The translations under genes were made by a program, and so were the position numbers. Source: Ignavibacteriales bacterium (GTDB taxonomy: Bacteria > Bacteroidota > Ignavibacteria > UBA10030). Taken from it: DNA of 64,000 nt. The number at the start of each line of letters is the position of its first letter. The first letter of the stretch is position 1. The stretch spans positions 10,146 through 74,145 of the forward strand of contig JAPLFR010000010.1 of the NCBI GenBank assembly GCA_026390575.1, given 5' to 3'. Below are positions 1 to 64,000 of the stretch, piece by piece. The notes below the pieces were generated by a model. That model was not told the DNA's origin. It did no database searches and was given only the letters and a program-made list of their open reading frames with translations.

Positions 1-1
1 C

Positions 2-478
2 GCAGATACCATAAATCTCGGTCCCGGTTTTTCATGGGTTTATGCCCGCACGTTAGGAGAATCTGCAACTTGGGTTGTGGATTCAGCGCTGGTAATATGG
101 ACAGGTCAACCTATCATTTCAAATCTGACAGGTCCAGCGACATATACTATAGGTAATGGTGGTTCTGCAGGTCCTTGGACATTTACAATTGCCGATAAAT
201 ACGGGCATCCAATGTCCTCAGGAACAAAAATAACCGTTGCTGGCGCCGGTCTGTCGATCGATGGTGATGCCAACTTGACAATGCCTGATATAGGACCAAG
301 TCAAACAACATTTATTGTCCCTACAGGAGCTGGAATCACTTCATTTACCATCGTTGTTTCTGATGCTGATGCAGGTACAGTTGCTGTACCTCCTATCAAA
401 TCGCTGCTTACCATTACCATCGTTCATCCTGTCTATGGTACATTTACGAGAGTAATAGCTTCTGGGACGGTGCAATGA
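2..478 (+). CDS. C-terminal fragment of a larger secreted/surface protein (5' end outside window)
   Basis: Frame 2 is open from base 2 to the TGA at 476-478, so track ORF 77..478 is only the tail after an internal GTG. Composition is Gly/Thr/Ile/Val-rich and beta-strand-like. A hairpin terminator follows. Confidence 0.5.
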   Translation, partial: ADTINLGPGFSWVYARTLGESATWVVDSALVIWTGQPIISNLTGPATYTIGNGGSAGPWTFTIADKYGHPMSSGTKITVAGAGLSIDGDANLTMPDIGPSQTTFIVPTGAGITSFTIVVSDADAGTVAVPPIKSLLTITIVHPVYGTFTRVIASGTVQ

Positions 479-505
479 TATAAGCATTTAAAAGAGAACA
501 AAATG

Positions 506-545
506 AAAAGCTCCGATTGGGGAATTCTCAATCGGAGCTTCTTTG
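506..545. terminator. Bidirectional intrinsic terminator between convergent genes
   Basis: Perfect 10-bp stem GCTCCGATTG (510-519) / CAATCGGAGC (529-538), with an A-run upstream and a T-rich run downstream. It lies between the stops of the 2..478 ORF and hemL. Confidence 0.65.
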
Positions 546-577
546 TTTACAAGTGCAGGATTGTTCTACTGTTTTTT

Positions 578-1888
578 CTACCGCTGCAATGCTTTGTAGC
601 TTGCCTTGATAGTTTTCTCTATGAGCCGTTCAGAATGAGCCGTGGAGATAAACACTGTTTCAAACTGTGATGGTGGTAAATAAATTCCATGCTCTAGCAT
701 CGCGTTAAAATACGACGAGAATTTTGCTGTATCAGATGTTTTTGCAGAGTCATAGTCAGTCACGGGCCTCGAAGTAAAAAAGAGTGTAAACATCGATCCT
801 ACTCGATTAAAAGTATAGCCAAGTCCTAACTTTTGTAAATTCTCTCGTACTCCTTCTTCGAGTTGTGCAGATCGCTGTTCAAGCTGTTTGTAGATCATCT
901 TATTAGTATGAAGAATGCGCAGCATGGTAAATCCAGCCGCCATTGCCAGTGGATTTCCAGAAAGCGTTCCGGCTTGGTACATTGGTCCGGCAGGAGCCAC
1001 CATCTGCATAATTTCTTTTTTCCCGCCGTATGCACCAACAGGAAGTCCGCCCCCAATAATCTTGCCAAGCGTAGTTAAATCCGGTTGAATATCATAGAGT
1101 GCTTGTGCTCCGCCAATTGCAACTCGAAACCCTGTCATCACTTCGTCAAAAATAAGCAGGGCATTGAACTCGTTGCACAGCGAACGCAATCCCTGCAGGA
1201 ATCCTTCAGCAGGCGGCACGCAGCCCATATTGCCCGCCACCGGCTCTACAATAATTGCTGCAATTTGATCTTTATTTTCTTCAAACGCCGTTCGCACTGA
1301 TGCGAGATCGTTGTACCGAGCTGTCAGTGTATTCACTGCAATCATTGCTGGAACACCGGGACTATCGGGAACGCCAAGTGTCATTGCACCTGAACCAGCT
1401 TTGATTAAAAAAGAATCGCCATGTCCATGGTAGCATCCTTCGAACTTAATAATTTTATCCTTTCCGGTGAAGGCACGGGCCAATCGGATGACGCTCATCG
1501 TCGCTTCAGTGCCGGAATTTACCATCCGTACTCTCTCAAGGGAAGGAACGATTTTGGTGATGAGCTCTGCCATCTTAACCTCAAGACTTGTCGGCGCACC
1601 GAAGCTGGTACCGCGTTTTACAGCTTCCCGTATGGCTTTGAGTATTGCAGGATTTGCATGGCCGAGAAGCATTGGTCCCCACGAACCTACGTAATCGATA
1701 TATTTGTTTCGATCTTCATCCCAAATATACGCTGCGCTTGCACGCTTTATAAAGAGCGGAGTTCGTCCGACTGATTTAAAAGCACGTACTGGAGAATTCA
1801 CACCGCCGGGGATACAGTTTTGAGCTTTAGCAAATAATTTGTTGGATTTTGTTGTTTTAAATCGCCGTCTCAGAATTCGTCGTTGCAT
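578..1888 (-). CDS. hemL: Glutamate-1-semialdehyde 2,1-aminomutase
   Basis: 436-aa ORF with class-III aminotransferase motifs [26 protein letters not shown] and DEVMTGFR. It is adjacent to hemB. Confidence 0.95.
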
Positions 1889-1907
1889 AGAAAATTCTCT
1901 TTCGTTA

Positions 1908-2945
1908 TTACTTTTTTTCGCTTAACACTTTTGCTGCATCTTTTGCAAAGTAGGTGAGAATCATATCCGCGCCGGCTCGCTTGATGCTCGTCAGAACTTC
2001 CATCATGACTCGCGGTTCGTCAATCCATCCGTTCCGGCCTGCCGCTTTAATCATCGAATATTCGCCGCTCACGTTATATGCAGCTGTGGGCATTTGAAAT
2101 CGGTCTTTCACACGACGAATAACATCAAGATATGATAATGCCGGCTTCACCATCACAATATCCGCGCCTTCACGAATATCCTGCTCAACTTCGCGTAATG
2201 CTTCATCACTGTTGGCGGGATCCATTTGATGCGACCGGCGGTCGCCAAATTTTGGTGTACTTTCTGCCGCTTCACGGAATGGTCCATAAAACCCGGATGC
2301 GTACTTTGCCGCGTATGACATGATTGGAATATTATGGAAATCATTACCATCAAGTATTTGACGGATAACTTTCACCCTCCCATCGAACATATCCGATGGA
2401 GCAATGATATCCGCACCGGCTTGGGCATGCGTCAATGCTTCCTTGGCCAGCAATTCGATGGAAGCATCATTTAAAATTTCGTTACCGCACACGATACCAC
2501 AATGACCGTGCGATGTGTATTCGCAAAGGCACACATCTGTGATGACCACTAAATCTGGAACTTCCTTTTTTAGTGCACGGACAGCAGTTTGAACGATGCC
2601 ATGTTCGTCATACGCGCTGCTTCCAACGACATCCTTCTGGTCGGGAATACCAAAGAGAATAACGGCAGGAATACCAAGCGCTTTCACTTCTGTGCACTCG
2701 CGTACAAGTTCATCCACGGAGAGCTGAAATACTCCCGGCATAGATCCAATTTCTTTCCGGAATTTTACCCCGGGAACAACGAAGAGTGGATAGATGAAAT
2801 CGTTGACAGAAAGTTCAATCTCACGTATCATGGAACGGAGTGCTTCTGTCATTCGTGTGCGTCGGAACCGGCGAAATGGTTCGGCGGGTGTGCTCTTGGA
2901 GTAACCGATAGAAATGTTTTTTTCATTCATAAGGACACCATCCAT
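1908..2945 (-). CDS. hemB: Porphobilinogen synthase (delta-aminolevulinate dehydratase), Zn-type
   Basis: 345-aa ORF with the Cys-rich metal site [14 protein letters not shown] and the Schiff-base Lys context IVMVKPA. The true start may be the Met at 2930. Confidence 0.95.
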
Positions 2946-3000
2946 TAGCTAATTATTCTCTTGTTGTAACTACTCAGCAAAGAAAATATTCGACCACCCC

Positions 3001-3106
3001 GTCCCGCCACCGTCAAACGGTAGCGGGACACCCCTCCTTATTAAGGAAGGGAAATTTTCTACCCTTTTAAAGGGGAGATGTCCCGATGAATGTCATTCAT
3101 CGGGAC
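3001..3106. repeat. Cluster of four consecutive palindromic hairpins (REP-like)
   Basis: GTCCCGC..GCGGGAC (3001-3029), CCCTCCTTA..TAAGGAAGGG (about 3031-3051), CCCTTT-T-AAAGGG (3062-3074), and a perfect 13-bp stem GTCCCGATGAATG-T-CATTCATCGGGAC (3080-3106). Confidence 0.7.
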
Positions 3107-3203
3107 AGAGGAGTTGTATAAAAACACAATAGCTGAATAATTACCTCTTGTTATATTCTCAATATAGGTGAAGGAAGAGAGAAGGTCAATGATGCCCGAC
3201 CGT

Positions 3204-3314
3204 TGGTAGTGACTCAATTTTGTGCGGTCAGGACTTACGTCCTGACCGATAATATTGAATGTCAGGAAGAAATTCCTGACATCACAGTCAATTGAATTAA
3301 ACTGAGTCACTGCC
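3204..3314 (-). mobile_element. MITE-like element, copy A (about 111 bp)
   Basis: Terminal inverted repeats TGGTAGTGACTCA / TGAGTCACTGCC. Internal hairpins GTCAGGAC-TTAC-GTCCTGAC and GTCAGGAA-GAAA-TTCCTGAC. Its reverse complement aligns almost base for base with 10014..10142. It is flanked by the direct repeat TGCCCGACCGTT (3193-3204 and 3311-3322). Confidence 0.75.
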
Positions 3315-3320
3315 CGACCG

Positions 3321-4115
3321 TTAGCGCTTCTTCAAGAAGGTCATAATTCGTTCATTGAACTCCTGAGTGTTCTCCAAATTGCTCATATGAGCGGCATAAG
3401 GCAGTATGTGCAGTTCTGATCCGTCAATCATAGTATGCATCGTTTGTGCATCGGAGGGCGGCGTTAACTTATCATGCTCTCCGACAATAATGCATGTTGG
3501 AATGTGAATAGAAGAAAGAGCCGGTGTTGTGTCGGTGCGGGAACCAAGCGCAAGTAAAGTTCCACAAATACCGCGCGGAGAGTTCGAGCAAATTATTTGT
3601 TTGATGAATGCAATAACGTTTGGATTCCTCTCGAAGGTCTTGTCCCAGAAAATGTTTTTCACAAAGTCCTCTGCAAATGCTGGAACGCCTGCCGCCTTAA
3701 CTGCCTGCATAGTCACCGTGCGGTTTATTTTTGCGGCGTTTGTGTCAGGTTCGCTTTTAGTATCGCACAGAATTAAGCCGCAGACTCTCTCCGGATATTT
3801 TTCGAAGGTGCGCAGTGCAATGTACCCCCCCATGGAAAGTCCGCAGAGTATAGCTTTAGTGATGAAAAGATGGTCGAGTAATGCGACTAAATCTTCGACG
3901 AAGAGTTCTATTGTAAATTGACCATCGCCGACATCGCTCTCACCGTGACCGCGCACGTCATATGCAATAGTATGGATATTGTTTGGCATGACATTCATTT
4001 GCGGTTCCCACATTTCGTGGCTGAATGGAAAACCATGAATGAACACAACCGGTAAACCTTGCGGCATACCGCGTTCTTCGTAGTTGATTGCAATATCGTT
4101 GAGGATGACTTTCAT
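3321..4115 (-). CDS. Alpha/beta-fold hydrolase
   Basis: 264 aa with an HG oxyanion region (VVFIHGFPFS), the nucleophile elbow GLSMGG and a C-terminal His (AAHMSN). It has a 4-nt start/stop overlap with the upstream glycosyltransferase gene. Confidence 0.85.
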   Translation of the reverse strand: MKVILNDIAINYEERGMPQGLPVVFIHGFPFSHEMWEPQMNVMPNNIHTIAYDVRGHGESDVGDGQFTIELFVEDLVALLDHLFITKAILCGLSMGGYIALRTFEKYPERVCGLILCDTKSEPDTNAAKINRTVTMQAVKAAGVPAFAEDFVKNIFWDKTFERNPNVIAFIKQIICSNSPRGICGTLLALGSRTDTTPALSSIHIPTCIIVGEHDKLTPPSDAQTMHTMIDGSELHILPYAAHMSNLENTQEFNERIMTFLKKR

Positions 4116-5305
4116 CTTGGTAGATTCTTCTCACGTTGTAGGTGTGTGTAGATATCTGTAAGGATTGTTGTTGCCGCGTTCGGTTTGGCTAAATGATGAG
4201 CCGCAGTGCGTGCATGTGCGAGCATCGATGGTAATTCGAGAATTCGTCTGAGTTTATAGGATAGGTTGGAAATATTAATCGCCTTCCAGCCGGCACCATG
4301 TTCAATGATCATATCACTGTTACGACTCTCCTGGCCGGGAATCGGATCAACAATGAGCATAGGCAACGATTTTGCCATCGCTTCGGATGAAGTAAGTCCG
4401 CCTGCCTTTGAGATGAGTATATCAGAGGCATCCATTAATTCGTGGATGTTGGTGATGAAACCGAAAATGCTCGGGTTGATGTGCTCCGGGAAATGCATTG
4501 TTTGCAATTCGCCGCGTACTTTGTCGTTCTTTCCACACACAACCAAGAGATTAAATTTTGTTCCTGGAAAAGCCGACAGTGTCTTGACAGTTTGTTCAAC
4601 AATATCCTTTACACGTCCAATGCCGTAACCGCCCGAAAGCACCATCACGGTGAAACGTTTTGGATCGATACCAAGCTTTTTACGGGCGATGGAAGGTTTC
4701 TCTTGTAATTGGAATTCAGGCATCACGGGAATTCCTGCAATCTTGATCTTTTCATGTGGCACTTGTTTTGATTGAAGCTGCCATGCCGATTCCTCATGAA
4801 ACACGAAGTATCGTTCGACAATGGAATCGACCCAAAGTTGATGGATATCGAAATCCGTTGTTACGGCAAAAACCGGAGCGGTGATACCATTCTTTCGTAA
4901 TGTGCTTGAAACGGAAATGTAGGGGAGGAAGTGTGTACAGATAATAGCATCGGGATTGAGCTCACGGAGAGCTTGAAGATAACGTTTGTAGTTAAATTGA
5001 TCGAATGACTTGATAAATCCTTTCTTTTCATAAGGTTTTCTCTCGGATTGCTGGTAGAGATATCCCCATAATTCCGGTGCTCGATTTACCATTTGAAGAT
5101 ATGATTCGGAATAAAGTCGTTTGAATAGCTTTGAAGTGAAATCGAGCACATCATAATGTTCGGTGCGGATAGGGAGTCCAGTCAACGGAGCTGTGCAACG
5201 CAGTGCCTCTGCTGCACGCATGTGTCCGGCCCCGCCGGAACAAGAGAGAATGAGAAAGAAGAGTTCTCGACTCAATTGTTTTGGCTGTTGGTGATGGATC
5301 TTCAT
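4112..5305 (-). CDS. MGDG-synthase/UgtP-like diacylglycerol glycosyltransferase (GT28 family)
   Basis: 397 aa with the N-terminal motif SCSGGAGHMRAAEAL and the C-terminal GT-B donor-binding region SKAGGLTSSEAMAKSLPMLIVDPIPGQE. Confidence 0.75.
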   Translation of the reverse strand: MKIHHQQPKQLSRELFFLILSCSGGAGHMRAAEALRCTAPLTGLPIRTEHYDVLDFTSKLFKRLYSESYLQMVNRAPELWGYLYQQSERKPYEKKGFIKSFDQFNYKRYLQALRELNPDAIICTHFLPYISVSSTLRKNGITAPVFAVTTDFDIHQLWVDSIVERYFVFHEESAWQLQSKQVPHEKIKIAGIPVMPEFQLQEKPSIARKKLGIDPKRFTVMVLSGGYGIGRVKDIVEQTVKTLSAFPGTKFNLLVVCGKNDKVRGELQTMHFPEHINPSIFGFITNIHELMDASDILISKAGGLTSSEAMAKSLPMLIVDPIPGQESRNSDMIIEHGAGWKAINISNLSYKLRRILELPSMLAHARTAAHHLAKPNAATTILTDIYTHLQREKNLPR

Positions 5306-5380
5306 AGAATTGCTAATTGGAGATGTTTCACTTCAAACGTTTTACTATTCGATTAGACAAACTCTATCAAGAAGAAACGA

Positions 5381-5418
5381 AAACTCCTCCTCTTATGCAA
5401 CTGAAAAGGAGGAGTTTC
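5381..5418 (-). terminator. Intrinsic terminator of gltA
   Basis: 11-bp stem AAACTCCTCCT / AGGAGGAGTTT. On the minus strand it is followed by TTTTCGTTTCTTC. It lies 23 nt past the gltA stop. Confidence 0.7.
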
Positions 5419-5440
5419 TATCGGAGGTAAATCCGGGGAA

Positions 5441-6748
5441 TTATTTTCTTTGATTTATCGGAATATAATTGCGTTCATCGCTGCCAAGGTACACCTGACG
5501 CGGGCGTGCGATTTTTTGCTCCGGATCGTTAATCATTTCCAGCCACTGTACAATCCAACCTGCAGCGCGCGGAATAGCAAAAAGGACGGTAAAGAAATCC
5601 GGGGAAAAACCCATTGCTTGATAAATGATACCTGAATAGAAATCGACATTCGGATATAATTTGCGTTTCACGAAATATTCATCCTGCAAAGCGATTCGTT
5701 CAAGCTCAAGGGCAATATCTAAAAGAGGATTTCGGCCGGTGACTTCAAAGACTTGATCGGCCGTCTGCTTGATAATTTTTGCGCGCGGGTCATAGTTCTT
5801 ATACACCCGATGTCCGAATCCCATCAATCGCTTTTCGCCTTTCCCTTCTTTTACTTCTTTGATAAAAGCAGGAATGTGATCCTTGGAGCCAATTTCTTTC
5901 AACATGATAAGCACTTGTTCGTTGGCACCGCCATGGAGAGTGCCATTAAGCGCGCTCAGTGCTCCGGACATAGAGACGTACGGATCAGCCTGTGAACTTC
6001 CAATGGCGCGCATTGCACTCGTGCTGCAATTCTGTTCGTGGTCAGCATGGAGGATGAAGAGAATATCTAATGCGCGTTCAAGCACAGGGTTGGGTGTATA
6101 TTTTTGACCGTTCGATTTATACAACATGTTTAAAAAATTGCCTGTATAACTTAATCCATTTTCTGGCTCAACAGGAGCAAGTCCTTTTCCATGACGGAAA
6201 CACCATGCACCGAGTGTTGGCATCTTCCCGATGAGACGATAGATGTGCAGATGCCTGCTCGCAGGATCGGAAATTTTGCGTGATTCGGGATAATAGGTCG
6301 AAAGTGCAGCAACAAGACTTCCGAGCATTCCCATCGGGTGTGCATCCTGGCGAAATCCTGATAAAGCTTTTTTCAATTGATCAACCACCGCAGAGTGGCT
6401 CATGATCGTGTTTGTCCACTCTATGAGCTGCGATGTTGTTGGCAGTTCTCCATGCATCAAGAGATAAGCAACTTCGAGATGGCTGCTCTTTTCAGCAAGT
6501 TGATCTATGGGATATCCACGATACCGAAGAATTCCTTTGTCGCCGTCAATATAAGTTATCTTGCTTATGCACGATGCGGTATTCATGAATGCAGGATCGT
6601 ACGTCATCATACCAAAATCATCGTCCTTCACTTTGATTTTGCGAAGATCCATTGCACGAATTGTATCGTGTTCGATAGGGAGTTCATATTGTTTCCCGGT
6701 ACGGTTGTCGGTAATAGTAAGTGTATTTGCCATAGATATCTCCTCCAT
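5441..6748 (-). CDS. gltA: Citrate synthase
   Basis: 435 aa with the citrate synthase signature GFGHRVYKNYDPRA and the HADHEQNCSTS block. Confidence 0.95.
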   Translation of the reverse strand: MEEISMANTLTITDNRTGKQYELPIEHDTIRAMDLRKIKVKDDDFGMMTYDPAFMNTASCISKITYIDGDKGILRYRGYPIDQLAEKSSHLEVAYLLMHGELPTTSQLIEWTNTIMSHSAVVDQLKKALSGFRQDAHPMGMLGSLVAALSTYYPESRKISDPASRHLHIYRLIGKMPTLGAWCFRHGKGLAPVEPENGLSYTGNFLNMLYKSNGQKYTPNPVLERALDILFILHADHEQNCSTSAMRAIGSSQADPYVSMSGALSALNGTLHGGANEQVLIMLKEIGSKDHIPAFIKEVKEGKGEKRLMGFGHRVYKNYDPRAKIIKQTADQVFEVTGRNPLLDIALELERIALQDEYFVKRKLYPNVDFYSGIIYQAMGFSPDFFTVLFAIPRAAGWIVQWLEMINDPEQKIARPRQVYLGSDERNYIPINQRK

Positions 6749-7333
6749 TTTGCTTGTCTTGGATTAGAAATTATGACTGAAATTAACGAATAATTCTACT
6801 CATACGCCAGTTAATTGATGAAAATATACACAATATTTTTCAAAATGGAACCTTTTTAGGGTTTGAACCGTTCACATATATGAACCTACTTGCCATTCCC
6901 CATGGTGGGTGGTTCGATAGCCTCCCTAACCCCTGGCGTTTGGTAGTGCGTCAGGGGTTTTATTTTGTCTTGTCCTCGACTATTTGCCTATGCGATCAAC
7001 TAGTTCAAGGAGAAGACGATGAAAACCAACGATTATCTGGATTGTATATAACTCCAGAAGGTCGAAAATTTGATTCAACCATTTAGGAAACGAGTTCTTT
7101 CGTGTTGACCATCTAAGAATACGGCAGCACGTGAAAAATCCGAATATAAATCATCATCAGTCGATTTAGACCTACACTTCGACTCTCTTTTTCGACTTCA
7201 GTATTGATGGTTCTTGAGACGGGGGGAAAGGTAGTCTGCCGTCTAAAGAAATATTGCAGGCAGACGAACTGACTGAACACGTTTTTACTTAGAAGTGTTT
7301 GCGAACTTTTTAAAATAAGTGTTGTACTGTTTT

Positions 7334-8107
7334 TTATTTTGAAAGGCGTTTGATTTCGGCCAAGATTTCGTCAATTACTTCCATATTGTGAATTCTTTTC
7401 TTTTTGCCTGCACCTTTAACGGAAAAAATGAAAAATACTTTGCCACCATATTTATCTTGGAATTTTGCATGACTTTTTTCATGCATCTCGATCCATTGAT
7501 AATCATTCAGAGATTTTCCAGAAGAGATTGGTTTCACTTGTAATCCAATGTAATATTTAGACACCTTAATAAAGAAATCGACTCCAAAGGTTCTATCCCA
7601 TTCATCGGGTGCAGGTTCAATTTTCTGCTGAATTATCGACTCTAATTGACCATAGATAGTATCTATTTCAGTTCGGTAACCTTCATATGTTCTGTTCAGA
7701 ACAAGGTTGTACGCATAATCAATACATTCTTCCTCTGTTATAGAACCGAGTTCATTCTGGATAACTTCTGACAACTTAATGTAAAGAGTTTGCCCTAATC
7801 CTTTAATGAATTGACGTGTGATGCGAATGCCATTTTTCTTTTTTTGTTTTGCAGTGCTAAAATAAAAGGTCTCCCAATCCTGAAAAGTTTTGGGTGCACA
7901 AGCTCTGATAAGTTCTGAGGTGGGGCCCACGGAATGAGTCTTGTTTAAACCCCAACGATTCATTCCATAGTTCAATAATGTCTCTCTCTTGAACTTTAAG
8001 TTCTTACCATCTGATCCAGCTATCCATTCTTTAGGCATTTGCGTGATTAAATAGGTTTTCGAATTTGTTGCGATACTTATAGTCTCGCCGAACATCAACC
8101 GAGACAA
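7334..8107 (-). CDS. Putative type II restriction endonuclease (PD-(D/E)xK-like)
   Basis: It lies immediately downstream of, and overlapping, the methyltransferase gene. The candidate catalytic pattern is FGVDFFIKV..YYIGLQVKP (D ... QxK). No other family is recognisable. The start is ambiguous: 8107, or the ATG at 8038, which overlaps the methyltransferase stop by 8 nt. Confidence 0.5.
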   Translation of the reverse strand: MSRLMFGETISIATNSKTYLITQMPKEWIAGSDGKNLKFKRETLLNYGMNRWGLNKTHSVGPTSELIRACAPKTFQDWETFYFSTAKQKKKNGIRITRQFIKGLGQTLYIKLSEVIQNELGSITEEECIDYAYNLVLNRTYEGYRTEIDTIYGQLESIIQQKIEPAPDEWDRTFGVDFFIKVSKYYIGLQVKPISSGKSLNDYQWIEMHEKSHAKFQDKYGGKVFFIFSVKGAGKKKRIHNMEVIDEILAEIKRLSK

Positions 8108-9329
8108 GTCCGCTTTTAATTAGGTGAGCATTGATAAATGTTTTGTTCTTCAAGTAAACATAGGAAAGCAGATTACCATTTTCATCATGCTTGTCCTTGT
8201 CAAATTTCAAGAATATTCTTTGCCCTTTAGTTTTAGCATCGAGGAAATGAATTGCCGCCTGATGATGAACCGGCTCTTGTGCAACTCCGATGAGTCTAAC
8301 TGTAAGCCCGTTACTAAGGCTCAGAAGTTCAGGGCTTATGACTTCTTTAACACTGTACAATTCAAATCTTTCTCCATTGTCACCATTTTCAACCTTGGAG
8401 CCAAACTTTAATTTACGCGGATCGATTTTCTTGTCCAATTCATGCGGATCTTTGAACTTATATAGTAATAATTCGATGTCCTTGGAATAATCTTCGTCTT
8501 GCTTCTTCTGATTGAGAAATTCGTACGTGCAGTCACCAAAGATATCGCGTTCGGAAATTTTCAACTTATTTTTTATGATTGGAGTAAATGTTTGGCCAAT
8601 TTCGTAGCCCACAGAATTACGACTCAGGTTTTTTGCAGCAAGAGATGTCGTTCCACTGCCAAGAAATGGATCGAGAACTGTGTCGCCTACAAATGAGAAC
8701 ATTCGAATCAATCGACGGGGAAGTTCCTCGGGAAACATTGCAAGATGTTTGTCTTGCTTTTCACCCGCAAAGTTCCAATGTCCGGAAAAGTACGTGTTCC
8801 ATTCATTTGTAGTAAGCTTTGAAAGTTCCTTAATCTCTTTAGTAACCTTTGGAGGATCGCCTAACTTCTTGAAAATCAGGATAAATTCGTAATCGATTTT
8901 TAAGATACCATTCCTTGGATAAGGAAAAGAACCCATTATTGAAGCGCCACCAGTGGTATTGGTCGTAGTAACTTTTTGCCAGATGATTGCACCCATATAG
9001 TCCATTCCGATGGTTTCACAGAACTTAGTAATTTCAGTTCTGATGGGAATAACCTTATATCGGCCGTAATAAACAGAGCGTGCAAATTGGTCTCCGATAT
9101 TGATACAAAGTCTGCAACCATTTTGAAGAACTCGAAAGCATTCTTTCCAAACTAGATTAAGATTGTTAATATAACTTTCATAACTATCGTGGAAACCGAT
9201 CTGATTTTTATCGCCATAGTCTTTAAGTTGCCAATATGGCGGTGAAGTGATAACAAGGTGAACTGAATCATCGGAAAGGTCCGACATCCTACGAGAGTCA
9301 CCGATAATAATTTTGTGATGTGTCGCCAT
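8031..9329 (-). CDS. Beta-class N4-cytosine/N6-adenine DNA methyltransferase with C-terminal SNase-like domain
   Basis: 432 aa. Motif IV VITSPPYW precedes motif I VLDPFLGSGTT, the order typical of N6_N4_Mtase beta-class enzymes. The last ~110 aa match the thermonuclease/OB-fold pattern (LTVRLIGV..AAIHFLDAKTKGQRIFL..NGNLLSYVYL..INAHLIKSGLV). Confidence 0.85.
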   Translation of the reverse strand: MATHHKIIIGDSRRMSDLSDDSVHLVITSPPYWQLKDYGDKNQIGFHDSYESYINNLNLVWKECFRVLQNGCRLCINIGDQFARSVYYGRYKVIPIRTEITKFCETIGMDYMGAIIWQKVTTTNTTGGASIMGSFPYPRNGILKIDYEFILIFKKLGDPPKVTKEIKELSKLTTNEWNTYFSGHWNFAGEKQDKHLAMFPEELPRRLIRMFSFVGDTVLDPFLGSGTTSLAAKNLSRNSVGYEIGQTFTPIIKNKLKISERDIFGDCTYEFLNQKKQDEDYSKDIELLLYKFKDPHELDKKIDPRKLKFGSKVENGDNGERFELYSVKEVISPELLSLSNGLTVRLIGVAQEPVHHQAAIHFLDAKTKGQRIFLKFDKDKHDENGNLLSYVYLKNKTFINAHLIKSGLVSVDVRRDYKYRNKFENLFNHANA

Positions 9330-9587
9330 TTTTTTACTGAAATATATGAAATTTCGGGTTCAATTGCTAGTCCTATTTAAAATCAAAAAAACGCTACCGC
9401 ACACTATCCTTGATATTTCAAAACACAACCTAACAAATGGCGGCTAATCTGTCGCACTGATAACTTTCAATTATGCTGAGAACGAAATGATTATTAAGTT
9501 AATAGATTCTAACATATATAGAATCCCTCTAGTAGCAGTTGTTTAAACTTAGACAAATGGAAAGCCATTGTCAAAGAGCAAAAATGA

Positions 9588-9640
9588 TAATAATATCCGT
9601 CAGGACGTAAGTCCTGACTGTACAAAAATGAGTCACTACC
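9588..9640 (+). repeat. Half copy of the MITE-like element (copy B)
   Basis: AATAATATCCGTCAGGACGTAAGTCCTGAC..TGAGTCACTACC matches the right half of copy C (10090-10142), including the GTCAGGAC-GTAA-GTCCTGAC hairpin and the terminal repeat. Confidence 0.7.
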
Positions 9641-9760
9641 GAATTTTTGTAATCCACTATAAAATGAGAAGGGGCAACCTTTCGATTGCCCTTCTTGAGA
9701 ATGCCTACAGAATGAAGAGATGGAGAAGAATCTAAAAATAATTCAATAAAATCAGAGTAA

Positions 9761-9812
9761 ATTTAGTGCACCCAGAGGCACGCCTGCATTCCATTTCGGC
9801 GTGCAGGGAGTC
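9761..9812 (-). other. Duplicated 3'-end fragment of tRNA-Arg(ACG), interrupted by a hairpin
   Basis: ATTTAGTGCACCCAGAGG (9761-9778) is identical to 9867-9884, which is the tRNA 3' acceptor/T-arm plus flank. GAGTC resumes after an inserted hairpin of about 29 nt (GCACGCC..GGCGTGC). Confidence 0.7.
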
Positions 9813-9872
9813 TTTATCATACTTTCAAGAATATTAACGATATGTTCATTTAATTATGTTAGTAGTATTTAG

Positions 9873-9946
9873 TGCACCCAGAGGGAGTCGAACCCCCAAC
9901 CTACAGCTCCGTAGGCTGCCGCTCTATCCAATTGAGCTATGGGTGC
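9873..9946 (-). tRNA. tRNA-Arg(ACG): tRNA-Arg (anticodon ACG)
   Basis: The reverse complement reads GCACCCA-TA-GCTC..GAGC-G-GCAGC-CTACGGA-GCTGT-..-TTCGACT-..TGGGTGC-A, a standard cloverleaf. CCA is not encoded. Confidence 0.9.
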
Positions 9947-10013
9947 ATATTAATTTCATCATTACATCCTAATATACAAAACGATGAAAAAGGAAGCAAG
10001 AAACTGAATGTAC

Positions 10014-10142
10014 TGGTAGTGACTCAGTTTAATACAATTGACTGTGATGTCAGTCCCGTCGCGTAGTCGTGACGGGATTCCTGACATTCAATAATATCGG
10101 TCAGGACGTAAGTCCTGACCGCACGAAATTGAGTTACTACCA
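10014..10142 (+). mobile_element. MITE-like element, copy C (about 129 bp)
   Basis: Both ends carry the 13-bp terminal inverted repeat TGGTAGTGACTCA / TGAGTTACTACCA. Same core as copy A, plus a nested extra hairpin TCCCGTC..GACGGGA inserted in the GTCAGGAA/TTCCTGAC stem-loop. Confidence 0.75.
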
Positions 10143-10320
10143 ACGCACCGGTATCTTTAAATACAGCAAACACATCATGAATCAATTGGAAAAATCTGTT
10201 GTTATGCTGGAGTTAGATTATGATAAGTTGTGTTTACTAATTTTTAGTGACTCAATACGTTGAACCCCTCCTTATTGTTCTCTCGACATTTGTTTCGTAT
10301 TTTTTCATTGAAAAGAATAA

Positions 10321-11289
10321 ATGAAGTATAAAAGAATGAATGGCAGTATCATAGAAGTCCAAAACCTTACTAAGACTTTTACAAAACGCAAGCATGCACC
10401 TGTGCAGGCGTTAAAGGGAATTTCTTTTTCTATCGGGAAAGGACAAATCTTCGGATTATTAGGACCCAACGGTGCCGGAAAGTCGACCACGATTAAAATT
10501 CTCACAACACTTCTCACGCCAACATCTGGTTATGCCTCCGTGTGCGGGTACAATGTTGTTACGCATGGAACAGATGTACGCAAACATATTTGTGCTGTCG
10601 TGCAGGAAAATGCGCTTGAAATCTATCTTTCGGTACGGAATAATTTTCGAACGTTCGGCAAATTCCATGGCATCTCTGTGAAGGAGATCGAGGAGCGTAC
10701 AGATCGGCTCTGTGAATTGTTCAACCTTCGCGAGTATCTCAATGAATCCGGCATTGACCTGAGCGGCGGAATAAAGCGCCGTGTTCAGGTAGCAAAAATG
10801 TTTCTCATTGAAAAACCCGTTGTATTCTTGGATGAAGCAACAACCGGTATGGATACATTCAATAAACGGACAACGATCGAAGCAATTCGTGAGGAATCCC
10901 ACAAAGGAAGGACGATACTGCTTACGACACACCTTCTCGACGAAGCAGAAACATTGTGCGATGCAGTTATCATCATCAATCATGGCAGCATCCTTGCTCA
11001 GGGTAACATTGAAGAAGTGAAATCAATGGGGCTTCAATTATATACCGTAACCATGACCTGCAAATCCGATCCGCTCGTCATGCGTCGATGGATAGATCAA
11101 TGGAATCCTGTTTCAATCGAACTGACACAGAACACGTTCACCATAACGGTTGCGACAGAAGGGCAGGCGCTCGATATTGTCAATGGTGCTCGAACGAGCC
11201 ACGCTCTTCAGCGATTTGAAATTTCACGTACAAGCCTTGAAGATACATTCATTGAGCTGGTCGATAAAAAGACGGGGGCAATGGGATGA
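10321..11289 (+). CDS. ABC transporter ATP-binding protein (ABC-2/DrrA-like exporter)
   Basis: 322 aa with Walker A GPNGAGKST, ABC signature LSGGIKRR and Walker B VVFLDEATTGMD. It has a 4-nt overlap with the permease gene. Confidence 0.9.
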   Translation: MKYKRMNGSIIEVQNLTKTFTKRKHAPVQALKGISFSIGKGQIFGLLGPNGAGKSTTIKILTTLLTPTSGYASVCGYNVVTHGTDVRKHICAVVQENALEIYLSVRNNFRTFGKFHGISVKEIEERTDRLCELFNLREYLNESGIDLSGGIKRRVQVAKMFLIEKPVVFLDEATTGMDTFNKRTTIEAIREESHKGRTILLTTHLLDEAETLCDAVIIINHGSILAQGNIEEVKSMGLQLYTVTMTCKSDPLVMRRWIDQWNPVSIELTQNTFTITVATEGQALDIVNGARTSHALQRFEISRTSLEDTFIELVDKKTGAMG

Positions 11290-12050
11290 AACCCGTTCTT
11301 GCTGTAATGTACCGCGAATATCTTATCCGCCGGACAAGCCTCACCTGGATGTTTTTTGATGTCATGGTTCCTCTGTTATATTTATTGATGTTTGGAGTCG
11401 CATTTGATCGTGCACTTGGCGCAAGTTTTATAATCGATGGAATAGCAATCCATTACAACGCGTTCTTTCTTGCCGGCGTACTTTCCATGACCTGTTTTGG
11501 TAATGCCGTCAATCAATCATATGGATTTTTTATAGATAGGGATAACGGAATTTTCTATGAGCACCTTACCTATCCGCTGACGCGGGGAGAATTACTGTTT
11601 GGAAAAATTTTATTTCAGGGAATGATGGCGATTGTGCAGACAAGCTTGACATTGATCGCAGGAGTTGTGATCCTGGGTGTGGAAATACGTTTCGCGATGC
11701 TTCCGTTTATATTCATAGGAGTAGTGCTTGGCACAGCTGGCTGGTTTTTTTGTTTGTCGAGTGCGACATTTCTTATACGCCGCAATGATACATTCAATAT
11801 GGTTATCAACGCGTCCTACTTTATTCTCATGTTCATCAGCAGTCTCTTTTATCCGATCGACCAACTTCCTGTCTGGTTGAAAATCCCATCACAGTGTAAT
11901 CCGCTTACGTGGCACACAGATGTTATGAGATATTTGACAATAGGAATCGGCAATTTGCAGGGAATTGCAGTCCGTTCATTGCTTTTTGTGACATTTCTTA
12001 TCGTCTCATTTTTTATTGCGCAAAGAATGATCCAGCGCGCAACAGAATGA
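11286..12050 (+). CDS. ABC-2 type transporter permease
   Basis: 254 aa with about six hydrophobic segments. It is translationally coupled to the ATPase. Confidence 0.85.
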   Translation: MKPVLAVMYREYLIRRTSLTWMFFDVMVPLLYLLMFGVAFDRALGASFIIDGIAIHYNAFFLAGVLSMTCFGNAVNQSYGFFIDRDNGIFYEHLTYPLTRGELLFGKILFQGMMAIVQTSLTLIAGVVILGVEIRFAMLPFIFIGVVLGTAGWFFCLSSATFLIRRNDTFNMVINASYFILMFISSLFYPIDQLPVWLKIPSQCNPLTWHTDVMRYLTIGIGNLQGIAVRSLLFVTFLIVSFFIAQRMIQRATE

Positions 12051-12363
12051 AAAAAGAGTGACATCTCTCAATTTGCTTGCGTTATGCGACCAAGGGAATG
12101 ATCAATATCCGCTTATTTGAAATATTCTGTTGAAAATTATTATTTGAGTGATAAATATCGAAAATTGAGAGAGAAATGAGTGATATAACTTAAAAGCTCA
12201 TGGAATATGAAATTTTTAAATGAGATAGAATCGGCGAATAATTGTAAGACGAGAGTATGAAATAACCCTCGTTTTCTTCCCGCCAGAAGAAGGCGGGATT
12301 CTGAAAACGACAAACGACTTAGTTTCGCCCTGATGGGCTCACTAAGTCGTGGCGTTTTCGAAG

Positions 12364-12438
12364 CGGGGCCGACGAGGATCGAACTCGCGACCTCCTGCGT
12401 GACAGGCAGGCGCTCTAACCAAGCTGAGCTACGACCCC
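12364..12438 (-). tRNA. tRNA-Asp(GUC): tRNA-Asp (anticodon GUC)
   Basis: The reverse complement reads GGGGTCG-TA-GCTCAGCTTGGTTAGAGC-G-CCTGC-CTGTCAC-GCAGG-..-GTTCGATCC-..CGGCCCC-G. Confidence 0.9.
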
Positions 12439-13083
12439 GTGATTATTACTTAATTAAGTTAATGGATAATGTCTCGCGAAGCAAGAATATTTTATTATGA
12501 AAGAAAAGATTGATAGTAGGATTCTTAAAATAGGCTAAAAATATAAAAGCAGTTTTTTATGTGTTGATCAACCTGGAATGTAATAGAATAAAATACACAA
12601 CGTTTTCCTCGTTTAAGGTAGGGAAACCATCACGATTTATGGCGCTTTTCAATATTCTGCACCTCGACATTGGAACAAAGGAGTAGTGTACAACTATACA
12701 AAATTACTATAATCCTTTAATAAAGATTTTACAGTATGGAACATCAATGATGAGATACAAATAATTTGATGCAAAACTCAATAGGGAAAGAAAAAAGAGT
12801 GTCCTTGCGTGTTTGTATCTTATGTAATGGTCAAACTTAAAGTCTAGTTGTCTAACTTTGAAATGATGGAAAAAAGCGGTTTTGAGTTGATAATAACAGC
12901 AGGCGATAGAACATGCTGAAAACATTGAAGAAAAATGATTTTTTTGTTGACATTTGATTAAAAAACAACATATATTTCGACAAGATTTATTGAACATTGA
13001 AAGAATGAATATCAGTTCTCGCTTGTTCAGGTATTGTTTTACTAAACAATTCACAAACAATTAATCATTAAAAAGGGACTCCT

Positions 13084-13371
13084 ATGGGAAAAGCAATGAC
13101 CAAAAGTCAGATTGCAGCTCATCTTGCAAGCAAGTTTGAGTTGAAGAAAAAAGATGCTGTGGCGATATTAGAAGAGATTGCAGGCTTGGCATATCGGGAA
13201 GCGAAAAATTCTTTTACGTTACCAGGCATTGGTAAATTGGTTCTGGTTGATCGTAAAGCCCGTATCGGACGCAATCCGGCTACTGGAGCACAAATAAATA
13301 TACCTGCAAAAACGGTTGTAAAGTTCCGTGTTGCGAAGGCTGCAAAAGAAGCTGTCCTTGCTCAGCATTGA
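13084..13371 (+). CDS. hup: HU-family nucleoid-associated DNA-binding protein
   Basis: 95 aa with the beta-arm signature GIGKLVLVDRKARIGRNPATGAQINIPAKTVVKFR. RBS AAAGGGA lies upstream. Confidence 0.9.
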   Translation: MGKAMTKSQIAAHLASKFELKKKDAVAILEEIAGLAYREAKNSFTLPGIGKLVLVDRKARIGRNPATGAQINIPAKTVVKFRVAKAAKEAVLAQH

Positions 13372-13393
13372 CATTAGATTTAAGTGTATAAGT

Positions 13394-13430
13394 AAAGGCG
13401 CCGGGAAAATATTCTCGACGCCTTTTTTCT
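13394..13430 (+). terminator. Intrinsic terminator after the HU gene
   Basis: Stem AAAGGCG / CGCCTTT followed by a T-run (CCTTTTTTCT). Confidence 0.55.
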
Positions 13431-13545
13431 ATCCATACACAAAGCTTGTTTTAGTTTGCCATTCCTATTGTCCTATCAATTATAGGAATTAGAGATATTG
13501 AAGTCTCACGTGCAGGTAAGTAGTTTTTCAGAAAAGGTATTTGTT

Positions 13546-15777
13546 ATGAATGACATATATCCAAAGACTGGCAAAACACTCTATCTCAATATTATTTGGC
13601 ATCAACATCAGCCATTATACCTTGATCCAGAATCAGATCAACTTCAAGGACCTTGGGTCCGCACGCACGGGACAAAAGATTACTATGATATGGCGGCGAT
13701 ACTGGAGAAGTATCCGAACATTCATTTTACCGTTAATTTAACTTCATCACTACTTTCACAATTACAGACATATTATGTCGAGCGTTTAGCTCCATTCGTC
13801 GATGTAAAGAAGAACCATGTGAACGTGAAGAAATATTTTGCAAAATATGGAGGTAAAACAGATCCGTGGATCGATATTGCACTTAAACCAACCGCCCAGT
13901 TCAGTGAGCAGGATTTTAAATACTTGTTTACAAATGTATGGAACGCTTTCGGTGTGAGCGAAATCATCATTTCAAGGTTCCCGGAATATAAATTCTTAAG
14001 AGAAAAGTATTCTCAAGTCGGCAAGGATGGATTATCTGAACAAGAAATTCGTGAAATCAAGTTTTGGTTTTTCCTTGCATCGTTCGATCCGGATTTCCTT
14101 GATCATCCGCAGAAACTTGCCACAGGTGTATCGATCAATCTAACGGACATTATTCAGAAAAATACTGATGAAACGTATACGTTGAAAGAAAAAATCACTG
14201 AAGACAGCTGTAATCGTATCGTTGCAGAGGCATATAAAGTTCTTGCCGCTATTATTCCCATTCATAAAAAGTTGATGTACCATCCTATTACACATAAAGG
14301 GCAGATAGAAGTACTGACCACACCTTACTATCATCCGATTTTACCATTGATTTATGATTCAGATCTTGCCAAGCTGTCGCAGCCAAATGATCCTATGCCC
14401 TCGAGATTCCATTTTCCAAAAGATGCCGAGGTGCAAGTGGCGAAGGCGGTGACCAAGTTCAAGAAAACGTTTGGGACGAAGCCGACGGGTATGTGGCCTG
14501 GTGAAGGTTCGATAGCTCACGATGTTATTTCGGTTTTTGCCCATCAAGGTATCAAATGGATAGCGACCGATCAAAAAATACTTGAGCGCTCAAAAACAGG
14601 GGCGAATCCTTGTTTCTATCCCTACGCCGTCTTTCCCGAACATGATTCTAATGTAAAAGATGCCGTGGTCATTGTTTTCAGAGAGACCGAGCTCTCCGAT
14701 AAAATTGGGTTTGTTTATAAAAATTATCAAGGTGAAGACGCAGCGGACGACTTTATCCGCGGAATCCTGCGATATGTCTCAGGAGATGGTGAACAGGATC
14801 GATTATTGACCGTCATTCTTGATGGAGAGAACGCCTGGGAGTGGTACCGATACGATAATGATGGAAAGACTTTTCAAAATGCACTGTATAGAAAACTTTC
14901 TAAATTATTTGAAACACGACAAGTTGTAACAACGACCGTTACTGAATATATCGATGGTAATCCGCTAAGAAACATCCCGGCTCATCCAGTCGAAACGTTT
15001 CCAAAAATCGAATGGCTCTATCCTGGTTCATGGATTAATGCAAACTACGATACTTGGATTGGTGAAGATGAAGAAAACCGGGCTTGGGAATATCTACTTA
15101 CTGCCCGAAAAGATATTGAAGTCTCCGGCCTTGTTCAGCCTGACCCCAAGAAATCTGCGCCAAAGAAAAATACAAAAGCCTGGTATGCATATCGAGCATG
15201 GGAATCGATGTACGCTGCAGAAGGTTCAGATTGGTTTTGGTGGTATGGTACAGAGCAGAATGCTCCCGCTGGAGACAAACCATTTGATCGCGCTTACATC
15301 ACTCATCTTCAGAATATCTACAAATTTGCAAAACTTGCCGGTGGAAAAATGCCAGAGCGGGATTTCGAACCAATCACATTTGATTCTTCAAAAAAAACAA
15401 TTCAGCAAGCACAAGGCACAATGGCACAAAGCCAGCAGGATTTAGTCACTGTGGTTTTTCAGTGCGATGCCCGTGGTATGTATGTCCGTAAGTCTTTGTA
15501 CATTGCCGGGAACCATGAAGAATTAGGAAATTGGATTCCGAATAAAGTACGCTTATATAATGATGGTACGCACGGAGATGCAGTTGCTGATGATAGTATT
15601 TGGGCGGTTGAAATCCAACTGCCAGTAGGTGCGGAGATAGAGTATAAATATACAAACAGCGGAGCTATGGGTAACTGGGATCCCGGTGAGGAGTTTTCTT
15701 CGATCAATCGAAAGATTAAAATTGAACAAACAGAATCAGGGAAGATGTTTGTTCAAGATAGGTTTGGAATAATCTGA
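13546..15777 (+). CDS. GH57-family alpha-glucan-active enzyme with C-terminal CBM20 starch-binding domain
   Basis: GH57 blocks WHQHQPLY, TTPYYHPILPL, WPGEGS (nucleophile Glu) and DGENAWEWY (acid/base Asp). The C-terminal ~100 aa are CBM20-like (LYIAGNHEELGNW..EYKY). I chose the ATG at 13546, which has an AAAGG RBS, over the track's TTG at 13498. Confidence 0.85.
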   Translation: MNDIYPKTGKTLYLNIIWHQHQPLYLDPESDQLQGPWVRTHGTKDYYDMAAILEKYPNIHFTVNLTSSLLSQLQTYYVERLAPFVDVKKNHVNVKKYFAKYGGKTDPWIDIALKPTAQFSEQDFKYLFTNVWNAFGVSEIIISRFPEYKFLREKYSQVGKDGLSEQEIREIKFWFFLASFDPDFLDHPQKLATGVSINLTDIIQKNTDETYTLKEKITEDSCNRIVAEAYKVLAAIIPIHKKLMYHPITHKGQIEVLTTPYYHPILPLIYDSDLAKLSQPNDPMPSRFHFPKDAEVQVAKAVTKFKKTFGTKPTGMWPGEGSIAHDVISVFAHQGIKWIATDQKILERSKTGANPCFYPYAVFPEHDSNVKDAVVIVFRETELSDKIGFVYKNYQGEDAADDFIRGILRYVSGDGEQDRLLTVILDGENAWEWYRYDNDGKTFQNALYRKLSKLFETRQVVTTTVTEYIDGNPLRNIPAHPVETFPKIEWLYPGSWINANYDTWIGEDEENRAWEYLLTARKDIEVSGLVQPDPKKSAPKKNTKAWYAYRAWESMYAAEGSDWFWWYGTEQNAPAGDKPFDRAYITHLQNIYKFAKLAGGKMPERDFEPITFDSSKKTIQQAQGTMAQSQQDLVTVVFQCDARGMYVRKSLYIAGNHEELGNWIPNKVRLYNDGTHGDAVADDSIWAVEIQLPVGAEIEYKYTNSGAMGNWDPGEEFSSINRKIKIEQTESGKMFVQDRFGII

Positions 15778-15806
15778 TTACCTAACAAAGGATATAAAGG
15801 TTCTCT

Positions 15807-17144
15807 TTGAATAGACGATTTCTAATTACCGCGACTGTTATTATGTTCGTGTGCAGTTCATTTTCCTATTTTGGTTGTGCAAAAAAGAATATTCATGACA
15901 TGCACGCACGTCCGAGCGCAGAATGGGTAAAGAATGCAGTCATCTACGAGGTCAATCTTCGCTCGTTTTCAATGAATGGACCATTTAAAGCGCTGGAAGC
16001 ACAAATTCCAGAACTAAAGAAGTTTGGCGTGACAGTGATCTCCTTAAGGCCGATTCATCCTATTGGTGAATTGAATAGGAGAGGGACGTTGGGAAGTCCA
16101 TATGCGGTAAGAGATTTCTATACGGTCAATCCGGAATTCGGTACTCTTGAGGATTTTGAATCTCTCGTCAAGACGATTCACCAACAAGGTTTGAAAATTA
16201 TTATTAACCTTGTTGCCAGTCAGGCTGCCTGGGACAATCAACTTCTCATGGAACATCCGGATTGGTTTGTTCATAATGAAGAGGGAGCGATTGTTTCTCC
16301 TAATTACGAAAGTAGCGATGCTGCGCAAATAGACTACCACCAGCACGAGCCGCGCAAGTATATGATTGCGGTGATGAAATTCTGGGTCCAGGAAATCGGT
16401 CTCGATGGTTTCCAGTGCAGATCGTCAGAATTGATACCGACAGACTTTTGGGATGTTGCCCGAGATGAGTTGGACAAGATCAAACCAGTGATGATGATTT
16501 CAGAAGGCATGCTTCCAGAGCATCACATAAAAGCATTTGATCTGACCTGTTCATGGGAAATGAGGAATGCCTTGGCGAACATCGTCGATGGTAATGTTCC
16601 TGCATCGATCATCGATGACTCTTTGAACGCGGAATCCCTACGTTTTCCAACAGGATCGCTTCATCTGCGTTCCAATATCAAACTCGATGAAAACAGAGAA
16701 GATGCTCCAAGCATCGAGAAATCCAATCCGCAGGTTGAGAATACAATTGTGATTCTTACATTCACTCTTCCTGGTGTGCCGCTTTTCTACTCTGGCGATG
16801 GAACCGGGGAAAAAAGCAAACGAGATTTGTTCAACAAAAATTATGATGACGTATGCACACTTCGCCGGAATCATCTGGCACTGCGGTACGGCTCGTATCG
16901 GAATGTACAGAATTCTGCGAATTCTCGTCTGTTCTCGTTCATTCGTATTTCCGAAAAAGATTCTATTCTTATCGTTGTCAACTTTGCCAATGAGAAAAAA
17001 GAAGCGGACATTCATATGCCTGCAGGTGCATCCTTATTATGGAAAGAGCAATTCTCAGGTGTCAGCGTTAAGGTAAAAAACTCGAAGTTGAGAGTAGCAG
17101 TATCATCATTAGGCTTTCTGGCGCTCATACCGTCTTCTGAATAG
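15807..17144 (+). CDS. GH13 alpha-amylase-family lipoprotein
   Basis: 445 aa with signal/lipobox-like SYFGC and GH13 regions ([28 protein letters not shown]). The TTG start has an upstream AAAGG. Confidence 0.8.
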
Positions 17145-17152
17145 GAACTGTT

Positions 17153-17566
17153 ATGAAATCTTTCACGGAATATCTCTGGTTCAACTCGAAAAAGCACCGC
17201 GAGTATATAAACATAACCTCTGAAGTGGAGCAGATTCTGGCAAAGAGTGGAATTAAAGAGGGAATGATTCTCGTATCAGCGATGCATATTACAGCTGGTA
17301 TCTATGTCAATGATGCAGAATCAGGATTGATTCAAGATATCGATGCATGGTTGGAAAAGCTTGCACCGTTTAATCAAGAATACCGCCACCATCATACGGG
17401 GGAATCGAACGGCGATGCGCATCTGAAAAGTCTTCTTATTCATCATGAAGTCATTGTACCTGTAACAGACGGCAAATTAGATTTTGGACCATGGCAGCAA
17501 ATCTATTATGCCGAGTTTGACGGCCAGCGGCGGAAACGCGTCATTGTTAAAGCGATGGGCGAGTGA
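17153..17566 (+). CDS. yjbQ: YjbQ/UPF0047 family protein (secondary thiamine-phosphate synthase)
   Basis: 137 aa with the family blocks [18 protein letters not shown] and [13 protein letters not shown]. Confidence 0.85.
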
Positions 17567-17615
17567 TTCGATAAAAACGAATAACCATTGTTCAAACAAC
17601 ATCAGTCAAAATGTT

Positions 17616-18521
17616 ATGCCAATCAAAAAAACACACGTTATTGAATATGGTATTTTTCGATGTTTCGGTTTCATTGTCAGATTACTGCCATTGCATCTTG
17701 TTCACAAAACGGGCTTTGCCCTTGCTCGATTAGCATATCCATTGTTGAAATCGCGTAGAGAAGTAGCGCTCCGAAATCTCCGCAATGCCTTTCCGGAAAT
17801 GGACGCACAAAGGCGAGAACAAATTGCGCTTCACTCGTTCCAAAATATTGGGGCAACATTCATTGAATTACTCTGGTCTCAGAATTTAACAAAAGAGCTT
17901 ATCAAGCAGAGAGTATGCATTGATAATTACGATTTGTTAGAACGGCTTCGAGAGAAGAAAAAGGGTATTGTTTTTCTCACAGCGCATTTCGGCAGCTGGG
18001 AACTTGCGATCCAAGCAATCTCTGTCTATACGGATATGCCAGTGTGCACCATTGCAAAATCCCAATCGAATGCACTCGTTGACCGCCTTATCAATCGGTG
18101 GCGGGAATTGTTTGGACTCAAAATCGTTCCCATGGGTGTGAGCGTTCGTGAAATTCTACGGACGCTTCAGCAGGGAGGAATTGTTGCGCTTGCCGCCGAT
18201 CAAACAGCTCCGAAGGAAAGTGTTTCGGTAGAATTTTTTGGACGACAAGTGCCGACATTTCAAGGTCCGGCTGTTTTTTGTCTGAAGACAGGCGCTCCTA
18301 TTGTTTTAGGGTGTACTGTCCGGCAAGAAAATGGAAATTACAAAATGCATTTGGTACATGTGCCGAGTGATGACTTAATGGGTTCTTCAGATGAAAATGT
18401 TTTTGAACTGACTCAACGGCAAGTTCGCATGACAGAGGAAATTATACGGCACTATCCGGAACAATGGATGTGGATGCATAAACGGTGGAAGCATGTTCCA
18501 GATCGAGTGGGGGGCGTGTAG
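17616..18521 (+). CDS. LpxL/HtrB-family lipid A (Kdo2-lipid IVA) late acyltransferase
   Basis: HX4(D/E) motif in TAHFGSWEL, with family-like N- and C-termini. The track start 17484 would overlap yjbQ by 83 nt, so I chose the ATG at 17616. Confidence 0.8.
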   Translation: MPIKKTHVIEYGIFRCFGFIVRLLPLHLVHKTGFALARLAYPLLKSRREVALRNLRNAFPEMDAQRREQIALHSFQNIGATFIELLWSQNLTKELIKQRVCIDNYDLLERLREKKKGIVFLTAHFGSWELAIQAISVYTDMPVCTIAKSQSNALVDRLINRWRELFGLKIVPMGVSVREILRTLQQGGIVALAADQTAPKESVSVEFFGRQVPTFQGPAVFCLKTGAPIVLGCTVRQENGNYKMHLVHVPSDDLMGSSDENVFELTQRQVRMTEEIIRHYPEQWMWMHKRWKHVPDRVGGV

Positions 18522-19561
18522 TGGCGAAGTCATTTAACAAAATCTTAGTTATTCAGACTGCATTCATTGGCGACGCGATTCTCACACTGCCTCTTCTCCA
18601 AGCCCTTAAGCTCAATTATCCGCAATCTTCAATTGATGTCATTGTCGTTCCACGGGCAGCGGAAATATTTGCTCATCATCCCGCCATCTCCAAGATTATC
18701 CAGTATGATAAACGCGGAAGTGATAAAGGATTAAAAGGTTTGTGGCGGCTCAGAACCAAACTCAGTGCGCATCATTATGATCTGATTATTGTTCCTCATC
18801 GATCTTTACGAAGCGCGCTTCTTACTTGGCTCTTGAAACCAACGCTCAGCGTCGGATTTGATAGAAGTGCGGGACCATGGTTATTTAAGAAAAGAGTTCG
18901 CTATAATCCTTCAGATCATGAAATTGAACGGAATCTTTCATTGTTGAGTCCGTTGAAACTTCCTCCACATGAGGCCGAATTACCGCGGCTCTATCCTTCA
19001 AATCAGGATGCGCAAATTATCGATTCTCTTATGAATGATAATGGTTTGAACCGGTATACAAATATTGTAGCAATAGCCCCTGGCACGATATGGAATACGA
19101 AACGCTGGCCGGCAGAAAGATTCGCTTCCCTCTGTAAACAAATCGCTTCAGAAAACGTTGCTCTTGTTCTTGTCGGAGGAAGTGAAGATGAGGTATTGAG
19201 CAAAGAAATCATAGAGATTGCACAAGCAGCACATGTATTCAGCGTTGCAGGCAAGCTTTCACTCCTTCAGTCTGCCGAGTTGATTCGTCGCTGCAACGTA
19301 TTGATTTCGAACGACAGCGCACCGATGCACATTGCCGTTGCTGTGGGAACCCCGGTCGTTGCCATCTTTGGAGCAACAGTTCCCGAATTTGGCTTTGCAC
19401 CGCGCGGACCTAGGGATGTTGTGATAGAAACAAAGGGACTTCAGTGCCGTCCATGTTCAAGCCATGGCGGAAATATGTGCCCTATAAAAACATTCGAATG
19501 CATGCTGTCAATTACTCCAGAAGTTGTTGTGAGTAAAGTGAGGAAATTTCTTCAAAAGTAA
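18521..19561 (+). CDS. GT9-family LPS heptosyltransferase
   Basis: KILVIQTAFIGDAILTLPL near the N-terminus and SNDSAPMHIAVAVGTPVVAIFG near the C-terminus are typical of RfaF/WaaC-like enzymes. The GTG at 18521 abuts the upstream stop; the track ORF begins at 18485. Confidence 0.8.
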   Translation: MAKSFNKILVIQTAFIGDAILTLPLLQALKLNYPQSSIDVIVVPRAAEIFAHHPAISKIIQYDKRGSDKGLKGLWRLRTKLSAHHYDLIIVPHRSLRSALLTWLLKPTLSVGFDRSAGPWLFKKRVRYNPSDHEIERNLSLLSPLKLPPHEAELPRLYPSNQDAQIIDSLMNDNGLNRYTNIVAIAPGTIWNTKRWPAERFASLCKQIASENVALVLVGGSEDEVLSKEIIEIAQAAHVFSVAGKLSLLQSAELIRRCNVLISNDSAPMHIAVAVGTPVVAIFGATVPEFGFAPRGPRDVVIETKGLQCRPCSSHGGNMCPIKTFECMLSITPEVVVSKVRKFLQK

Positions 19562-19656
19562 GGTATTGGAACATTACTTTTTATGGTAGGAATTGACAGA
19601 GAACGAAATGGTCTTAATCCCCACAGATACTGATTCGGATTTATTAATTGGATCAG

Positions 19657-19685
19657 TTGAAATATTAATAAGAAATTATTATAAT
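19657..19685 (+). promoter_or_regulatory. Consensus sigma70-type promoter for the retron-like ncRNA/operon
   Basis: TTGAAA (19657-19662), a 17-nt spacer, then TATAAT (19680-19685). The predicted TSS, 7 nt downstream, falls on G19692, the first base of the a2 repeat. Confidence 0.6.
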
Positions 19686-19691
19686 TCTGAT

Positions 19692-19864
19692 GAGCCGCAT
19701 CGCTTTCTAGCTCTAATTGCTCAGTTATGAATTGAGCATGGACGGTGTTTAGCCATCCACTAAAATGTTTCATGACATACTAGGCGAGAGAAAAGCTCCC
19801 GCCTTGCGCTGCTTCGGCTTGAGCTTTTCTCTCGCCTCGCAGAAAGTAGAAAGCGGTGTGGCTC
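19692..19864 (+). ncRNA. Retron msr/msd-like non-coding RNA
   Basis: a2 GAGCCGCAUCGCUUUCUA (19692-19709) pairs over 18 bp with a1 UAGAAAGCGGUGUGGCUC (19847-19864). The only two non-Watson-Crick positions are G-U wobbles, and only on the + strand. G19710 follows a2. There is a small hairpin at 19718-19738 and a long 17-bp perfect hairpin at 19782-19798/19821-19837. Confidence 0.7.
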
Positions 19865-19881
19865 TCCTTATTTGAATTCCT

Positions 19882-20787
19882 ATGTCTACCATACCTTTTC
19901 CAAATAAATTTCTAGAAAAAATAAAGAAGGTGATCTTGAATAAAGACACTTTCTTGAAATCTGATTCAATAATAGTTTTTGCCTGCGGAGCTAAACCAAA
20001 CGTTACTAATCCGGGCGGTCGAGATAGAGTTATCGAATATGCTGAAAAAAATCTTACACAGTTTCAATTTTTAATGGCGGAACGTTTTTTTTCATTTTTC
20101 CAGAATCATGATAGAATAGATTTGTTATCGTTAGAAAATAAGTTAGCAGAATTTTCTGATTGTATTCTAATTATTCTGGAGAGTGAGAGCACTTTTGCAG
20201 AACTCGGTGCTTTTACTAATAGTGATGAATTAGCTAAGATCGCTCTAGTTATTAATGATATTAAGCATGATAAGAGTGATTCTTTTATTAATCTTGGGCC
20301 ATTAGCTAAAATAAATAAAATATCAAACTTTCGACCAGTTATCCAAGCTAACATGGAAAGCATCTTGACTGTAATTTATGAAGTCCAAAAAAGACTTGAA
20401 AAAATTGAAAGAAAAAATAACATCCGGCTTGATATTAGTACATATGAGAAGTTTTTAGCATGTTCACGGAAGGCAAGAACATTTTTACTTTTGGATCTAC
20501 TGGCATTATTCTCTCCGTTACGCTATTCAGAATTGATTGAAATATTACACTTTATTTATGGAGATCATAGTATTGATATTAATCTTGAAATGGGACTCTT
20601 AGCTGCATTTGGGTTTGTAAGCAAACAAGATGATTACTATTTCCGAACATTAGGTGATAGTAAATTATTCTTCTTCTTCCAAGGTTTGAACATTATTCGA
20701 TTCCGATCAGATATTATTAATTGCTACTTCAAGCTCCGTAAATCTCGTGAACGTCTTGAAATATTAAAGGGACGTACTATCCATTAA
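19882..20787 (+). CDS. Putative retron effector: N-terminal nucleoside 2-deoxyribosyltransferase-like Rossmann domain plus C-terminal wHTH-like domain
   Basis: 301 aa. The pattern SIIVFACGAKP ... LAEFSDCILIILESESTFAELGAF resembles NDT-like/RcaT-type effectors. The C-terminal FLLLDLLALFSPLRYSELIEIL looks like a winged helix. It lies 7 nt upstream of the RT gene. The assignment rests on pattern only. Confidence 0.55.
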   Translation: MSTIPFPNKFLEKIKKVILNKDTFLKSDSIIVFACGAKPNVTNPGGRDRVIEYAEKNLTQFQFLMAERFFSFFQNHDRIDLLSLENKLAEFSDCILIILESESTFAELGAFTNSDELAKIALVINDIKHDKSDSFINLGPLAKINKISNFRPVIQANMESILTVIYEVQKRLEKIERKNNIRLDISTYEKFLACSRKARTFLLLDLLALFSPLRYSELIEILHFIYGDHSIDINLEMGLLAAFGFVSKQDDYYFRTLGDSKLFFFFQGLNIIRFRSDIINCYFKLRKSRERLEILKGRTIH

Positions 20788-20794
20788 GAGAATT

Positions 20795-21739
20795 ATGGCT
20801 AAGGAATTATTAGATATAATATCAGAATTTCTAGGATTCGATCGAAATGAAGTTTTAGATATTGTTAATAAGGCACAGACTTCATACAAAAAATATAATA
20901 TTCGCAAAAAGAGAGGAGGTACACGAATCATCCATCATCCATCAAAGCAGACTAAAGCTATTCAACATGCATTGATGGAGACAGTATTAAGCAAACTACC
21001 AATACATGAGTGTGCGTACGCATATCGTCGTGAATTTAGATCTCCTTTGCGTAGAAACGCAGAAAAGCATTCTTTATTTTCTTATTCTATCAGAATCGAT
21101 TTCAAGGACTTCTTTCCCTCAATTAAGCCTAATGATTTGTTCTCTGTAATCGACAAAAATTCATCAATGGAATTAGATACATCGAATAAGGAGTGTTTAA
21201 CAAAAGCTTTATTTGTGAAGAGCAAAGACAAAAAACAAGGATTAGCGGTTGGTGCGCCATCATCGCCATTGATTAGCAATATTGTAATGTATGATCTCGA
21301 TCAAGAAATCCAAAAAATTGCTGGATCAATTTCGAGAAATAACGCTTACACGAGATATGCAGATGATTTGGTTTTCTCGACCAATAATAAAGGAGATTGT
21401 CGAAAATTTTACAATAAAGTAAAATCTCTTATTAAGAAAACGCAATCACCACGATTGATAATTAAAGAAGATAAGACAGTGTATTTATCTAGGGGAACAA
21501 GAAGAATGGTTACAGGAATTACAATCACGCCTGATCAACATATTTCATTAGGTCGCAGGAGAAAACGTTATATTAAAAAACTTATATTCGATTACAAGAA
21601 TAATAAGATAGAACCTAAAATTAAATCTTATCTTGAAGGATTCATTGCGCACATACTAGATGTTGAACCTGATTATTACAATAAACTTGTGATTAAATAT
21701 GGTGGAGAAACACTAGATCGGATTCGGAAACATAAATAA
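20795..21739 (+). CDS. Retron-type reverse transcriptase
   Basis: 314 aa with KKRGGTRIIHHPS, NAEKH (NAxxH), IDFKDFFPSI, GLAVGAPSSPLISNIVM, YTRYADDLVFS (YADD) and RRMVTGITI (VTG). There is no maturase, endonuclease or other extra domain. Confidence 0.88.
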   Translation: MAKELLDIISEFLGFDRNEVLDIVNKAQTSYKKYNIRKKRGGTRIIHHPSKQTKAIQHALMETVLSKLPIHECAYAYRREFRSPLRRNAEKHSLFSYSIRIDFKDFFPSIKPNDLFSVIDKNSSMELDTSNKECLTKALFVKSKDKKQGLAVGAPSSPLISNIVMYDLDQEIQKIAGSISRNNAYTRYADDLVFSTNNKGDCRKFYNKVKSLIKKTQSPRLIIKEDKTVYLSRGTRRMVTGITITPDQHISLGRRRKRYIKKLIFDYKNNKIEPKIKSYLEGFIAHILDVEPDYYNKLVIKYGGETLDRIRKHK

Positions 21740-21837
21740 AAATCATTTGCCTTTGGTAATAAGCATAAAACCGTATTTATGAATCATTTGAATCTCTTCG
21801 AAAACTTCTCTACATTAAAGTACGAACCAGCATTCTT

Positions 21838-21917
21838 GCGCCCGTAGTTCGAAAATTGCCCGCGAACGCAGTGAGTGGAGGCAATTTTCAGAATCCCGCA
21901 AACGAAGTGAAGCGGGA
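21838..21917 (+). repeat. tRNA-Arg(CCG) 5'-end fragment plus TCCCGC/GCGGGA hairpin repeat
   Basis: GCGCCCGTAG (21838-21847) is identical to the first 10 nt of the tRNA at 21938 and is followed by a TTCGAA T-loop-like stretch. AATTTTCAGAATCCCGCAAACGAAGTGAAGCGGGA (21883-21917) is related to the 47-bp repeats at 51933 and 52019. Confidence 0.6.
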
Positions 21918-21937
21918 CTCGACGGAAATAAAAAAAT

Positions 21938-22011
21938 GCGCCCGTAGCTCAGCTGGATAGAGCGACAGCCTCCGGAGCTGTAGGCCAGGCGTTCGAATCG
22001 CCTCGGGCGCA
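21938..22011 (+). tRNA. tRNA-Arg(CCG): tRNA-Arg (anticodon CCG)
   Basis: GCGCCCG-TA-GCTCAGCTGGATAGAGC-G-ACAGC-CTCCGGA-GCTGT-AGGCC-AGGCG-TTCGAAT-CGCCT-CGGGCGC-A. Confidence 0.9.
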
Positions 22012-22049
22012 CAGAAATAATGAATTTATGAACTGATTTAGGAATCGAC

Positions 22050-22739
22050 ATGCTTAAACCGCAGAAAAAAATTTCCAGAAGAGAAATCAAAGAAGATAAA
22101 CTCGTAACCAAGTATTTTGAAGCACGCCAATGGATAGATGAAAACACCAAGATCCTTTCCTATGTTGGAATCGGGATTGCAGGCCTGGTGATCATCGGTT
22201 TCCTCTGGAGTAAAAGCCGGGCTGATTCAAATCTCAAGGCAACAGCCATGCTCGCGAAGGTAACGCCGTACTATGACGAAGGAAGATATGATCTTGCTAT
22301 CAACGGTGTTCCGCAGGAAGGTACTCAGGGATTGCAGGCTGTGGTAGATGAACATGGCAGTACGCAGGCAGGTGAAATTGCAAAGCTCTATTTAGCAAAT
22401 TCCTACTTCGCACTGAAGAGTTATGATAAAGCTCTGAACACGTATGATGATATCAGTGTATCTGATAAGATGATCACGGCCTCTGCGTATGCAGGAATGG
22501 CGGCTTGTTATGAAGCGAAAAGCGATTTCAGCCATGCAGCTTCTTATTTTGAAAAAGCGGCATCGAAAAATATGACGGTTATGCAGGGACCGGAAAATTT
22601 GCAGAGATCTGCGACAAACTATGCAGCGGCTGGGAAGAAGGAAAAAGCCATCGAACTTCTTCAGACCCTAAAAAAAGAATTTCCTACTTCGCCGTATGCC
22701 CGCGATGTTGAACGTCTCATAGCTGAATACAGCGTATAG
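22050..22739 (+). CDS. Membrane-anchored tetratricopeptide-repeat protein (YfgM-like)
   Basis: 229 aa with a basic N-terminus, one TM segment (ILSYVGIGIAGLVIIGFLW) and TPR-like helical repeats. Confidence 0.7.
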   Translation: MLKPQKKISRREIKEDKLVTKYFEARQWIDENTKILSYVGIGIAGLVIIGFLWSKSRADSNLKATAMLAKVTPYYDEGRYDLAINGVPQEGTQGLQAVVDEHGSTQAGEIAKLYLANSYFALKSYDKALNTYDDISVSDKMITASAYAGMAACYEAKSDFSHAASYFEKAASKNMTVMQGPENLQRSATNYAAAGKKEKAIELLQTLKKEFPTSPYARDVERLIAEYSV

Positions 22740-23064
22740 ATCGTTTCTCAGACAAGAAAATCGCCAATGTGTTTCTATCATAGATATACAAGAGGAATCA
22801 TTGGCGAGATTTCTCTATTATCCTCACGGATGTATGATTACGAGTGACTCCATGTCGCTCATACCGAAGATACTGGACGTACGCAATCTCTGTCAAGGTT
22901 CTGTTCTTCCCATCTCTGAATATTTTCATTGTTCCGTAACTTTTCATGAATTATTACGAAATAGAGGTAGTGCTGCAACTCTCGTTCCATTCTGAAAGTG
23001 GACAGGAGAACATATGCATTGTTCAGCTTTACAATATATTTACATGGGTTATGGATAACGAGTC

Positions 23065-25161
23065 ATGGTTAATATCTCCTCGATAAAAAGATTAGCAATG
23101 CTGGTTATCCCGGCAATTCTTTTACCGCTCGTATTTACATTCGATGTTATACGCGCCACAGTTGAGTTCGATAATGCCAGCATCACCATCTTGCGTGAGT
23201 TCTTCGTTCTTGGATCGTTCACACTGATCGGTCTGTTTATCGAAAAACGACGAGCGATGTCGCAGCGCAATGCTCCAAGAGAAATTGGACGTGTTTTTTT
23301 TGCAGTCGTTATTTCATTGATAATATCAGCAATTGTTTCATTCATTCAGCCTCATCAACTCTCAGAAGGGGGATCATTCCGCATTCACCAATCGGCGCTG
23401 GTATTACTTGCTTCAACTCTTATTGCGTTGGTGCTTGGAGTGCTCTCGTTGTATTTGCTCGTCATCATCCACGATCTCGTACTCTTCAAACGCCGCAAAA
23501 CGACCTGGCGAAATTATTTTATCTATCTCTTCCTTCTCTTTGCGGCTTGCGCTGCCGATTTCCCTTTTCTTCTGCCGGAAGGCAATATCGTAGCTTCTAT
23601 ATTCTTTTCACTGACCATGATGTTTATCGTCGTGAATTCGTTCAAGCAAAATTGGATTATGTATCTTTCGAGGCGCGAAAAAAAATATTCTATTGTCTAT
23701 TCAATTTTACTTTTTACCGCTCTTGTCCTATTAGATATCTATCTCGTGAGCGGTTCAGACAACAACAATGCAATTATTTCCTACAGCCGGCCTTTACATA
23801 CATTCATTCGATTAAATGCCTTCTTCGGAACAGTCTATTTCGGTGTAACGTTCATCAGTACGCTTTTCCATTTACCGACAGCGGAAGTTTTCGAGCGGAA
23901 ACAGTCGGAGTTGATATCGCTGCATAACTTGAGTCGCTTAGTGACCCAGGTGTTTGATTTCAATGACCTGTTAAACACTGTTACGCAAATGACATCGGAA
24001 GTGTGCGGTGCCCGCAGTGTCTGGTTGGAATTATTTTCTCTGAACGATAACACAGGAGAGATGTCTGTGGAAGTAGTTGCGAAGCGTAACATTACTCAGC
24101 AGGAAATCGATCTCATAGCAACGGATGATGGAACGCAATTACAGCGATATCTTATGGATTCGCATAAAGCACTGCTCATTGAAGATATCTGGGCGGATCG
24201 GCGGACGAAACATCTGAAAGCAAAGGGCTTTGCACGCGGTTCTTTGCTTACTGTTCCGCTTCTTTCCCATGGAAAACTTATAGGTGTTTTGCATGCAACG
24301 AAAGATTTTCAGAACGCATTTGATCAAGACGATATAGATGTGATGACAACATTTGCCGATCACGTCAGCATTGCGATTGAAAATTCACGTTTGATCTCCA
24401 AATCTATCGAGCGAGAGCGCCTGCATCAAGAAATGATGGTGGCACAGCGGATGCAGAAGCGATTACTTCCTCAATCACTGCCAAACTTGTCATCGGCAGA
24501 ATTTGCAGCAGTGTCGGAGTCTTCGTTGGAAGTTGGTGGAGATTATTACGATATCATTACTCTTCCCGATAAGCGAATAGGAATTGTCGTTGGCGATGTG
24601 TCAGGGAAAGGTGTCTCTGCCGCGTTTTACATGGCAGAAGTAAAGGGAATCGTGATGTCGTTGAGCAAAATCTGCGCGACACCGCGGGAATTACTTTCGT
24701 GTGCAAATGACACGCTTATGGAAACTTTGGAAAAGAATATGTTTATTAGTGCAATATACGGCGTGCTCGATGTTCGGAATGCAACACTCACACTTGCGCG
24801 TGCCGGGCACTGTCCGGTGATTTATATTTCGCATAATTCGGTTGAATTAATACGATCAACCGGTATCGGTTTGGGATTGACAGGTCGCGAACAGTTTGAC
24901 CACGCGACAGAAGAACGAACCATGAAACTTCAACCCGGCGATATTTGCATTTTTTACACTGATGGCATTACCGAATCGCGTAATGCAGAGATGGAAGAAT
25001 ACGGCTATGAGCGGTTGATGCAAATAGCAAGTACGTGCACGGATTGTTCAGCAAATGAAATGAAAGAAATGATTTTACAGAGTGTCCGAACTTTTATAGG
25101 GCAAGGAACGTATAATGATGACGTAACACTCATTGTGCTGAAGTGGTTAGGAAATTCGTAA
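23065..25161 (+). CDS. Multi-TM sensor, GAF and PP2C/SpoIIE (RsbU-like) serine phosphatase
   Basis: 698 aa with about 8 N-terminal hydrophobic segments, a GAF-like middle, and the SpoIIE signature GGDYYD..GDVSGKGVSAAFYMA..TDGITE..DDVTLIVL. Confidence 0.85.
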   Translation: MVNISSIKRLAMLVIPAILLPLVFTFDVIRATVEFDNASITILREFFVLGSFTLIGLFIEKRRAMSQRNAPREIGRVFFAVVISLIISAIVSFIQPHQLSEGGSFRIHQSALVLLASTLIALVLGVLSLYLLVIIHDLVLFKRRKTTWRNYFIYLFLLFAACAADFPFLLPEGNIVASIFFSLTMMFIVVNSFKQNWIMYLSRREKKYSIVYSILLFTALVLLDIYLVSGSDNNNAIISYSRPLHTFIRLNAFFGTVYFGVTFISTLFHLPTAEVFERKQSELISLHNLSRLVTQVFDFNDLLNTVTQMTSEVCGARSVWLELFSLNDNTGEMSVEVVAKRNITQQEIDLIATDDGTQLQRYLMDSHKALLIEDIWADRRTKHLKAKGFARGSLLTVPLLSHGKLIGVLHATKDFQNAFDQDDIDVMTTFADHVSIAIENSRLISKSIERERLHQEMMVAQRMQKRLLPQSLPNLSSAEFAAVSESSLEVGGDYYDIITLPDKRIGIVVGDVSGKGVSAAFYMAEVKGIVMSLSKICATPRELLSCANDTLMETLEKNMFISAIYGVLDVRNATLTLARAGHCPVIYISHNSVELIRSTGIGLGLTGREQFDHATEERTMKLQPGDICIFYTDGITESRNAEMEEYGYERLMQIASTCTDCSANEMKEMILQSVRTFIGQGTYNDDVTLIVLKWLGNS

Positions 25162-25221
25162 GGATAGAGATGATGGAGATGCAATCGATTGCAAGGAGAG
25201 AAGGAAAAGAAGGAGACCACC

Positions 25222-25578
25222 ATGATTGATTTTAAAATCCACCAACGGGACAACGCGGACGTCAGCGTGATTGAACTCAAGGGCTACCTTGATGCTCACA
25301 CTGCGCCTGATCTCGAAACTGCTTTTCAAAAGCTGATGACGGAAAATAAGTTTAATATCGTGGTGAATTGCCGCGATCTTTCGTACATCAGCAGCGCCGG
25401 TTTGGGAGTGTTTATGGCGTATGTCGAGGATGTGCGTAAGAATAAAGGAGACATCAAGTTGACGAATATGACGCCAAAGGTGTACAACGTATTTGACTTG
25501 CTGGGTTTTCCAATCTTATACGAAATATATAAGGATGAACAAGAAGCAGTCGTACGGTTTCATGAAGCAAAGAAATAA
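25222..25578 (+). CDS. STAS-domain anti-sigma-factor antagonist (RsbV/SpoIIAA-like)
   Basis: The phosphorylatable Ser sits in the context DLSYISSAGLGVF. I chose the ATG at 25222, which has an AGGAG RBS, over the track's TTG at 25189. Confidence 0.85.
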   Translation: MIDFKIHQRDNADVSVIELKGYLDAHTAPDLETAFQKLMTENKFNIVVNCRDLSYISSAGLGVFMAYVEDVRKNKGDIKLTNMTPKVYNVFDLLGFPILYEIYKDEQEAVVRFHEAKK

Positions 25579-25618
25579 GAACTAGGAATGAAACGGATTC
25601 AGTAAAAATTATTCATCC

Positions 25619-26071
25619 ATGGAAACGCAGGCAGCACATAGATCGAAAAGGATTCTCAGCCGGACAGATAATCTCTTAGAAGTAAGGGAATTTGTCGGTG
25701 AAGAAGCGCGTGCGTTCGGTTTTTCTGACGAAGATGCTGCTAATATTGTGTTAGCAGTCGATGAAGCGTGCACGAATATCATCAAGCATGCATATCAGTA
25801 TGCAACAGATAAAGAAATTGAAGTCTCCATTCTTCCTAAAAATCGTTCTTTTGAGATTCGAATATTTGACAACGGCAGATCGTTTGATCCTTCCACTATT
25901 CGTCAACCGGATTTAAAAGAGCATATTGGCCATCGCAAGCGGGGCGGACTTGGTGTCTATCTGATGAAAAAACTTATGGATAAGGTGGAATATAATTTCC
26001 ATCGGGGAAAACGAAACGAAGTGCGACTTATCAAATACCTATCGAATGCATCCACTGTTGCAGAGAGGTAG
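25619..26071 (+). CDS. RsbW/SpoIIAB-like anti-sigma serine kinase (HATPase_c)
   Basis: 150 aa with an N-box (DEACTNIIKHAY) and a G-box (RGGLGVYLMKKLMD). Confidence 0.85.
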   Translation: METQAAHRSKRILSRTDNLLEVREFVGEEARAFGFSDEDAANIVLAVDEACTNIIKHAYQYATDKEIEVSILPKNRSFEIRIFDNGRSFDPSTIRQPDLKEHIGHRKRGGLGVYLMKKLMDKVEYNFHRGKRNEVRLIKYLSNASTVAER

Positions 26072-26094
26072 CAACGAAACGCTCTAGCGTACAA

Positions 26095-27822
26095 TTGACA
26101 TCAGGAGATCGGAAACAAACATCCGACCTCCTTCCGTTGTTTGAGTTCAGCAATATCATCAATTCCTCACTTGAGCTCGATTTCATTCTCAGTACAGTTC
26201 TGCGTACGCTCATGGGCAAGATGCTCGTGACGCGCGGCATCATCCTTCTTAAACGCTCTGGAAAATTATTTCAAGTGATAGCCGCAAAAGGTCTGGATAA
26301 TTCCATCGTCGGACAGAACATCGAAGTAGAACAAAAATTGCGTTCTATTCAATCGGCAAAAAAACTGATGCACGGAAGTCCGCAGTGGTTGGAATTTCTC
26401 AATCATAATCAGCAATCGCTGGTTATTCCGATTCTTTCGCAAAGCCGCATCGTCGGTTATATCACTCTTGGCGAGAGGTTAACGAAATCGCCATTCTCAG
26501 CATTAGATAAAAAAATCATACAATCATTAGTTAATCTATCCGGTGCAGCGATTGAGAAGGCGCTCATCATAGGTCAAGTGAAGGAAGCAAATCGAAGTCT
26601 CGACAGAAAGATTCAGGAGCTCAATACACTCTTTGATCTCAGCAAAGAATTCAACATCGGGCTGGATGAAAAAAAAGTCGTTCGACTCGTTACATTTGCG
26701 CTTCTTGGACAAATCGGAGTGAAGAGTTACGCAATCTGTATTCGGAATGAAGACGAACTCAATATTATCGCTTCGCGGATGGAAGGAAGCGCCATTCTGC
26801 AAGAAATCCTTCCCAGTCTATGCGATCTCACAAAGTCTGCTACGACACAGGATTTGTTAAAGTTGAAAGCATATCGTATCGCAGCGGCAAGACTCATTAA
26901 AATGGGAATTACCGCGGTGGTGCCGATGCACATTCAGCAGAAAACGAATGGGATGATTTTGCTCGGCGAACGATTACGCGGCGGTGTCTATTCGCAAGCC
27001 GACCTGGAATTTCTGTACTCGCTCGGTAATCTTGCTATCATCTCCATCGAAAACGCAAGGCTTTTCAAAACCGCCATAGAAAAACAGCGGATGGAAGATG
27101 AATTAAATATTGCACGGGAAATTCAGCAAGGACTTCTGCCGGAAAAACTTCCGTCCATTCCGCAGTTCGATATTGCTGCTCTCACGATTTCATCAAAGGA
27201 AGTCGGCGGTGATTATTACGATGTCATCAATCGCAAGCAGGATGAATATGTGCTGGCAATTGGCGATGTCTCAGGCAAAGGGACACCGGCGGCATTATTG
27301 ATGGCGAATGTACAAGCGGCGTTACGCGCTCTTGCACCGTTGTGTTCGTCCGTCGCAGAAACGACCGGGCAGATTAATGATCTCACCTGTGCAAACACTC
27401 GCGGGGGAAGCAGGTTTATCACCTTCTTTTGGGGCATACTCGATGCTCAGACACGTCAATTCCGTTACACGAACGCCGGACATAACCCGCCGTACGTGAT
27501 GAGAAAAAGCGGAACGATTGAGAAGTTGGAAGAAGGCGGCTTGATTCTTGGCATTTTTAAAACGACAACACCGTATGCGGAAGCCTCTATGACACTCTTG
27601 CCAGGAGACGTATTAGTAATGTACACAGATGGTGTCAGTGAGGCAATGAATCAAGACAATGAACAATTTACTGAAGAGCGTCTAGAGGATATTCTCAAAA
27701 AATCGACAAATCTCTCTGCTAAAGAAATCATTCGACAAGTTCAAAAAGAATTAGAAATTCATACACAATCCACACCGCAATCCGACGATATTACCTTACT
27801 GGTACTCAAAGCGTTGTCATAA
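26095..27822 (+). CDS. Tandem GAF and PP2C/SpoIIE serine phosphatase
   Basis: 575 aa with GGDYYDV..IGDVSGKGTPAALLMA..TDGVSEA..DDITLLVL. It has a TTG start. Confidence 0.85.
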   Translation: MTSGDRKQTSDLLPLFEFSNIINSSLELDFILSTVLRTLMGKMLVTRGIILLKRSGKLFQVIAAKGLDNSIVGQNIEVEQKLRSIQSAKKLMHGSPQWLEFLNHNQQSLVIPILSQSRIVGYITLGERLTKSPFSALDKKIIQSLVNLSGAAIEKALIIGQVKEANRSLDRKIQELNTLFDLSKEFNIGLDEKKVVRLVTFALLGQIGVKSYAICIRNEDELNIIASRMEGSAILQEILPSLCDLTKSATTQDLLKLKAYRIAAARLIKMGITAVVPMHIQQKTNGMILLGERLRGGVYSQADLEFLYSLGNLAIISIENARLFKTAIEKQRMEDELNIAREIQQGLLPEKLPSIPQFDIAALTISSKEVGGDYYDVINRKQDEYVLAIGDVSGKGTPAALLMANVQAALRALAPLCSSVAETTGQINDLTCANTRGGSRFITFFWGILDAQTRQFRYTNAGHNPPYVMRKSGTIEKLEEGGLILGIFKTTTPYAEASMTLLPGDVLVMYTDGVSEAMNQDNEQFTEERLEDILKKSTNLSAKEIIRQVQKELEIHTQSTPQSDDITLLVLKALS

Positions 27823-27883
27823 CAGTTTTCATATCCCGTCTGAATTTTCTTTTACAAGAGCTTTAACAATTATTATCGTTTAC

Positions 27884-28261
27884 TTACCGCCCGCTGCGCG
27901 TTGTACCGCTTGTGCGTCTGTCAGAAACTGTGCTCGTCGTTTGTGTGTTTTCTGATTGGCCCGATCGTTGATACCCGGAGTCTCGAGTTTGAGACTGAGA
28001 TTGCGGTGCAGTCATAGTTGAAGTAGATCCAGCAGTGGGCATTGGATAATAAACAGTAGGAGGTGGTGGATCGTAAGTGGGTACAGGTGTTGGCACATAT
28101 ACTGTCACTATTTCAGGTTGATAAATAATGGTTTGTGATGGCTCGACTGCCGAATAATTTTCGTCCTCCACGAATGCAAGCTGAGTGTAACATCCGCTTA
28201 AAGCAATGGAGAATAACATGGTCAACAGTGGCAAGAGGAGAGAAGCCTTGATCGTTTTCAT
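27884..28261 (-). CDS. Small lipoprotein with Pro-rich and Ser/Thr/Gln-rich tail
   Basis: Signal peptide plus lipobox MKTIKASLLLPLLTMLFSIALSGC, starting from the ATG at 28261. The track ORF extends to 28366. Confidence 0.6.
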   Translation of the reverse strand: MKTIKASLLLPLLTMLFSIALSGCYTQLAFVEDENYSAVEPSQTIIYQPEIVTVYVPTPVPTYDPPPPTVYYPMPTAGSTSTMTAPQSQSQTRDSGYQRSGQSENTQTTSTVSDRRTSGTTRSGR

Positions 28262-28532
28262 TTTAGTATTCCTTTCTGATGACAACATCAAATAGAGCAA
28301 GAGTTGTGCCGCGATATTGAGGTCAAATATCCAGAAAATCTTCGTTGAAGTGTACAAAAAAGTCATCAGTATGGATAATAAAGTAGACGATTCCGCCAGA
28401 ATGAACCATCTCGAGAATCCATTTAATCTTTTCTCAGCACGTTGATAATAGGGCGCACTTTACGTAAATTCTATCCGAATGCGTTAAGGCAGCGTATGGT
28501 GTTTTCTCTATCGATAAAAGGATTTTTCCGGA

Positions 28533-31115
28533 ATGAAATATGACTTCTTAAATATTGAAAATAAGTGGCAGGAACATTGGGAGCGCGAGAATACATTTCG
28601 TGTCTTGGATAATGAACAGAAACAAAAATCGTATGTGCTGGATATGTTTCCATATCCATCCGGAGCTGGGCTGCATGTCGGTCATCCGGAAGGATACACA
28701 GCTACCGATATTCTTTGCCGCTACCGGCGGATGAAAGGTTTTGCTGTTTTACATCCGATGGGATGGGATGCATTCGGGCTGCCAGCCGAGCGTTATGCAA
28801 TGCAGACGAACATCCATCCGAAAGTGACAACAGAACGCAACATCGATACCTTCAGGCGCCAAATCAAGATGCTTGGATTGAGTTACGACTGGGAACGGGA
28901 AGTCAATACAACTGATCCGAAATATTATAAATGGACTCAATGGATATTTTTAAAGATCTATAATTCATGGTTCGACCCTCGTGAACGCAAAGCACGCCCG
29001 ATTGAAACACTGGAGCAGGAACTTGTCGCGTACGGAACGAAGAATCTGGATGTCGAACATTCATTCACTGCCGATGAATGGAAGCGGAAGACAAAAAAGG
29101 AGAAGCACGATTTCATTGCACAATTCCGTCTTGCCTATGTTGCTGAAATTCCCGTCAACTGGTGCGAAGCACTCGGAACAGTGTTAGCGAATGAAGAAAT
29201 CGCTGAATGGACAGAGAAAGGTTATTCTGTCGAACGCCGCCCGATGCGTCAATGGATGATGCGTATTACGGCATACTCAGAGCGGTTGTTGGAAGATGCA
29301 AAAGAGTTAGATTGGCCTATTTCGACACTGGAACAGCAGCGAAATTGGATCGGCCGTTCTGAGGGTGCAGATGTCATTTTTGCAGTGAAAGGGAAAACCG
29401 AAAAAATTCGCGTTTTCACAACTCGCCCAGACACACTGTTCGGTGCAACGTATATGGTTCTTGCACCTGAACATCCCTTGGTAGATGTTGTCGCATCATC
29501 AGAACAACGAGAGCAGATTCAGCAATACAGAAAAGAAACAGCATTCAAAAGCGAACTGGAACGTGGAACGGAAAAAGAAAAAACCGGTGTCTTCACCGGC
29601 GGTTATGCCGTCAACCCGACTACTGGGAAAGAAATTCCAATCTGGATTGCAGATTATGTACTGATGGGATATGGCACAGGAGCCATCATGGCAGTGCCGG
29701 GTCATGATGATCGTGATATGGAGTTTGCGAAGAAATTCGATTTGGAGATCATAAGGGTTGTCGATGGCGGGCCGGATGCTGCTGAGTGTTTCGTAGATGA
29801 CGGCATTGCAATCAACTCGGCAAATAAAGAAGTCTCGCTGAATGGATTGCCGACACCCGAAGCAAAGAAAACAATCATCGCTTGGTTAGCGAAGAAAGAG
29901 CTTGGTAAACTTTCGACCACATATAAATTACGCGATTGGCTCTTCTCGCGCCAGCGGTATTGGGGCGAACCGATTCCCATTATCTATCTTGAAGATGGAA
30001 CGTTGAAGGCAATTGATGAAAAGGAATTGCCCTTGGAATTGCCAAGTTTGGAAAAATTCCAACCAAGCGGTACAACAGAATCTCCACTCGCGCTTGCGAT
30101 CGATTGGGTGAATGTTATCGACAAGGAAACAGGACTGAAGGGGCGCCGCGAAACGAACACCATGCCGCAATGGGCAGGGTCGTGCTGGTATTACCTCCGC
30201 TTCATCGATCCAAAGAACGACAGCGTTTTTTGCAGCATGGAAAAAGAAAAATATTGGATGCCCATCGATTTATACGTCGGCGGTTCGGAACATGCAGTTT
30301 TACATCTGATGTATTCGCGCTTCTGGCACAAAGTGCTTAACGATCTTGGGTATGTCAGTACAAAAGAACCGTTTCTCAAACTGCGGCATCAGGGAATTAT
30401 TCTTGGTGAAGATTCACGCAAAATGTCTAAATCGCGAGGCAATGTTGTCAATCCGGATGATGTGGTGAAAGAATACGGCGCCGATTCAATGCGGCTATTT
30501 GAAATGTTTATGGGACCATTGGAGGAGATGAAACCCTGGAGCACACGCGGTGTGGAAGGTGTGTTCCGATTCCTCAATCGGTTCTGGCGTTTGTTTTTGA
30601 ACGAAGACGGTGCGTTGGATTTAGCAATCAAAGATGTTGAGCCGACCGCAAACTTCGAACGGCTGTACCATCAAACTGTAAAAAAAGTCGGCGATGACAT
30701 TGATCATTTACGTTTCAACACCGCCATTTCGCAGATGATGATTTTCCTGAACGAAGCAATGAAGTTAGAAATCCGGCCGCGCAACCTGATGGAAAATTTC
30801 GTTCTGCTTCTTGCGCCGTTTGCTCCGCACATTGCTGAAGAAATATGGGAGAAACTCGGCCACATGAAATCAACAGCATATGAACCATGGCCAATGTATG
30901 ACGAAGCCAAATGTGCGGAGTCGACAGTAGAGGTGGTGTTGCAGATTAATGGAAAGGTTCGCTCGAAAATTTCGGTGGCGAAGGATACTCCTACGACGGA
31001 ACTAGAACGGTTGGCTTTTGAAGATTCCAACATCAAACGTTATACTGACGGCAAGCGCATTATGAAGAAAATTGTTATTCCGAACAAACTTGTTAATATC
31101 GTCATTGGAACCTAA
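28533..31115 (+). CDS. leuS: Leucine--tRNA ligase
   Basis: 860 aa with the HIGH motif (HVGHPEGY), KMSKS, and class-I LeuRS editing-domain blocks. Confidence 0.97.
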
Positions 31116-31129
31116 GCAAGGATACATTC

Positions 31130-31882
31130 GTGATTCAGCTTTCAGTTGTCATCATTACCTATAATGAAGAGCATAACATCGCTCGCTGTCTCGATTCTCT
31201 CAAAGAAATTGCGGATGAGATTATCGTTGTGGATTCTTATTCTACCGATAAGACTGTAGAAATCTGCAACTCCTATGGCGCGAAAGTATTCCAGCACAAA
31301 TTTGAAGGACATATCCAGCAGAAAAATTATGCTTTAGAGAAGACATCATTCTTTTTTGCGCTGTCTCTTGATGCGGATGAGGTTCTCTCAGATGAATTGC
31401 GCGAATCCATCGCTTCTGCAAAATCTGACTGGAAATATGATGGATACGAAATGAATCGGTTGACGAATTACTGCGGTGCATGGATCAAACACTGCGGTTG
31501 GTATCCCGATCGGAAGATCCGTCTCTTCGATAAACGAAAAGGGAAATGGACGGGAGTCAATCCGCATGACTGTTATGCATTGAATGAAGCGCATGCATCT
31601 GTCGGTTATTTGCACGGAGATATTCTGCATTACAGCTATTATTCAATTTCCGATCATATCAAGCAGGTTGATTATTTCACAGAAATATCCGCGCGTGTTC
31701 TGTTTGAACAAAGAAGGAGGGCGTCATGGGCGCGACTGATCGTTTCTCCCGGAATTCGGTTCATTCGTGATTATGTTTTGAAACGCGGATTTTTAGATGG
31801 CTATTATGGATTTGTTGTCTGTACAATTTCTTCCTATGCAGTATTTTTGAAGTATGCAAAATTACGTGAATGTTGGAAATAA
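31130..31882 (+). CDS. GT2-family glycosyltransferase (LPS-core type)
   Basis: 250 aa with LSVVIITYNEEHNIARCLDSL and DADE. It has a GTG start. Confidence 0.8.
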   Translation: MIQLSVVIITYNEEHNIARCLDSLKEIADEIIVVDSYSTDKTVEICNSYGAKVFQHKFEGHIQQKNYALEKTSFFFALSLDADEVLSDELRESIASAKSDWKYDGYEMNRLTNYCGAWIKHCGWYPDRKIRLFDKRKGKWTGVNPHDCYALNEAHASVGYLHGDILHYSYYSISDHIKQVDYFTEISARVLFEQRRRASWARLIVSPGIRFIRDYVLKRGFLDGYYGFVVCTISSYAVFLKYAKLRECWK

Positions 31883-31896
31883 GAAAGGAGATTGTT

Positions 31897-32184
31897 ATGA
31901 CTTCAGCAGAAAAGAATGTTTCGCTTTTTTTTAGTTTGGTCATGACTTTTCAAGCGGCGGCAATGCAGCAGATGGGAAAACTCAAAAATCCCATTTCAGA
32001 TAAAATTGAACGAGATCTTCAGCAAGCGCAATTATCTATCGATATTCTCGATATGCTTGAAGAAAAAACACGCGGAAATTTGTCAGAAAATGAAACTAAA
32101 TTATTGAAAGGCATCCTGCAGGAATTGAAGTTGAATTATGTTGACGAGATGTCAAAAGAACAGCCGTCAGCGAAAAAGAAATAG
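31897..32184 (+). CDS. DUF1844-like small protein
   Basis: The FFSLVMTFQAAAMQQMGK block is present. I chose the ATG at 31897, which has an AAGGAG RBS, over the track start 31870. Confidence 0.6.
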   Translation: MTSAEKNVSLFFSLVMTFQAAAMQQMGKLKNPISDKIERDLQQAQLSIDILDMLEEKTRGNLSENETKLLKGILQELKLNYVDEMSKEQPSAKKK

Positions 32185-32192
32185 TGTGTACT

Positions 32193-33074
32193 ATGAGATT
32201 TGGAATTGCTGGAAATTTAGATAAAACAGAATTGCCGAAAGTCGTTGAACGACTGATCACACGGTTCAAAAAAGAAGAAGTACCGTACGTTCTTCATACA
32301 GCGATGGCAAAGGGATTGCGCGGAAAGATAGACAAACGCCTCCTAAGTCAGTCGCCTGTCGTATCTGAACAGAAGCTGCCGTCAGCGTGCGACATTCTCA
32401 TTTCGCTCGGCGGTGATGGAACGATCCTCCGAATGGCGCGGCTCGTCAGCAGTAGGGCGACTCCAATCTTAGGTATTAATCTTGGTAAGTTAGGGTTTCT
32501 TGCAGAAGTCTCGCTGGAAGAACTTGATGAATGCCTGACTGAAATCATTAGCGGCGATTATATAGTTGAAGATCGCATGATGCTGCAGGCACGGATCGGA
32601 AAATCAAAAATAAATGTGCATGCATTAAATGATGTTGTTCTTCATCAGACCGGTTCTTCGCGGATGTTCAGTGTGAAGACATTTGTGAACGGTGAATTTC
32701 TTTCTAAATTTATTGGCGATGGTATTATTATTGCGACCCCCACAGGATCGACGGCGTATGCTCTTTCGAATGGCGGCCCAATAGTGACGCCTACGAATCA
32801 TTTGATTCTTATCAGCCCTATTTGTCCGCATACATTAACAGCAAGAACCGTGGTGGTGCCGGAAGAATCAATCATCACTCTTAAAGTTGAAACAGCAACC
32901 GGAAAGATTCATCTTGCCGCTGACGGTCAACAGCAGGCATTATTGCTGCCTCCTGTGGAAATCAGCATCGAACGTTCACCGCTCGCGACAAAACTTGTGA
33001 AGCGAAAGAACAGAAGCTATTACGATGTGCTGCGAAGAAAACTTAACTGGGGAAAGGATGCTCGAAATTTGTAA
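32193..33074 (+). CDS. nadK: NAD(+) kinase
   Basis: GGDGTILR, NDVV and TPTGSTAYALSNGGPI motifs. The ATG at 32193 is 9 nt inside the track ORF. Confidence 0.92.
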   Translation: MRFGIAGNLDKTELPKVVERLITRFKKEEVPYVLHTAMAKGLRGKIDKRLLSQSPVVSEQKLPSACDILISLGGDGTILRMARLVSSRATPILGINLGKLGFLAEVSLEELDECLTEIISGDYIVEDRMMLQARIGKSKINVHALNDVVLHQTGSSRMFSVKTFVNGEFLSKFIGDGIIIATPTGSTAYALSNGGPIVTPTNHLILISPICPHTLTARTVVVPEESIITLKVETATGKIHLAADGQQQALLLPPVEISIERSPLATKLVKRKNRSYYDVLRRKLNWGKDARNL

Positions 33075-33085
33075 GGCCTCGAACC

Positions 33086-33532
33086 TTAATTGTTCCTCGC
33101 ACCTTCATCAATCCATTTTTTCACACCATTGATTTGATTCTTTGTTAATGGCTGGCTTCGAAGCGGCATTTGCGGAGCAAGACTGCCATCAAGGTACTTG
33201 GCGAGAGGACTCGTGTTACCGTTTTTTGGAATAACGATTGGCGGCAAATAATCAATGAGAGAATGCCAGCACACATCATATTCAAGGTTGAGATTCGCTG
33301 CCGGTTGGCTGCCGCCATGGCATCCAGCTTCAGCGCATGTTTGTTGGAAAAGTGGTTCCACATATTTACTAAAACTCACATTACTATCCGGAAAAATGAT
33401 GTTGGATGTGTTGCTTTGATTTGTTTGATCTTTACATGAAGGCACTGTAATAGTGCATACAATAAAAAACCCGATGATAAGCAGCGGTAATGTGCAAGAA
33501 TATTTTTTAGGTGTTTCCGTAAAGAGATCCAA
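33086..33532 (-). CDS. Small secreted/lipoprotein with possible heme-binding CX4CH motif
   Basis: 148 aa with an N-terminal hydrophobic segment and the Cys context VPSC. It contains FQQTCAEAGCHGG. Function unknown. Confidence 0.45.
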   Translation of the reverse strand: MDLFTETPKKYSCTLPLLIIGFFIVCTITVPSCKDQTNQSNTSNIIFPDSNVSFSKYVEPLFQQTCAEAGCHGGSQPAANLNLEYDVCWHSLIDYLPPIVIPKNGNTSPLAKYLDGSLAPQMPLRSQPLTKNQINGVKKWIDEGARNN

Positions 33533-33597
33533 TCTTATTTGTTAATATTCCAAGATTAAAATATCAAAAACTCACTCATACTGCAATGACTTTCTAA

Positions 33598-33626
33598 TTG
33601 ACTTTGCATCGATCCTTGGGTATATT
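33598..33626 (+). promoter_or_regulatory. Sigma70-type promoter of tRNA-Ala
   Basis: TTGACT (33598-33603), a 17-nt spacer, then TATATT (33621-33626). The tRNA starts 14 nt downstream. Confidence 0.6.
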
Positions 33627-33639
33627 TTATACAATGAAT

Positions 33640-33713
33640 GGGCCGTTAGCTCAGCATGGGAGAGCGCCACAATGGCATTGTGGAGGTCACCGGTTCGAGC
33701 CCGGTACGGTCCA
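33640..33713 (+). tRNA. tRNA-Ala(GGC): tRNA-Ala (anticodon GGC)
   Basis: GGGCCGT..ACGGTCC acceptor stem with the G3:U70 Ala identity pair. The anticodon arm is CCACA-ATGGCAT-TGTGG. Confidence 0.9.
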
Positions 33714-33716
33714 CGA

Positions 33717-33747
33717 AAAGGACAATCCAATCGATTGTCCTTTTTTT
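33717..33747 (+). terminator. Intrinsic terminator after tRNA-Ala
   Basis: Stem GGACAATC / GATTGTCC followed by TTTTTTT. Confidence 0.75.
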
Positions 33748-33961
33748 GTTTTAAAAAGGAAATAACAAAACTTTATTGATTGGCTCGCAAATAATAATAT
33801 CATCAATAGATCAGCGTACTATGAGATGAAACGATGAACTTACCTGATGGTGGATGCTGTTCTGGCTATTCGCAAAATTTACCTGTACTATTCTTGTGAA
33901 TGATTGACTGTTGTGCGTATTGCATTTTCATAGAGTATGTTCTTCCATAGATGAGATAATT

Positions 33962-36448
33962 ATGTTCCGATTCCAGATTTTACGGGTTTCTGCCCTTCTA
34001 TTCATTCTCATTCTCGCCGTTTCAACGTTGTGGTCGGCTCCACTATCATTTGTTCCTATCGAGTTGGTGCAGCCGGATGGAACACGATTGCATGTATTTG
34101 CCAGCGGCGACGAATTCTATAATTGGGTGCATGACAAAGACAGTTATACTATCATTCAGGATCCAACCTCACATTACTATGTCTATGCGATTTTGGGAAA
34201 GGGGAAACTTCTTCCGTCGTCCTCTATTGTCGGCAGGATTGATCCTAAAGTCACAGGATTGACACCGGCAGTAAATGTTTTTCCAGTATATTCACAACGG
34301 CAGACATTTGCAAAAGCAACGTACGCATCGATGGTTTCAAAAACCGGTCAGACCAGCGAATTTTCCAATCTTGTGATCTTCATACGGTTTCAATTGGAAC
34401 CGGAATTCAGCGACACCTCCGCTAACTTGTATGATTCACAATTTAATTCACCCTCCGGTCCTTCGCTCAAAGAGTATTATCAAGAAGTTTCATATAGCCA
34501 GCTCGCGGTTTCGAGTTATATTATTCAGCGCTCGGGGAATGCGATAGTTTCATATCAGGACAGCCACCAGCGCGGGTATTACCTCAAATACGATGCTGTC
34601 ACGAATCCTTTGGGATATACAACCGATGCGGATGCACGAGAAGCGAATCTTCTACGCAATGCGATAACGGCGGTTACGAAGGATCTTCCTACTTCGCTTA
34701 ATCTGGACGGTAATGGTGACGGAAACGTAGACAATGTGACCTTCGTTGTTTCTGGTACTGCTGCGGGCTGGGCAGATCTTCTCTGGCCGCATATGTCTAC
34801 AATGTCGTCATCGCCTGCGATATCTATTAATGGAAAGATAGTCTCGTCGTACAATTTCCAGCTTGATAAAATGCTTGACGTGGGAGTGCTCTGCCATGAA
34901 ATGGGACACAGCGTGGGTATGCCTGATCTTTACCGTTATACAAATACGGCCATCAGTCCATGCGGCACGTGGGATATTATGTGTGGCGGCAGCGCCCACA
35001 TGACAAATTATTTGAAATATAAATACGGCAAATGGATTTCTTCGATCCCGGAAATTTCTGCCGATGGTACATACTGGCTTAAAGTGTCGACCTCTCCAAC
35101 GAACAATGTGTATAAAATCAAATCGCCAAGAAGTGTACGGGAATATTTCGTTCTGGAATTTCGGAAAGAGAACGGACTTTACGAAAGTCTGCTTCCGGGA
35201 AGTGGATTAATTGTATACAGGATCAATGAACGAGTGAGCGGCAACGCTTCAGGTCCTCCTGATGAAATATACGTGTATCGACCGAATGGAACGCTCTGGA
35301 TAAACGGGAATCCTTCTCAGGCATATTTGAGCAGCGAGTCTGGCCGAACCACACTAGGCGATTCCACAAATCCCGCCAGTTTTTTAAGTGATGGATTTCC
35401 GGGCGGTTTATCGATTAAAAATATTGGTTCTTCCAGCGGGGATTCTATAAGGTTTGATGTTCATATTGTACCAAGTGTCCCTATCACAAACGACTATTCT
35501 GCAAGTATGACAAATTATTCCTGGATAGATATTTCAAACTCAGGTAATGCTATTCAGAACTGGATGAACGGAACGGCAAGCCGCGATTCATCTTTTGATG
35601 ATGGATATACGGCAAATGCCATTCCGCTGGGATTTAAGTTCACGTACTATGGGAATAAATACGATTCCATATATGTTGGGATTAACGGTCTGGTGAGCTT
35701 TACACAAAAGGCGCTCAATATTAACAGCAGCGGATTTTCTTCATTGAACTCATTTGGATATTTCAGCGACGGAATTTATTGGCCGGGCAACACACAATTC
35801 CCTGCATCGATTGCTGTGGCGTATAATGATTATGATTTGAATCCGAAGGACACGTACGGAGGCGGAAGAATTTTGTATCAAACATTGGGGAATCGGTTTA
35901 TTCTCAGTTGGATCAACGTCGGTACATTTGAACAGAAAGGAGATACGTCGAATTCATTCCAACTCGTGCTAGATGCTTCAAACAGTTCGATAACCGTCAA
36001 CTTTCAGAACTTTGGATTGACTGCGACACGGCAGGCGATCAAGATAGGAATTCAAAAGGATTCGACCAACGGACTAAGCTGGCTTGAAGCGGGGGATTAT
36101 ACTGAACGGATTCCGTCAAATGGAAGCAGTGTGATTATTGCACCTTCGGTAAGCACTGGCATTGCAGAGCCAACTGGCGTGCCGACACCATTTGCGCTTG
36201 AGCAGAATTATCCCAATCCATTCAATCCAACGACGCATATGAAATTTGAGATGAAAGCGACGGGATTGGTCTCGCTCAAAATCTATGATATGCTTGGACG
36301 CGAAGTGGAGACATTGGAGAGCGGAGAAAAACTGCCTGGAACATATGAGATGGTCTGGGATGCCAGCCGTTTTGCCAGCGGAATATATTTCTATCGTCTG
36401 AGCACGGGAAAATTTTCTCAGGTCAGGAAGATGATTTTGATGAAGTAA
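33962..36448 (+). CDS. Secreted M6-like (HExxH) metalloprotease with T9SS C-terminal sorting domain
   Basis: Signal peptide from the ATG at 33962, zinc site CHEMGHSVGMPDLY, and a C-terminal Por/T9SS CTD (LEQNYPNPFNPTT...GIYFYRL...KMILMK). Confidence 0.8.
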   Translation: MFRFQILRVSALLFILILAVSTLWSAPLSFVPIELVQPDGTRLHVFASGDEFYNWVHDKDSYTIIQDPTSHYYVYAILGKGKLLPSSSIVGRIDPKVTGLTPAVNVFPVYSQRQTFAKATYASMVSKTGQTSEFSNLVIFIRFQLEPEFSDTSANLYDSQFNSPSGPSLKEYYQEVSYSQLAVSSYIIQRSGNAIVSYQDSHQRGYYLKYDAVTNPLGYTTDADAREANLLRNAITAVTKDLPTSLNLDGNGDGNVDNVTFVVSGTAAGWADLLWPHMSTMSSSPAISINGKIVSSYNFQLDKMLDVGVLCHEMGHSVGMPDLYRYTNTAISPCGTWDIMCGGSAHMTNYLKYKYGKWISSIPEISADGTYWLKVSTSPTNNVYKIKSPRSVREYFVLEFRKENGLYESLLPGSGLIVYRINERVSGNASGPPDEIYVYRPNGTLWINGNPSQAYLSSESGRTTLGDSTNPASFLSDGFPGGLSIKNIGSSSGDSIRFDVHIVPSVPITNDYSASMTNYSWIDISNSGNAIQNWMNGTASRDSSFDDGYTANAIPLGFKFTYYGNKYDSIYVGINGLVSFTQKALNINSSGFSSLNSFGYFSDGIYWPGNTQFPASIAVAYNDYDLNPKDTYGGGRILYQTLGNRFILSWINVGTFEQKGDTSNSFQLVLDASNSSITVNFQNFGLTATRQAIKIGIQKDSTNGLSWLEAGDYTERIPSNGSSVIIAPSVSTGIAEPTGVPTPFALEQNYPNPFNPTTHMKFEMKATGLVSLKIYDMLGREVETLESGEKLPGTYEMVWDASRFASGIYFYRLSTGKFSQVRKMILMK

Positions 36449-36490
36449 GGGACATCAAGGAGCACCTGAAAAAGAGTACCGGAAAAGTAA

Positions 36491-36928
36491 ATGGGAAGAA
36501 GAGTCGCATACATAGTAGTGATATTTCTCCTGGTGATGGGTTGCCGGAAAGAAGTACAGAAAATATCGTCCGAATCGGTAGAAAGAATATTCACAGGAAG
36601 TTATTCAGTGATCGAATACTATGAAGTAGCAGATGGACCGCATGCGGGTTTTAAAGGGAGCAGCTCATATACTATTCAGGTGCAGGGTGACAGCAGGCGT
36701 CATATTCTTTTGTTCGAAAACATCGCTCATACATATACTATTGTTGGAAGTCAGAAAGGGGACAGCATTTTTCTAGACACGCAAAAGTTTCCTTATCATA
36801 ACGAATATGTATCAATTTCCGGATATGGAAAATATTCTGGCGACAGTCTTTTTCTAGAGCTTTTTTCAGGCGGGCCAGCCGGACAGATTAATTATCATTG
36901 CAGGGCAAAAAAACTGTATTTGAAATAA
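36491..36928 (+). CDS. Hypothetical lipoprotein
   Basis: 145 aa with signal plus lipobox (FLLVMGC). No recognisable motifs. Confidence 0.55.
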   Translation: MGRRVAYIVVIFLLVMGCRKEVQKISSESVERIFTGSYSVIEYYEVADGPHAGFKGSSSYTIQVQGDSRRHILLFENIAHTYTIVGSQKGDSIFLDTQKFPYHNEYVSISGYGKYSGDSLFLELFSGGPAGQINYHCRAKKLYLK

Positions 36929-36945
36929 GTCTTATTCAATAAGAA

Positions 36946-37296
36946 ATGATCAAAATGATTGCTACACAAATAAAATTATCTTCACCGGTTGAACTTTCTA
37001 TAAAATGGGATGATGGTCATGCGAGCATCATCTCTCTCCGCACGCTGCGTGATAGTTGTCCCTGTGCAGGATGTCAAGGTGAAACAATTTTACTCAAAAC
37101 GTACAAGCCGGAACCGCAGCAGCATCTTCCCGGAAGATATAATCTCACTGGTATTCAACAGGTTGGCCATTATGCTCTTCAGCTTTCTTGGGGTGATGGG
37201 CATTCCACCGGTATATACACGTGGGAGATTTTGAGAAATCTCTGCGAATGTCAAATCTGCCTTGCGCAAAACATTGATAATGAACAAAAGCTATAA
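36946..37296 (+). CDS. DUF971-family protein
   Basis: 116 aa with the paired blocks LSIKWDDGH..LRDSCPCAGC and LQLSWGDGHSTGIYTWEILR, typical of DUF971. Confidence 0.7.
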   Translation: MIKMIATQIKLSSPVELSIKWDDGHASIISLRTLRDSCPCAGCQGETILLKTYKPEPQQHLPGRYNLTGIQQVGHYALQLSWGDGHSTGIYTWEILRNLCECQICLAQNIDNEQKL

Positions 37297-37427
37297 AACA
37301 CTGCTACTTTCTATCAGCCGAAGTTTCCCGCTTGCATTAAGAACTAAAATTTGTTACAGTTTAAAAGAATCCGGGAACAGGACTATCTGAACAATAACCG
37401 GAAACGTTCTCTGTAAAGGAGTATCGT

Positions 37428-37844
37428 ATGATGAAGCCACTCAGCATTTTTCTTGCTTGCTTTTTCTTCTACTTTTTTTACGTGACCAATGTGCAAGCTC
37501 AAGTAACGGGCGCCTACTATAACAGCGGTATAGATAAGTCCACCAGGGGCGACTATCAAGGTGCAATAGCTGACTTTACAAAGGTGATTGAATTATATCC
37601 AAACGAGCCGAAGCCCTATCATTACCGTGGAATCAACAAATTTAATCTCAAAGATTATTCCGGTGCGATTGTTGATTTCGATAAAGCGATTGGACTGAAT
37701 CCGAAGAATGGAGATACATTTTATATGCGGGGGATGGCAAAAATCGGTGTGAAAAAACGTAAGGAAGCATGTGCAGATTTTCAAATTGCGAATCAACTTG
37801 GAAATCGCTCTGCCCAAACTGCTTTGGATAAATATTGCAATTAG
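37428..37844 (+). CDS. Secreted tetratricopeptide-repeat protein
   Basis: 138 aa with a signal peptide and three TPR-like units (GDYQGAIADFTKVIEL, KDYSGAIVDFDKAIGL...). Confidence 0.75.
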   Translation: MMKPLSIFLACFFFYFFYVTNVQAQVTGAYYNSGIDKSTRGDYQGAIADFTKVIELYPNEPKPYHYRGINKFNLKDYSGAIVDFDKAIGLNPKNGDTFYMRGMAKIGVKKRKEACADFQIANQLGNRSAQTALDKYCN

Positions 37845-37877
37845 TATCGTGAGATACGGTACGTATTTTCTAAGAAG

Positions 37878-37905
37878 AGAATAAAAGTACGCTGCTGTTT
37901 ATTCT
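37878..37905. terminator. Weak AT-rich hairpin between convergent genes
   Basis: AGAATAAA (37878-37885) / TTTATTCT (37898-37905). Confidence 0.35.
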
Positions 37906-37924
37906 TATAATCAACCCTGGTGAT

Positions 37925-38131
37925 TTATTTCTGTGGTAAGTTACCGAAGCCGCCACAGTGGTCACACGTTACATGGGCTTTCATGAAACCAGTTCCTCCG
38001 CAATGTTGGCATGCTATTGTTCGAGGAGAGATAAAACCGAATCCCCTGCAGTCCTTGCATCTCACATGCGGTCCGGATAAACCAGTCCCATTGCATTTTG
38101 AACACGTTACACTATCTGTATTATTTGCCAT
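37925..38131 (-). CDS. 68-aa zinc-finger microprotein with four CxxCxGxG (DnaJ-CR-type) motifs
   Basis: CSKCNGTG, CKDCRGFG, CQHCGGTG and CDHCGGFG at regular spacing. An AAGGGG RBS lies 7 nt upstream of the ATG on the minus strand. Confidence 0.7.
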   Translation of the reverse strand: MANNTDSVTCSKCNGTGLSGPHVRCKDCRGFGFISPRTIACQHCGGTGFMKAHVTCDHCGGFGNLPQK

Positions 38132-38472
38132 GCTCTGCCCCTTTGAAAAGTGAATTGATCGCCATGCACAGGCCGTTTTTTATTTTCCTGGCATTTTTTT
38201 GAGACTCATGGTCTGATAACCGTACTCCTTACAACATCTAAGTTAATTGTTGCCGTCGAATAAAGCAATCTTTGATATTCAATTGTAGAAAAATATGAGC
38301 GAGACATACATCTCATGCCTGAGCATCTGTGTGTACCTGTGAACAAGATTTCGATCGCACGTACTTAAAATACACGTGTGATTTTTATGTACGCGTAAAT
38401 ACAGGTTGAACCGGAACATATATTTTTCTATCTTAATATAGTGTTATTGAGTAATGTACGGCAATAAATTGC

Positions 38473-38547
38473 GGGCGCTTAGCTCAGCTGGTTCAGAGCG
38501 TACGCCTCACACGCGTAAGGTCGCAGGTTCGATCCCCGCAGCGCCCA
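38473..38547 (+). tRNA. tRNA-Val(CAC): tRNA-Val (anticodon CAC)
   Basis: GGGCGCT-TA-GCTCAGCTGGTTCAGAGC-G-TACGC-CTCACAC-GCGTA-..-GGTTCGATCC-..AGCGCCC-A. Confidence 0.9.
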
Positions 38548-38581
38548 CAAGGTAAAATGTTCTTTGAAGATGTTCCTTTAA

Positions 38582-38724
38582 TTCCTATCCAGCGAGGTAG
38601 GGAAGGGATGACGATCAATGAGCAGTGATCAACGAACAATGACAAGTATGAATTGATCACTCATCATTGCTAATTGAAAATTGAATCCCCCCTTTTCCGC
38701 ATTCGTTGGAACTGGGGGTTTTTT
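38582..38724 (+). promoter_or_regulatory. PyrR-dependent transcription attenuator leader of the pyr operon
   Basis: Hairpin 38582-38603 presents the loop UCCAGCGAGG (PyrR-box consensus UCCAGAGAGG). An alternative 9-bp stem is AGTGATCAA (38624-38632) / TTGATCACT (38653-38661). A C6...G5 terminator stem with a T6 run lies at 38687-38724, just before pyrR. Confidence 0.7.
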
Positions 38725-38741
38725 CATTTTAAGAAAGGTGG

Positions 38742-39299
38742 ATGATGATGAAAACAAAAGTGCTCGACGCCGATGGTCTTCGGCGAACTGTGAACCGTCT
38801 CTCCCACGAAGTGGTGGAGAAAAATAGAGGTGTGCAGGATGTTGTGCTCGTTGGGATCAGAACGCGAGGCGAATTCCTTGCTCATCGTGTTGCGAAGAAA
38901 ATAGCAGAAATTGAAAACATGAACGTACAGGTTGGCGTACTGGATATTACGCTCTACCGCGATGATCTGCGCGGGCGTCTTGACCAACCCGAATTGAAAA
39001 GTTCAGAAATACTTTTCGATATTCGCGGCAAAGTTATCGTTTTGATTGATGACGTGCTCTTCACAGGGCGGACAATTCGTTCAGCTCTCAATGCCTTGAT
39101 GGATCTTGGACGTCCGTCTGAGATCCAGTTACTTGTACTCGTAGATCGCGGGCATCGCGAGTTACCCATCAAAGCAGATTTTGTCGGAAAGAATGTGCCC
39201 ACTGCACGCGAACAGGAAGTACAAGTAGCGATGATGGAAACAGATGAAGAAGATGCAGTCTATCTGATTGAGAATAAAGGAAAGGAGGATGAACAATGA
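38742..39299 (+). CDS. pyrR: Bifunctional pyr operon regulator / uracil phosphoribosyltransferase
   Basis: 185 aa with the PRTase motif VIVLIDDVLFTGRT. It is the first gene of pyrR-pyrB-pyrC. Confidence 0.93.
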   Translation: MMMKTKVLDADGLRRTVNRLSHEVVEKNRGVQDVVLVGIRTRGEFLAHRVAKKIAEIENMNVQVGVLDITLYRDDLRGRLDQPELKSSEILFDIRGKVIVLIDDVLFTGRTIRSALNALMDLGRPSEIQLLVLVDRGHRELPIKADFVGKNVPTAREQEVQVAMMETDEEDAVYLIENKGKEDEQ

Positions 39300-40216
39300 A
39301 ACTGCAAAGCCGCCACTTACTCGGATTAGAAGGAATGAGCAAGGAAGACATCACACTCATACTGGATACAGCAGCATCATTCAAAGAGATTTTGGAACGG
39401 CCTATTAAGAAGGTTCCTCCTCTGCAAGGAAAGACGATTGTGAATTTGTTTTTCGAAAGTTCTACGCGCACAAGAATTTCATTTGAGCTTGCGGAACGGC
39501 GTCTCTCGGCAGATGTTGTGAACTTTGCCGCATCCGGCAGCAGCGTCAGTAAAGGTGAAACGCTGAAGGACACAGCCCGCAATATCGAAGCGATGAAAAT
39601 AGATATGGTTGTCATCAGGCACTCGTCATCAGGGGCACCGCACTTTCTCACGCGCGTCGTAAAAGCAAACGTAATCAATGCAGGCGATGGAGCACACGAG
39701 CACCCTACACAAGCCCTGCTCGATATGATGACACTGCGGGAGAAACATGGCTCACTCGAAGGATTGCGCATCTGTATCGTTGGTGACATTTTACACAGCC
39801 GCGTTGCACTTTCAAATATCTACGGATTAAAAACTATGGGTGCTGAAATATCGGTGTGCGGCCCTGCGACACTTATCCCGCGGAACATTGAAGACCTTGG
39901 CGTTCGTGTCTATCATAGATTAGAAGATATTATTCCCCACGTCGATGCGCTGAATGTTCTTCGCATTCAACTGGAGCGGCAGAAGAGCGGACTCTTCCCG
40001 TCGCTTCGTGAATACCATCGTTATTTCGGTGTGACGAAAGAAAAAGTCGATCGAGCATTGAAGCCAATCACTATTATGCATCCTGGCCCGATAAATCGAG
40101 ATGTTGAGCTTTCAGCTGATCTTGCCGATGGACCGCATTCTGTCATTCTCGAACAGGTCACAAACGGTGAAGCTATCAGAATGTCGGTACTTTACTTACT
40201 TGGAACTTCCAATTGA
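39296..40216 (+). CDS. pyrB: Aspartate carbamoyltransferase catalytic subunit
   Basis: 306 aa with ESSTRTR, HEHPTQALLD and HPGP motifs. It has a 4-nt overlap with pyrR. Confidence 0.95.
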   Translation: MKLQSRHLLGLEGMSKEDITLILDTAASFKEILERPIKKVPPLQGKTIVNLFFESSTRTRISFELAERRLSADVVNFAASGSSVSKGETLKDTARNIEAMKIDMVVIRHSSSGAPHFLTRVVKANVINAGDGAHEHPTQALLDMMTLREKHGSLEGLRICIVGDILHSRVALSNIYGLKTMGAEISVCGPATLIPRNIEDLGVRVYHRLEDIIPHVDALNVLRIQLERQKSGLFPSLREYHRYFGVTKEKVDRALKPITIMHPGPINRDVELSADLADGPHSVILEQVTNGEAIRMSVLYLLGTSN

Positions 40217-40227
40217 AGGAACGAAAC

Positions 40228-41514
40228 ATGAAACTCCACTTAAAATCTGGTCGTTTGATTGATCCCATGAAAGGGATAGATGTCGTCACGGATATGTTGA
40301 TTGTTGATGGAAGGATTGAACGCCTCAGCGAATCGCTTTCTAGTGATAAGTCGTATGAAGTAATTGATCTGAAAAATAAAATTATAGCTCCTGGATTTAT
40401 CGATATGCATGTGCACTTGCGTGAACCGGGATATGAACACAAAGAAACTATAGAAACAGGGTGTGCTTCTGCAGCGGCCGGCGGATTTACTGCTGTATGC
40501 TGCATGCCGAACACGAATCCGGCAATTGATGAAGAATCTGTTGCGCGCTATGTGCAGGAAGAAGGAAGACGCGCCACCGGTGGACTTGTGGATGTGTACC
40601 CCATTGGGGCGGCCTCGAAAGGACGCAAAGGCGAAGAGTTGTCGCCTATGGCTGAGTTAGCGAAAGCCGGTGTGGTCGCTTTTTCTGATGATGGAGCACC
40701 GATTGCGAGCGCGGAGTTGATGCGGCGAATTTTTGAATACTCGTCGATGTATCATTTGCCTATCATCCAGCATGCAGAAGAATCTACCATGACAAAGAAT
40801 GGATTGATGAATGAAGGATTTGTATCGACGCGGCTTGGTATGCCTGGCATTCCACCGGTTGCCGAGGAGTTGATGATTGTGCGAGATATTGTTCTCTTGC
40901 GATATGTCCCAAGAGCAAAATATCACGTTGCGCACATAAGCACAACCGGATCTATCGATTGTGTACGTCGAGCGAAAACAGAAAAGTTAAATATCACCTG
41001 CGAAGCTGCGCCGCATCACTTTACTCTTTCAGATGAGGCAGTTGAAAGCTTTGATACGAACTTGAAAATGAGTCCGCCGCTGCGTACGAAGGCAGATGTG
41101 CAGGCAATAAAAGAAGCGTTGCACGATGGGATCATCGATGTCATTGCATCTGACCACGCACCGCATACAATTGATGAGAAGGAAGTTGAATTTGCACAAG
41201 CGCCGTTCGGTATTGTTGGCTTGGAAACCGCTATCGGATTGTCTCTTACGGAACTTGTTCATCAAAAATATCTCACGTTTACTCAATTGATCGAAAAGTT
41301 ATCGGTCAATCCGCGCCGTATCCTTTCTTTACCAGCAATTAATATTCAGGAAGGTGAAAGAGCAAACTTAACATTGTTGGATCCAACAAGAGAGTGGACA
41401 GTGGACATTCAATCGTTCCGATCAAAATCTAAGAATTCTCCATTCCATGGACGGACATTGAAAGGAAAGGCACTCGGCATCATCAATAATGGAAAAACTT
41501 ATTTCGTAAAATAG
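40228..41514 (+). CDS. pyrC: Dihydroorotase
   Basis: Metal site DMHVHLREPG and SDHAPH. I chose the ATG at 40228, which has an AAGGA RBS; the track TTG at 40213 overlaps the pyrB stop. Confidence 0.92.
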   Translation: MKLHLKSGRLIDPMKGIDVVTDMLIVDGRIERLSESLSSDKSYEVIDLKNKIIAPGFIDMHVHLREPGYEHKETIETGCASAAAGGFTAVCCMPNTNPAIDEESVARYVQEEGRRATGGLVDVYPIGAASKGRKGEELSPMAELAKAGVVAFSDDGAPIASAELMRRIFEYSSMYHLPIIQHAEESTMTKNGLMNEGFVSTRLGMPGIPPVAEELMIVRDIVLLRYVPRAKYHVAHISTTGSIDCVRRAKTEKLNITCEAAPHHFTLSDEAVESFDTNLKMSPPLRTKADVQAIKEALHDGIIDVIASDHAPHTIDEKEVEFAQAPFGIVGLETAIGLSLTELVHQKYLTFTQLIEKLSVNPRRILSLPAINIQEGERANLTLLDPTREWTVDIQSFRSKSKNSPFHGRTLKGKALGIINNGKTYFVK

Positions 41515-41662
41515 ACGAATGTGTTCAGAATACCAGACAGTTGCGTTACCATTCTGGACAATCGGCGTAATACCATCGCGGAGAATCGGTTGATTCGATA
41601 AGATTTCATCTGGCACGTACCTTGAGTTCTTTTGTTCAAGAACAATTTTTGAAAGGACTGCC

Positions 41663-42463
41663 ATGAAACTTATATTGATCGCTCTCGCTGCATCAGTTAT
41701 TCTACTAGGATGTGAAGAACATAAAATTGATACAACACCGCCTCCACCTCCGCAAGGTATTAGAACAATTTCACTCGATAATGCTGTCGAAATCCAATGG
41801 CTGCCAAGCAAGGCGGAAGATGTCAAAGGATACAACGTATGGGTAAGTTATCAATATGACGGTCACTATCAATTGATCGCTTCCACTTCTGCCGCTAGTT
41901 TAGTCGATTATGACGCCAAGAACGGAACAACATATTATTACGCAGTGAGCGCCTACGATTTTGATGATAATGAAAGTGCTTTGAGTAAGGATGTTGTCTA
42001 CGACACACCGCGTCCAGAAGGAGTTGGAGTAGTTCTTATTGATACGAGCACATCAAGAAATATTTCAGGTTATGGTTTTGCCCAATATAGTGTTCTGAGT
42101 TGTTATGATAAAAATACGGATGTATTCTTCGTGAACGCTCATGGCCGCTTGTACGTACAAGTGTGGTCTGACACGGATATTCAAGATATGGGATTCACGA
42201 GTTCACTTGATGAGATTTCTGCGTCGCCGACAGAAGGTTGGGCACCGTCAAAATCTGCGGAAGCTATTGTGGGACATACATATGTTATCTGGACGGTGGA
42301 TGACAACTATGCTAAAATTCGAGTGCAAAATGTGACGGCAAGCCGCATAGTGTTTGATTGGGCATATCAAACGGCAAAAGGTAATATAGAATTGAAGACA
42401 ACCCATACATCCAGGACTGGCGGTAGACAATTTGATCGGATTCGCAGCAGTCTTATGAAATGA
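41663..42463 (+). CDS. Lipoprotein with fibronectin-type-III-like domain
   Basis: Lipobox ILLGC, a Pro-rich linker, and an FN3-like block (VEIQWLPSKAEDVKGYNVW...TYYYAVSAYD). Confidence 0.65.
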   Translation: MKLILIALAASVILLGCEEHKIDTTPPPPPQGIRTISLDNAVEIQWLPSKAEDVKGYNVWVSYQYDGHYQLIASTSAASLVDYDAKNGTTYYYAVSAYDFDDNESALSKDVVYDTPRPEGVGVVLIDTSTSRNISGYGFAQYSVLSCYDKNTDVFFVNAHGRLYVQVWSDTDIQDMGFTSSLDEISASPTEGWAPSKSAEAIVGHTYVIWTVDDNYAKIRVQNVTASRIVFDWAYQTAKGNIELKTTHTSRTGGRQFDRIRSSLMK

Positions 42464-42572
42464 ATACAGTAGTTGTACAAAGAGAAGCGGCCTTTTCTTA
42501 GGGAAAGAGAGAAAAGTCCGCTTTTTGTTTGATTGACTTTCTCCACGTTTTCTGATAATTTGGACGCGAACT

Positions 42573-43040
42573 ATGCGATGGCTGTTTATCATATTACTTT
42601 TCTCTTATTCTTCCGATGCTCAGGTGAAACAACGATCTGAACCTCGTCTCCCAAAAGAAGTATTTGGCACGCCATCTGTCCGATTAGACCAGCAGCATTC
42701 CAGAGTGTCAGCTGTTTTTCAGACGATTGAGAACGGTATACGGAAATGTGCAGTAAAAGAATTTGACAAAGAACTCGGCGCAATGGTTACGATTGCCATA
42801 GGTTCTGGTGAACGCGGATATTTTTCTATGAATCAAGCAGCGTCGGTGCTCTCTGAATATTTTTCAGTACGCAGGCCCATCTCTTTCGAGTTCTCCCGTA
42901 TTCATGAAAAAGGCGGCACTCCATACGCAACAGGCCGTCTTGTCTATTTCCAAAAAGGAAATCAAGAGTCAGTGCAAGTATATGTATCGCTGATGCGTCA
43001 GGATTCGCGGTGGGTCATCAATCAATTCAATATCTACTAA
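42573..43040 (+). CDS. Hypothetical secreted protein
   Basis: 155 aa with a signal peptide (MRWLFIILLFSYSSDAQ). It lies directly upstream of the sensor kinase gene. Confidence 0.55.
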   Translation: MRWLFIILLFSYSSDAQVKQRSEPRLPKEVFGTPSVRLDQQHSRVSAVFQTIENGIRKCAVKEFDKELGAMVTIAIGSGERGYFSMNQAASVLSEYFSVRRPISFEFSRIHEKGGTPYATGRLVYFQKGNQESVQVYVSLMRQDSRWVINQFNIY

Positions 43041-43053
43041 TGAAGCAGTGGGC

Positions 43054-46000
43054 ATGACAAATCATTACACAAGGTATGCCCGCCCCGCGCTGTGGGGCTT
43101 TTTTATTTGTGCTGCCATCGCTGCTATGCTTGTGGTAGTACGGCTTTTCATTCCATCGTATATCCATTATCGTTGGGATGCTGAACGCACAGCACAACGG
43201 ATACGATCCGGCCAGGTTATTCGTGAAGCATTTCAAACCAGAATTCAACGGTTGACGAAAATCACGGAGCTTGCATCCGGAGATATATCGTTCAGCACGA
43301 GTATACACCTCAATGATATTTCTGCTGCAGCCAAAGCATTTCAATCTCTCAATGCATACACATTAAACGATGATCAGACTATTGATCTCATCGATTCGCT
43401 GGGAAATAGTATTGCATGGAATGGTCCGAGTATTTCATCATTGGGCAAGCAAGTGCTTGATCAAAAATCTTCCGAATCATTTGTTTTTCTGACACAAAAT
43501 GGATTGCGCACGTATGTCACTGTTGGTAAAAGATTAGCGCGCGAGAGAATGTCTCTCGTGGTCAGTGAACCGCTTGAAGTAAATTCTCCTATTTCAAATC
43601 GCTTTATTCAGAAAGTGAGTTTCTGCGAAGAACTTTCACAGACACTCAAAACACAGATCACATTCAGACTTCCGCAGACGTACACCGTGCATCAAGGAGA
43701 ATATAGTGTTCCAGTGATCGATCAAGCGAATAAAACGGTTGCTGAATTCATCGTTGCAGAAATAACGCTCGATGGCAAGATTTCATCAGAGAGAGATGTC
43801 TGCGATATGTTCATCACTCTTTGCATAGCGTGCGGCTGTTTGTTTTTTTTATGCACTGTCGTATTGTGGATTGCGAAAAAACACCATCCTTGGATGACAA
43901 CGACAGCGCTGATTCTTTCTTTGTGGTGTGTGCGGTTTGTGTGGAGAGAATTAAATTTTCCTGCAACGCTCATCGGCGGGTGGCTCTTTAATCCGAATTT
44001 GTATGCTTCGCCTTTTGTCCTTGGATTAAGTTCCTCAATCGGCGAACTCATTCTTACGGTTATAACCGTAGCGGCTTCAGCGTGGTTCTTTTTTTCACGT
44101 CACGCCTTTAACATTGAATCGAAAGGAATAATCGCGAGAATGGGCTTGCGTATTGGCCAAGTCGGGTCACTGGCATTCGTTGGTATTCTTTCAATGCTGG
44201 TTCTATGGCTTTTCCGTGGTTTCGGTGAAGCAGTGCGGAGTTTTGTTTTTGATTCAACAATTCAATACAACAATCCATCGGAGATTCTTCCAAATGGAAC
44301 TGCCGCACTGATGTATTTTAATATCATGATGCTTGGTGTCTCTCTCCTCTGTGTATCGACTGTGCTGCTCTCGAATGGAAGAAAATTACTCGCCGTCCAC
44401 TTCTTGCAGGATGAAACAAAATCGCGAATTCTGCTCATCGGTATTGTCATAATCTGCATTCCAATTTTTGCATTACTCGATAGTAGCCGATTCATATCAT
44501 TGCTCAGTTCAATCATCTTTATTGCTCTCTGTATTTATTTTGTGGAGCTGCTTATCTATTGGAAGGGCATAGGATTTGATTCAACATCACAGCAATGGAG
44601 ATTTGCATTGTGGATGACAATGGGTTCATTTGTAATTGGCGCACCTCTCTTACACCAAGAACTTCCGCAAAGGGAGCGTAAAGAAGTAGAAACCGTTGAG
44701 AATGAGTTTTTGCGTCCTTCCGACAGTTGGTTGACGTATGTTGTACAGGATGGCATCCGAACTTCTGTCGAAAGTTTTACAGCTCATGTGAACTCATACT
44801 CGCTTTCATCTGCAAAAGAAAACAATCTCGCATTTGTGTTGTGGACAAAATCACTGATTGGCAAAGAAGGATACAACTCTGCTCTTATCCTCTATAATCA
44901 GCAAGGAAATGAAGTGGATCGGTTTGTTGTTGGCATGAATAAGCCCGAACAGCAGAATATTCTTTCAAAAGTCTTTGCAGGTGAAGAAGAGGCAGTTCAT
45001 ATTATTGATCGAACAGAATCGAAAGTCTTAGGCAATCTTTATGGAGCGTGGACTACAATTCGAGATTCAAGCGGACAATTGTGTGGCAGTATTGCAGTGC
45101 TTTTATCGGAGCATCAAAAAGCAATATTTCGTGAAGAAGAAACAGAACCGCTTCGACAGTTTGGAGATCGGCTGGAAAATGATGTCGTACGCGAAATTGC
45201 GGTTCACGAATTTGTACATGATTCGCTGGTCTTTTCAACAGGAAGAAAATTATATCCGGAACGTTTTTTATCCGCAGCGATCGATAGTGAACTTCAGAAC
45301 ACAAAAAATCCCTTTCTGTGGAAAGACATTCTCATGAATGGATATAAGACGCAGACGGTATTTACGAGAGATGCTGCTTCACCGGAGAGAATTGCAGCAA
45401 TTAGTTTAGAAGAATTAGATTTCCGCTGGGAGATGTTTAGTACCCTCAAAGAATTCTTTATTTGTCTTGCCGTTGTAGCGGTACTTGGAATGTGCCTGTG
45501 CATTCGGAAAAGTATGCTGAAGGATATTCCGACACTTGGATTTCGAGGGAAGCTGTTACTCGGATTCGCCTGTATAACACTTGTGCCGCTGGTAGTTCTG
45601 AGTTACTACAATAAACAGCTTGTTGCAGAGCGAGTGCAAAAACAAGGGGAAGTGGAACTCTATAGCGATTTGGCAAAATTACAGGATCGAATCAGCGCGT
45701 ATGTTTCTGACGAAGAAGATTTTGTGAAAGGTGTCGATGACGATTTTTGTGAAGCGCTCGCTGCTGAATATGGAGTTGATTTCTCGGTGTATCGCGGCGC
45801 TTCAATCCAGGCAAGCAGCCGATCGGAACTGTATCGCGCATCTCTTTTAGATGGACGGCTGAACGGTGAAGTCTTTGCTTCAACCATACTGAATGGAAGA
45901 ACTCATGTACTGGCACAAGAAAAGATTGGTTCTGTCGAGTACGTCGTTGGCTATACGCCGCTTTCCATCCATGGAAGTATTGTTGGTGTGCTTGCTATTC

Positions 46001-46950
46001 CAACGTTAAATAGGCAAAGGAAAATCGAAGCTGAGTTGTCACAGCAAAATGCGTATGTCTTCGGGGTGTACGCGATGATCTTTGGAATTGCATTAGCCGG
46101 TGGTGGACTGCTTGCGTTGCGTTTTGCGCGTCCCCTACAAAAGTTAACCCGTGCTGTAAAAAATGTTGCAGGGGGAAATCTCGATATAAATGTGACAGTG
46201 AAATCACACGATGAACTTGGTACACTGGCCCAATCATTCAATGATATGATCTCAAAGCTGCGTACAAGCAGAGAAGAGCTTGCCAAGCATGAACGCGAGA
46301 ACGCCTGGAAGGAAATGGCTAAACAAGTCGCGCATGAAATCAGAAATCCACTTACTCCCATGAAGCTTTCCATTCAGCATTTGCGGCAGGCATTCAAGGA
46401 TAACGCGCCAGAGCGGGATGAAATTCTTCAACGTGTAACACAAACAGTAATAGATCAAGTTGAAGCTCTCTCGCGCATTGCAACAGAATTCTCCCATTTT
46501 GCTAAAATGCCCGAAAGAAAATTCGAAAGAGTCGACATTGATAATGTATTAAAGGAAACAATCAATTTGTTCAAGGAGGTTCAAGGAATCACCTTTATCG
46601 ATAAGCTTTCGTCACCGACTGACAAAGTGATTGCCGACAGCGACCAGCTCCGCGGAGTTTTTATCAATATTATAAGGAACGCTATTCAAGCTATTGAAAA
46701 AGCAGGAACAATTACCATCAGCACTTCCAAGGAAGGGCGGTGGTGCCTCATCATAATTTCAGATACGGGCTTAGGAATTCCAGAAGAGATACGTTCGAAG
46801 ATATTTGAGCCGAATTTTTCAACAAAATCAGAAGGAATGGGAATTGGGCTGGCAATTGCAAGAAGAGTTATTGAAGACCATGGAGGAATAATAACCTGCC
46901 AAAGTGAACAAGGAAAAGGAACGACATTTGAAATCCGACTTCCGGTCTGA
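43054..46950 (+). CDS. Large multi-TM sensor histidine kinase (NtrY-like HAMP-HisKA-HATPase C-terminus)
   Basis: About 1299 aa with a periplasmic-like N-domain and many TM segments. It has a second extracytoplasmic region, HAMP, an H-box (VAHEIRNPLTPM), an N-box (NIIRNAIQA) and a G-box (GMGIGLAIARRVIEDHGG). Confidence 0.85.
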   Translation: MTNHYTRYARPALWGFFICAAIAAMLVVVRLFIPSYIHYRWDAERTAQRIRSGQVIREAFQTRIQRLTKITELASGDISFSTSIHLNDISAAAKAFQSLNAYTLNDDQTIDLIDSLGNSIAWNGPSISSLGKQVLDQKSSESFVFLTQNGLRTYVTVGKRLARERMSLVVSEPLEVNSPISNRFIQKVSFCEELSQTLKTQITFRLPQTYTVHQGEYSVPVIDQANKTVAEFIVAEITLDGKISSERDVCDMFITLCIACGCLFFLCTVVLWIAKKHHPWMTTTALILSLWCVRFVWRELNFPATLIGGWLFNPNLYASPFVLGLSSSIGELILTVITVAASAWFFFSRHAFNIESKGIIARMGLRIGQVGSLAFVGILSMLVLWLFRGFGEAVRSFVFDSTIQYNNPSEILPNGTAALMYFNIMMLGVSLLCVSTVLLSNGRKLLAVHFLQDETKSRILLIGIVIICIPIFALLDSSRFISLLSSIIFIALCIYFVELLIYWKGIGFDSTSQQWRFALWMTMGSFVIGAPLLHQELPQRERKEVETVENEFLRPSDSWLTYVVQDGIRTSVESFTAHVNSYSLSSAKENNLAFVLWTKSLIGKEGYNSALILYNQQGNEVDRFVVGMNKPEQQNILSKVFAGEEEAVHIIDRTESKVLGNLYGAWTTIRDSSGQLCGSIAVLLSEHQKAIFREEETEPLRQFGDRLENDVVREIAVHEFVHDSLVFSTGRKLYPERFLSAAIDSELQNTKNPFLWKDILMNGYKTQTVFTRDAASPERIAAISLEELDFRWEMFSTLKEFFICLAVVAVLGMCLCIRKSMLKDIPTLGFRGKLLLGFACITLVPLVVLSYYNKQLVAERVQKQGEVELYSDLAKLQDRISAYVSDEEDFVKGVDDDFCEALAAEYGVDFSVYRGASIQASSRSELYRASLLDGRLNGEVFASTILNGRTHVLAQEKIGSVEYVVGYTPLSIHGSIVGVLAIPTLNRQRKIEAELSQQNAYVFGVYAMIFGIALAGGGLLALRFARPLQKLTRAVKNVAGGNLDINVTVKSHDELGTLAQSFNDMISKLRTSREELAKHERENAWKEMAKQVAHEIRNPLTPMKLSIQHLRQAFKDNAPERDEILQRVTQTVIDQVEALSRIATEFSHFAKMPERKFERVDIDNVLKETINLFKEVQGITFIDKLSSPTDKVIADSDQLRGVFINIIRNAIQAIEKAGTITISTSKEGRWCLIIISDTGLGIPEEIRSKIFEPNFSTKSEGMGIGLAIARRVIEDHGGIITCQSEQGKGTTFEIRLPV

Positions 46951-46951
46951 T

Positions 46952-47695
46952 ATGCAGGAACAAACAGCGATACTGCCGAAAATATTTTCAGTTTATCCAG
47001 AAGTTCGCTCGGGAATGAGTACGAAGCGTGGAAGCAGGAATCGAACTAAGTACGGGATGAATCTGAGTACTCATGTTGGAGATGATCCGGCAATCGTTGA
47101 GATGAACCGGACAGCATTCTTTTCTCAGCTTGGGATATCCAGGAATGAGCTTGCGATTCCGCTTCAATCTCATTCAGAAATTGTTCGTAAGGTCGTTACG
47201 CCGGGTGAATATGAAAAGTGTGATGCGCTCATTACCAATGCATGCGGAGTGGCATTAGGTATTACGGTTGCTGATTGCGTTCCAATCTTGCTCTTCGATC
47301 CAATTCAAAACGCAATAGGGGCCGTCCATGCAGGATGGCGAGGTACTGCACGTGGTATCGTCAAGCGAACGATTCATAACATGCAGGAGGAATTTAAAAC
47401 GGATCCTGAACATGTGCTCGCCTTTATCGGTCCATCAGCTGGAGTATGCTGTTACGAAGTAAGTGAGGAAGTCGCTGTGAAGTTCGAGAAGAAAATCGTA
47501 CCTTATAACAAGAAGAAGATATTTGTTGATCTCAAGAAAGAGAACGCGGCTCAACTTCATCAGGTGGGAGTAGCGGAGGACAACATGGAGATCAGCAAAC
47601 ATTGCACAATATGTGAATCGCAATTGTTCCATTCCTATAGACGGGATGGAACAAACGCAGGCAGAATGATGGCTGTTATTCGTTTGCAGCCGTAA
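46952..47695 (+). CDS. pgeF: YfiH/PgeF-family (polyphenol-oxidase-like) peptidoglycan editing factor
   Basis: VADCVPILL, HAGWRG and CT.C..LFHSYRRDG blocks. The ATG at 46952 is 2 nt after the kinase stop. Confidence 0.85.
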   Translation: MQEQTAILPKIFSVYPEVRSGMSTKRGSRNRTKYGMNLSTHVGDDPAIVEMNRTAFFSQLGISRNELAIPLQSHSEIVRKVVTPGEYEKCDALITNACGVALGITVADCVPILLFDPIQNAIGAVHAGWRGTARGIVKRTIHNMQEEFKTDPEHVLAFIGPSAGVCCYEVSEEVAVKFEKKIVPYNKKKIFVDLKKENAAQLHQVGVAEDNMEISKHCTICESQLFHSYRRDGTNAGRMMAVIRLQP

Positions 47696-47708
47696 CCGGA
47701 GATATAGT

Positions 47709-49547
47709 ATGTGTGGTATTGTGGGATATGTCGGGAAAAAAAGTGCGCTTCCGATTATACTGGAAGGATTGAAGCGCATGGAATACCGAGGATATGATTC
47801 AGCGGGAATAGCACTCATTGACAAAGGAATGCTGCTCATTCAAAAACAAAAAGGGAAAGTTGATGACCTTGTACAGAAATTAAATAATGGTGTGCGATTG
47901 CCTGAGATGCATATCGGTATGGGACATACGCGTTGGGCTACTCACGGAGAACCCAATGATATCAATGCGCATCCACATACAGATTGCCGGCATGAAATTG
48001 CTGTAGTCCATAACGGTATTATAGAGAACTATCTTGCTCTTAAAACGAAACTACTTCAGAAAGGGCACCGTTTTGTAAGTGAAACGGATACTGAGATCGT
48101 TGCCCATTTAATTGAAGAGATATACAAATCGACCCCTAATCTCTTTGAGGCGGTTCGTTTAGCAATGAAAGAAGTAACTGGAACATACGGGCTTGTTGTT
48201 TTATCGTCTCGTGAACCGGATAGAATAGTCGCTGCGAGAATGGGGAGTCCGCTTATTCTCGGCATTGGAGATGGTGAAAACATCGTTGCTGCTGATGCCG
48301 CCGCCATTATAGAGCATACCCGGCAAGTTGTCTATCTCGGAGATGGTGAAGTTGCCGAATTGACAGCTGAAGGTGTGACAACGAAAACACTCAAAGATGT
48401 TGAAATCACGAAAGTGGTGGAAGAGCTCACATTTGATCTAGAAGAAATCGAAAAGGGTGGATTCACTCACTTCATGCTGAAAGAAATTCATGAACAGTCT
48501 GAGTCAATTCAGAATGCGATGCGCGGCAGATTGCTGGAAGAGGATGGCAATGTAAAACTTGGCGGGCTTGATGGAGTTATTGAAAAAATAGTACGCGCGC
48601 CGCGTTTAATTATTGCTGCGTGCGGCACATCGTGGCACGCTGCTCTCATCGGCGAATATATGCTTGAGCAGTATGCGCATATTCCCGTCGAAGTGGAATA
48701 CGCTTCTGAGTTTCGTTATCGAAATCCGGTTTTGAGAAACAATGATGTTGTGATTCTTATAAGTCAAAGCGGTGAGACAGCGGATACACTCGCGGCGTTG
48801 CGAGAAGCCAAAGCACAAGGAGCGACTGCCATTGGAATATGTAATGTGGTTGGGAGTTCTATTGCCCGTGAAAGTGATGGCGGCGTCTATATTCATGCCG
48901 GCCCTGAAATTGGTGTGGCATCGACAAAAGCCTTTACATCTCAATTGACCGTTTTGGCTCTTTTGACCATTCTGCTTGCACGGCGTATAGGAATGACGCG
49001 GGAGCAAGGCATAAAGCTCGTTCAAGAATTAAAATCACTGCCGGAAAAAGTGAAAACGATTCTTTCCGATACGAAACAGGTTGAATATATCGCAAGTGAA
49101 TTTATAGAAATGAAGAACTTTCTCTACCTGGGCAGGGGATATAATTTTCCAGTTGCGCTGGAAGGTGCGCTCAAATTAAAAGAAATCTCCTATATTCACG
49201 CAGAAGGATACCCGGCCGCAGAAATGAAGCACGGACCTATTGCGCTCATTGATGAGAAAATGCCGGTTGTGTTTATTGCGCCGCAGGACAGAACGTACGA
49301 AAAAGTTATGAGCAACATCCAGGAAGTAAAAGCACGGCGCGGGCGTGTCATTGCTATTGTGAATGAAGAAGAAAAAAACATTAAGCAGCTCGCTGATTAT
49401 TTGATCTGCGTTCCGCAAACACTTGATTTGTTCTCGCCGATTCTCTCCGTTATTCCGCTGCAATTACTGGCATATTATATTGCAGTGTCACGAGGCTGCA
49501 ATGTGGATCAGCCGCGGAACCTTGCGAAAAGCGTTACGGTAGAATGA
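47709..49547 (+). CDS. glmS: Glutamine--fructose-6-phosphate aminotransferase
   Basis: 612 aa with N-terminal MCGIVGY, two SIS domains and a C-terminal ..LAKSVTVE. Confidence 0.97.
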   Translation: MCGIVGYVGKKSALPIILEGLKRMEYRGYDSAGIALIDKGMLLIQKQKGKVDDLVQKLNNGVRLPEMHIGMGHTRWATHGEPNDINAHPHTDCRHEIAVVHNGIIENYLALKTKLLQKGHRFVSETDTEIVAHLIEEIYKSTPNLFEAVRLAMKEVTGTYGLVVLSSREPDRIVAARMGSPLILGIGDGENIVAADAAAIIEHTRQVVYLGDGEVAELTAEGVTTKTLKDVEITKVVEELTFDLEEIEKGGFTHFMLKEIHEQSESIQNAMRGRLLEEDGNVKLGGLDGVIEKIVRAPRLIIAACGTSWHAALIGEYMLEQYAHIPVEVEYASEFRYRNPVLRNNDVVILISQSGETADTLAALREAKAQGATAIGICNVVGSSIARESDGGVYIHAGPEIGVASTKAFTSQLTVLALLTILLARRIGMTREQGIKLVQELKSLPEKVKTILSDTKQVEYIASEFIEMKNFLYLGRGYNFPVALEGALKLKEISYIHAEGYPAAEMKHGPIALIDEKMPVVFIAPQDRTYEKVMSNIQEVKARRGRVIAIVNEEEKNIKQLADYLICVPQTLDLFSPILSVIPLQLLAYYIAVSRGCNVDQPRNLAKSVTVE

Positions 49548-49614
49548 AAAATTGTTTTTCCGGGAATTCTTTCTATCTTAAATGATGTTGTATCAAAGGA
49601 AAGTGTAAAACACT

Positions 49615-50460
49615 ATGAAGCAAGAGTCGAAATTCAAACCGAATGAATGGGCGCTTATCCTGGGTGCCTCCAGTGGATTTGGCGCAGCTACTGCACGTGA
49701 ACTGGCAGAGAATGGGATGAATATTTTTGGCGTGCATCTTGATCGTCAAGCAACGATGCCAAATGTTCAGAACCTCATCAAAGAAATCAAGCACACTGGT
49801 GTGAAAACGGTGTTTTATAATATCAATGCAGCAGACCAGATCAAGCAGGATGAAACGCTCGATGATATTCAGGAACAGTTTGCCCTCGGTTCGTCCGACA
49901 CGATAAAAGTGCTCCTGCATTCACTTGCATTCGGAACATTAAAACCATTCATAGCGAAGAAACCGGAAGACGCTTTAACTCCGGCACAAATGGAAATGAC
50001 GGTCAATGTGATGGCGCATAGTCTTGTGTATTGGGTACAGGGATTGATCTCGCGAAATCTCATGAAAAGCGGAGGACGTATTTTTGGAATGACAAGTTCA
50101 GGAGGACACATAGCGATGCCGTACTACGGTGCTGTATCGGCTGCAAAAGCGAGTTTGGAAGCACATCTCCGCCAGCTTGCGATGGAACTAGGGCCTATGG
50201 GTATTACAGCGAATGCTATCATGGCTGGAGTCACGGATACACCGGCCTTGCGTAAAATCCCGGGAAATGTAGGCATGCTTGAGGCGGCACGCGGGAAAAA
50301 TCCGGGAGGACGTCTCACAACACCGGAAGATATTGCAAAAGCGATTGTTCTGCTTTCCACTGACGAAGCACATTGGATATCCGGCAATGTCTTGGGCGTT
50401 GATGGAGGGGAAGATATTGCCGCTTTCGCCAGCATTCGAAATCATCACGATAATAAATAA
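49615..50460 (+). CDS. SDR-family oxidoreductase, enoyl-reductase-like (Y-x6-K)
   Basis: 281 aa with the nucleotide-binding GASSGFGAATA and YGAVSAAK (Tyr-x6-Lys spacing, as in FabI/FabL-type enoyl-ACP reductases). Confidence 0.7.
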   Translation: MKQESKFKPNEWALILGASSGFGAATARELAENGMNIFGVHLDRQATMPNVQNLIKEIKHTGVKTVFYNINAADQIKQDETLDDIQEQFALGSSDTIKVLLHSLAFGTLKPFIAKKPEDALTPAQMEMTVNVMAHSLVYWVQGLISRNLMKSGGRIFGMTSSGGHIAMPYYGAVSAAKASLEAHLRQLAMELGPMGITANAIMAGVTDTPALRKIPGNVGMLEAARGKNPGGRLTTPEDIAKAIVLLSTDEAHWISGNVLGVDGGEDIAAFASIRNHHDNK

Positions 50461-50493
50461 TCGTCTCTGCAATCAGAATAAAAGGAAATTGAT

Positions 50494-51636
50494 ATGTTTC
50501 AATTTGAATTTACGGAAGAACAAAAGATGCTTCGCGATATGGCGCGAGATTTTGTGAACACAGAGGTTAAGCCTCTCGCTCAGAAGATGGATGAAGAAGA
50601 AAAATTGTCTCCTGAATTAATCCGAAAAATAGCGGACATAGGTTTCCTTGGCGCGGCATTCCCTCAGGAATATGGCGGCGGCGGGTTCGGAGAAGTTGGT
50701 TATTGCGTTATGCAAGAAGAGATGGGTCGAGGTGATCTTGCAACCTCCACCTTTATTGGAGCCCATCAGTCCATTGGTGCGAATGCAATCTTTATTGGGG
50801 GCTCTGAGGAGTTAAAGAAGAAGTATCTCGTTCCGCTAGCTGAAGGGAAATATATTGGAGGATTTGCATTAACAGAAGCTTCAGCCGGTTCCGATTCATT
50901 TAATTTACGCACGAAAGCCCATCTTGATGGAAATGAATGGGTGATTAATGGTGAGAAGCTGTGGATCACGAATGGCGGGTTCGCGGATATCCTATCGGTT
51001 TTTGCTCGGACAGAACGCGGCATCAGCGCTTTTGTTGTTGAAACAAAAACTCCGGGATTTACTGCAGGTCCTAAAGAAAAGAAAATGGGTATTCGCGCCA
51101 GCATGACAAATGCGTTGACGTTTAATAATGTCCGAATCCCAAAAGATAACATCATTGGTGATGACGGACGTGGATTCCTCATTGCAATGAAAACATTAGA
51201 TGCCGGTCGTCTTGGTTTAGGGGCTGCATGTCTTGGTGCTATGAAAGAATTATTGGAAATGAGCACAAAATATGCAAAAGAGCGGAAGCAATTCGATGCA
51301 CCACTATCACAATTCCAGGCGATTCAATTTATGCTTGCAGATATAGCATTGACAATCTATGCTTTAGAATCAATGGTCTATCGTACAGCGCAAGAATATG
51401 ATGAAAAAAAATCGGTTTCTCGGCAGGCTGCGTATGTAAAGCTGTATGCATCAGAAAATCTCGTTAAGGTAGCCGATATGGCAGTGCAGATTCATGGCGG
51501 AATGGGGTACTCAAGAGAACTTCCCATCGAGCGTTACTACCGAGACGCTCGAATCAATCCGATATTTGAAGGTACAAGTGAAGTGCAAAGACTTGTGATA
51601 GCGCGAGATGTTCTCAAAAAGAACGGAAAGGTCTAA
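50494..51636 (+). CDS. Acyl-CoA dehydrogenase
   Basis: 380 aa with ALTEASAGSD, WITNG, the QFQAIQF.LADI region and the catalytic-base region YEGTSEVQ-like (FEGTSEVQRLVIA). Confidence 0.92.
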   Translation: MFQFEFTEEQKMLRDMARDFVNTEVKPLAQKMDEEEKLSPELIRKIADIGFLGAAFPQEYGGGGFGEVGYCVMQEEMGRGDLATSTFIGAHQSIGANAIFIGGSEELKKKYLVPLAEGKYIGGFALTEASAGSDSFNLRTKAHLDGNEWVINGEKLWITNGGFADILSVFARTERGISAFVVETKTPGFTAGPKEKKMGIRASMTNALTFNNVRIPKDNIIGDDGRGFLIAMKTLDAGRLGLGAACLGAMKELLEMSTKYAKERKQFDAPLSQFQAIQFMLADIALTIYALESMVYRTAQEYDEKKSVSRQAAYVKLYASENLVKVADMAVQIHGGMGYSRELPIERYYRDARINPIFEGTSEVQRLVIARDVLKKNGKV

Positions 51637-51815
51637 GAATCAATTCTTGACTTTCTGCAAAAAGTCTGGTAGTTTTAAATAAGATTTTGGTCCCGCTGAG
51701 GTCCGGCGGGATTTTTATTGAATCGATTGATAAAATTCGGACCCCGCACAAAGCGCGGGGTCCTGAAAATTTCAGAGACTTAACTTCGCATTGCTCGTTA
51801 AGTCACGAAATTTTC

Positions 51816-51888
51816 GGACAGGTAGCTCAGTTGGTAGAGCAATGGACTGAAAATCCATGTGTCGGGGGTTCAATTCCCTCCCTGTCCA
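51816..51888 (+). tRNA. tRNA-Phe(GAA): tRNA-Phe (anticodon GAA)
   Basis: GGACAGG-TA-GCTCAGTTGGTAGAGC-A-ATGGA-CTGAAAA-TCCAT-GTGTC-GGGGG-TTCAATT-CCCTC-CCTGTCC-A. Confidence 0.9.
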
Positions 51889-51932
51889 CTTCCCAAATTA
51901 CTAAACTTAGCGATCCCGCGAAGCGGAAGAAG

Positions 51933-52065
51933 CTAAGATTACTGTAATTTTGAGAATCCCGCAAAGGCGAAGTCGATGCGGGATAGCCAAAATCCTTCCT
52001 TGTGAATCAAGACAAAAACTAAGTTTACTGTAATTTTGAGAATCCCGCAAAGACGAAGTCGATGC
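51933..52065 (+). repeat. Two 47-bp direct repeats downstream of tRNA-Phe
   Basis: 51933-51979 and 52019-52065 are identical at 45 of 47 positions (CTAAG[A/T]TTACTGTAATTTTGAGAATCCCGCAAAG[G/A]CGAAGTCGATGC). Copy 1 completes the hairpin ATCCCGC..GCGGGAT; copy 2 does not. Confidence 0.8.
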
Positions 52066-52401
52066 CACTGTGGCTTTTTGTTTCATTGTTCGAAGTAGAG
52101 AGAGGATCAGAAAGTGGCGATAAGTACACCTTTTTTTTACTGCTTGAAATTCAAATAAATAAAGTGTAGGGTTCTGGTGGTCAAATTGAGAGGTGCTCGA
52201 CCGATGCACCATCGTTTACCGGGGAACACTTCGAAATTATTTCATATTACTGCAAACGAAAAAGAGGTAACCGCACTTCTTTACGTCAATTCCATTTCTT
52301 CGTAGAGCAGAACATAATTTGCATTTGCAGTAATTGTGTGATACTGGCAGCTGAACAGTCTTGTTTTCGAGTTCATTTCTTGAATTCCTCATACGGGGGT
52401 T

Positions 52402-52638
52402 ATGACTATGAAGTGTCCTCACTATTCAATTGAACTTCTAAACTCTGTAAAGTCCTGCAAAAAAATCTTTGTTCCGCCGTCAAGTATATCCTCATCCGAG
52501 ACTGACCAGGCCAGCTTTCTGCAGAAATCTATTCCTCCTGAGTTCACAAAGAATATCATTTTTTACTCGCTTGTTGTTGCATCAACATTCTTAGTAATGA
52601 ATAAAGATAATGATAGCATGGGACCAATATTCCAATGA
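52402..52638 (+). CDS. Hypothetical small protein (weak call)
   Basis: 78-aa ORF with one hydrophobic segment near the C-terminus. No motif and no clear RBS. Confidence 0.3.
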   Translation: MTMKCPHYSIELLNSVKSCKKIFVPPSSISSSETDQASFLQKSIPPEFTKNIIFYSLVVASTFLVMNKDNDSMGPIFQ

Positions 52639-52692
52639 TAAAGCGCTTCATGAATTAAATACTATCCTCCACACATCAAGGAGATTGCCATT

Positions 52693-53352
52693 ATGAATGC
52701 ATCACTCAAGTTGATTCTCTGTCTCCTCGCCGGTATTTTGTTGCCGCTTGCTGCTTTTTATTTGCTCGGCAGTGCAAATGATCACTGGGCATCCCTCAAT
52801 ATTGCGGGAGTTGTCTCATTGATATTCCTTGTTGTTCTTCTTGTCTATTTAATGCGGCCCCCTTTTTCCATCAAGACCCGCGTTGTAACCTGGATTGTAT
52901 TTGTCCTTGTCGTTGCTGTCAGTGCGATTGGGTGGAGAGGAATGGAAGATTTATCGAAGTACCAACGGAGAACCTTAATGGAAATACGTGGAGTCATTAC
53001 GCATGGTATCCTTCAAGTAGAACTCTACACTCCATTGCAAAAAACACTCGCTGTTTACTATGGACAACATGGGAAGAAAAAGGAGACGCTCGGGCAGGTA
53101 TTTCAGCGATTGTATCCTAACGGCAAGTTTGGCGAGAATATTCACGATGTTCACCAAGCAGATCCGAAGGGTGACGATAGTCTTCGCGTTGTCGTCACCA
53201 CTGTTTCCGATAATGAAGTTGGACTTGTTGGGTACCACTATTTTTCAAAAGGCAGAACTGAAGAATTTAAAAATTACAATGGACGCTTTGGTTTTGTGCA
53301 GGCCAAAGCAGTGTTGACGGAGAAAGGGGTGCGTTATGAATCAGAAAATTGA
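52693..53352 (+). CDS. Hypothetical membrane protein (3 TM plus ~120-aa soluble C-domain)
   Basis: Strong RBS AAGGAG 8 nt upstream, three N-terminal TM helices, and a 17-nt overlap with the next gene. Confidence 0.65.
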   Translation: MNASLKLILCLLAGILLPLAAFYLLGSANDHWASLNIAGVVSLIFLVVLLVYLMRPPFSIKTRVVTWIVFVLVVAVSAIGWRGMEDLSKYQRRTLMEIRGVITHGILQVELYTPLQKTLAVYYGQHGKKKETLGQVFQRLYPNGKFGENIHDVHQADPKGDDSLRVVVTTVSDNEVGLVGYHYFSKGRTEEFKNYNGRFGFVQAKAVLTEKGVRYESEN

Positions 53353-54118
53353 TCCGAACAATGCATCTCTCTCGGAGTTCTCTCCGGAATATTTACGATG
53401 GTTTTCTCTTACCACACTTGGTACATTATTAGTTGTTCTTGTGTCTAACTATGGTTATTACCCCTTTCCAGACACCCTCTTCCACACCATATTCCACCCG
53501 CCGGCAGTTCAGGCAAGTGGAGTAACAATCTCGATGGGGATGAGCGAGTTTTCAGGTCATACTCCATACACCAGCCCAAAAGAACTCTTTTCAATTATCA
53601 TCGCCCTTGTACTCTTGTATCTAATCGGACCAGTGCTTTGGTTGTACAGCTGGCGTGTGCTGAAACAGAAGGAGGTGGCGGGTACAACCATTACAAAAAT
53701 CTTCCACGTCTGGTCGCTTCTGTTCATCCTCGGTGGAGCTTTAACTTTTAGAACGGTAATTGGTGATCTGATATTGACCACGAGCAACCGAATAATCTCT
53801 GCATATTTGTATAAAGCTCAAGACGTGCAGAGAACCAAAGACCAACTCATAAGCAATCTTATTCAAGTTGCATTTGAAGCATCCGAATACCGGATCCTTC
53901 CGAAATCAATGAACGGCGGCAGTGGGTCATATGAAGGATTTTGCCTCTCTCCACAGCGCACAAAAAATGACCTTGGAGAATTCACCATTATTAATGTGCG
54001 GCCCCCAATGATCACATTTCTTGCTGTTTCCTCAAAGAATAATGTTAATACAGTTATGGTTACCGTCGATTCCATTGGACAAATGTGCCATTGGACTTTT
54101 TCGGGTGATTACAAATAA
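53336..54118 (+). CDS. Hypothetical membrane protein (3 TM plus ~110-aa soluble C-domain)
   Basis: RBS AAGGGG. It has the same architecture as the upstream gene. After the last TM, the stretch ISAYLYKAQDVQRTKDQLISNLIQVAFEASEYR is reminiscent of pilin-like helices. Confidence 0.65.
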   Translation: MNQKIDPNNASLSEFSPEYLRWFSLTTLGTLLVVLVSNYGYYPFPDTLFHTIFHPPAVQASGVTISMGMSEFSGHTPYTSPKELFSIIIALVLLYLIGPVLWLYSWRVLKQKEVAGTTITKIFHVWSLLFILGGALTFRTVIGDLILTTSNRIISAYLYKAQDVQRTKDQLISNLIQVAFEASEYRILPKSMNGGSGSYEGFCLSPQRTKNDLGEFTIINVRPPMITFLAVSSKNNVNTVMVTVDSIGQMCHWTFSGDYK

Positions 54119-54141
54119 TTATTTGAACTATGGAGAATTCT

Positions 54142-54561
54142 ATGAACGAAGAACGAACATCAATTAAAATAAGCCGCATTGTAAATTGGCAATGGGTTTG
54201 GGTTGGATTTTGTTTACTTGTGACATTCCATCTCATTCCGACAGCTATTATCTTACGTTTATTTGATTATTGGAAAGGATTCAATATTCTACTGCCGCTC
54301 TGGATCTTTTTTGGATTGGTGCAAACGAGTATGTATATCGGTTACCGGTCGAGAGGTGTCACTATTCTTGAACCGCTGATCTCCTCTATAGCCTATCTAT
54401 TTATTCTCGGTCTGGCTATGAATGCTCATTTTCAAATCTTTAGTTATAAAAAAGATATTTTCATAATGTTGACTTGGATGGTGGCGGGATTATTCTGCTC
54501 GGTCCTCGGTGCCTGGATTGGCGAAATGATACAATTGAAGAAGGAACAACATATTGGATAA
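54142..54561 (+). CDS. Hypothetical 4-TM membrane protein
   Basis: About 139 aa from the ATG at 54142, which has GGAG 7 nt upstream. The track start is 54130. It has four hydrophobic helices. Confidence 0.6.
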   Translation: MNEERTSIKISRIVNWQWVWVGFCLLVTFHLIPTAIILRLFDYWKGFNILLPLWIFFGLVQTSMYIGYRSRGVTILEPLISSIAYLFILGLAMNAHFQIFSYKKDIFIMLTWMVAGLFCSVLGAWIGEMIQLKKEQHIG

Positions 54562-54723
54562 TTTTCGATATCGATAAGAGCGATAAGAAAATCATACAAC
54601 AAAGTAATTGAAGCGGGCATAATCAAGAATACAATTTATCCGGTTTTTTATTCGCTGTTATTTAGGTTTTATGGTCGTCCTATGTAGCTATAAACACGAG
54701 GGGAACAAAGAGGAGAATAGAAC

Positions 54724-56019
54724 ATGGCTCCGCCAAAGAAAAAAGCTGACGCAAAGCGATTGTATATCCGGAAGCTGGAATCGCTCATCGATGCAGCGAA
54801 ACAACTCAACACCACATTTGATCTGGATAAACTTCTCTCCATTATTCTCGACCATGCCACGAAGAATCTTAATGCGGCACGAGGAACGATCTATCTCATC
54901 GACGAACGATCCCAGGAACTCTGGTCAAAAGTGGTAAAAGGGACTGGACTGGTCGAAATCAGATTGCCGATCGGGACCGGCATTTCTGGAACGGTTGCTG
55001 AGACAGGGAAAACAATCAACCTGAAAGCTGTAAGCAAAGATAAACGATTCTATTCGGCTATTGATAAAAAATCTGGTTTTCATACAAGAACGATGCTGTG
55101 CAGGCCAATGAGAGATAGAAACGGAGTCATTATTGGGGTCTTCCAGATCATCAACAAAAAACGCGGCGTGTTTAACCGGAACGATGAATTATTCCTGGAT
55201 GCATTTTCTGAGCATGCTTCACTCGCAATAGAAAATGCGAGACTCTATCAGGCGGATCTTGAACATGCACGAGTGGATAAAGAAATTCAGATCGCCGCTG
55301 AAATGCAGCAGCAGCTTTTTCCAAAAGAAAAAATTCAAATTCCATCATATGAACTCTCCGCAATGGTCCAACCGTGTGCGGCAATCGGTGGTGATTCGTA
55401 CGACATCATTCCACTTAAGGATGGAAAATATGCTATCACCATGGCTGACGTCTGCGGAAAAGGAATTCCAGCAGCTCTTTTAGTATCGACGTTGCATGCC
55501 TTATTGCGAGTGTTCCTTCAGTATCCAATAGAATTGCTCGAGCTTGTGAGGAAATTGAATACTCTTGTTTACAATAATAGTCCAGCAGAACGCTTCATCA
55601 CTTTTTTTATCATGATTTTTGATCCGGTTCATCATACGTTCACCTATGTGAATGCCGGCCATAACCCGCCATTTCTTTTCCGAAAAAACAGAAACGAGAT
55701 CAACGAACTTATGGCAAGCGGGTTACCTCTGGGAATGGTGGAAGAACAGCAGTTTGAGACACATCTAATAGAACTGCACCAAGGCGATACGTTGGTTGTG
55801 TATACTGATGGAGTGACAGAGGCGGCAAATAGAACGCTTCAACAATATAGTGAAGAGAAATTGCGAGAATGTGTTCTCAAAAACATAGACACAACTGCTG
55901 AAACGATAAAAGAATGTATCGTAAGAGATGTCCGAGGATTTGTAGGAAATAATCCGATGTCCGATGATTTGACGTTATTGGTACTGAAGAGAGACCTCGA
56001 GACATCCGCCACAAGATAA
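54724..56019 (+). CDS. GAF and PP2C/SpoIIE serine phosphatase (third in window)
   Basis: 431 aa with a GAF N-half, then GGDSYDI..MADVCGKGIPAALLVS..TDGVTEA..DDLTLLVL. Confidence 0.85.
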   Translation: MAPPKKKADAKRLYIRKLESLIDAAKQLNTTFDLDKLLSIILDHATKNLNAARGTIYLIDERSQELWSKVVKGTGLVEIRLPIGTGISGTVAETGKTINLKAVSKDKRFYSAIDKKSGFHTRTMLCRPMRDRNGVIIGVFQIINKKRGVFNRNDELFLDAFSEHASLAIENARLYQADLEHARVDKEIQIAAEMQQQLFPKEKIQIPSYELSAMVQPCAAIGGDSYDIIPLKDGKYAITMADVCGKGIPAALLVSTLHALLRVFLQYPIELLELVRKLNTLVYNNSPAERFITFFIMIFDPVHHTFTYVNAGHNPPFLFRKNRNEINELMASGLPLGMVEEQQFETHLIELHQGDTLVVYTDGVTEAANRTLQQYSEEKLRECVLKNIDTTAETIKECIVRDVRGFVGNNPMSDDLTLLVLKRDLETSATR

Positions 56020-56055
56020 CGCAAAGCGTGCAAGCCGGTGTAGATTTATCACCTC

Positions 56056-56188
56056 GTTCCCAACATCTTGTTGGGAACGGAAGATGGCGAAGCTCAGCTT
56101 CGAATTATAGAATATGTTGAGAGAGAATGCTAAAGTATAATGGAAGCAGAGCTTCCACCATCAACGCTTCCAAGCAGAGCTTGGAAGC
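56056..56188. repeat. Cluster of four short perfect palindromes
   Basis: GTTCCCAAC-ATCTT-GTTGGGAAC (56056-56078), CGAAGCT-C-AGCTTCG (56088-56102), GGAAGC-AGA-GCTTCC (56142-56156) and GCTTCCAAGC-AGA-GCTTGGAAGC (56166-56188). Confidence 0.75.
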
Positions 56189-56452
56189 GAGAATATCCTC
56201 CCAAAAATCCTTATAGTACACAATCGAGAGATAAACTTGTGTTGCGTATCACTTGATAGTCTTGTGCTTTCTCACTACAATTACCACTAGAAAAGAAGGC
56301 AAATCCGAACTCGGGATTCCATTTACTACACACAGACTGCTTTTTCTTTTCTTGACTTTACCATCATAAACCTTGATTCATCTCGCTCACCGAAGTAGAG
56401 GTGTGTTGTACGGTACTGATGTGGGTGAGAGTGTAAAGACTTGGAGGTTGTC

Positions 56453-57151
56453 ATGCATCTCTATCACAATGGGCGCAATGGGAATACCACATTAATTCTT
56501 CTGGCATTATTTCTTAATGCTGTCATATCATTTAGTTTAATCGGTCAGCAGAAAAAAGCTGCGCCTCAAAAGCTCAATATCGCTGTCATGGACTTTGATG
56601 CCCGCGAAGGACTTTCACGCGGTGAAGCGGCATCATTATCTGACTTGTTCAGCTCGCAGATGGTAGAAACAGGAGAATTTACTGTTATTGATCGGAACCG
56701 GATCAAGACGATTCTTCAGGAACAGGGATTCCAGCAGAGCGAAGCGTGTTCACAAGTAGAGTGTATTGTAGAGGCAGGAAAAATACTGAAAGTACAGAAG
56801 ATGTTTGCCGGCACGATCGGTAAGATCGGAAAGATCTTTAGTGTCAATATCCAGATGCTGGATATTGCTACATCGCAGATCGAGATTAACAAAAGCCAGC
56901 AATATAGCGGTGACATCGAAGGACTGGCTGAAGAAGTGATACCGGAGATTGCCCAACAGATGGCGGAAGAAGTCTCGGGAAAACAGATAGTAAAAGCTGG
57001 TGTGGGAAAAACAAGTTCATCAAAATGGTTGTGGTATATTGGTGGAGCAGTGGTGGTAGCAGGAGGGGCAGCGGCTTATTATTTCTTAAAACCACAGGAG
57101 ACGACGCCGACAGTTGAGGAGAAATTACCAGGGCCGCCGACATTGCCATGA
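56453..57151 (+). CDS. CsgG/LpoB-like periplasmic-domain protein with C-terminal TM anchor
   Basis: The pattern LNIAVMDFDAREGLSRGEAASLSDLFSSQMVETGEFTVIDRNRIKTILQEQ...AGKILKVQKMFAGTIGK is typical of the CsgG-like fold. There is a C-terminal helix WLWYIGGAVVVAGGAAAYYFL. The ATG at 56453 has a GGAGG RBS. Confidence 0.6.
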   Translation: MHLYHNGRNGNTTLILLALFLNAVISFSLIGQQKKAAPQKLNIAVMDFDAREGLSRGEAASLSDLFSSQMVETGEFTVIDRNRIKTILQEQGFQQSEACSQVECIVEAGKILKVQKMFAGTIGKIGKIFSVNIQMLDIATSQIEINKSQQYSGDIEGLAEEVIPEIAQQMAEEVSGKQIVKAGVGKTSSSKWLWYIGGAVVVAGGAAAYYFLKPQETTPTVEEKLPGPPTLP

Positions 57152-57157
57152 TTGGAT

Positions 57158-57207
57158 AGATTCCCGATATCTTCCCTACGTTTGGCTAAGTGAGATATCG
57201 GGAATCT
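57158..57207 (+). terminator. 15-bp perfect inverted repeat (terminator or operator candidate)
   Basis: AGATTCCCGATATCT (57158-57172) / AGATATCGGGAATCT (57193-57207) with a 20-nt loop, 7 nt after the upstream stop. No U-run follows. Confidence 0.45.
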
Positions 57208-57271
57208 GACTGTCTTACAGATAATATAATTAGTTATCATCAGGTCTTGCAGAAATATGGATGGGGCGATT

Positions 57272-60200
57272 ATGGAGACTTCACTACAAAATTCCACCAC
57301 ACTGAAAATGAAAACTGGCAACCTTGTCAAAAGAAATCTCTCCGATCGCTTAAAGCGGTCGGAGAGTTTAAAGGGAACCTTGACAAGGTTTTCTTTACTC
57401 CTTCTTCTCTTTACCTTCTTTTCCCAGGTTGCACTCAGCCAAATAAATTGGCAACAAACGAATGGGCCATATGGAGGAATTGTTAGAGCTCTAGCTGTCA
57501 GCGGTTCAAATCTATTTGCCGGAACTGAGGGAGGTGGTGTATTTCTTTCTACTGATAACGGAACAAGCTGGAGTGCCGTAAATACGGGATTGACATCTAT
57601 GTATATTTATGATCTTGCTATCAGTGGGATGAATCTTTTTGCTGCGACTGACGGCGGTGTTTTTCTTTCTACCAACAATGGTACAAACTGGAATTATTAC
57701 AATACAGGATTGCCGAATACTTTAGTTTTTTCTTTTGCTATTAGCGGGACGAATATCTTTGCTGGAACTTTGAATGGGGTGTTTCTTTCTACAAATAACG
57801 GATTAATCTGGAGCGAAGTTAATAACGGATTAACAGATAAGTATGTTAATGATATTGTCATCACCGGTACAAATATTTTTGCTGGGACTAATAATGGTGG
57901 CATTTTTCTTTCAACAAATAATGGGGCAAGCTGGACTGCAGTGAATTCAGGATTATCAATCTTACCAGGTACAGGGGTTTATGCTCTTGTTGCAAGTGGT
58001 TCAAATATTTTTGCAGGAACCTGGTCTGGTGTATTTCTATCTACTAACAATGGTGCAAGCTGGAGTGCGGTTAATACCGGATTAACTTCTACAATAATCA
58101 AAGCTCTTGCCATGAGTGGTACTAATCTATTTGCAGGAACTACTGAAGGCGGAGTATTTCTTTCCACAAACAACGGTGCAACATGGAGTACTGCTAGTAG
58201 TGGAATGTCGAATACTACTGTCATTTGTCTTGCTGTCAATCCTGCTTCCGGTGGGAGTTTATTTGCCGGAACATTAGGAAGTGGAGTGTTCCTTTCGACT
58301 AATAATGGTGGAACCTGGAATGCCATAAATGGTGGTTTGAATGCCTATAAGGTTACTGCTCTTTTAGTTAAACCTGCCGAAAACGGCGTAGGGAATCCTT
58401 ATCTCTTTGCAGGAACTGAATATGGTGGTGTATTTTTATCTACCGATAAAGGATCAAATTGGACTGAGGTTAATTCTGGATTATCTGGTCTAGCAAATAG
58501 TCAGATTTTATCTCTTGCAATTAGCGGCGAGTATATTTTAGCTGGGACAAGTGGTGGCCTGTTTTTATCAACAAACAATGGCTCAAATTGGATAGCTATA
58601 AAATCAGGAATACCTGGCATACCCATTAATACTCTTTATGCGAATGGTGCAAATGTCTTTGCCGGAACAGGTGCCAATGGTGCATTTCGTTCAACCAATA
58701 ACGGTTTGAGCTGGAGTGCGATTAATATAGGAACTTCAAATTTGCTGGTTTACGATTTTATTGTTAGTGGGACGAATCTATTTGCTGGAACTTGGGAAGG
58801 GATATTTATTTCTACGGATAATGGTACAAGTTGGAGTGGGGCCAATTCTGGACTAACAAATACTCAAGTTAGATGTTTTGCTACTATCGGTACAAATCTA
58901 TTTGCTGGTACTAATGCAGGCGGTGTATTTCTTTCAACCAACAACGGTTTAAACTGGAATGCTACCGGTTCTGCATTAAACGCAATTCCCATTGAATCTC
59001 TTTTTGCTGATGGAACGAATCTCTTTGCAGGAACTGTAAGTTCAGGGATTTATCTATCTTCAAACAATGGTTCAAGCTGGGCTGCGGTTAATACTGGAAT
59101 GGCAAGTAAATTAATTCTTGCTTTTGCAACTATTGAACATGGTCTTTATGCTGGAACTGTTAATGGTTTATTTGTTTCTGCCTTGCCTGGGCCATATCCT
59201 CTCACCATCACATCCTTCACTCCAACCTCCGGTCCCATTGGTACAACAGTAACTATCACAGGCACAAACTTTAATACAACAGCCTCGAATAATATTGTTT
59301 ATTTTGGTGCGGTGAAAGCGACGGTGACAGCAGCCACTTCGACTTCGCTCAGTGTAATAGTACCAACAGGTGCAACGTACGCACCAATCACCGTAACAGA
59401 TACGACAACACATTTGCTGGTAGTGTCACGCATACCGTTCACGCCGACATTTACAGGGTCTCCAACGATCGATGCGAACTCATTTGCCGCAAAGGTGGAT
59501 TTTGCCACAGGGGCAAATCCGCACCATGTCTCTGTTAGTGATGTGGATGGAGATGGGAAACCCGATATCATCCTTACCAATTATGATGGTAACACGATAT
59601 CGGTGCTGCGCAATACGAGCACATCCGGCACGGTCTCCTTTGCAGCAAAAGTGGATTACGCGACAGGGATAAGTCCGTATGAAGTATCTATCGGGGATGT
59701 GGATGGAGACGGAAAACCCGATATTATCGTCACAAATTGGGCCAGCAATACCGTATCGGTACTGCGTAATACGTGCACAAGCGGCACTATCTCCTTTGCA
59801 GCAAAAGTGGATTTTGCCACGGGCTCCGCACCCCGGGGAGTATCTATCGGGGATGTGGATAAAGACGGAAAACTCGATATCATCGCGACAAATTGGTCCG
59901 GGAATACCGTATCGGTTCTGCGCAATACATGCACCAGCGGTACCGTCTCTTTTGCGACCAAAGTGGACTTTGCCACAGGGGCAGCTCCTCTGGGTGTATC
60001 CATGGGGGATGTGGATGGAGACGGGAATCCGGACATCGTGATCGCAAATGGTAGCAGTAATACAGTATCCGTACTGCGCAATTCAAGCACAAACGGCGCG
60101 GTTTCCTTTGCCGCAAAAGTGGATTTTGCCACAGTAACAAATCCGTATGGAATTTCCATCGGGGATGTGGATGGAGATGGAAACCCGGATATCGTGGTTG

Positions 60201-63200
60201 CAAATTGGACCGTTGCTTCAGTATCGGTCTTGCGCAATACAAGCACAACCGGTTCTATATCCTTTGCGACAAAAGTGGATTTTGCTATAGGGGCAGGTTC
60301 GTATGGAGTATCCATCGGTGATATGAATGGAGACGGAAACCCTGATATCGTGGTGACCAATAATACCAGTGCTACCGTATCGGTGCTGCGAAATACAAGC
60401 ACCACCGGTGCAGTTTCCTTTGCCGCAAAATCGGATTATACCACAGGGTCAGGTGTGTTAGGCGTATCTACCTGCGATATGGATGGAGACGGAAAACCTG
60501 ATATTGTGGCTGCCAATGGCATCAACAATACCGTATCAGTCCTCCGTAATACTGTCGGCCGTTCGGATGGTCTTGTTGCTTGGTATCCATTTAATGGTAA
60601 TGCAAACGATGAGAGTGGAAACGGAAACAATGGGACAGTGAATGGAGCGACACTCACAACGGATAGATTGGGAAATTTAAACAATGCTTACTCCTTAAAT
60701 GGTTCAGGAGATTGGATAGACATAGGGAATACTACTCTCTGTGGAAATTCACATCAACTTACTTTGTCATGTTGGGCAAAATCTCCAAGTCTCGCCTCTG
60801 TTGGTGCTGCGCTCATTCAAAGGGCTGATGATCGATATTTAGGTGGCACTGCGACACGTGTATTCAGATTAGAGGTTACACCAACAGGACAGATTGGATT
60901 TGGTGTAAATAATATTCCACCTTCAAATGGCGTTGGAGTTCTTTCACAAGCTGGTTCATTTCAGTATGACAATTATTGGCGACATATTGTTGCTACATAT
61001 GATGATGTTCAAGGTTGCAAAATTTATCTAAATGGGATCAAGATTGTTGACACAATTCTTACGTTCGGAACTGTATCAAATCTGTCTATTCGCACAGCAA
61101 TTGGGATAAAATATAATAGCATTCCCTCTCAATGGTTCAAAGGTGTGCTAGATGACATCCGCATTTACAACCGCGCGTTGAGTGAAACGGAAATTAATTC
61201 GCTTTATCATGAAGGTGGATGGACAAGCAACACCGCTCCCGCTATTCCTCAAAACCTCACCGCTATCGCCGGCAACGGCCAGGTTACACTCAAATGGAGC
61301 AAGAACACAGAGAGCGACTTCCTGAGATATCGCATTTATCGAGGTACCTCGTCTGGTCCGACAATTGTGTCGGACTCTACAACAGCGGGCATCTCAGATA
61401 CCTCAAAGGTCATAACCGGATTGACGAATGGAACGATGTATTATTTCCGCATCACGGCTGTGGATAGTGCAAGGTTGGAGAGTGCGTACAGCAACGAAGT
61501 AAATACAACGCCATCAGTGCTCAACGCACAACGAGAATATAATCCCGATGCTAACACAGTTCTCTTAATGCACATGGATGAAGCTGCAGGGAGTAGTGTG
61601 TCCGATGCAAGCAGTTTTGGTAACAACGGAACAGCAAGTGCAGGTGCAAAGATCACTGAATCCGGCCGCTTCGGAGGAGCACGCTCTTTCGATGGTTCTC
61701 AAAATGCCCAGATAGAAATCATGAATTTTAAAAACCTGACATTCGGTACACAGGATTTTACAGCTGAAGTGTGGATTAATACCACATCAACCAATTTTTC
61801 ACAACCTTATATTGAACATGGATGGGGTCCAGTAAAATATTGGCGGCTTGGAATTGCAGATGGATTTCCTATTTTCACTATGAGCAATAGCGGGAATGGT
61901 ATTTCATTAAGCAGTTTCGTAAAACTTAATGATGGCCGCTGGCATCATCTGGCGGTGGTGAAAAAAGAAGGTGTCGCATACCTGTATGCAGATGGAATGC
62001 TGCAAGCTCAAAATGATATTTCTTCATTTGGTAATATAGATTCTCTTGGCGGATCATTCTTAATAGGCGAAAGTGCATTCTCGGTAAACACTATCCTGGA
62101 TGAAGTAAGAATCTCGAAAATTGCCCGCTCACCGAAGGAGTTTGATATTCAGCTCCCGCCGGTCAATCTCGCTATAACAGTTAATGGAACAACTGCCAGC
62201 CTGAATTGGCAAAATGGCGGCGGTGCGCTACCACTCATGCGGTACAAAATTTATCGCGGGGCTGACTCTACAAATGTAGCACTTGTCGATTCGACGACTT
62301 CTACATCTCGTACTCAGTCCGGTCTGGTGACCGGACTCTACTATTATCGCGTGAGCGCAGTGGACTCGACAGGATTTGAAGGAGCGAAGAGTTTTGCCGT
62401 GAAGGCGACAATAAGTGGAGCATCATCGCCACCAATCATTATCGGATACTCTCCGGGGTGTAATAGGATTGATGTTTTAAAGAATGCAACCATCGCTGTC
62501 ACATTTGATAAAGATATTGATCAGGCTACGATTTCCTCATCCTCAATTTGTATCAATGGAACACAAAGTGGTAAGCATATATTTACTCAGAATTATAATA
62601 GCTCGACAAAAACCCTTACCCTTTATCCGGACGTACAATTCAGAGTGGGCGAAATCATTACGGTAACGGCGACACGTAGAATTAAAAATCTATCAGGTGA
62701 TTCATTTGCTCATGCATTGACATGGAGCTTTACGATAAAAACAAATACAGCCAGTGGAATATTTACCCAGACTTCTACACCAGGAGTAGGGAATGATCCA
62801 CAATCGGTCGTTGCAGGAGATTTTGATAGGGATGGAGATATCGATCTTGCGGTTGCGAATAATACTTCTAACACAGTTTCTATCCTCTTGAACAATGGTA
62901 GCGGAACGTTCATACAGAGTTCCACACCGGCAGTCGGATACACTCCGAACTCAATCACAGCGGGAGATTTTGATGGAGATGGAGATCTCGATCTTGCGGT
63001 TGTGAATAATGTTTCCGGTACAATTTCAATTCTGTTAAATAATGGCAGTGGAATCTTTACAAAAAGTTCTACGGTGAGTGTGGGAAGTGATCCGAAATCA
63101 GTCACCGCAGGAGATTTTGATGGAGATGGAGATATCGATCTTGCAGTGGCGAATTACTCTTCCAATTCAGTCTCGATCCTTTTGAACAATGGCAGTGGAA

Positions 63201-64000
63201 TATTCACACAAACATCTACACCGGCAGTAGGTAATAATCCACAATCAGTCACTGCAGGAGATTTTGATGGAGATGGAGATATCGATCTTGCGGTGGCGAA
63301 TAGTAACTCCAATACAGTTTCAATCCTATTGAACAATGGCAGCGGAACATTCACACAAAGTTCCACGACGGGTGTGGGACCCGTTCCCTGGTCAATCACT
63401 TCAGGAGATTTTAACGGAGATGGATATCTCGATCTGGCAGTAACGAATGATGGTAACCCTAATACTGTTTCGATCCTCTTGAATAATGGCAGCGGAACCT
63501 TTATACTGAGTTCCTCGCTGAGTGTGGGCGGAACTCCGCGTTCAATTACTGCAAGTGATCTTGACGGAGATGGAGATATCGATCTTGCAGTAGCTTGTAA
63601 TTATGGTTCGAATATAGCTGCAATATTTATTAACAATGGCAGCGGAACATTCACACAGAGCTTCAGGCCGGGAGTGGGGGGAAGTACACCCTGTTCAATT
63701 ACTGCAGTAGATTTTGATGGAAATGGAACTATCGATCTTGCATCGGTGAATAGTATTTCAAATACAGTAATAATTTTGTCAAATGGCTCTATAACACCGA
63801 CGACATTGCTTGGTGAGTACGCTACCGATGCCAACACAGTTCTCCTCATGCACATGGATGAAGCGGCAGGGAGCACTGTTTACGATGCGAGCACCAATGC
63901 AAACAACGGGATGGCAACGGGAACATCGGTAGTCGAGGGAAGATTTGGGAAGGCACGGTATTTTGACGGCGGAGCAAATTATATTGATGTGCCCAATAGT
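57272..64000 (+). CDS. Giant modular surface protein, 3' end outside the window (at least 2243 aa)
   Basis: The frame is open from the ATG at 57272 (alternative 57308) to the window end, confirmed by hand at spot-checked junctions. It is absent from the ORF track because no stop falls in the window. Domain order is signal peptide, 13 BNR/Asp-box-like repeats, IPT/TIG, 7 FG-GAP, LamG, FN3, LamG, FN3, Ig-like, 7 FG-GAP, then the start of a third LamG. Confidence 0.85.
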   Translation, partial: METSLQNSTTLKMKTGNLVKRNLSDRLKRSESLKGTLTRFSLLLLLFTFFSQVALSQINWQQTNGPYGGIVRALAVSGSNLFAGTEGGGVFLSTDNGTSWSAVNTGLTSMYIYDLAISGMNLFAATDGGVFLSTNNGTNWNYYNTGLPNTLVFSFAISGTNIFAGTLNGVFLSTNNGLIWSEVNNGLTDKYVNDIVITGTNIFAGTNNGGIFLSTNNGASWTAVNSGLSILPGTGVYALVASGSNIFAGTWSGVFLSTNNGASWSAVNTGLTSTIIKALAMSGTNLFAGTTEGGVFLSTNNGATWSTASSGMSNTTVICLAVNPASGGSLFAGTLGSGVFLSTNNGGTWNAINGGLNAYKVTALLVKPAENGVGNPYLFAGTEYGGVFLSTDKGSNWTEVNSGLSGLANSQILSLAISGEYILAGTSGGLFLSTNNGSNWIAIKSGIPGIPINTLYANGANVFAGTGANGAFRSTNNGLSWSAINIGTSNLLVYDFIVSGTNLFAGTWEGIFISTDNGTSWSGANSGLTNTQVRCFATIGTNLFAGTNAGGVFLSTNNGLNWNATGSALNAIPIESLFADGTNLFAGTVSSGIYLSSNNGSSWAAVNTGMASKLILAFATIEHGLYAGTVNGLFVSALPGPYPLTITSFTPTSGPIGTTVTITGTNFNTTASNNIVYFGAVKATVTAATSTSLSVIVPTGATYAPITVTDTTTHLLVVSRIPFTPTFTGSPTIDANSFAAKVDFATGANPHHVSVSDVDGDGKPDIILTNYDGNTISVLRNTSTSGTVSFAAKVDYATGISPYEVSIGDVDGDGKPDIIVTNWASNTVSVLRNTCTSGTISFAAKVDFATGSAPRGVSIGDVDKDGKLDIIATNWSGNTVSVLRNTCTSGTVSFATKVDFATGAAPLGVSMGDVDGDGNPDIVIANGSSNTVSVLRNSSTNGAVSFAAKVDFATVTNPYGISIGDVDGDGNPDIVVANWTVASVSVLRNTSTTGSISFATKVDFAIGAGSYGVSIGDMNGDGNPDIVVTNNTSATVSVLRNTSTTGAVSFAAKSDYTTGSGVLGVSTCDMDGDGKPDIVAANGINNTVSVLRNTVGRSDGLVAWYPFNGNANDESGNGNNGTVNGATLTTDRLGNLNNAYSLNGSGDWIDIGNTTLCGNSHQLTLSCWAKSPSLASVGAALIQRADDRYLGGTATRVFRLEVTPTGQIGFGVNNIPPSNGVGVLSQAGSFQYDNYWRHIVATYDDVQGCKIYLNGIKIVDTILTFGTVSNLSIRTAIGIKYNSIPSQWFKGVLDDIRIYNRALSETEINSLYHEGGWTSNTAPAIPQNLTAIAGNGQVTLKWSKNTESDFLRYRIYRGTSSGPTIVSDSTTAGISDTSKVITGLTNGTMYYFRITAVDSARLESAYSNEVNTTPSVLNAQREYNPDANTVLLMHMDEAAGSSVSDASSFGNNGTASAGAKITESGRFGGARSFDGSQNAQIEIMNFKNLTFGTQDFTAEVWINTTSTNFSQPYIEHGWGPVKYWRLGIADGFPIFTMSNSGNGISLSSFVKLNDGRWHHLAVVKKEGVAYLYADGMLQAQNDISSFGNIDSLGGSFLIGESAFSVNTILDEVRISKIARSPKEFDIQLPPVNLAITVNGTTASLNWQNGGGALPLMRYKIYRGADSTNVALVDSTTSTSRTQSGLVTGLYYYRVSAVDSTGFEGAKSFAVKATISGASSPPIIIGYSPGCNRIDVLKNATIAVTFDKDIDQATISSSSICINGTQSGKHIFTQNYNSSTKTLTLYPDVQFRVGEIITVTATRRIKNLSGDSFAHALTWSFTIKTNTASGIFTQTSTPGVGNDPQSVVAGDFDRDGDIDLAVANNTSNTVSILLNNGSGTFIQSSTPAVGYTPNSITAGDFDGDGDLDLAVVNNVSGTISILLNNGSGIFTKSSTVSVGSDPKSVTAGDFDGDGDIDLAVANYSSNSVSILLNNGSGIFTQTSTPAVGNNPQSVTAGDFDGDGDIDLAVANSNSNTVSILLNNGSGTFTQSSTTGVGPVPWSITSGDFNGDGYLDLAVTNDGNPNTVSILLNNGSGTFILSSSLSVGGTPRSITASDLDGDGDIDLAVACNYGSNIAAIFINNGSGTFTQSFRPGVGGSTPCSITAVDFDGNGTIDLASVNSISNTVIILSNGSITPTTLLGEYATDANTVLLMHMDEAAGSTVYDASTNANNGMATGTSVVEGRFGKARYFDGGANYIDVPNS
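57456..59180 (+). repeat. 13 tandem ~41-43-aa BNR/Asp-box-like repeats (coding)
   Basis: Recurring unit LFAGT..GGVFLSTNNG.SW.AVN.GL, with S-T-(D/N)-N-G-x-x-W in every unit. Confidence 0.8.
59456..60565 (+). repeat. Seven tandem ~53-aa FG-GAP/VCBS-like repeats (coding)
   Basis: Recurring unit FAAKVDFATG..P..VS.GDVDGDGKPDI.V.N...NTVSVLRNTST.G.VS. Confidence 0.8.
62740..63790 (+). repeat. Seven tandem ~49-aa FG-GAP-like repeats, second block (coding)
   Basis: Recurring unit G..P.S.TAGDFDGDGDIDLAVAN..SNTVSILLNNGSGTF, with long stretches of nucleotide identity between units. Confidence 0.8.

Follow-up and report, generated by a model that had tools for sequence, protein, structure and literature searches.

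The cassette analysed here, from a window of 64,000 nt (the whole stretch of DNA under study), is by its sequence a complete, intact retron of the already described St85/Sen2 (type II-A) family. As a whole, the locus is very probably best explained as a type II-A retron of this family in which the reverse transcriptase (RT) and msDNA restrain an NDT-like effector and bring about abortive infection. The initial annotation was right to call a Sen2-like type II retron, as the order ncRNA–effector–RT, the NDT-like effector and the retron-clade RT all bear out. Its proposal of an undescribed anti-phage system has to be given up, since NCBI already names St85-family RTs or effectors in Planctomycetota, Bacteroidota (Roseivirga, Flavobacteriaceae), Balneolota (Fodinibius), Acidobacteriota, Verrucomicrobiota, Desulfobacterota and Bacillota. 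This is in line with the patchy distribution of retrons outside Proteobacteria described by Mestre et al. 2020 (PMC7736814). The cassette adds no new anti-phage system and is a well-formed case of one already known.

All coordinates of the initial annotation held, from the end of the heptosyltransferase open reading frame at 19561 to the 301-aa and 314-aa reading frames (Table 1), with a leader of 320 nt before the effector gene and 7 nt between effector and RT genes. The cassette was also confirmed to be AT-rich, with a G+C content of 30–36% compared with 42–46% in the flanks. It sits in a small hotspot between the heptosyltransferase gene and tRNA-Arg(CCG), as close relatives show: in relative L104 and a JGI contig the site is empty and the two flanking genes are only ∼180–190 nt apart, and in relative L105 it is occupied by a RES toxin gene. 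A third relative, L021, carries a same-site orthologue of the cassette. Alignment of the window flanks to L104 and L105 runs to 19541 and resumes from 21785, and no flanking direct repeats or att sites were found around the 2.2-kb cassette. Together, the three relatives show how tiny defence or toxin–antitoxin cassettes come and go at a single intergenic hotspot with no integrase.

Table 1. Features of the retron cassette and its immediate context (positions in the window)
Feature	Position	Strand	Basis or remark
Whole inserted cassette, ∼2.2 kb, low G+C	19562..21784	+	heptosyltransferase stop codon to conserved tRNA-Arg leader
Promoter-like TTGAAA-17 nt-TATAAT	19657..19685	+	11/12 matches, best in region; promoter function predicted
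Retron ncRNA (msr-msd), 173 nt	19692..19864	+	MFE; covariance model R1, 115 bits; covariation
a2 arm of terminal inverted repeat	19692..19709	+	pairs with a1 over 18 bp, two of them G-U
Predicted branching (priming) G, directly 3′ of a2	19710	+	invariant in alignment A3 (G13)
msr hairpin 1	19718..19738	+	sequence and length variable among relatives
msr hairpin 2, conserved stem-loop UGGACGGUGUUUAGCCAUCCA with GGUGUUUAGCC motif	19739..19759	+	compensatory changes in helix 2
Weak third msr hairpin	19765-19778	+	predicted fold
msd long hairpin, predicted msDNA stem-loop template	19782..19837	+	conserved base GGCGAGAGAAAA/UUUUCUCUCGCC
a1 arm of terminal inverted repeat	19847..19864	+	pairs with a2
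Effector/toxin gene, 301 aa	19882..20787	+	NDT-like N-terminal and C-terminal DNA-binding domain; RcaT/Ec86-effector homologue
Retron reverse transcriptase gene, 314 aa	20795..21739	+	NF038233, PADLOC RT_II-A, PDB retron RTs
Ancestral tRNA leader (context outside retron)	21785-21847	+	
Window-specific mini-insertion, ∼89 nt (context outside retron)	21848-21936	+	bounded by 11-nt duplication
tRNA-Arg(CCG) (context outside retron)	21938-22012	+	

The RT scored 313 bits against NF038233, the retron St85 RT model (curated cut-off, 235 bits). Its best PADLOC match was RT_II-A (342 bits, 8e-103), with RT_I-A at 287 bits, and the top 25 PADLOC matches were all retron RTs. Solved retron RTs matched at ∼1e-50, and the solved-structure relatives of both RT and effector are retron components only. 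The motifs expected of a retron RT are present, namely NAEKH (the NAxxH motif; aa 88–92, 21056–21070), YADD (188–191, 21356–21367) and VTG (239–241, 21509–21517). Among PDB entries, type I-A RTs scored ∼165–173 bits, clade 1 RTs 165–176 bits and the Ec86 RT 92 bits, a ranking that fits RT clade 1 and subtype II-A1 (PMC7736814); II-A1 comprises Sen2/St85, Vc81 and Ec73 with clade 1 RTs, and Ec86 belongs to clade 9 (PMC7736814). By this HMM and PDB score ranking, together with gene order and ncRNA similarity, the cassette appears closest to subtype II-A1 in the scheme of Mestre et al. The nearest named RT homologues are 43–49% identical, and a tblastn search of phage genomes returned only distant retron RTs (35–38% identity) and no II-A1 reference locus.

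The effector had been thought assignable only by a fold-level pattern, a view overturned by plain sequence comparison. It matched NCBIfam NF038232, ‘retron St85 family effector protein’, over residues 23–280 (173.6 bits, E = 6.5e-51; curated cut-off, 100 bits), PADLOC NDT_II-A as best match over residues 13–286 (6.5e-48) and the Ec86 effector (PDB 7v9x_C/8qbk) over residues 29–280 (6.5e-13). Given these sequence-level matches to solved structures, we take the fold as settled. No match was found among local Pfam models, and PF28093 (STM3845), precomputed in the database, covers the protein. The nearest named homologues are only 37–43% identical, and homologues align from residues 1–7, which supports the ATG at 19882. 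E107, S101, S134 and N137 align with E106, S100, S133 and N136 of Ec86, where Glu106 is catalytic and Ser100/Ser133/Asn136 bind ligand (10.1101/2023.08.16.553469). Across 38 homologues, E107 and S134 never vary, and conservation of S101 is at least 90%. As in type II-A, an effector with NDT-like and DNA-binding domains thus adjoins the RT and keeps the catalytic Glu and ligand-binding Ser. The substrate pocket may differ from that of Ec86, because Ec86 D69 aligns with Phe70 and Ec86 E65 lies one residue off the invariant Glu67. A dN/dS of 0.48 for the effector C-terminus was unreliable and left unused, the ungapped alignment crossing a one-codon indel.

Upstream of the effector gene, a 179-nt stretch has a minimum free energy of −89.4 kcal/mol, compared with −51.2 ± 4.1 for shuffles (z = −9.4; 0/200 shuffles as low). 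The plus strand is favoured for the ncRNA, because the two G-U pairs of the terminal helix become C-A mismatches on the minus strand. From the canonical retron layout previously described for this element, a2, the G, the long hairpin and a1 were all recovered; the msr hairpin number was not, with three predicted in place of one. The G directly 3′ of a2 is predicted to prime by analogy with retron biology (PMC7736814, Fig. 2 legend). The opposing G19846 (G149) is likewise invariant in alignment A3, and a CUA/G junction recurs in most related loci. The second msr hairpin is likely the RT-recognition stem-loop, based on the RT-binding role described in PMC12640716. The arms of the msd hairpin are 22 nt long and 91% complementary. 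The linker between msr hairpin 2 and the msd hairpin (19760–19781) departs from the family consensus AGGAUUUCUUACCUUUCU. An Rfam search gave no retron ncRNA family match, only tRNA; mir-14-type Rfam matches were dismissed as merely the msd palindrome.

With R1 at E ≤ 1e-3, 57 related loci spread over many phyla showed the same ncRNA layout ahead of the effector gene, with a median of 21 nt from the ncRNA end to the effector gene. Overall, 92–93% of cells in predicted pairs were paired, compared with 40–53% in slid controls. In A3, for which loci were picked by an a1/a2 helix search, 93.1% of cells were paired and 31/40 pairs had double changes (slid controls, 43–53% and 6–11); for 27 mostly independent matches, the values were 91.6% and 37/40. 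Compensatory changes occurred at 11 of the 12 inner pairs of the a1/a2 helix across relatives and in helix 2 (msr hairpin 2; 93–97% paired). Helix 4, the msd hairpin, was 92–98% paired, with compensatory changes at all 13 pairs in A5, an alignment fitted to the covariance model. The a1/a2 pairing and the hairpins, on whose conservation in homologous loci the initial annotation had staked its reading, are therefore both conserved and covarying. The closest RT relatives (85%, 67%, 62% and 57% identity) contributed no upstream leader to this comparison, as their contigs are too short or lack DNA sequence. When 24 divergent elements were aligned by plain MAFFT and folded with RNAalifold, a1/a2 and the conserved msr hairpin emerged, whereas misalignment obscured the msd stem; a cleaner core set and the covariance model solved this. 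With filters off, R1 also placed the Ec86 ncRNA, which is known from experiment, at precisely the right coordinates, a weak match (17.7 bits; rough E-value) missed under default filters. Similarly, it weakly matched an E. coli St85-family locus, L106 (20.9 bits; rough E-value), which shares the conserved msr hairpin including the hairpin 2 loop; Ec86 has GGAUGUUGUUUCGGCAUCC. The cross-phylum alignment and covariance model show conservation of the msr recognition hairpin across a span reaching from E. coli to these lineages. The model could aid annotation of retron ncRNAs in metagenomes or the choice of compact retrons for editing tools.

The promoter sequence named in the initial annotation was confirmed, and is the best of 11 promoter-like sites in the region, a total not above the shuffled expectation of 9.8. 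Between the −10 hexamer and a2 lie 6 nt, and the predicted start is at about the first base of a2. In 23/55 related loci, a TTGnnn-16..18-TAnnnT site lies no more than 75 nt upstream of the ncRNA. The consensus used is of the sigma-70 type, which may not be the host's relevant promoter type.

For msDNA synthesis, antitoxin function, trigger and effector chemistry, we reason from work on Sen2 (10.1101/2020.06.22.160168) and from PMC12640716, which summarises Sen2 and Eco1. One promoter would probably give ncRNA, effector and RT as a single transcript. The RT would recognise the conserved msr stem-loop, and the 2′-OH of G19710 would prime reverse transcription of msd from ∼19846 back through the msd hairpin. 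The predicted product is msDNA, a branched RNA–DNA molecule whose DNA portion would be about 65–85 nt, a very rough estimate. RT and msDNA together would form the antitoxin, bound to the NDT-like effector and holding it inactive. A phage that modifies, degrades or binds the msDNA would release or activate the effector, which may then use its Glu107 active site against nucleotide or NAD+ pools, such that the infected cell stops growing. By analogy with Sen2 and Eco1, the cassette is likely a tripartite toxin–antitoxin that gives abortive infection.

Could the RT instead belong to another defence or mobile class (group II intron, DGR, Abi or DRT/UG), with the upstream hairpins incidental? The RVT_1 fold (Pfam PF00078, 72 bits) is common to all of them, and weak matches to these classes were seen. 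The separation of RT classes by HMM that the initial annotation had called for nevertheless came out clearly: the retron St85 model was passed, and non-retron families fell short of their curated cut-offs by factors of 4 to 19 (group II intron, 68.8/300; Drt3a, 54.7/200; Drt2, 43.9/390; AbiA, 31/250). The top PADLOC matches and the retron-specific NAxxH and VTG motifs also argue against this reading, as do the co-occurrence and covariation of the ncRNA across related loci. Moreover, there was neither an intron RNA domain structure nor a DGR template/variable repeat. We regard this reading as effectively refuted already and give it next to no chance. It is also very unlikely that decay or domestication has left the cassette a relic, with msDNA production and phage defence lost. 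The atypical msr–msd linker would fit such decay; against it, both open reading frames are full-length with intact catalytic residues, all predicted ncRNA helices are intact, and identical copies occur in several independent metagenome runs. In agreement, the RT is under purifying selection, with a dN/dS of 0.15 at dS 0.55 relative to the L021 orthologue (85% identical), near the 0.18 of a flanking housekeeping gene.

A functional St85-family retron could also serve mainly as an addiction or stress-responsive toxin–antitoxin module that stabilises the locus, not as phage defence. Indeed, Sen2 was first characterised as a toxin–antitoxin system sensitive to cold and anaerobiosis (10.1101/2020.06.22.160168), and the slot holds a RES-domain toxin gene in L105. 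However, Sen2, Eco9 and Eco1 were later shown to be phage-defensive, with phage-encoded triggers (summarised in PMC12640716), and the two roles are not mutually exclusive; we consider a main role of this toxin–antitoxin kind unlikely.

Abortive infection by an St85-family retron remains our preferred reading, and the finding is of modest value: to judge from sequence, it is a cleanly delimited, apparently functional member of this family in an uncultured FCB-group bacterium, and it opens no new class of system. More speculatively, and with rather low probability, a separate environmental branch of the St85 family may unite this retron with relatives from Bacteroidota/Ignavibacteria, Planctomycetota, Desulfobacterota, Balneolota, Verrucomicrobiota and uncultured lineages. 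Its own conserved ncRNA signature would comprise the msd stem base GCGAGAGAAA, the consensus linker and the CUA/G junction, and its effector pocket has Phe where Ec86 has Asp69. If so, the branch might respond to phage cues, or hydrolyse a nucleotide substrate, unlike those of Sen2 or Eco1.

Among known retrons, type I-A Eco7 (Ec78) and Eco4 (Ec83) have RTs that are among the closest solved relatives of the window RT (E ∼1e-47 to 1e-50), and type I-A retrons share one ncRNA family (IA/IIA1) with II-A1 (PMC7736814). In contrast, their effectors are a Septu-type ATPase and an HNH nuclease; no such genes are present in the window, which has only the NDT-like effector. Eco1 (Ec86) of E. coli, a II-A3 retron (7v9x, 7xjg, 8qbk-8qbm), has an effector whose two domains are both homologous to those of the window effector (E = 6.5e-13; 28% identity in the NDT domain), and its ncRNA shares the a2-UA/G junction and the GGAUGnUGUUUnGnCAUCC hairpin with the window ncRNA. 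Eco1 differs in its order (effector–ncRNA–RT), in a much more distant RT (30% identity, 92 bits) and in effector D69, which is Phe in the window; a further difference is that the window's msd hairpin has no CCWGG (Dcm) site. Sen2 (St85) of Salmonella Typhimurium, the II-A1 retron msrmsd-rcaT-rrtT, has the same ncRNA–effector–RT order (PMC11701397) and, by NCBI curated models, the same two protein families, at similar sizes. Its RT clade is shared with type I-A retrons, which the scores of the window RT fit (PMC7736814). The two differ in host, a gammaproteobacterium as opposed to an uncultured Bacteroidota/Ignavibacteria-like bacterium, and, as read from the sequence, no GATC (Dam) site lies in the window's msd hairpin. 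By analogy, the tripartite toxin–antitoxin logic of Sen2 offers the best available model for how this cassette would work.

The cassette between the heptosyltransferase gene and tRNA-Arg(CCG) encodes a reverse transcriptase (RT) carrying NAEKH (residues 88–92), YADD (188–191) and VTG (239–241) motifs. The NCBIfam model NF038233 ‘retron St85 family RNA-directed DNA polymerase’, whose curated cut-off is 235, gave it 313 bits, and PADLOC RT_II-A gave 8e-103. Group II intron, Drt2/3a/4 and AbiA models gave 24–69 bits against cut-offs of 200–450, and these identities were rejected. With all three motifs present, the St85-family cut-off passed and the rival models far below theirs, the initial annotation of a retron RT with NAxxH, VTG and YADD motifs was upheld, and every coordinate it proposed (among them the heptosyltransferase end, both ORFs and the tRNA) was reproduced. 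In plain sequence searches, the RT matched solved retron RTs (Ec83, Ec78 and an entry named only ‘Retron’) at about 1e-50 and the Ec86 RT at 5.5e-25; the database holds 1,558 RT homologues at E ≤ 1e-20. The RT dN/dS was 0.15 at dS 0.55 relative to L021, a related locus with an 85% identical RT. This is comparable to the flanking heptosyltransferase (0.18 against the relative L104), demonstrating that the RT gene is maintained by selection.

Features of the retron cassette and its flanks
Feature	Position	Strand	Remark
Heptosyltransferase ORF	end 19561		flank of cassette
Promoter-like site TTGAAA-17-TATAAT	19657–19685		11/12 match; top sigma-70-like site of region
a2	19692–19709	+	18-bp inverted repeat with a1; encloses element
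G19710	19710		directly 3′ of a2
Small hairpin	19718–19738		inside ncRNA
Small hairpin	19739–19759		inside ncRNA
Small hairpin, weak	19765–19778		inside ncRNA
Long hairpin	19782–19837		inside ncRNA
a1	19847–19864	+	18-bp inverted repeat with a2
Effector ORF	19882–20787		301 aa
RT ORF	20795–21739		314 aa; starts 7 nt past effector ORF
tRNA-Arg(CCG)	21938–22012		

For the neighbouring effector, NF038232 ‘retron St85 family effector protein’ gave 173.6 bits (cut-off 100) and PADLOC NDT_II-A gave 6.5e-48; a plain sequence search aligned its residues 29–280 with the solved Ec86/Eco1 effector (7v9x, 8qbk) at 6.5e-13. It is therefore not, as had been thought, assignable only by a fold-level pattern. 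Four Ec86 residues with a reported role in catalysis or ligand binding, and reportedly needed for defence (10.1101/2023.08.16.553469), align with the same amino acids in the window: E106 with E107 and S133 with S134 (both invariant in 38 homologues), S100 with S101 (at least 90%) and N136 with N137 (not among the listed conserved positions). The E-to-A change in PDB 8qbl falls at exactly the Glu aligned with E107. In contrast, Phe70 stands where Ec86 has D69, and the window’s invariant Glu67 is offset by one position from Ec86 E65. Gene callers on identical Logan contigs place the effector start 16–18 codons late (283–285 aa); homologues align from residues 1–7.

The ncRNA element folds at −89.4 kcal/mol, compared with −51.2 ± 4.1 in shuffles (z = −9.4), and the + strand is favoured because two G-U pairs in the a1/a2 repeat become C-A mismatches on the other strand. 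The predicted layout of a2, G, one small hairpin, a long hairpin and a1 held for the arms, the G and the long hairpin, but there are three small hairpins rather than one. Between the conserved msr hairpin and the msd hairpin lies a linker (19760–19781) that may be a stop point of reverse transcription. In the window it reads CUAAAAUGUUUCAUGACAUACUA and makes a small alternative hairpin, diverging from the CUCUnnUAGGAUUUCUUACCUUUCU strongly conserved in most relatives. The −10 hexamer of the promoter-like site ends 6 nt upstream of a2. Since the total of sigma-70-like sites in the region is not above that of shuffled sequence, this promoter is plausible rather than proven. A 73-aa minus-strand ORF (19552–19773), called on identical Logan contigs, overlaps the promoter and msr region, has no Pfam match and is most likely a spurious call.

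To examine conservation, an alignment of effector homologues served to gather related loci, 14 in representative genomes and 80 in metagenomes. Of the 73 loci with enough upstream DNA, 37 showed the same anatomy in a simple long-range helix search of the region preceding the effector gene: an a2 arm ending ...CUA, then G, and an a1 arm starting UAG..., spanning ~125–195 nt, with arm sequences that vary from locus to locus. In a 15-sequence core alignment, 93.1% of cells were paired and 31/40 pairs showed changes on both sides, compared with 43–53% and 6–11 pairs when partners were slid by 1–3 columns; none of 500 shuffles reached the observed values. Helix 1 (a1/a2) was the selection criterion for these loci, making its perfect pairing partly circular; helices 2 (msr hairpin) and 4 (msd stem), outside this criterion, were 97% and 92% paired, each with compensatory changes. 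A covariance model built on the core matched the + strand directly upstream of the effector gene in 57 related loci (E ≤ 1e-3), ending a median of 21 nt before it (range −15 to 70). Across 27 matches (26 not in the training set), 91.6% of cells were paired (slid controls 40–49%) and 37/40 pairs had double changes, although fitting to the model biases this alignment toward structure. Thus, the a1/a2 pairing and hairpins are kept upstream of the gene pair, as the initial annotation anticipated, and the element belongs to a conserved ncRNA family. Neither G19710 nor the opposing G19846 varies within the core alignment, and the pair corresponds to the ‘two opposing G residues’ described for retron ncRNAs (PMC7736814).

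The family also connects to characterised retrons. With filters off, the model recovered the Ec86 ncRNA at its exact coordinates (17.7 bits, E about 0.002; 48 E. coli genomes carry the reference sequence at 100% identity), setting the Ec86 a2-UUA|G junction and hairpin GGAUGUUGUUUCGGCAUCC against the window’s GGACGGUGUUUAGCCAUCC. It likewise matched an element upstream of an St85-family effector on an E. coli P2-like plasmid (20.9 bits), whose GGUGUUUAGCC loop is identical to the window’s. As the msr stem-loop binds the RT thumb in solved retron complexes, and RT recognition is said to depend on it (PMC12640716), we infer that 19739–19759 would be the RT-recognition stem-loop.

Close relatives, with flanks of 83–84% DNA identity to the window, share the gene order GH57, amylase, YjbQ, acyltransferase, heptosyltransferase, tRNA-Arg(CCG), TPR protein, GAF-SpoIIE, STAS and anti-sigma kinase. 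Comparison of this slot places the cassette at about 19562–21784 (G+C 30–36%, flanks 42–46%), with no integrase within it and no flanking repeats found around it. In L104 and a JGI contig the heptosyltransferase-to-TPR gap is only about 180–190 nt, i.e. an empty site. L105 (Bacteroidota MAG, GCA_050015675.1) has a RES-domain toxin gene in the slot instead (6059–6802, minus strand), and no ORF of 30 aa or more that would be an obvious antitoxin partner lies upstream of it. Therefore, the heptosyltransferase/tRNA-Arg intergenic site behaves as an integrase-less hotspot for small toxin or defence cassettes. Downstream of the L021 retron come the same tRNA leader, tRNA and TPR gene; the retron thus occupies this site in a related lineage as well. 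Unlike the window’s integrase-less insertion, the retron of the same lineage at L019 (RT 62% identical; effector and RT 61–62%) adjoins an HTH_17 gene and a phage-type tyrosine integrase (L019 2839–4409), and appears to ride on an integrative element.

Separately, tRNA-Arg(CCG) lies about 100 nt away from its conserved, ancestral leader owing to an ~89-nt insertion (21848–21936) that separates the two. An 11-nt direct duplication, TGCGCCCGTAG (21837–21847 and 21937–21947), flanks the insertion and takes in the first 10 nt of the tRNA. The insertion itself holds two hairpins (GAAAATTGCC...GGCAATTTTC and TCCCGC...GCGGGA), and its fold is only slightly more stable than that of shuffles (z = −2.0). 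L104, L105 and L021 lack it, and it is single-copy in the window; it resembles the target-site duplication of a tiny mobile element or an excision footprint. Secondary BLAST matches of these loci at 9872–9946 are due to tRNA-Arg(ACG) (minus strand), about 80–82% identical to tRNA-Arg(CCG), an ordinary isoacceptor similarity.

The identification as a Sen2-like type II retron was accurate, given the Sen2 gene order and both St85-family cut-offs passed. The proposal of an undescribed anti-phage system was not borne out: NCBI annotation already includes St85-family proteins from Planctomycetota, Bacteroidota, Balneolota, Acidobacteriota, Verrucomicrobiota, Desulfobacterota and Bacillota, precomputed Pfam PF28093 (STM3845) covers the effector, and the system is of a known kind. 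The host lineage is probably unstudied for retrons, since a full-text literature search found no paper on retrons in Ignavibacteria.

Type II-A comprises subtypes II-A1, II-A2 and II-A3 (Mestre et al., PMC7736814). II-A1 has clade 1 RTs and an ncRNA family common to type I-A, and includes Sen2/St85, Vc81 and Ec73; II-A3 has clade 9 RTs and includes Ec86 (PMC7736814). For the window RT, type I-A RTs give higher scores than the Ec86 RT does, the gene order is that of Sen2 (PMC11701397) and differs from Ec86 (effector-ncRNA-RT in E. coli), and the effector is full-length, whereas the II-A2 form is split. We therefore provisionally assigned the retron to II-A1 on the basis of RT score ranking, gene order and effector form. 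In Sen2, RT and msDNA form an antitoxin restraining RcaT, which is released by phage functions that methylate or degrade msDNA (10.1101/2020.06.22.160168; Nature 2022 via PMC12640716). In Eco1, RT, msDNA and effector assemble into filaments; when phage Dcm methylates the msDNA stem-loop, these become active and deplete NAD+ and adenine nucleotides (PMC12640716; 10.1101/2023.08.16.553469). The window’s msd hairpin contains neither GATC nor CCWGG sites. By homology with Sen2, RT and msDNA would hold an RcaT-like effector in check until phage functions that methylate or degrade the msDNA freed it, with Glu107 as the expected catalytic residue, following the logic of Sen2 and Eco1.

Follow-up and report, generated by a model that had tools for sequence, protein, structure and literature searches.

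A 173-nt structured RNA upstream of a St85-family effector and reverse transcriptase is very probably the msr-msd RNA of a type II-A1 retron in an Ignavibacteriales-like bacterium

The 64,000-nt stretch analyzed here (the window), from an uncultured Bacteroidota/Ignavibacteriales-like host, contains a 173-nt segment whose two ends can pair with each other and which precedes a reverse transcriptase (RT) gene on the same strand. The question raised by this locus is whether the segment is the structured RNA of a retron, and if so, to which retron type it belongs. The features identified are collected in Table 1. Taken with the alternatives weighed below, they make it highly likely that positions 19692-19864 encode the msr-msd RNA of a complete type II-A1 (St85/Sen2-family) retron.

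Table 1. Features of the retron locus (window coordinates).
Feature	Position	Strand	Basis or detail
Low-GC island with the whole retron, 2.2 kb	19542-21767		about 32% GC vs 44%; between the heptosyltransferase gene and tRNA-Arg(CCG)
Sigma-70-like promoter (predicted)	19657-19685	+	TTGAAA 19657-19662, 17-nt spacer, TATAAT 19680-19685
Retron non-coding RNA (msr-msd; very probable), 173 nt	19692-19864	+	fold; sole R1 match in the window; shared consensus structure
a2, 5′ arm of the terminal helix	19692-19709	+	GAGCCGCATCGCTTTCTA; 18 bp with a1, including 2 G·U
Predicted branching (priming) guanosine	19710	+	bulged between the a2/a1 helix and C19711-G19846
msr hairpin 1	19718-19738	+	19718-19726 / 19730-19738; 9 bp, 3-nt loop, one G·U
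msr hairpin 2	19739-19759, core 19740-19758	+	GGACGGUGUUUAGCCAUCC; most conserved element; predicted RT thumb-binding stem-loop
msd stem-loop	19782-19837	+	19782-19798 / 19821-19837; 17 perfect bp and about 3 further bp
Predicted msDNA, about 77 nt	19769-19845	-	complement of the msd template; ends by R1 alignment to Ec86
a1, 3′ arm of the terminal helix	19847-19864	+	TAGAAAGCGGTGTGGCTC; conserved G19846 directly before
Effector (toxin) gene, 301 aa, STM3845/RcaT nucleoside-deoxyribosyltransferase (NDT)-like	19882-20787	+	PADLOC, NCBIfam
Retron RT gene, 314 aa	20795-21739	+	PADLOC, NCBIfam, Pfam RVT_1

The effector gene is full length, and its product was matched by PADLOC NDT_II-A (6.5e-48) and by NCBIfam NF038232 (STM3845_fam, retron St85 family effector protein), where it scored 173.6 bits and the cut-off is 100. 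Public assemblies list PF28093:STM3845 for this product. The RT was matched best by PADLOC RT_II-A (8e-103, 342 bits), with RT_I-A behind at 287.5, and passed NCBIfam NF038233 (retron_St85_RT) with 313 bits against a cut-off of 235. NCBI gives its relatives the name ‘retron St85 family RNA-directed DNA polymerase’. The NAEKH (residues 88-92), YADD (188-191) and VTG (239-241) motifs were invariant among 35 relatives, and the neighboring RT thus carries the NAXXH, YADD and VTG motifs generally expected of a retron. The RT gene is not adjacent to the RNA; the effector gene was found to lie between them, giving the order msr-msd, effector, RT, all on the + strand.

The terminal helix consists of 18 contiguous pairs, and only G19697·U19859 and U19700·G19856 are not Watson-Crick, so that the arms are reverse complements at 16 of 18 positions, exactly as had been counted from the letters. 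These two exceptions become C·A and A·C on the opposite strand, which also agrees with the original prediction. The a2 18-mer occurs in the window as the two arms only, with no further copy. Among inverted repeats of at least 16 nt lying within 300 nt in the 64-kb window, the msd hairpin ranked first, and the a2/a1 pair was one of the few 18-nt pairs at 89% complementarity; both are nested inside the same 173 nt. Pairing a2/a1 repeats that enclose the msr and msd, a general property of retrons, are therefore present. The suggested folding of the segment recovered the described helices at -88.2 kcal/mol (z = -8.5), and none of 200 shuffles folded as well. The - strand of the same region folds almost equally well (-82.6 kcal/mol, z = -8.6), and folding energy alone thus cannot pick the strand. 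The strand is set instead by the positions of the wobbles (four G·U pairs are possible on the + strand), by the gene context and by the covariance-model match described below. The earlier claim that selection acts on RNA structure in the orientation of the RT gene is accordingly borne out by wobbles, genes and model match, whereas the energy is silent on it.

At 18 bp, the a2/a1 helix is the longest among 50 family members (median 8); L013, one of the two nearest relatives, has 17 bp. In Eco1, engineered lengthening of the 12-bp a1/a2 raises RT-DNA yield (bioRxiv 10.1101/2021.03.26.437017). It is conceivable, though rather doubtful, that by analogy the helix in the window is a natural counterpart of the engineered extended a1/a2 of Eco1. 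If this were true, this retron and L013 would be unusually high msDNA producers, and useful compact editing chassis from an under-sampled phylum; such natural length in the terminal helix also has some interest for retron editing tools.

A conserved guanosine just 3′ of a2 is another general mark of retrons, and G19710 has both the expected presence and the expected position, in the CUA-G-C context described in the original prediction. The similar UUA-G-C context of Ec86, cited in the original prediction, is the one found in real E. coli genomes, the Ec86 RNA used here being 100% identical to 48 of them. G19710 occupies the column directly after the last a2 pair, and the R1 model (see below) puts the G of the Ec86 UUAGC, the established branch point, in the same column. 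The two preceding a2 columns (U, A) did not vary among the 50 sequences that have letters there. Each of the 50 full-length relatives has a G directly after a2 (UA-G in 40, UAC-G in 10), then a pyrimidine, and a G before a1. Because the pyrimidine/G rule holds in 50 of 50, G19710 most likely bulges out as a single base where the a2/a1 helix meets the C19711-G19846 pair, and it is predicted to be the 2′-5′ branch point. The ten relatives with the UAC-G junction (L019, L021, L032, L046, L048, L057, L058, L065, L073 and L075) have GGUA instead of GUA before a1, which amounts to one extra C-G pair beside the predicted branching G.

The 9-bp hairpin with a 3-nt loop expected downstream of G19710 was found in its predicted place (hairpin 1), and its G·U is a third pair possible on the + strand only. 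At this position, a hairpin of at least 5 bp is present in 48 of 50 relatives, with no conservation of sequence. The list of elements originally drawn up lacked hairpin 2, which is the most conserved element of the family. Its 19-nt geometry is constant across the family (GCCGGGUGUAUAGCCAGGC is an example from a relative), and its counterpart in the alignment with the E. coli Ec78-type RNA is the stem-loop spanning nt 28-48. In the cryo-EM structure of Ec78, this stem-loop, named RSLb, wraps the RT thumb (PMC12804668). By analogy, hairpin 2 is predicted to wrap the thumb of the RT encoded in the window as RSLb does.

The 17-bp perfect msd hairpin, with about 3 bp more inside its loop, was likewise located as predicted; it extends to 22-nt arms at 91% complementarity, and at least 10 pairs are present at this position in 48 of 50 relatives. 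Eco1 works with msd stems of 12-30 bp, a range that includes the stem in the window (bioRxiv 10.1101/2021.03.26.437017). With two msr hairpins and one msd stem-loop, the RNA has the general composition of retrons, which is 1-3 msr hairpins and one long, stable msd stem-loop (PMC7736814). As DNA, the predicted msDNA forms a hairpin of -23.3 kcal/mol (z = -5.6). Its ends were placed by analogy with those of the Ec86 msDNA: the 5′ end would be a dT copied from A19845, and the 3′ end would lie approximately at 19769, to within several nt. Termination depends on RNase H1 and on tertiary structure, and is not predictable from secondary structure (PMC8989520).

A metagenome search with the RT yielded 80 loci with RTs of 33-53% identity, many of which carry the effector upstream of the RT. 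A search of genome contigs with the RT gave a single distant locus (37% identity), and a protein search of a phage collection gave relatives of at most 38% identity and no characterized II-A1 retron. An unbiased stem search of the upstream regions revealed a recurrent plan, in which a2 ending in UA is followed by G, next by C or U, and then by a variable hairpin, a conserved 19-nt hairpin and a long hairpin; G-UA then enters a1, whose end lies 5-85 nt short of the first gene. Of 65 loci, 27 had UA-G...G-UA duplexes of 8 bp or more in the 160 nt ahead of the first gene; the density of such duplexes there was 2.6 per kb, versus 0.055 per kb elsewhere on the same strand. The raw count of such duplexes (47) was not above mononucleotide shuffles (20-44), and it is therefore the positional enrichment alone that is informative.

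A covariance model, R1, was built from 25 RNAs of I-A-like and II-A-like related loci, with the window and its two nearest relatives, L013 and L008, left out. On both strands of the 64-kb window, R1 gave one match, at 19702-19854 on the + strand (39.3 bits, E 3.2e-6), covering the full length of the model. The scan with a retron covariance model that had been suggested as a check thus finds the RNA, with a model self-built from related loci. R1 gave 52 matches over 86 sources; every one lies ahead of the effector or RT gene, on the strand of the RT. As positive controls, E. coli loci with Ec78 PtuA/PtuB effectors scored 94.1 and 84.3 bits. The Ec86 RNA was the top match within its own locus and at the right coordinates, although its score was low (14.1 bits; E 0.029 when 5 kb were searched with filters off). 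Rfam showed no retron family at gathering level in the window, where tRNAs alone were matched, and none around the locus at E up to 10, where chance-level microRNA-like matches to the hairpin appeared. In E. coli E2348/69 (L092, 4501-5033), R1 matched the msr and the a1 end only (62 bits), the msd being deleted; the RT gene there is cut to 133 aa and lies beside integrase fragments, and the locus looks like a decayed retron.

Covariation, another proposed check, was scored on A4, a model-based alignment of 52 sequences. The closest RT homologues (85%, 67%, 57% and 62% identity) lie outside it, since their contigs are short or have 71 nt upstream, and the covariation rests on distant relatives with RT identities of 33-53%. 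The junction-proximal a2/a1 helix was 96% paired, with compensatory changes at 6 of 8 pairs, and hairpin 2 was 100% paired, with compensatory changes at 3 of 6 pairs (one of them UA in 27 sequences, CG in 15 and GC in 10). Sliding the partner column by 1-3 positions reduced pairing to 21-48%. These percentages lean toward structure, because a duplex-plus-UAG filter selected the training RNAs and R1 itself favors paired columns. No such bias affects the enrichment by position, the restriction to one strand or the match in the window, which was left out of the model. The window, L013 and L008 have the full consensus fold in common, with 29 of 67 pairs compensatory. The closing pair of hairpin 2 is U·G in 28 of 52 members; read from the opposite strand it would be C·A, which supports the + strand. 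In an earlier MAFFT alignment (A2), hairpin 2 of the window was off by one column and appeared, falsely, to be 69% paired; A4 corrects this.

Together, these features suggest search rules for RNAs of types I-A and II-A1: a2 ends in UA and is followed by G and a pyrimidine, a variable hairpin precedes a second, 19-nt hairpin of the form GYC-N-GGY-loop-RCC-N-GRC, and a G stands before a1.

The locus can be read as a working retron as follows. The TTGAAA-17-TATAAT promoter agrees with the sigma-70 consensus at 11 of 12 positions and is the best such site in 19400-22200, although the promoters of a Bacteroidota-like host may differ from that consensus. Its position +7 is 19692, and transcription is predicted to begin at about this nucleotide, the first base of a2, where the original prediction had also aimed it. 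In the transcript, a2 would pair with a1, leaving G19710 single and bulged between this helix and C19711-G19846. The RT would dock on the conserved hairpin at 19740-19758, and the 2′-OH of G19710 would prime synthesis, with the RT copying leftwards from about A19845 through the 19837-19782 stem-loop. A stop near 19769 would yield a single-stranded DNA of about 77 nt, with a 17-20-bp hairpin, joined 2′-5′ to the msr RNA. The RT-msDNA complex would then hold the RcaT-like effector inactive, until msDNA damage or modification inflicted by a phage frees the toxin and the infected cell aborts the infection. The last two steps follow the Sen2 retron, in which RT and msDNA together are the antitoxin of RcaT (bioRxiv 10.1101/2020.06.22.160168), and which is activated once phage nucleases degrade the msDNA (PMC12804668).

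The same RNA could also be a decayed or silent leader, that is, the 5′ untranslated region of an effector-RT operon that no longer makes msDNA. Decay of this kind does occur, as E. coli E2348/69 keeps the msr next to a truncated RT after deletion of the msd. In the window, however, the RT is full length with its NAXXH, YADD and VTG motifs, the effector is full length, the helices are perfect or interrupted by wobbles only, and the match to R1 runs over its full length; we consider a silent leader improbable. The structure might instead belong to the gene upstream: a strong GC-rich hairpin about 220 nt past the stop codon of the heptosyltransferase gene could be its intrinsic terminator or attenuator. 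A terminator scan of the + strand was empty, however, neither hairpin is followed by a U-run, a near-consensus promoter stands between that gene and the structure, and relatives with the same heptosyltransferase gene are without the structure, which leaves a terminator very unlikely.

Equally slight is the chance that the palindrome acts at the level of DNA, as the terminal inverted repeats of a miniature mobile element or as a site at which the island recombines. The low-GC island, next to a tRNA gene, does have this 18-bp inverted repeat at its edge, which might invite this explanation, but the arm sequence is found nowhere else in the window, the mismatches wobble on one strand only, flanking direct repeats were not found, and the same architecture, with unrelated arms, occupies the same place before the genes in 52 loci. 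Least credible of all is that the region codes for protein. Two assemblies of this locus annotate a 73-aa ORF on the - strand (19552-19773) as a gene; no Pfam family matches the ORF, it covers the promoter and half of the structured RNA, and the conservation across relatives is structural and on the + strand. It is probably a false gene call. The msr-msd reading is thus retained. Standard pipelines give this locus as two proteins and the spurious opposite-strand ORF; this complete defense locus now also has its RNA gene, with a priming G and an msDNA template as predicted features.

The island occupies a slot that carries other cargo in relatives. With two of them, synteny is lost at 19541 and picks up again at 21768/21785. 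What lies between the heptosyltransferase gene and tRNA-Arg(CCG) varies, the slot spanning 5022-6006 in L090 and 1077-2598 in L091. One relative, with about 82% flank identity, carries a RES-domain toxin gene in this slot, and another carries a gene for a TPR protein. Neither an integrase nor flanking direct repeats were found at the island boundaries. Farther on, at 21837-21950, the first 14 nt of the tRNA-Arg (TGCGCCCGTAGTTC) occur a second time, 100 nt ahead of the real gene. Between the copies lies an 86-nt insert (21851-21936) with two hairpins, which is absent from both relatives. Parts of this insert reappear by other tRNA genes: 20 nt of it at 51946 and 52032, following tRNA-Phe, and 15 nt at 12293, close to tRNA-Asp. 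This pattern suggests a small repeat element that targets tRNA genes. Elsewhere in the window, at 63124-63585, an 18-nt near-palindrome (AGATGGAGATATCGATCT) recurs every 147-150 nt or so, and is probably part of a tandemly repeated unit.

It remains to place the retron among known systems. The original prediction had likened the RNA to that of Ec86. The contexts of the priming G do align, but the closest class proved to be St85/Sen2 (II-A1) together with Ec78, with Ec86 distant. The RNA of Eco1 (Ec86, type II-A3) follows a plan like that of the window, with a2 ending in UUA, then G and C, an msr hairpin (GGAUGUUGUUUCGGCAUCC) of the same 19-nt geometry, a long msd hairpin, and G-UAAGG entering a1; its effector is NDT-like and carries the PGAP name ‘retron St85 family effector’. 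The RT and effector of Eco1 are, however, only 30% and 28% identical to those of the window, the order of the locus is effector, RNA, RT, and R1 recognizes the RNA weakly, all of which sets the window apart from type II-A3. The Eco1 a1/a2 helix has 12 bp and its msd stem 25 bp (bioRxiv 10.1101/2021.03.26.437017). In the Ec86 locus of E. coli C (L089, 1591-2670), the effector coding sequence ends at 2514 and overlaps the first 14 nt of the Ec86 RNA (2501-2670), so that the Ec86 a2 arm lies inside the stop region of the effector.

Eco7 (Ec78, type I-A), whose structure has been solved by cryo-EM, belongs to the same RNA class, with R1 scores of 94 and 84 bits versus 39 for the window; its RSLb (nt 28-48) aligns with hairpin 2, and its RT is also named St85 family by NCBI. 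Unlike in the window, the Eco7 RNA lies directly upstream of the RT. The msr-msd architecture and the conserved branching G are generic to retrons, and types I-A and II-A1 have one RNA structure in common (PMC7736814); R1, which matches both the window and the Ec78-type loci, places the RNA in this class.

Type II-A1 was defined by Mestre et al. with Sen2, Vch2 and Eco3 (PMC7736814), and the window combines its marks: a St85-family RT, an STM3845/RcaT NDT-like effector, and the order msr-msd, effector, RT. The closest characterized systems are Sen2 (St85, of Salmonella Typhimurium) and Vmi1 (Vm85), with whose family the RT and effector of the window are grouped by the St85-family NCBIfam models. 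The published order of msr-msd, orf323 and ret, with two msr stem-loops, is the order found here (PMC11701397). By published description, these retrons also resemble the window in the G after a2 and in an msDNA formed by a single long hairpin. They differ in some dimensions and in host: the G is at RNA position 12 in Vmi1 and at position 19 in the window, after an 18-nt a2; the msDNA is 85 nt long, versus about 77 nt predicted here; and the hosts are gamma-proteobacteria, whereas the host of the window is an uncultured Bacteroidota/Ignavibacteriales-like organism. Sen2 is a tripartite toxin-antitoxin system with RT and msDNA as the antitoxin, and the same behavior would be expected, by analogy, of the retron in the window. 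This retron is a new type II-A1 member that leaves the current understanding of retrons unchallenged; it is known biology, an ordinary member of the same well-studied defense system as Sen2 and Vmi1.

Follow-up and report, generated by a model that had tools for sequence, protein, structure and literature searches.

What kind of protein is encoded by the ORF that begins at position 19882 of the 64,000-nucleotide stretch of Ignavibacteriales DNA analyzed here (the window), and what role might it play beside a reverse transcriptase (RT) gene? In an earlier note, made from the sequence alone, the product was described as an effector candidate in which a nucleoside 2-deoxyribosyltransferase (NDT)-like N-terminal domain is joined to a winged-helix C-terminus, a combination of the kind found in type II retron effectors; it was added that the protein would define a new retron effector class if it did not match the St85/Ec86 effector family. 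The computational analysis reported here makes it very probable, on the combined grounds of sequence, structure prediction and analogy with studied retrons, that the product is the toxic effector of a complete type II-A1 (Sen2/St85-like) retron on the chromosome. By analogy this effector would be an N-glycosidase-type toxin that is kept inactive by the complex of RT and msDNA and set free upon phage infection. The features of the locus are collected in Table 1.

Table 1. Features of the retron locus and its flanks (nucleotide positions refer to the window, effector domains are given in residues)
Feature	Position	Strand	Evidence or remark
LpxL-like lipid A acyltransferase	17484-18521		upstream flank
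LPS heptosyltransferase II	18485-19561		upstream flank
sigma-70-like promoter candidate, TTGAAA-17 nt-TATAAT	19657-19685	+	11/12 consensus positions
Retron ncRNA (msr-msd)	19692-19864	+	inverted repeats, fold z-score, covariation
a1 inverted repeat, 18 nt	19692-19709	+	
Candidate branching G, within TAGC	19710	+	
msr hairpin 1	19718-19738	+	
msr hairpin 2	19740-19758	+	
msd stem-loop, 22-nt stem arms	19782-19837	+	
a2 inverted repeat, 18 nt	19847-19864	+	
Effector, retron type II-A (St85/STM3845 family; RcaT-like)	19882-20787	+	NF038232, NDT_II-A, PDB Ec86 match, AF2, Foldseek
Effector domains	N-terminal helix 8-19; NDT-like ~25-175; winged-helix ~196-266; then two C-terminal helices		
Retron RT (St85 family, clade shared with type I-A), 314 aa	20795-21739	+	NF038233, PADLOC, RVT_1, motifs
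tRNA-Arg(CCG)	21938-22012		downstream flank
TPR protein	22050-22739		downstream flank

According to the ORF listing, the effector reading frame is intact and runs from an ATG to a TAA stop codon without interruption, encoding 301 residues; its coordinates agree with those of the earlier note, and it contains the peptides quoted there, SIIVFACGAKP (residues 29-39), FSDCILIILESESTFAELGAF (residues 91-111) and FLLLDLLALFSPLRYSELIEILHFIY (residues 201-226). The public gene call of the same protein (P0001) comprises 283 residues and starts with TTG 19936, which is preceded by the Shine-Dalgarno-like sequence AAGGTG; no clear Shine-Dalgarno sequence was seen upstream of ATG 19882. The 18 additional N-terminal residues that result from the ATG start can be aligned with homologues and form a confidently modelled helix (residues 8-19) in the AlphaFold prediction, and for these reasons alignment and model favour ATG 19882 rather than TTG 19936 as the true start of the effector.

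Profile searches and the predicted structure place the protein in the retron St85 family (type II-A), of which it is a divergent member rather than the founder of a new class. The equivalog model NF038232 of NCBIfam ('retron St85 family effector protein', curated cutoff 100 bits) was matched with 173.6 bits (E 6.5e-51) over profile positions 3-275 of 277, and this refutes the idea, put forward conditionally, that the protein defines a new retron effector class. The PADLOC model NDT_II-A (PDLC02928) was matched with an E-value of 6.5e-48 over positions 5-271 of 279; both matches are far stronger than chance would give. A collection of 5.8 billion proteins yielded 311 homologues; of these, all 120 matches listed carry the precomputed Pfam family PF28093, which another annotation names 'STM3845', the designation of the Salmonella St85 retron effector gene. 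Wherever the matches listed bear a functional name it reads 'retron St85 family effector protein', and the closest non-self relative among them is 61% identical. A sequence search of the PDB retrieved the Ec86/Eco1 retron effector with an E-value of 6.5e-13 (7v9x, 7xjg, 8qbk, 8qbm, 9jm0) together with an E-to-A mutant of the same protein (8qbl), and this effector is the sole significant PDB match by sequence as well as by fold. With the local Pfam-A copy no significant match was obtained for the whole effector or for either domain; DUF6187, which scored below cutoff (E 0.007-0.017), was disregarded. PF28093, the family's own Pfam entry, was seen only in precomputed annotations, and the Pfam NDT family (PF05014/PF15891) gave no match at E-values up to 10 with either the whole effector or its N-terminal domain.

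The AlphaFold2 model of the effector, calculated from a 50-sequence alignment, has a mean pLDDT of 93.3 and a pTM of 0.88. It contains an alpha/beta domain with parallel strands at residues 30-35, 61-65, 94-98 and 121-126 and a helix at residues 102-111 that includes E107; the strands at 30-35 and 94-98 and the Glu-containing helix at 102-111 fit the secondary structure suggested in the earlier note. In the C-terminal domain of the model, helices 196-210, 215-226 and 234-242 are followed by a beta-hairpin (246-249/252-255) and then by two C-terminal helices. The succession of three helices and a beta-hairpin is, in the model, a winged-helix topology, an assignment that draws on the DSSP topology and on the alignment of the whole chain with the Ec86 effector. 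The comparison of the model with the PDB by Foldseek, also proposed beforehand, revealed three significant matches, all of them Ec86/Eco1 effector chains (7xjg_J, 8qbk_E, 8qbl_E), which were aligned over their full length with a probability of 1.00, a TM-score of 0.57 and E-values ranging from 2e-12 (7xjg_J) to 5e-11. NF038232, NDT_II-A, the AlphaFold2 model and the Foldseek matches to Ec86 thus agree with the original description of an NDT-like N-terminal domain and a winged-helix C-terminus of the type II retron effector kind. When residues 1-178 were modelled separately (pLDDT 82), the domain superposed on the Ec86/Eco1 chains with TM-scores of 0.68-0.71 and deviations of 2.4-3.2 Å. Since the whole-chain TM-score is lower than that of the N-terminal domain, the difference lies mostly in the two-domain arrangement, and the whole-chain value of 0.57 suggests that in the predicted structure the two domains are arranged otherwise than in the Ec86 effector.

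How closely the N-terminal domain is related to classical NDTs was examined with the same domain. Its Foldseek top 50 included the NDTs 9emx, 8pqs/t/q/r and 8qc0, the CMP N-glycosidase MilB (4ohr, 4jem, 4jel) and a designed phosphodeoxyribosyltransferase. The NDT and MilB matches are weak (E 0.04-0.1, TM 0.43-0.46) and are interleaved with flavodoxins, TIR domains and SEFIR domains. This weak similarity agrees with the view of Mestre et al. that the NDT family and the retron proteins are 'only distantly related' (PMC7736814) and with the superposition of the Ec86 effector on the L. leichmannii NDT 1F8Y, for which an RMSD of 4.99 Å over 128 residues was reported (10.1101/2023.08.16.553469). Classification of the effector as a member of the classical NDT family was rejected, as the Pfam NDT profiles did not match. 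By both profile and model comparison, the term 'NDT-like' is justified by the retron family to which this protein belongs and not by a direct place within the NDT family.

In the Ec86 effector, catalysis is ascribed to E106, which together with D69 clamps the bound ligand (10.1101/2023.08.16.553469), and the PDB entry 8qbl is titled 'inactive effector (E106A)'. When residues 29-288 of Ec86, as given by the PDB alignment, were added to the effector family alignment, Ec86 E106 corresponded to E107 of the window effector, a residue invariant in 51 of 51 sequences. The Glu in FAELG to which the earlier note had drawn attention is therefore the homologue of the Ec86 catalytic residue, and the alignment marks E107 as the candidate catalytic Glu of the effector. 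Further Ec86 residues, E65, E84, D92 and E99-S100, align with E67, E85, D93 and E100-S101, and the SFI..GP motif aligns with S134-P140; all these positions are invariant or nearly so, and E100, within ILESES, is likewise conserved. Invariant throughout the 51 sequences are G36, R47, E67, L82, E85, A106-F111 (AELGAF), S134-I136 (SFI), G139, P140 and P212, a set that provides a compact list of targets for mutagenesis. The counterpart of Ec86 D69 is S71, which occupies a variable column (D in 14 sequences, E in 13, S in 8 and other residues in 16).

Effector relatives and RT genes occur together. In 79 of 80 genome loci with effector relatives, distributed over many phyla, an RT gene is located directly downstream on the same strand; in the sole exception the locus is cut by the end of the contig. 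The RT gene in the window starts 7 nt 3' of the effector stop codon. Its product scores 313 bits, against a cutoff of 235, with NF038233 retron_St85_RT ('retron St85 family RNA-directed DNA polymerase'); the best PADLOC model is RT_II-A (E 8e-103), the second-best RT_I-A (3e-86), and Pfam RVT_1 is matched with 6e-20. The motifs NAXXH, YADD and VTG, defined as hallmarks of retron RTs (PMC7736814), are present as NAEKH (residues 88-92), YADD (188-191) and VTG (239-241). Relative to the profiles, both the effector ORF and the RT ORF are full length.

The 320-nt gap 5' of the effector contains a promoter-like site and the ncRNA. The promoter candidate, which is the top-scoring site of the region, ends 6 nt before a1; it stands as a consensus match only, and such matches are no commoner in the region than in shuffled sequences. 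Its position directly upstream of a1 would be compatible with the start of a retron transcript. The a1/a2 stem and the msd stem are nearly perfect, as revealed by the inverted-repeat search and by folding, and the fold of the ncRNA has a z-score of -7.5 relative to shuffles. At the msr hairpins (19718-19738 and 19740-19758) the sequence GGACGGTGTTTAGCCATCC is present. An equivalent layout is found 5' of the effector in seven related loci (L001-L004 and L008-L010), whose a1/a2 repeats differ wholly in sequence from those of the window and nevertheless retain their complementarity and the G that follows a1. In an alignment of eight ncRNA sequences, G19710 is invariant, the msr hairpin GGAYGGTGTTWAGCCRTCC is kept and compensatory changes occur in 32-33 of 39 pairs. 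The proportion of paired cells in the alignment is 89%, in contrast to 65% after column shuffling and 43-50% with slid partners, and the observed covariation values were reached in none of 500 shuffles. As the loci were chosen for having an a1/a2 repeat, helix 1 is biased by selection, whereas helices 2-4 were unselected. An Rfam search with the ncRNA matched no retron msr family; a match of the msd hairpin to 'mir-14' on both strands, at 24 bits far below the gathering score of 53, was set aside as an artefact of long hairpins. Neither a CCWGG nor a GATC site was found in the ncRNA, including the msd. On the evidence of the nucleotide sequence and its comparison with related loci, the promoter-like site, the msr-msd ncRNA, the effector and the RT constitute a complete chromosomal retron cassette.

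Type II-A retrons, as defined by Mestre et al. (PMC7736814), encode an effector with an NDT-like domain and a winged helix and comprise three subtypes. In II-A1, exemplified by Sen2/St85, the RT belongs to clade 1 and the ncRNA-RT module is common to type I-A; in II-A2 a frameshift splits the NDT-like domain from the DNA-binding domain, the latter being fused to the RT; and in II-A3, to which Eco1/Ec86 belongs, the RT is of clade 9 (PMC7736814). Among RTs of solved structure in the PDB, those of the type I-A retrons Ec83 and Ec78 match the window RT with 165-176 bits and that of Ec86 with 92 bits. The gene order in the window is msr-msd, effector, RT, which is the order stated for Sen2 (msr-msd, ORF, ret; PMC11701397). 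RT similarity and gene order indicate subtype II-A1 (Sen2-like). The predicted assignment is based on the greater closeness of the RT to type I-A RTs, on RT_I-A as the second PADLOC model, on the effector being contained in one ORF and on the Sen2 gene order. Subtype II-A3 was rejected because the Ec86 RT scores far below the type I-A RTs, and II-A2 because both effector domains lie in one unbroken ORF and the RT is encoded separately.

A dip in GC content extends from approximately 19.5 to 21.7 kb. The cassette (19657-21739) has 33.2% GC, compared with 41.7% and 43.7% in the two 10-kb stretches that adjoin it. It is flanked by housekeeping genes of a diderm bacterium, with LPS genes on one side and a tRNA on the other. 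The tRNA adjacency was considered as a family trait and dismissed, as just 2 of 19 related loci have a tRNA in their fetched flanks. In the window the cassette is adjoined by no integrase or other mobility gene, and no direct repeats or att-like sites bracket it. On the contig of the nearest relative an excisionase-like HTH gene and a tyrosine integrase come after the retron, an arrangement that fits the horizontal spread of such cassettes.

How the retron might operate can be proposed by analogy with two studied systems. In Sen2 the toxin is RcaT, and the antitoxin consists of RT plus msDNA (10.1101/2020.06.22.160168); the toxin is triggered when phage functions act on the msDNA by methylation (Dam), degradation (RecE) or sequestration (10.1101/2020.06.22.160242). 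In Eco1, RT, msDNA and effector form filaments in which the effector, an N-glycosidase, hydrolyses NAD(P)+, and the trigger is a phage Dcm that methylates the msd stem (PMC12673091); depletion of adenine nucleotides has also been reported for Eco1 (PMC12673091, 10.1101/2023.08.16.553469). In the corresponding scheme for the window retron, the RT would prime from the 2'-OH of G19710 and copy the msd stem-loop into msDNA by reverse transcription. Together with the RT, this msDNA would bind the effector and keep it inactive, so forming a tripartite toxin-antitoxin system, until a phage product released or activated the effector by modifying, degrading or sequestering the msDNA. The NDT-like domain, with E107 as the putative catalytic residue, would then attack NAD(P)+ and/or adenine nucleotides as an N-glycosidase, and this activity would arrest the cell and abort the infection.

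Some elements of this scheme may be specific to the window retron. Since the msd contains neither CCWGG nor GATC, the Dcm and Dam triggers of Eco1 and Sen2, respectively, cannot act through their usual sites, and the phage trigger predicted here is probably a different one. Filament assembly and NAD+ hydrolysis may not be transferable from Eco1, because the Eco1 effector, the one relative that has been characterized both structurally and biochemically, is only ~26% identical to the window effector and its RT is from a different clade. That the trigger is one hitherto undescribed for type II-A is proposed tentatively, as the less probable outcome, and the same reserve applies to a change in the substrate preference of the effector, suggested by the presence of Ser in place of the ligand-contacting D69 of Ec86. 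If both were true, the system would offer a handle on the biochemistry of RcaT-type toxins.

A reading in which the system resembles the Eco1 type (II-A3) in every detail, with RT-RT and effector-effector filaments and with a phage cytosine methyltransferase that acts on the msd stem and thereby elicits NAD+ hydrolysis, draws on the Eco1 effector as the only solved homologue and on the conservation of its catalytic Glu. Arguing against it are the much closer relationship of the RT to type I-A RTs than to the Ec86 RT, the lack of CCWGG in the ncRNA and the msr-msd, ORF, ret gene order, which is that of Sen2 (PMC11701397). Moreover, the type I-A RT of Eco7 is devoid of the N-terminal helix that is essential for Eco1 dimerization (PMC12673091). 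Taken together, these observations render a faithful copy of Eco1 unlikely. Far less probable still is that the cassette is an inactive relic of a horizontally acquired retron. Such a fate would be in line with the absence of a neighbouring mobility gene in the window, when one is present beside the retron of the nearest relative, and with the lack of a clear Shine-Dalgarno sequence upstream of ATG 19882. A relic would, however, hardly be expected to retain effector and RT ORFs that are full length by their profiles, all of the invariant family residues and RT motifs, and a1/a2 and msd stems that are nearly perfect.

The protein might also be viewed as a housekeeping nucleoside 2-deoxyribosyltransferase or salvage enzyme that has acquired a regulatory DNA-binding domain and whose RT neighbour is incidental. 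The classical NDTs and MilB among the weak Foldseek matches of the N-terminal domain (TM ~0.45) would be in keeping with such an enzyme, which is nonetheless extremely improbable: the Pfam NDT profiles do not match, the linkage of effector and RT in nearly all loci spans many phyla, the protein scores above the cutoff of a curated equivalog model of retron effectors, and a low-GC insertion (0.33 versus flanking values of 0.42-0.44) that has LPS genes on one side and a tRNA on the other is unlike the setting of a core metabolic gene. The toxic effector of a type II-A1 retron remains the reading that the evidence best accommodates.

For the annotation of the genome the main value of the analysis is that 19657-21739 can be correctly designated as a predicted complete type II-A1 retron defence system of an uncultured diderm bacterium. 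The family also gains a divergent member, which is no more than 61% identical to the others among the matches listed; for RcaT of Sen2 and Eco9 (II-A1), the mechanism of toxicity 'remains unclear' according to a 2026 study (PMC13645617). Being compact and having a nearly perfect msd stem, the retron could in addition supply RT-DNA for editing tools, a prospect that is generic to retrons.

A comparison with known systems proceeds from the most remote to the closest. Classical NDTs such as that of L. leichmannii (1F8Y; PF05014/PF15891) and MilB may share with the window effector the flavodoxin-like alpha/beta fold and the position of the catalytic Glu on the helix that follows the central strand; unlike the effector, classical NDTs are not known to carry a wHTH domain or to be partnered by an RT or ncRNA. 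The Eco1 (Ec86) effector of subtype II-A3 (7v9x, 7xjg, 8qbk/l/m, 9jm0) is the sole solved homologue and can be aligned over its full length; its domains were described as an NDT domain and a winged HTH domain (10.1101/2023.08.16.553469). The window effector has in common with it the ES, AELGAF and SFI..GP motifs, the Glu at position 107 (E106 in Ec86) and the winged-helix C-terminal domain, and differs from it in most of its residues, including S71 in place of D69. The Eco1 RT is of another clade than the window RT, and the Dcm site CCWGG is lacking in the window msd. In Retron-Sen2 (St85) of Salmonella Typhimurium, the II-A1 retron with the RcaT toxin, a Dam trigger is described, which could not act at its usual site in the window msd, as this contains no GATC; moreover, the host of the window retron is not an enterobacterium but an uncultured diderm bacterium with ~43% GC. 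In its other traits the window cassette resembles Sen2: effector and RT both pass the curated models of the St85 family, the effector combines an NDT-like domain with a winged helix, the RT falls into the clade that II-A1 shares with type I-A according to Mestre et al., and the order of the cassette matches msrmsd-rcaT-rrtT.

The public gene call of the effector, P0001, comprises 283 residues and starts at a TTG codon at position 19936 that is preceded by a Shine-Dalgarno-like AAGGTG. Translation from the ATG at 19882, which has no obvious Shine-Dalgarno sequence, adds 18 residues to the N-terminus relative to the TTG start; these residues align with the homologues and form a helix in the structure model. 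The database start of the effector is probably mis-annotated.

Start assignment also affects the two LPS genes upstream of the retron cassette, which encode an LpxL-like acyltransferase and a heptosyltransferase II. As listed, their ORFs share 37 nt. Because the list extends each ORF to the farthest upstream start codon (TTG and GTG), the true starts of both ORFs probably lie further downstream. Farther upstream in the window, a stretch of about 1 kb is AT-rich (GC approximately 0.35), contains no ORF and shows no notable repeats; it harbors a tRNA and precedes the gene of an HU-like DNA-binding protein.

Coordinates of features in the window and of tRNAs at two related retron loci
Sequence	Feature	Position	Strand	Remark
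Window	AT-rich stretch	12051-13083
Window	tRNA	12364-12438	minus	inside the AT-rich stretch
Window	HU-like DNA-binding protein gene	13084-13371		AT-rich stretch upstream
Window	LpxL-like acyltransferase ORF	17484-18521
Window	Heptosyltransferase II ORF	18485-19561
Window	msd hairpin, 'mir-14' match	19779-19840	both
Window	Near-copy of tRNA-Arg(CCG) 5' end	21837-21850
Window	tRNA-Arg(CCG) 5' end, copied segment	21937-21950
L014	tRNA-Arg	7023-7099
L017	tRNA-Arg	3377-3451

A comparison with Rfam gave a 'mir-14' match to the msd hairpin on both strands, with 24 and 21.5 bits against a gathering score of 53. The match, sub-threshold on either strand, is a false positive that arises because the hairpin is long and near-perfect.

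On the other side of the cassette, the 5' end of tRNA-Arg(CCG), TGCGCCCGTAGTTC, has a 14-nt near-copy (13 of 14 nucleotides identical) between the stop codon of the reverse transcriptase gene and the tRNA; its position is shifted upstream by exactly 100 nt relative to the tRNA itself. The near-copy could be a scar left when recombination or integration took place at this tRNA in the past, or a product of chance; at the left edge of the cassette, no repeat matching it was detected. Among 19 related retron loci, only L014 and L017 have a tRNA in the flanks that were fetched, tRNA-Arg(TCT) and tRNA-Arg(CCG), and the neighbor of the cassette in the window is likewise a tRNA-Arg. The agreement may be coincidental, or these retrons may weakly favor tRNA-Arg loci.

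At 2839-4409 of L081, the contig that encodes the nearest relative of the effector (P0002, 61% identity), a homologous retron has downstream neighbors that encode an HTH_17 (excisionase-like) protein and a tyrosine integrase, which suggests that this retron is carried on an integrative element. The copy in the window, by contrast, is adjoined by no mobility genes.
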